A stretch of DNA of 20,000 bases, from positions 2,715,245 through 2,735,244 of the forward strand of contig OZ374564.1 of NCBI GenBank assembly GCA_977862235.1, read 5' to 3'. The notes below the pieces were generated by a model. The model did no database searches. It had not been told where the DNA came from and saw nothing but the letters and a program-made list of their open reading frames with translations. Below are positions 1 to 20,000 of the stretch, piece after piece; the stretch's first letter is position 1; each line of letters begins with the position of its first letter. A program made the translations under genes and the position numbers. Origin of the DNA: Dudresnaya verticillata. Lineage: Eukaryota.

Positions 1-513
1 ACCGCGATCTGGCTCACAGCGCGTGCGGATGGGAGTTCACATAGCGGGCTGCAGGGAACAGCGAAGGAGGCACGAATTTTGTTCAGCGGGCTCGGCGCGG
101 ACGAGCTAATGGGCGGGTACAAGGGCCGACACCGGACGATATACCGGACGGAGGGCGTGAACGGTGTGCTGCGAGAGATGGACGCTGATTTGAGCAGACC
201 GTGGTTTCGGAACCTAGGTAGGGACGACCGGCTTGTCGCAGACCATGGCAAGGAGGTCCGTCATCCGTTTCTGGATGAGGACCTCATCGAGTTTGTAACT
301 GGCCTCCCTTTGGAGCGGCACGTTTGTGACCTCTCAAGACCAGATGGAATTGGCGATAAGCACCTGCTCAGGCGCGCCGCAATAGTTCTTGGTTTGTCGG
401 CTGAGACGGCAAGCGGTTCGAAGCGAGTGGGTCACGGAGCAAGCAGGTCATTGAGCGCAAAGGTTCTTGTTGAACATTTGGAGGCAGTTTTTGGCTTAAG
501 CCAAAGTCTCTAA
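1..513 (+). pseudogene. ASNSD1: C-terminal part of an asparagine synthetase domain-containing protein (ASNSD1/YML096W-like), apparently truncated; runs in from the window edge
   Basis: Frame +1 is open from base 1: TAIWLTARADG...ARILFSGLGADELMGGY..RHR...RNLGRDDRLVADHGKEVRHPFLDE...GDKHLLR.AA..LGL...KR, which are characteristic ASNSD1 motifs. The expected KRAIQFGS motif stops at KR (~426) and unrelated sequence follows. A GT right after KR could instead be a splice donor. Confidence 0.8.
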
Positions 514-649
514 AGTGCGCCAATGAGTCCCATTGCCCGTCAACCGACGAAGACTACGAAACAGGCGGCTCAACACGCATTAACGCGAACTTGTCCGCCA
601 CCCGGCTGGCTCACATCCGCATAGAGTGCTTGTCATAGCCTAGACACTA

Positions 650-1950
650 GTACCCCAGACTCGCAGCAAGTGAGAGGAAGCATTGACGAATTCGATTGCG
701 GCGAACGTTGCGCGTGGTACCGTTGAAGGTTGCTATTCGATCCAAATACTCGTCAGATTGGGCTTCACTGCCCAACCGCACAACATATCGCGCCATTAAG
801 CTGGTATTGAAAAAACCGTATTGATCAAGCTGTAAATGTTGGAAAGGAGCTGTCACAGACGCTGATGGAGTGTAAGAACACATTGAGAGTTACGCTGCTT
901 CCACTGTCGACAATCGATACTACAGCTCAGGGAAAAATTCGCTCTCTGGATACAATCACTCTGAAGGAAAGGTCAGCGACGTTAAGTTCGCTAGAGCAGG
1001 CCGCGCTGGACATCGAACAGATCCTCCAACTCAACATCTTGAAAATGTTTCCGATATTGAAGAGGCAATATCAACGCTTTTACAAAGCAGTAGATTCCAG
1101 AGCACTTGTGTTCCGCGACACAGTGCGCAGCCTGCTTCCCCAGGTGAGGGACGGAAACACAGATCAGGCCGAAGTCATGCGCGATCTTGAAAAACCCATC
1201 TGCGTTGCAAAACACCAGGCAGAAGTAGCTCAGGACTTTATTGAGGCGAAGCAACAGGACTGCCGAGTTCTCGATGTGACTACTGCGAATCTCTTCAAGC
1301 ATGGCTTCGAAGACTACCGCGATTCAGTAGATAATCTTGCTTCCGTCGTATCAGAGAATAGCAAACCGCGTCTATTGCTTTCTTTCGCTGGGATTAAGGC
1401 GACACACAGATTTGAGAATCAACTCCCCCCGTGCTTCTCATGCTTCTGGAGAGAGCATATCGAGCTCTGAGACGTCGCCTGAAGGGGACCACTCGGCCAG
1501 TGACATTGATGACGAAGATGAGGAGTGGTTTGAGGACAAGGCGAGTTTGGAGTATTTGGGAAGATCCTGTGAGGTTTTGCGAAAGCTGAGGCATAACAAT
1601 CGTCTAGCTGAGTTCGAGGCCTTATATGGAGTGACGACTGCTGGTCGAGCATTCCGCGCTGACGGCCGTAAAATGAAGAGGACTCGTATCGGAGATATTG
1701 TCCTAGAGGCAAACGGACGACGACAAATTGTCACTCCTGTTATGGTTGGACCTCCGAATCTTTCATGCACCGTTAACAAGCAGACTGTCAAAGTCGCATG
1801 GCATCCTACTGATAGCGAAGTTCTTCCTGCAACGGCGTTTCTAATCTCCTATCAACCTACACGGAATGCCGCTCTCGACGAATTTGATCAAGCCGTCGCA
1901 GCCAATGAGCCAGTCGAGTACTTGGTGCAGCCTGATGGGGACAGCGTCCT
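650..1950 (+). pseudogene. Frameshifted stonustoxin/verrucotoxin-like (SNTX MACPF end, helical FAT, thioredoxin-like) gene fragment followed by a partial fibronectin type III domain
   Basis: Frame +1 from 811: IDQAVNVGKELSQTL...LRVTLLPLSTID...MFPILKRQYQRF...LLPQVRDG...LLLSFAGI. Frame +2 from about 1440: EWFEDK...GDIVLEANG, then FN3-like GPPNLSCTVNKQTVKVAWHP...AFLISYQP. Motif order and spacing match the SNTX family as recalled. Frameshifts near 810-820 and 1415-1450. Confidence 0.6.
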
Positions 1951-1959
1951 TGCTTCTGC

Positions 1960-2383
1960 GTCACAGATGCTGTGCATCTGGAAGGCGTCTTTGACAACGC
2001 ACGCCACTTTGTTGATCACGCGCTGGGAGCATCAGAAGATCCTGCAACATGCCAGTGCAGACCGGTTTGGCGTGCAGTAGCGTGATGTCCTGAATGTGTC
2101 GAAAGAGCTCGTCAGTTGTGTATCCAAAAGCATGTCTCCGTGTGTGTAATGTGACGTGGTCGACCCGGAACTGGCGCTGTCGACCAAGGAGAGCAAGTCG
2201 GCTGCGCTGCTGTTTTACTTGGGTGTTGTGCTGCGCCCGACCAGCGACGCTAGCCAGAAATTGACCGAACGGGATTTGGTTCGTGTGTCGTCCATCTTCG
2301 CGGTGGAGATGGGAATGGTAGCCGTGCTAATGAAACCCACCGAGGCAATTGAACGAATGAGGGTTGATGACGCAGAACGCTAG
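1960..2383 (+). pseudogene. Degenerate helical (HEAT/TOG, possibly CLASP/Stu1-like) gene fragment
   Basis: Frame +2 read through two stops: KILQHASADRFGVQ*RDVLNVSKELVS...CV*CDVVDPELALSTKESKSAALLFYLGVVLRP. Weak by-eye resemblance to the CLASP segment QLLKKMGADLLGSVQ...IVDQTQTPNLKVKVAILKYI. Confidence 0.3.
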
Positions 2384-2400
2384 CTGGGGGGCGTCGAGCG

Positions 2401-2736
2401 CAGAAGCACGCGGCTCGCCATCGCGGCAAGGTCAAGTCTTTTCCGAGGGATGACCCCAAGAATCCGTGCCACCTCACCGCCTTCATGGTCTACAAGGCCG
2501 GTACGACCCAAATCGTCCGCGATGTTAACAGGCCAGGTTCCAAGCTGCACAAGAAGGATGTTGTCGAGGCCGTGACTGTCACTGAAACTCCACCAGTCGT
2601 GGCCATCGGCGTTGTGGGGCTCACTGAAACCCCATACGAACTGCGCTCGATGACGACCGTTTGAGCCGAGCATCTCTCTGAGGAGGTCAAACGTCGTTTC
2701 TACAAGAGCTGGTATCGCAGCAAGAAGAAGACATTT
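2401..2736 (+). pseudogene. RPL3: 60S ribosomal protein L3 (uL3) N-terminal fragment with an internal stop; missing from the ORF track
   Basis: Frame +1: [114 protein letters not shown] at 2662-2664 sits at a probable Trp codon. The start and the C-terminal two thirds are missing. Confidence 0.95.
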
Positions 2737-3076
2737 CTGCATCTTGCTTTTCTACTTTCGCTGTGAATATTTTGGCAATATTCCTGGGAAGGCGCTGCCA
2801 TGCCGTCAGCGACTCCGCAGCAGGCCCAAACGGAGTGTTAGTTCGGAGCCGGGCTTCCTCTGGCCGAACAACGCGATCGAATATGGGTGTACCAGTATCC
2901 TGCAGTCGATATCCTCATCATGCTTAGAAGGAAGGCCCAGACTCTGTCTAGGATTGCACTTGGGAGGCCGCGGTCATTTGACTTCTTCCCACGGATCGTC
3001 GGGAAGCGAGGCCCGGATTGTCCTGGACAGTTGGCATGCCCGGGCTCCACTCTGCATCGGACTGGCGACCGATAGC

Positions 3077-3445
3077 TTCTGCATGCGTATCAGAATGCTT
3101 GCAGCTTGCGGATCGAATCCGTGCTCATCCGCAGTTGCGCTCTTCAACGACCTGTCAGACCGCCTCTGTTCGGTCTTGGATGCCGCAGAGCTGTGTCGCA
3201 ATGTCCACCCGAACCTGGGGTTTGTCCGGGACGCAGATGACACATTTCTGCAAGTCTCTTCAGTTCTGCAGGAGCTCAACGCGGACTAAACCCTGTATGA
3301 TCCCCTAGATCGACTGTATGACGATCACCTACGCCATCTTCGCAACGCCGCCGATCGTGCGAGATTCGTATCTGATGAGGACGTGTTTATGGCGAGATTT
3401 CTCAAGCACGAGTTTGAACGTGGCGGTATAGCTCTTGGGCGTCGT
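3077..3445 (+). pseudogene. MIPEP: Mitochondrial intermediate peptidase (M3A, Oct1/MIPEP) N-terminal fragment with an internal stop
   Basis: Frame +2: FNDLSDRLCSVLDAAELCRNVHPNLGFVRDADDTFLQVSSVLQELNAD*TLYDPL...DEDVFMARFLKHEFERGGIAL. This matches the MIP motifs D.LSD.lC.V.D.AElcR..HP, LNT...LY and dFERGGIhL. TAA at 3287-3289; no HEXXH catalytic region. Confidence 0.85.
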
Positions 3446-3456
3446 GACCCGCGACC

Positions 3457-3696
3457 TGGCACGTTTACTCAATGGAGTGGACTCCGCACAGAATTGCCTT
3501 CTTTCATGACGGTAGGCAGATTGCCGATGCATATGACAAACCGCGCAACCCCACGAAACGCAACTGGCCATTTGATGGGGAAACCCCTTTCTACCTCATT
3601 ATCAACAACGCCATACACCCGAGCTGGGGAACTGAGCCTCAAAACCTTGAATCGCATGTACTGGAAGTTGATTATATTCATTTCAGAGAGTATCCG
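3457..3696 (+). pseudogene. Glycoside hydrolase family 16 C-terminal fragment
   Basis: Frame +1: WHVYSMEWTPHRIAFFHDG...NWPFDGETPFYLIINNAI..SWG..P......LEVDYIHF, typical GH16 C-terminal motifs (H.Y..EW.P..I.F..DG, WPFD..FYLI.N.A, m.VDYVr). The catalytic ExDxxE part is absent. Confidence 0.85.
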
Positions 3697-5757
3697 ATGC
3701 AGCAATGGTGCGCTCTCCTGCTTGTGTACCTGCCACGGCACTGGTTTGGTCCAGTCTGTCAGTTTGGTCTATCTGTGTCCAGTACTGCACTGTAGTACGC
3801 AAGACCGGCCGACTGCCGTCACAAGAGAAAAGTGTGCCCTTATTCAAACCATTGAACCACATCGGACGTTTTACTGTTTCAGTCCACTACCCTCTCACGG
3901 TCAGCAAGGGCTGAGCAGACCGGCAAATAAGATGGTGAAGGGCGCCGAGCGAACAAACGAAGCGCGAAACTTGTCGAAGAAGAAGCAGCTCTGCAGCAGC
4001 TACAAGAAGTGCGGCGCACTGTAGTAAGAAAAGAGCGTACGTCTGTTCTGGGAACAGAAGTCCAACACGAGATATCGAGACATTGGGATATGGTTGTCAC
4101 ACACGAACGAGTTGTAAATGGCACTCTATTACACAGCACTGTCGTCGAGCACTACTTGCACATGGTATGCGCAGTGTTGAGTGCGTGAGAGCGACGAGAA
4201 CGCTACTTGTATATGCATGAGGATAAAAGATGTCGGAGGCGAGGCTATATCGACAACAATGCACTGACGCTAACATGGAGTACTAATCTAAGCGGACTGC
4301 ATGGTGGAGATGGAGATTGCAGAGCAGACGTGGTGGCTTAGTGGATGAGGAAGCGGCAGAAAGCCAACTCGAGAACGACTTAGTTCTGGCTGCTTCATGC
4401 AAGCAGCTTAGGATGCGCTGGAACATGCTGTTCCGAACTATCTACAAACTTCATCGAACAATCTTGGCATCACCAGCGGTGACGATTCGATACACAGCAT
4501 GGGGGCTCGGGACCAGGTAGCAGATGAGGTGCTTTGGATGACGGAGCTAGAAGGGCTCGTGAATGGCTGGTGCCGCAACTATAGGAGTCGGTTCGGATTA
4601 TAGCGTGTGCTCCAGGGCTTGGAGGAGCTTGTTCCACTCTTTTGTTTCTAGCATGATGCTCAGGCGCCGGTTGGAGTACAATGCAGTGGTGCTGCAGCTA
4701 TTTGAGCCGTCTTGGAACCTCTATTCGCCCCTGAAGCACCACAAGCCCGGAGTCAAGAGCATCAATAGGAGGGCACTGTGCAATAGAAAGGTGGTATCGC
4801 GGACTGCCTGGGGCTTTCACAGTCTCTCTGTGGCTGCGTCGGTTCCCCCGTGTCGACTCGAACTGACAAACAGTATCGCAGCCAGAATACAATGGTAGTC
4901 AGCTCTGACCCCGTAATAACGGGCTATTCTGGCAGTTGTTCTCGCAAAGGATGGAAAGGGAGGCTTGCTACGTTCCTTCTATCCGCACAGTAGTAGCAGA
5001 AACTTGCTTGAAAGGTGACTCTGCGTATGTGCGGCCTGCGATGTGAGGATCTGTGATGATCTTGTCGTCAGTCTGCAGTTCTGACAAAACCAGCAATGGC
5101 TGCTCGTGTAACATATCCGCCACAACTACGCAAAATTGGCCATTGATCAATCGTGCATAAGTTCCTCTTCATTCATGGTTGCAGCACGTCCAATGTTAAT
5201 TGAAAAGCCGTGCGAGTGAGCTTCTGGAAGACACGACTGTGCGGTACGATTGCAAAACCTGATATCAACGGTAACACGTTTACAAGTGTGTTCACGCTGC
5301 TCAAAAACGAAACTCGTCGAGCTGCGACTCAGCGAACATTCGGACGCCTTAGGACTTAGCCTTGTTTCAACTCTTAGCGAATACAACATATTATATTGCC
5401 AGAGCCACGGCATCCTAGAGGGACAAGTCTAGAGGTACCCCTAAAAGGCTGCAACTAGAGTTCGAAGCATTTAGATGGTGCTGAGGGGCATAGCTGAAAA
5501 GCCGCAGTCGCTCTTGTTGAGAACTCGATGGGGAGTCTCCGTTTACTCGTAGGTATTTCTGATATGGCGTGCGGTACTGGGAACTGTTATCTACCGTGCT
5601 GTATTTATCTTGACAGCCAATGTGTCTCACTCACGCTCACGCATCGACTTTTGTGTCTGCACATGTCAACCAATTTTGAGGTTGCATGTTACGTTGGCGT
5701 TGCAACCCGACTGAGCAGTTCCGCCCCCCATTGGTTGCGCCCTGGGTGATCATGACC

Positions 5758-6023
5758 GGCGTTGGGGTGTGTGTGTGTCCGTGTGTGTGTGGGTGTTGTA
5801 ACGGGCGTTGCCGTTTTTTGCGGCGGAAGCGGGCGTTGCGGTATGTGTGTGTGTGCGCGGTAGTGTGTGGGTGTTGCGCAAGAAGCGGGGGGTGAGGGAT
5901 ATGTGCGTGCCGGTGTGTGTGGGTTTTGCGGAAGAAGCGGGCGGTGAGGTGTATGTTCGTGCGGGTGTGTGTGGGTGTTGCTGCGGAAGCGGGCGTTGCG
6001 GTGTGTTTGTGTGTGTGCGTGTT
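5758..6023. repeat. Degenerate TG-rich tandem repeat, ~52-56 bp unit
   Basis: GAAGCGGG anchors at 5826, 5882, 5934 and 5986, interleaved with (GT)n runs and GTGTGTGGGT(G/T)TTG motifs. Confidence 0.75.
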
Positions 6024-6758
6024 TGAGGCGCGATGGCCTGTTGGCGGTTTGTATCGGTGGGGGCGTGGCAGGCTGGAGCAGCGGCACGCATGCCTGCCGT
6101 TTTGTGGGAGCCGGGGTCAATGGGCGCGCGAAGATAGTAACGGAACGCTCAACCGGTCATCAAAAGTAGCCAAGGGCGGCGAGGAGTGCGGCGCACAAAT
6201 ACAAAATAATGAAAAGCAGCCACGGAGGGGAGCCCACGTGTCTTGCAGAGGCGAGCTTTGAAAATCCAGATCACCGACGACACTCGACGCCGGTTTGGGG
6301 CGGAACATAAGAGCGCCGAGCGTGCACTGTCCACCCCCCCAAGCGCCGACTCTTTTCCCAACCACTGCGCCGCGACTTCGCCCACCCCAACGCCCCGCGC
6401 TCATCTCAACTCGCCCACTCTCGCAGCGCCGCGCTCCCTCCTCCCCGACCCGACACCGCAAATGCCGGCGCCCTGCAACGCGAAAGTCTGCTCTGCACGC
6501 CCTTCCCGCCCATCTCGCGCACTGCCACAACTTTCGCACGCTACACCCCGCCTTGCTTCCGCCGCGCGCAAAACGCCTGTGCAGTCCGCCCGCGCACACT
6601 CCGAGGCGAAAGCGCATCACTGCGGCGCAAGCGCATCACCGTTACGTGCGGGGGCGCAAGTTATCGTTGCCGACAGGGCCGCCGCGACGCGACTACTTTC
6701 CCGTACCGCGTGCGAACAGCGCGAAAACGACACCCTCCATCCTACCGTTCGCCACAGC

Positions 6759-6814
6759 GAATCCGGATCCGATCCGGATCCGATCCGGATTCAGAACCGG
6801 ATTTAGAACCGGAT
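6759..6814. repeat. Short CCGGAT repeats with 11-12 bp period leading into the left array
   Basis: CCGGAT starts at 6763, 6774, 6785, 6797 and 6809; the first three sit inside ATCCGGAT palindromes. Confidence 0.9.
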
Positions 6815-7224
6815 AGCACCGTAATATTACGGTGCTCTCCGACGCGAGGCCCTAACCGCCGCAACCGAATCCGCGAACGGCTCACCGCCGTGCGCGTCAA
6901 GAACCGGATAGCACCGTAATCCTACGGCGCCATCTGGCGAGCGGTTCACCGCCGCGCGCGTCAAGAACCGGATAGCACCGTAATCCTACGGCGCCATCCG
7001 GCGAGCGGTTCACCGCCGCGCGTGTCAAGAACCGGACAGCACCGTAATCCTACGGCGCCATCCGGCGAACGGCTCACCGCCGCGCCCATCAAGAACCGGA
7101 TAGCACCGTAATCTTACGGAGCCATCCGGCACAAGCCACTAACCGCCGCAGCGGTATCCGCGAACGCCTCATCGCCGCGCGCGTCAAGAACCGGATAGCG
7201 TCGTAGTCTTACGGTGCTCTCCGG
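6809..7224. repeat. Left palindromic-site array: 6 copies of a 34-bp imperfect palindrome
   Basis: Cores start at 6809, 6904, 6968, 7032, 7096 and 7191 (spacing 95-64-64-64-95). Consensus is CCGGATAGCACCGTAATCCTACGGCGCCATCCGG, with GC-rich linkers such as CGAGCGGTTCACCGCCGCGCGCGTCAAGAA. Confidence 0.95.
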
Positions 7225-7241
7225 CTCCAGTCTCGACAAGG

Positions 7242-10200
7242 ATGGCCAATAGTCCGAGGAGAGGGCGAGGAGGGAAGAATCGAGGGAAGCTGCCATCTGT
7301 CCGTGGTAGGCGGCCACGAGGAGTAACCGCCGTGCCTCCTGCAGCCGACCCAAATGATACTCCTCCGGCAGGCGAAGCTGACCCAACTGTTACTCCTCCG
7401 GCAGGGGACCCAACTGTTGACAGCAGCTCTAAAGCAAGGTCGAAGGCGACACCACCGAAGGAGGTTTCTGAGGGGGTAGCAGGTGACGCCCCCCCATCTG
7501 TACGGAAGCCTTCTTCAAATTTGAAGAAAGCATCCGAAACCGCGATTGGCCCACGACTACGGAGCGAGACAACTGCAACGGCCCCTCCGCAGTCTTGCAG
7601 CCAGGATGATTCATCTCTGACGCCTGCAGTAGCGGGTAAGAGCACAGGGACGCCCAAGAAGAATTCTGGGGAGCCGGGAACGAAGGCGTCCTCGGGTGGA
7701 GGGGCCGAGAAACGAGGTGGTGATCCCACATCGAAACCTCCCCAAAAAGCGGGTAAGGTCAAGACCGCACTCCCAAGAAACGTGGGAAAAGGCGATGAAG
7801 GCAGAAGTCCGCCTGTATCGCGCAAACCAGTACCGCGCAAACCAGCAACCCGCGATTTTGTGGAGAAGGGGTCGTCAGAAGTCGGCAAATCCGATGGAGC
7901 TGTGCACCCCTCACCGCCGCCGAAAGGGACCCCAAGGGCTCCGCCCGGGCCGCCAGAAGCGGCTCCGAGTGCGCCGCCAAAAGCGGCCCCGAGTGCGGCC
8001 CCGAGTGCGCCGCCAAAAGCCGTCCCGAGTGCCCCAGCTGCTGCTACAGCTGCGAAATCCTCTCAATCAGGTCAAGGGGTGCGACCGGCATCGGGCGAAG
8101 AGTCACCAGCGATTGCAAAAGCTGCGGGGAAACATCCAAAGCCCGCCGCCCCAACCCAACCAACGCGGCGGAATAGGGCATCCGATGGAAACCTCCCTAG
8201 CACGGGAAGTGCAACTACCGGTAAGACGAGAAACAGCCGAGCCCCTTCTGGACTGCGCAGTCAAGCTGCGCACAGTGACGCAGGCAAAATGCCGGTATCA
8301 AGTAAGGGTCCTCCAACCAGTGCTGGCGAACCAGTGTACTACAACGGGAAATTTACCGAATCGGTCACCGGCGTTGGAGAGGCTTCTGCGACGGGCACCA
8401 CAATGTCGATGAAGTCTAAAATGCCCCAGCCTGCAATCGTTCTCGAGTATTGGGACAGTTGGAGGATGGTGAACCGGCCTGGTTCAGATCTTACACAGTT
8501 ATTCAAGCAGCCAATTGGACATGCTCTATACCCGAATAATGGAGATGGGCAGAAGTGGCCCGTCGCAATACCACTGTCAAACATTCGGATAGCAACGGCG
8601 AACAATATTCGTGAAGTGCAAGAATCGTTTCTAAGTGGCGGGGATGGAGAGGCAAGGTGGCATGAGGGTTTAGGCGCTGCAACCCTGATGACGACCGCAG
8701 CTGCGCTTGGAATTCAAGTCCCTGACGAGTATCTTGAGAGGATACAAATTGCTGAGAAGTCCGCTCCAGGGAACCCGGCTACAGGACCAATTCACCTCTA
8801 TCGTTACAAGAAGAGGTACCGGCCCCCCCTTCCAGACGCTTGGAAGCTTCCGCCATTTGGCGATGCATATGTCCCGCCCGATGCCCGCATTGGAATCGAG
8901 GATGGTAACGTGAGACTGTCCGCTGCCGCGATCACGGGCGTTGAAAAAGTTCGAGCGCACGTTTCTGTTTTTGTTATCCCTCAACAGCAGCTTGAGGGGA
9001 TGACCGGTGATCCGTGTGATATCGCTGCTGCTGGGAACTGGCTGGAAGGGATGATGACCACAGTTGCAAACAGGCTTAACGAGGCAACTGCCAGTATTGG
9101 TACGACCACTCCTGTTCAGATGGCCCTGTCGTGTGCCCGACTGCGTACAGGTACCGCCCGGCAGCTCCCGTCTCGTGTATGGATGCCACAGTCGGATAGG
9201 ATCGGTTCGAAGAACAAGACCCTAAGCGAGGTCAGGGCAAAACTCAGGGAGGCTCTCGACGATATAATCGTCATCTCTGATGAAGAAGATTGTGCAGAAC
9301 ACTCCGATGAAGACAAGCAGGCCAGTCAAGAGAGAAACGACACAGAAGGAGCTGATACGGCCCCGGTGGGCCCGGAAGCGGCCGCCGTAAATTTACCAGG
9401 CACTCGGTCCCATGGCGCCTCTACCCTCGTCCTGCCTATTCCAGGCGAGGATGAAGCTATGTCATACATAGGTACCATCCGAGAAGCTTCGAAGCAAAGG
9501 AACAGCGAGGCACCTCCCCCTGCCCGTACTGAAGCTGGTTGCCAGGATCCCGCGGGCATCAAACCGCGGGAAAAGAAGAACTATGAGATAGCCCCTTGGT
9601 CTGGCGTGATCCTGTCGACAAACACACCGGGATATGAGGAGAGTCAGCCGCGGGTACCGAATGCAAGCGAGTATCTGGCCGGGGCTTTTGTAGCAGGTGA
9701 ACGCCACGGTATAGTTGCGCGTTCTGTGATTGGAGATTTGAAACCCGCAGAGAAGCGCAAGAGGAATGAAATGCGGAAGAAGCGGTCGGGTGAGAATGGT
9801 CTTTCCGCGGAACAGTCTGAGGCTATGAAACGCCTTCGAGTTCAGACGCATGGCGAGGAAGGAAGCCGAGCAGTCCCTGTGGAGGACCTAGAAGAACATC
9901 AGAAAGCCGCTGTGGAAGAGGCGAAGGAAAAGAAGACCAGTGACAGACAGTCGTTCTTGGAGATGGCCAAGGAGAACTCTGATTTCTTGTTCGTGTGCGG
10001 CGGTGTTGAGATAGTCGAGAACAAGATTCAGCATCGCTGTATGGCGTGTTGGCTAGACTATCAGTTGATTCGGCATGATAAGGCATGCACGTGGGCCCTG
10101 GAAGTGCTGGATGCACGTGATTCTCCGGTGGAGCTTGGTGGTGTCAAGCGGCCTTTCGTGCTTCCGTACGAGGGCGGGAGGTACCGTTGGATGAAGACGG

Positions 10201-11909
10201 AGATCAACAAGGCGTGCGACATGTTGTTCACCCCGCTCCACCATGCTTCCGGTCGTCGCCTGCTCGGTGAGGGCACAGCTCGCAGGTACAAGAATGACGA
10301 TGTCGCCCTGTACAACATCATGGAGGGCGAAAGGCGTCTGGTTCGCAGTGAAGTCACAGGCGTAGCGATGGTGACGGCAGTCCAGCGCCTCGATGCCTAC
10401 AACGAAGCGACGGAGACGGGGAAGGCGGCCATTGGAGGATATCGACGGGCAAAGCCGTCGACAAATCCAGAGAAGTGTCTGGAGGAGCCGCAGTCCGAAC
10501 ACTACTACTACCAGGAGTCAAAGTTCTCGGCCCAGACCGCCTTATTAGCAGAGGCTGCAAAACTTGGGGCGAGGGCGGCAGTTGCAGCGACACGGCTTTG
10601 CTGTGGGCTTCTCGGTCTTCGTTCAGTGAACTGCATACTCCTGGCCGGGGAATGCGAGAGTAGGTTACCCCGACGGACGTCGGAGGCATATGAGTGGTTT
10701 GCTATTAACGTTTGGCATCGTCGCCCCCAGACGAGACATATGTTGCATAGGCGGGTGAGAAGTGGGACTGGAAGTACGACTGGAGCTGGGTGTGTACTAA
10801 GAATCGTGAACAAGGAGCAGATGGCCTGGGGGATGCACAGTCTCGATAATCACATGTGTGCCATTGTGGTGATGGCTCTGCCTGGGCTTCAGAAGGTCCT
10901 TCGCGATCTGGTATTTACGGACAAGTATGATGTGGACTTGTGGGCTGGCACGAAGCAGAGTGGGATGCGTGTTAAGGACCCTGTCGACCGGGCCCGAATG
11001 GGTGGAAGCCGCTTTGACTATGATGTCTTTCGTGTTCTGGAGAAAGCAGCTGGTCGATACAAGTGGTTGGAGGACGCCTGGCATGATTTGGAGATTCCCT
11101 CGCGTATTGCCCGTGTGCTGTACGCTATTCAGACTCGCGACCCGTGCGTTGGGGACTTGATGTCCCAATGCATCATTCTCTCGCAGAGACCTGATGATGA
11201 AGCCCACCAATCGAAGGTGGTGATGCTTGAATTTGTCAACCAGGACGAGTTTAAGAAAGACCGCGACATAAACGTGAGGCTGACTGACAGGCTTCCGGAA
11301 AGAAGATCTCTGGGGCCAGGAGGTGGGGCATCTGGAGAGGTGATGTCGAATCTTTCCGGGGGCGGCGGGAGTCGAAGGGGTAGTAAAGGACGTAGGGATA
11401 GCAGTAGTAGCGCTGGTCGCGGTGGTGGAGGCGTGGGTGGTGGAGGCGGAAGTGGTGGTGGGCGTAAGAGAAACGTTTCTTGGCGCCGCGCGCCGCACAA
11501 CACCGTCGGAAGCATAACTGTTGGCAGAGCTACTGAGGCGCTGCGTGTGGCAGATGCTGAAGAGCGGCAGAAGAATTTTACTATGGTTCTTGCTAGTGCT
11601 TTCGACTTGTGTAGAACGCACCCGGAACTGATTGACAATCACGATCTGGACAAGCGTGCCGAATTACTTGAAGGGATTCTGAATCAACCAGTAGATGGAC
11701 TGCCGGACATCAAGAAGGAGTTGCCGGAACCTGAAGAGTTTATGGACGAGGTTCAAATTGTGCATGAGCATGTTATGACTCAAGTGCAGTCTGCCAGTCA
11801 GTCTGCCACTCAAGCCGAGTCCCGGAAGGAAGGGCGAAAGCAAGCAGAAGATCATGCAAGGGGTGGTATCGATAGTGATGAGGAGTCTTCAGAGAATGAA
11901 TCCACGTAG
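7242..11909 (+). CDS. Intronless 1555-aa protein: long Pro/Ala/Ser/Lys-rich disordered N-terminus, CxxC-x8-H-x3-C motif, putative tyrosine-recombinase/protelomerase-fold C-terminal region, Gly/Arg-rich linker, acidic tail
   Basis: Uninterrupted 4668-nt ORF with ATG in AAGGATGG context. Motifs: LGEGTARRYKND, LCCGLLGLRSVNCILL (R1127), LRIVNK (K1191), PSRIARVLYA (R1288/R1291), IILSQRPDDEAHQSK. The ORF itself is certain; the family assignment is tentative. Confidence 0.85.
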   Translation: MANSPRRGRGGKNRGKLPSVRGRRPRGVTAVPPAADPNDTPPAGEADPTVTPPAGDPTVDSSSKARSKATPPKEVSEGVAGDAPPSVRKPSSNLKKASETAIGPRLRSETTATAPPQSCSQDDSSLTPAVAGKSTGTPKKNSGEPGTKASSGGGAEKRGGDPTSKPPQKAGKVKTALPRNVGKGDEGRSPPVSRKPVPRKPATRDFVEKGSSEVGKSDGAVHPSPPPKGTPRAPPGPPEAAPSAPPKAAPSAAPSAPPKAVPSAPAAATAAKSSQSGQGVRPASGEESPAIAKAAGKHPKPAAPTQPTRRNRASDGNLPSTGSATTGKTRNSRAPSGLRSQAAHSDAGKMPVSSKGPPTSAGEPVYYNGKFTESVTGVGEASATGTTMSMKSKMPQPAIVLEYWDSWRMVNRPGSDLTQLFKQPIGHALYPNNGDGQKWPVAIPLSNIRIATANNIREVQESFLSGGDGEARWHEGLGAATLMTTAAALGIQVPDEYLERIQIAEKSAPGNPATGPIHLYRYKKRYRPPLPDAWKLPPFGDAYVPPDARIGIEDGNVRLSAAAITGVEKVRAHVSVFVIPQQQLEGMTGDPCDIAAAGNWLEGMMTTVANRLNEATASIGTTTPVQMALSCARLRTGTARQLPSRVWMPQSDRIGSKNKTLSEVRAKLREALDDIIVISDEEDCAEHSDEDKQASQERNDTEGADTAPVGPEAAAVNLPGTRSHGASTLVLPIPGEDEAMSYIGTIREASKQRNSEAPPPARTEAGCQDPAGIKPREKKNYEIAPWSGVILSTNTPGYEESQPRVPNASEYLAGAFVAGERHGIVARSVIGDLKPAEKRKRNEMRKKRSGENGLSAEQSEAMKRLRVQTHGEEGSRAVPVEDLEEHQKAAVEEAKEKKTSDRQSFLEMAKENSDFLFVCGGVEIVENKIQHRCMACWLDYQLIRHDKACTWALEVLDARDSPVELGGVKRPFVLPYEGGRYRWMKTEINKACDMLFTPLHHASGRRLLGEGTARRYKNDDVALYNIMEGERRLVRSEVTGVAMVTAVQRLDAYNEATETGKAAIGGYRRAKPSTNPEKCLEEPQSEHYYYQESKFSAQTALLAEAAKLGARAAVAATRLCCGLLGLRSVNCILLAGECESRLPRRTSEAYEWFAINVWHRRPQTRHMLHRRVRSGTGSTTGAGCVLRIVNKEQMAWGMHSLDNHMCAIVVMALPGLQKVLRDLVFTDKYDVDLWAGTKQSGMRVKDPVDRARMGGSRFDYDVFRVLEKAAGRYKWLEDAWHDLEIPSRIARVLYAIQTRDPCVGDLMSQCIILSQRPDDEAHQSKVVMLEFVNQDEFKKDRDINVRLTDRLPERRSLGPGGGASGEVMSNLSGGGGSRRGSKGRRDSSSSAGRGGGGVGGGGGSGGGRKRNVSWRRAPHNTVGSITVGRATEALRVADAEERQKNFTMVLASAFDLCRTHPELIDNHDLDKRAELLEGILNQPVDGLPDIKKELPEPEEFMDEVQIVHEHVMTQVQSASQSATQAESRKEGRKQAEDHARGGIDSDEESSENEST
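7957..8035 (+). repeat. In-frame coding minisatellite (AAPS/APPK units)
   Basis: Repeated GCGGCCCCGAGT / GCGCCGCCAAAA units encoding EAAPSAPPKAAPSAAPSAPPKAVPSAP. Confidence 0.85.
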
Positions 11910-12133
11910 GTTGCAACGCTTCGGGCGCCTCCTGCAGTGAACCTGCTAACCAGTAAAGTTCAAACGTGTACATTCTATCAGCTGATGCGCCTAGTGAGAG
12001 GGAGAGTTACGAACGGTCTGTAGACATGTTGGTATCCGACAGACAAGGACAATACATTTACTAATATTGGATCTCGGAAAGGACCGATATAGCTGGGCGG
12101 AGACGTATGGGGAATTGTAGCAAAGTGACATGG

Positions 12134-12508
12134 TTAGCGATTGGACTTGCGTCTCAGCCTGGACCTCGGAGGCGGAGGCGGCAGGACATGCTTTGCGCGG
12201 TCAATAGCAAGGAATCTTTGTTCGAGTCTCTGGAATGCTTCTTCTCTGGATAATTTGGGTTTGTTTGGCTGCTCTTGCCGAGTTCTGGCTGGTCGAGGTG
12301 CGGTTTCCTTTCGGGCAGGTGTGTTTTGCGTTCTTGCACGACGGGAAGTCTTGGAGATACGACCTCGAGAATGACGGCGGTGGGACTTCACAGGTGGTTT
12401 CCTTGGAATGGAGGAGCGAAATCTTCGCCGCGAGTCCTGTGTGAAATCAAAATCGGAGCTAGAGTCAGTGTCTACGTCAGCCGGACCGGGGGCAACACTT
12501 CGAGGCAT
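12134..12508 (-). CDS. Small Arg/Lys/Ser-rich basic protein (124 aa), convergent with the large ORF
   Basis: ATG-initiated ORF: acidic DTDSSSDFDFTQ motif, then a highly basic region and a predicted helix SREEAFQRLEQRFLAIDRAK. It ends about 225 bp from the large ORF stop. Confidence 0.5.
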   Translation of the reverse strand: MPRSVAPGPADVDTDSSSDFDFTQDSRRRFRSSIPRKPPVKSHRRHSRGRISKTSRRARTQNTPARKETAPRPARTRQEQPNKPKLSREEAFQRLEQRFLAIDRAKHVLPPPPPRSRLRRKSNR

Positions 12509-13190
12509 TCTTGAGGGGGTAGGTATGAAAGGACTGGATGTGTGGATGGCGGTGTCGCGGTGAGAGAACTGTAGGGGGAAGCAAACCTATGAATAGCAAT
12601 TCAGAGCCGAGCAGTTGATGAAACAGCAGTACATCTTGAAATTGAAAATTTGTAATCGGGGTAATGAAGCACTCTTAATAAATCACCAATCTCCGGAGAG
12701 CTCGTACGTACCATCGATGTTTAATCGATTCAGTCGACAATGGAGGTTGTCTATTCGAAAGCACTGTAATCAAGCGACACATTTACGTCATTTACGTCTA
12801 CGTCTTCATTTGCGGAAACGAACGCAGGTAATTGTCCCGGTGTTGGATACTAGGGAAGAGGTTAGAGGTTAGGGGATTGGAGGGCCGTATCAATGGGGTA
12901 ATAAGTGGACGCAGGACTTCTGCGTGAAGTCAAAATCAGAGTCGGAGTCCTATTTACAAGTTCGCAGAGCCGCGCGCAACTCATCGAAGAATTCTTGATG
13001 GAGTGAGCTAAGTTTCGACTGGAAGTGATGTGTGTGTTGCAGGCCCGACCCAGCGAGGCACCGCCTGATGAAACAACGGTGCATTTCGAAATTCAAAAAT
13101 TTGTAATCAGAGCAATGAAGCACTCTTCAGTAATTGCACTCGTCAGTAATCGCCATTTCCGGGTTTCTACAGAACGTACCGTCAATTTAG
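12430..13190. repeat. Diverged ~450-480 bp tandem duplication
   Basis: GTGAAATCAAAATCGGAG (~12441) vs GTGAAGTCAAAATCAGAG (~12924). GATGAAACAGCAGTACATCTTGAAATTGAAAATTTGTAATCGGGGTAATGAAGCACTCTT (12617) vs GATGAAACAACGGTGCATTTCGAAATTCAAAAATTTGTAATCAGAGCAATGAAGCACTCTT (13067). Confidence 0.65.
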
Positions 13191-13242
13191 TCGAGATTGT
13201 AGTCTGTCTCCTTGCAAGCCCTCTTTCAAACACAGCGAGACG

Positions 13243-13294
13243 ACATCTCCCTCTGCAGAATTGAGGGAGTCCACATCTCCCTTTGCAGAATTGA
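13243..13294. repeat. 22-bp direct repeat with 30-bp period, just inside the right array
   Basis: ACATCTCCCTCTGCAGAATTGA at 13243 and ACATCTCCCTTTGCAGAATTGA at 13273. Confidence 0.9.
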
Positions 13295-13318
13295 ACGCAG
13301 TTCGCTATCCCGCTTTGA

Positions 13319-14214
13319 CCGGAAAGGACCGTAACCTTACGGTGCCATCCGGTTGTGCATGTTTAACAAGCTATCACCGGATAGGACCGTAATCTTACGG
13401 TGCCATCCGTTTATGCATACTTAGCAAGCCATGACCGGATAGGACCGTAATCTTACGGTGCCATCCGGTTGTGCATACCTAGTATCCGATGACCGGATAG
13501 GACCGTAACCTTACGGTGCCATCCGTTTATGCATACTTAGCAAACCATGACCGGATAGGACCGTAACCTTACGGTGCTATCCGGTTGTGGATGCTTAAGA
13601 AGCTATCATCGGATAGGACCGTAATCTTACGGTGCCCTCCGCTTGGGCATACTTAGCAGGCTATCACCAGATAGGACTGTAGTAGTACGGTGCCATCCGT
13701 TTATGCATACTTAGCAAGCTATGACCGGTTAGGACCGAAATATTACGATGCTATCCGGTTGTGCATACTTAGACCGCTATGAGCGAATAGGACCGTAATA
13801 TGACAGTGCCATCCTGTTGCCTAGCAATCTCTGACTGGATAGGACCGTAATCCTACAGTGCCATCCGGTTGTGCACACTTAGCAAGCTATGCCCGGATAG
13901 GACCGTAATATGACAGTGCCATCCGTTTGTGCGCACTTAGCAAACTATGCCCGGATAGGGCCGTAATATGACAGTGCCATCCGGTTGCGCATACCTAGCA
14001 AGCTCTGACTGGATAGGACCGTAACCGGATAGGACCGTAATATGACAGTGGCATCCGGTTGCGCATGCCTAGCAAGTTCTGACTGGATAGGACGGTAATC
14101 CTAAAGTACCATCCGGTTGTGCATACCTAGCAAGCTATGACCGGATAGGAACGTAACCTTACGGTGCCATCCGGTTGTGCATGCTTAACAAGCTATCACC
14201 GGATAGGACCGTAA
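13319..14214. repeat. Right palindromic-site array: 58-bp units (34-bp palindrome + 24-bp linker), 15 full and 2 half copies
   Basis: Full cores at 13319, 13377, 13435, 13493, 13551, 13609, 13667, 13725, 13783, 13835, 13893, 13951, 14025, 14083 and 14141; half cores at 14009 and 14199. Consensus is CCGGATAGGACCGTAATCTTACGGTGCCATCCGG + TTGTGCATACTTAGCAAGCTATGA. Confidence 0.95.
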
Positions 14215-16587
14215 GGCTCCCTTTTGCGTTGTGCCTGGCCGCAAATGATATTGCGATATTAGTTCTTGATACCGAAGCGGTGTGCCCTACATCCTAAAAG
14301 TTGGTCAACCAGGCAAGGGCAGGAAAATCTAAGCTGTAGTTTTGGAATGATTCCTGACCATAAAGCCTCAAGCAGGAGACTTTTCCACCATGGAAGCCCA
14401 GTCTCTGGGTGGTTAAAACCGTGCTTGTGAGTGCCTATATAATATCGCTCGTTCCACAGAGGAAAGGAGGGTGAGGAATATACTTCCTTTTATTCTGAGG
14501 GAGGAGACGGTTTTTCAATTCCATGTTGTTGCAGTTGGACGAGGTTCATATCAATGTCAATGCTGGATCGACTGGTGGTCCTTTAGAAGTGCAATAGGAC
14601 AAGAAATGATGCAGTAGAACAAGCGTTGAGGATTGGAAGACAAGTTACAAAAGAAAGATTTAGACAATTGCATGGCGACGGTCACAGGTTGGACTACCTT
14701 TGCTTCGGCTAAACGAAGCCATCCCAGAAAGGTTTGGTTCTGCAAGAAATGTAAGATGATAGCCGGGCATATTCTGCAGGTGTCCCTCACGTGCATCCTA
14801 TCAATGATATCAGTGAAAGGATCACGAAGTAGAATCCCGCAGAATGCGCCCACGTGCGGAAGAAAGCCTGTTCTTGCAATTCGCCGAGATCTCGACAGCT
14901 GAATTCGTCGATTCGAGGCTGGGTAGAGTTCCAGGGAATTCATGTTGTGGCCAGGAAAAATTGGACATGATCGAGGCATGACAATGAAGTTTATTTTCGA
15001 GTATAAATGTTCACCTGTGGGTGTGATTGTATACATTTGTACTGCCCATGGAGAGCAAGTGCAGATGAAAACAGTCGTTAAGGAAGAATTTGTGTAGTTG
15101 TGGAAACCGTGAGGGTAAAAAAACAGTTCGGAGCACCAAGAATGAATATTGCTGAAACAGTTTGGGTGCTGATTATGAAAGTTGCAGTACAAAGCTGGGA
15201 TAGAGTGAGTAGTACCATTCGAAATGTCGCGCGCAAAAAGCTAACATACGCAAGAAGGGGTTTTCCTCTGGTTAACGTGCTTCACAAAGAGGGGTCTTTG
15301 CATTCCAAATGCGTAGAAGGTAAGATTTTGTTTCGTGTTCTCTAACCTTTGCTTCGTCTTGAAGAAAGACCAGTAAGCTAATTGCTTTTTACGCAGGCCG
15401 TGTGATTACAAAACACCAGCATGCAACAGACGAGCTTTATTGGGACTGCCGCCAGTAACTAATTGTACTAACATGTTCGACTCAGGCGCCCGTGTGGTAA
15501 TCCTAATCCTAGCCTACAAGTAAGCTCTGTGCGAGCGGAGAAAAAGTAAAGGCATCGCTCTAATAAGTATCAACGTCACCACGGTCTTTATTGTCTCCCA
15601 TCTTGAAAATCCTTCTCTACAGCGCCGTCTAGTTGTTCTGGCGTTTATGAAACGTCTTCGAACAAACCATCTGCTTAGTGCTGGAGCTCCCCTTTTCCCG
15701 GTTGCAAATCAGCATTGCTTTCGAAGGCTCATTGGAAAATCAGTATCCAGCATTTATGCGTTACGCGATCAGAAACGTACAGTACCAGAAAATAGGTGCT
15801 CAATCCCGTCTACTTCTATTGAGGACCAGTGCTCATCAAGCCTGCCAAGCTCAACGTAAGCGTTGTTTTGCGATTTGAATGGGCGAGTACGTTGTGTGCC
15901 CTTTACAACACAGACCAACAACTTGAATACTGGGTGATGTCAGCTCGTTCGGAGAAAGACTGCGATTGATGTTTTAGCTTAGCTTTGCAAATCTTAGCGT
16001 TGCTGGACCTTCCATTGTTCTCATAATTTTGGATAAACTTCTGTAAATGGGGTGAAAGTCGGAAATAGCTTTCCGGATCTTGAGTGTAGATGCGTTTTTT
16101 CTAATACGAATGCACGACACTCTTCTCGATTCGTACGGTCCCACACTCCACGAAGTCTGGTTACCGTTGCAACAACTATTGCGGGGATGACCAGGCTCGA
16201 AAAAGAGGGATTAACTTTATGTTTGCTTGATCCCAACTGGCCGAGCGCTTTGCCGCGTACAAAGTCACGTCGCCAAGAAGGATGCAGTCGTTGTAGCAAC
16301 AATGCAACCCCTTTAAGCGCATTCCTTTTTCCGTATCCTCTGATTCAGTAGTGTGTTTGAGAGCTTTCTTTGCCGTGCAAGGGCGAAGTTTCGACAAACG
16401 TCTAAATATGTACCGACCTTGCAACTCGCAAGGTCAGCACACCCGACTTGCAATGTCAATGCTCAACGCGCATGACTGGCAAGGTCAAAACACTCAAAAC
16501 GTTAACCACAATGCCCCGTCTGATCTACTTCATTCTGCTCTGTCGCATCGCTTCTGCATGCGTAGATCCACCGGGTGACTCAACTCT

Positions 16588-16647
16588 GATTACCGATGTG
16601 ATAACCAATGTGATAACCGATGGGATAACCGATGTGATAACCGATGG
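16588..16647. repeat. 12-bp minisatellite, 5 copies (GATAACCGATG[T/G])
   Basis: gattaccgatgt gataaccaatgt gataaccgatgg gataaccgatgt gataaccgatgg. Confidence 0.95.
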
Positions 16648-17109
16648 TACCACGCAAGTCTGATGCTGGCGAAGAGCTTTCACAGGGGAACACACTGCTG
16701 TCCCAAGGACACGGCTCGAGCACTACCACTCTAGGAGATAGCCGCAGAGCTAAGGGGTTTTTCAGGCAAGCGAGACTTTCAACCTCTGAAAACACTGGCC
16801 TTCATGGTGTACGAGGGCGAGGGGATTGATGCTCCGGACTATCTCCGTGCCAAGAAAATACTCGAGCTCCTTGTGGAGCGTGATGCTCGGGCGCTCCCTC
16901 GTGCGGACTTATACGACGCTTGCAATAAGTTAGGGGAGATGTACTTCAAGGGCCAGGGATGCGAGAAGGATCTTAATTCCGCCAAGAGGCACTTCAAGAG
17001 AGCACGGACCATAGCGAATGATCCGTTTTTCGAGGCGGAAATGCGGAAGAAGATTGCAGAAATTGATGGAACCATGTCTTGTGAGGACCAGGAGGGACCA
17101 GGTAATTAG
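16645..17109 (+). pseudogene. Sel1-like repeat (SLR) protein remnant with a premature stop
   Basis: Frame +1: ASLMLAKSFHRGTHCCPKDTARALPL*EIAAE / LKTLAFMVYEGEGIDAPDYLRAKKILE / ACNKLGEMYFKGQGCEKDLNSAKRHFKRA. TAG at 16732-16734 lies at the Tyr position of an SLR; another in-frame stop is at 16576-16578. Confidence 0.75.
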
Positions 17110-17464
17110 CTCTCCAGGTATGCCGTAGCCATCCTTGCAAAACAAGTGAAAAAAGGGCCACTTGCGCTTCTCCCGCCGGCAAAGGCCGCGATGCTTGGTG
17201 ATTATAGTTGCATTTCGTGGATAAAGCTACACTTCTCTACCGCCATATTGCCCCCCGTATTTACGCGCAGTCGTTGTGGCGGCAGACGTGGCGACAAAGG
17301 CGACAACGCCTGCAGTGTGAGCGAAAATATCTTTCGGGCTTTGCGCGCTTGCGTTCTACCTACTCCACCTTGTCCAGGAGCAGAGCTGACTTCTCGGTTG
17401 CATTATCGCAGATAACTTATGTTGCGACATAGAGGACGACAATAAGGTTTAGGCGGCTGTGGGA

Positions 17465-17745
17465 CGCGCCAATCAGAAGGTCTGTTCATAACAGGGTTCC
17501 CGGATGAACGGGATTTTTAATTGGCTGCTTCAGTGGGGCGCCACGAGCATACGGCTGGCCCCTAATCGCACCAATTAGAAAGCCTGTTCATAACAGGGTT
17601 CCCGGATGAACGGGGGTTTTAATTGGCTGCTGCAGTGGGGCGCCACGAGCATACGGTTGGCCCCTAATCGCACCAATCAGAAAGCCTGTTCATAACAGGG
17701 TTCTCGGATGAACGGGGGTTTTAATTGGCTGCTTCATTGAGGCGC
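17465..17745. repeat. 102-bp subtelomeric tandem repeat (~2.75 copies) with opposed CCAAT boxes
   Basis: CCAAT[C/T]AG at 17469, 17571 and 17673. Each unit also has the hairpin CCTGTTCATAACAGG (TCTG in copy 1) and an inverted TAATTGG. Confidence 0.9.
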
Positions 17746-18220
17746 AGTTGCTAGCACTACAGCATGGACACGATTCGCACAACCTTGGTCTCGGAGTTCA
17801 GCTCTAAAGGTCTGCCCGAGTGGTCTATATTCTCACTCAGCTGAGGGGATGGAGAGGGAGAGAGGAAGAGAACTGAGCTTCTACGATCATGCGTGCTTGT
17901 AGTCGATGTGGAGCGCGGCGCGGAAGCGTTGGAACAGGATCAGTTCGTCGTCGTCTGGCCCGGAGGTTTCAAAGAGTTGGAGAAGGCATGGTTTGGTGTC
18001 TGAACAGAAAGTGCCATTATGTTGGGCACAGAAGGATGCATGCCGGCGTAGGAAAAAATGTTACCTTCTCTTTCAACGGCGCCGAGTGTGTCGGTACCAA
18101 AGGTTGTCTCGGAGATGGTTTAGTCAGCGGGTGGCTCTCGGGATGTGTCGCGCTTCTACGGCAATGCAACTGTGACATAGATTTCCGTGAACCAGCTATG
18201 TCGTGGCTGATAAGGTCACG

Positions 18221-18394
18221 TTTAGGGGTTATACTTCTATATTATATAGTAACGGATTAGGTAGTTTGGGAGCAAGGATTGTTTGTATGTAAGGGAGCTA
18301 CGGTTTAGGGGTTTAGTATACTTCTATACTATATAGTAACGGATTAGGTAGTTTGGGAGCAAGGATTGTTTGTATTTAAGGGAGCTACGGTTTA
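18221..18394. repeat. 87-bp tandem duplication, each copy headed by a telomeric TTTAGGGG unit
   Basis: TTTAGGGG at 18221 and 18304. The body TATACTTCTATA.TATATAGTAACGGATTAGGTAGTTTGGGAGCAAGGATTGTTTGTAT.TAAGGGAGCTACGGTTTA starts at 18230 and 18317. Confidence 0.9.
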
Positions 18395-18530
18395 AGTGGA
18401 AGCTGGGGAGTAAGGCAGATAGATGCGTAGGTACTTGGTTTAACGGGTTATGGGAGTAGCTGAGATGAAATCTAGCAAGAGATGTATTTAATGAGGTATG
18501 GGTATAACAGTCAGCATATATAATTAGCGG

Positions 18531-20000
18531 TTTAGGGGTTTAGGGGTTTAGGGGTTTAGGGGTTCAGGGGTTTAGGGGTTTTAGGGTTTAGGGGTTTAGG
18601 GGTTTTTAGGGGTTTAGGGGTTTAGGGGTTTAGGGGTTTAGGGGTTTTAGGGGTTTAGGGGTTTAGGGGTTTAGGGGTTTTTAGGGGTTTAGGGGTTTAG
18701 GGGTTTAGGGGTTTTTAGGGGTTTTAGGGGTTTTAGGGGTTTTAGGGGTTTTTAGGGGTTTTAGGGGTTTTAGGGTTTAGGGGTTTAGGGGTTTAGGGGT
18801 TTAGGGGTTTAGGGGTTTTAGGGGTTTAGGGGTTTAGGGGTTTAGGGGTTTAGGGGTTTAGGGGTTTAGGGGTTTAGGGGTTTAGGGGTTTAGGGTTTAG
18901 GGGTTTAGGGGTTTAGGGGTTTAGGGTTTAGGGGTTTTAGGGGTTTAGGGGTTTAGGGGTTTAGGGGTTTAGGGGTTTTAGGGGTTTTAGGGGTTTAGGG
19001 GTTTAGGGGTTTAGGGGTTTAGGGGTTTAGGGTTTTAGGGGTTTTAGGGGTTTAGGGGTTTAGGGGTTTAGGGGTTTAGGGGTTTAGGGGTTTTAGGGGT
19101 TTAGGGGTTTAGGGGTTTAGGGGTTTAGGGGTTTTAGGGGTTTTTAGGGGTTTTAGGGGTTTTAGGGGTTTAGGGGTTTAGGGGTTTAGGGTTTAGGGGT
19201 TTAGGGGTTTAGGGGTTTAGGGGTTTAGGGGTTTAGGGGTTTTAGGGGTTTTAGGGGTTTAGGGGTTTTAGGGGTTTTAGGGGTTTAGGGGTTTAGGGGT
19301 TTAGGGTTTAGGGGTTTAGGGGTTTAGGGGTTTAGGGGTTTAGGGGTTTAGGGGTTTAGGGGTTTAGGGGTTTAGGGGTTTAGGGGTTTTAGGGGTTTAG
19401 GGGTTTAGGGGTTTAGGGGTTTAGGGGTTTAGGGGTTTAGGGGTTTAGGGGTTTAGGGGTTTAGGGGTTTAGGGGTTTAGGGGTTTAGGGGTTTAGGGGT
19501 TTAGGGGTTTAGGGGTTTAGGGGTTTAGGGGTTTAGGGGTTTAGGGGTTTAGGGGTTTAGGGGTTTAGGGGTTTAGGGGTTTAGGGGTTTAGGGGTTTAG
19601 GGGTTTAGGGGTTTAGGGGTTTAGGGGTTTAGGGGTTTAGGGGTTTAGGGGTTTAGGGGTTTAGGGGTTTAGGGTTTAGGGGTTTAGGGGGTTAGGGTTT
19701 AGGGGTTTAGGGGTTTAGGGGTTTAGGGGTTTAGGGTTTAGGGGTTTAGGGGTTTAGGGGTTTAGGGGTTTAGTTTAGGGGTTTAGGGGTTTAGGGGTTT
19801 AGGGTTTAGGGGTTTAGGGGTTTAGGGGTTTAGGGTTTAGGGGTTTAGGGGTTTAGGGGTTTAGGGTTTGAGGGTTAGGGGTTTTTTAGGGGGGTTAGGG
19901 GTTTTAGGGGGGTGAGGGGTGGATTGGGGGTTGGGGTTAGTTGGGGTTGTAGGGGTTTAGGGGTGTTGGGGGGTACGGGGTTAGCTGCTTCGGGGGGGGG
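18531..20000 (+). repeat. Telomere, (TTTAGGGG)n, G-rich strand running toward the chromosome end
   Basis: About 1.35 kb of the 8-mer TTTAGGGG, with T4/T5 and G3 variants proximally and a near-perfect block at ~19390-19670. The last ~130 nt are degenerate. Confidence 0.98.

Follow-up and report, generated by a model that had tools for sequence, protein, structure and literature searches.

A precedent for a ParB-like gene beside inverted-repeat arrays has already been published in a preprint on Bostrychia (bioRxiv 10.1101/2025.02.11.637652), which describes Plavaka accessory gene 3 (PAG3) of red-algal DNA transposons. In the sections of the preprint consulted, PAG3 is given an N-terminal ParB-like domain, detected by HHpred only (E 0.29), and a putative 2OG oxygenase, a weak match (E 0.016); inverted-repeat tandem arrays adjoin the gene across Plavaka families, and binding of the protein to these arrays of its own is proposed. 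According to the same sections, PAG genes move among Plavaka, Mutator, Zisupton and Fanzor-bearing elements, and Plavaka itself belongs to EnSpm. Three further systems are relevant, each taken from the available part of its source. In Arabidopsis, the target motifs of VANC from VANDAL transposons multiply by tandem repeat formation (PMC5735166), Sola1-1 of Ectocarpus has an accessory gene of 1104 aa that combines a ParB-like part with a DNA methyltransferase (PMC12477816), and chlorophytes have ParB-type HTH-methylase fusions (PMC4738411). The Bostrychia preprint and the Sola1-1 report were the only ones found in the literature on red-algal ParB proteins and transposons.

We analyzed a stretch of 20,000 nucleotides from Dudresnaya verticillata, hereafter the window. 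It contains two arrays of one 34-bp palindrome and, between them, an intact large ORF (Table 1). That ORF encodes a member of a diverged protein family in which two blocks are conserved.

Table 1. Features of the locus and its surroundings, in window coordinates.
Feature	Position	Strand	Remarks
Left array	6759..7224	+	six 34-bp palindromic cores, GC-rich 30/61-bp linkers; short partial units from 6759
Intact ORF, 1555 aa	7242..11909	+	1555 open codons, no stops; predicted start
Predicted ParB/sulfiredoxin-fold domain, aa ~415-621	8484..9104	+	large insertion inside
DGxxR box, aa 554-558	8901-8915	+	invariant in 6/6 members covering that stretch
Conserved C-terminal block (block 2), aa 917-1331	9990..11234	+	modelled mostly helical; fold unassigned
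Basic ORF, 124 aa	12134..12508	-	within chance
Decayed tandem duplication, ~480-bp period	12426..13317	.	12426-12845 vs 12910-13317, between ORF and right array
Right array	13319..14214	+	fifteen full 34-bp cores, 24-bp AT-richer linkers, partial copies
Telomeric array, 8-bp unit	18524..19964	+	context, outside module

The whole window was scanned with one copy of the right-array core as the query. The scan returned 6 matches in the left array, 15 in the right array and none elsewhere, and none of 20 shuffled windows contained any such 34-mer. Cores of the left array start at positions 6809, 6904, 6968, 7032, 7096 and 7191 (spacing 95/64/64/64/95), and the full cores of the right array span 13319-14174 with spacings of 58 (12 times), 52 and 74, followed by a half copy that reaches the array end. 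The core is built of two 16-bp arms, which pair except at two positions, on either side of a 2-bp centre. The two consensuses differ at 2/34 positions as written and at 6/34 with one of them reversed, hence both arrays lie in the same orientation. Their linkers have 67% (left) and 41% (right) GC with a best ungapped match of 8/24, and the stretch common to both arrays stops exactly at the palindrome ends. These results agree with an initial annotation of the locus, which had reported two arrays of different periods (64/95 vs 58 bp) and unrelated linkers (GC-rich vs AT-richer) that keep one 34-bp core in the same orientation. Its additional statement that conservation is limited to the core is correct for comparisons between the arrays only, because within them cores and linkers decay at similar rates (mismatches of 50/510 in cores vs 38/288 in linkers on the right, and of 17/204 vs 10/150 on the left). 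Positions 17-20 were the most variable of the 34-mer (21/84 cells vs 46/630), and an arm-symmetric site with a variable centre is easier to reconcile with a dimer that reads the arms than with a crossover site.

Decay in the right array was not CpG-biased (4/8 CpG sites vs 10/21 other C/G sites). A 5mC target, as for the anti-silencing of VANDAL/VANC, is not evident, since the window shows no CpG depletion (o/e 0.90-1.15). A search of Rfam gave no match and the motif had 0 matches in viral contigs; in metagenomes it produced 9 single matches, no array-like one, and none of the 9 came with the 34-mer within 11 mismatches or with a gene of the family.

The reading frame of 1555 aa is intact and intronless, as had been annotated, with 17 bases between the left array and its ATG. 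Alignment revealed two conserved blocks, at aa ~395-640 and ~905-1340, with low-complexity stretches between them; aa 1-390 and ~650-900 are of low complexity or poorly conserved. The protein had no match in Pfam, PHROGs or NCBIfam at E<=1, sequence searches of the PDB gave nothing credible (best E 0.0032, over a short stretch), single-sequence structure prediction reached a pLDDT of 31, and Foldseek returned 0 matches at E<=0.001 against PDB and BFVD. A full HMMER scan with aa 881-1350 against 1.84 billion representatives yielded 12 homologs at E<=0.001, the top one having E 7.5e-52 and 35% identity, whereas a word-index search yielded nothing. Of the 12 homologs, 10 were looked up, and these are unnamed Logan, JGI or ENA proteins. 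Both conserved blocks were present in P0002, P0004, P0006 and P0011 plus the cluster mate P0014, while most other homologs are pieces. P0005 and P0010 cover consecutive parts, each on a contig of 1795 bases, which suggests one broken copy. No related loci of the family were found in viral contigs, 0 of 162 stretches from metagenome contigs were confirmed, and a plasmid search with block 1 (aa ~395-640) gave no match. P0002 also carries a Cys/His-rich N-terminal segment at residues ~75-125, possibly a zinc finger, that is absent from the window's protein.

Within block 1, three weak and concordant lines of support, together with the invariant DGxxR box, point to a predicted ParB/sulfiredoxin fold with a GxxR nucleotide box at aa ~415-621. 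This informative domain lies outside aa ~900-1340, the range that had been singled out for testing. A ParB motif seen by eye at aa ~915-960 was rejected.

Block 2 conserves H931-x-C-x-x-C936, R1049, D1051, G1125, C1138, W1158-H1159, D1232, D1259, W1280 and R1288, and its structure model from a 13-row alignment consists mostly of long helices. Its His/Cys cluster is a possible metal site. The HxD/E...H iron triad of 2OG oxygenases was absent from block 2 in the aligned family: the sole conserved histidines are H931 (HxCxxC) and H1159 (W-H-x-x-P), neither followed by D/E at +2. A PhyH profile of only 4 sequences gave P 0.56 for block 2, and the matches of the block 2 profile to the recombinase, PhyH, methylase and SET sets were all at background level, with no methyltransferase signal (P 0.44). 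Fold searches listed no recombinase, protelomerase or oxygenase chain, a result that does not by itself exclude them, and a search of the Atlas with aa 900-1345 gave no usable match, which shows neither absence nor novelty. The placement of an oxygenase by eye at aa ~1200-1330 was rejected.

The telomeric array begins 4.3 kb beyond the end of the right array, which agrees with the annotated distance of about 4 kb, and its 8-bp unit is close to the T5AG4 telomere given in the available sections of the preprint (10.1101/2025.02.11.637652). Together with the intronless ORF and the GH16 piece, this unit points to a probable red-algal host. The label 'telomere-proximal system' rests on one locus. 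The neighbouring genes that can be judged are fragments, as had been noted. A piece of 60S ribosomal protein L3 (uL3; 2371-2730, +) contains an in-frame stop and, with the telomeric array, marks the window as eukaryotic; a GH16 glycoside hydrolase (3448-3792, +, E 3.3e-4) and a 101-aa Sel1-repeat ORF near the telomere (16804-17109) are likewise pieces. A Stonustoxin_helical (Pfam) ORF piece (865-1467, +, E 1.5e-7) is followed by a piece with a weak fn3 match (1673-2077, +, E 0.14); together they are the remains of a gene related to fish toxins, in a subtelomere that does not look animal. An asparagine-synthase-like C-terminal end (1-513, +), open from base 1, runs off the start of the window. 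Before the left array comes a GC-rich stretch, and just to the left of this stretch lies a GT-rich array with a 52-bp period (5758-6020), which may belong to the same element as the left array. On the telomeric side there are a 12-bp x5 array (16587-16646), a 102-bp x2.8 array (17465-17745) and, adjoining the telomere, an 87-bp x2 unit with telomere-like seeds (18230-18394). Decayed methylase/SET pieces seen by eye at ~15400-16200 were rejected, and Pfam did not support a hAT-like remnant at ~5050-5300. The small basic ORF convergent with the large one does exist, but 33 of 300 shuffled spacers held an ORF as long; Pfam offered nothing for it at E<=1, and it begins inside one copy of the decayed ~480-bp duplication.

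Neither a DDE transposase nor PAG1 or PAG2, which are expected within ~15 kb in a Plavaka transposon, was detected in the window with Pfam and our own HMMs, the flanks being decayed and 7 kb being in view leftward. Scanning the window for terminal inverted repeats gave 40 candidate pairs, and no target-site duplication of 3 or more bases accompanied any of them.

The initial annotation had called the large ORF recombinase-fold-like and the core of the arrays a protein-binding or recombination site. A site bound by the enclosed protein is plausible and matches a published layout; the recombination half of the proposal is not supported. In favour of a Crypton/Starship-like tyrosine recombinase or protelomerase element, excising by recombination between a left and a right core, 34-bp palindromes in direct orientation recall loxP, and over a charged part of the ORF a recombinase HMM reached 6.1 bits, compared with 5.2 for the best decoy. 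Against it, no tyrosine is conserved in aa 905-1340 (at most 4/8 or 4/9 aligned rows, and at most 3/7 for the C-terminal ones), neither of the two conserved histidines of block 2 stands in an HxxR context, and the recombinase profile matches at background (P 0.19; P 0.14-0.56 across blocks). A recombinase needs a site centre that is identical between partners, and here the centre is variable, with symmetry running to the 2-bp centre and no conserved asymmetric spacer of 6-8 bp. We regard this reading as already largely refuted and very improbable. The arrays could instead be the subterminal repeats of a non-autonomous element of the CACTA/EnSpm kind; the protein that binds them would then come from another locus, and the ParB-like ORF would be cargo. 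At Spm ends one motif is repeated on both sides with different linkers, as here, and the membership of Plavaka in EnSpm, stated in the consulted sections of the preprint (10.1101/2025.02.11.637652), fits as well; however, none of the inverted pairs comes with a target-site duplication of 3 or more bases, and the ParB-like domain of the enclosed protein is a natural partner for palindromes, which leaves this explanation quite unlikely.

A host-domesticated or virus- or plasmid-derived module of the ParB-parS kind, serving to tether or partition either chromosome ends or extrachromosomal DNA, would combine the ParB-like fold with the palindromic arrays and explain an intact ORF amid decayed genes so near a telomere. 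We consider it unlikely, since many homologs are fragments, no frame of the window has a ParA-like Pfam match, no replicase or viral gene was seen in the window, and neither the motif nor the family has counterparts among the viral contigs searched. It is improbable, too, that the arrays arose as neutral minisatellites, expanding on two occasions from a single hairpin-prone seed, and have nothing to do with the function of the ORF. The similar decay of core and linker inside the arrays, the several other tandem arrays in the window and the hairpin formed by 3 of 4 core copies tested (z -4.8 to -6.3) speak for such an origin, but the shared segment ends precisely with the palindrome, both arrays bracket a ParB-like gene, and pairing of arrays and gene is reported across Plavaka families in the preprint sections consulted (10.1101/2025.02.11.637652).

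On balance, we think it probable, though by no means certain, that the locus represents a transposon helper gene akin to PAG3, with a predicted ParB fold and predicted binding-site arrays of its own, stranded in a subtelomere. The predicted ParB-like domain would load the protein onto the arrays, so that it acts on its own element; a dimer would read the two 16-bp arms and ignore the variable centre. In bacterial ParB, nucleotide binding gates loading and spreading, and it may do so here. The C-terminal block, delivered to the chromatin of the element, could keep the element active or regulate its own promoter, the latter being proposed because of the short distance between the left array and the ATG. 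Two rounds of local tandem duplication, each taking different flanks along, would have multiplied the site, in the manner reported for the target arrays of VANC in the part of that report consulted (PMC5735166). The carrier transposon would be absent or unrecognisable in the window, which would make this copy a cassette that is stranded or non-autonomous within a debris-filled subtelomere. A bolder version, which we hold only tentatively and judge doubtful, is a eukaryotic nuclear ParB-parS-like module, in which a nucleotide-gated clamp on the flanking 34-bp arrays spreads an undescribed helical, metal-binding effector over the element. If so, either the protein is a sister to PAG3 whose effector part differs, or the C-terminus of PAG3 is itself no oxygenase. 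The locus is likely not a new recombinase or telomere system. Its value lies in an intact gene, an unexplained C-terminal domain and a clean 34-bp candidate site that has been kept in both arrays although they grew independently. With the gene intact and the candidate site sharply defined, the self-binding idea is directly testable, and such a test would reveal whether clamps of the ParB type function in eukaryotic nuclei.

Compared with known systems, block 1 has in common with bacterial ParB/Noc CTPases and sulfiredoxin the predicted fold and the GxxR box, and bacterial parS/NBS sites are palindromes in clusters, as are those of the arrays. Unlike ParB/Noc, the window's protein has an insertion of ~70 residues within the domain and no identified HTH, in a eukaryotic nuclear setting and with a 34-bp site; ParB proteins have an arginine patch, which is only partly kept. 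The accessory gene of Sola1-1, in the available part of its description, likewise encodes a large ParB-like protein (PMC12477816), but the methyltransferase signal is missing from block 2. With VANC, the locus shares a probable transposon accessory protein and tandemly multiplied candidate target motifs; by the consulted part of the VANC report (PMC5735166), those motifs are 9-bp, and the VANC domains DUF1985/DUF287 have no Pfam match in the ORF. Relative to PAG3, as far as the consulted preprint sections describe it, block 2 differs in being modelled mostly helical with a His/Cys cluster and without the HxD...H triad, and the arrays differ in flanking both sides with different periods, with no PAG2 or transposase detected in the window. 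Because the oxygenase triad was not found, we do not file the protein as a proven PAG3 member, and the likeness is judged from the published description. In layout and in the self-binding proposed, the locus resembles PAG3: the protein has a weakly detectable, predicted N-terminal ParB-like domain with no Pfam/InterPro match, and tandem inverted-repeat arrays adjoin its gene.
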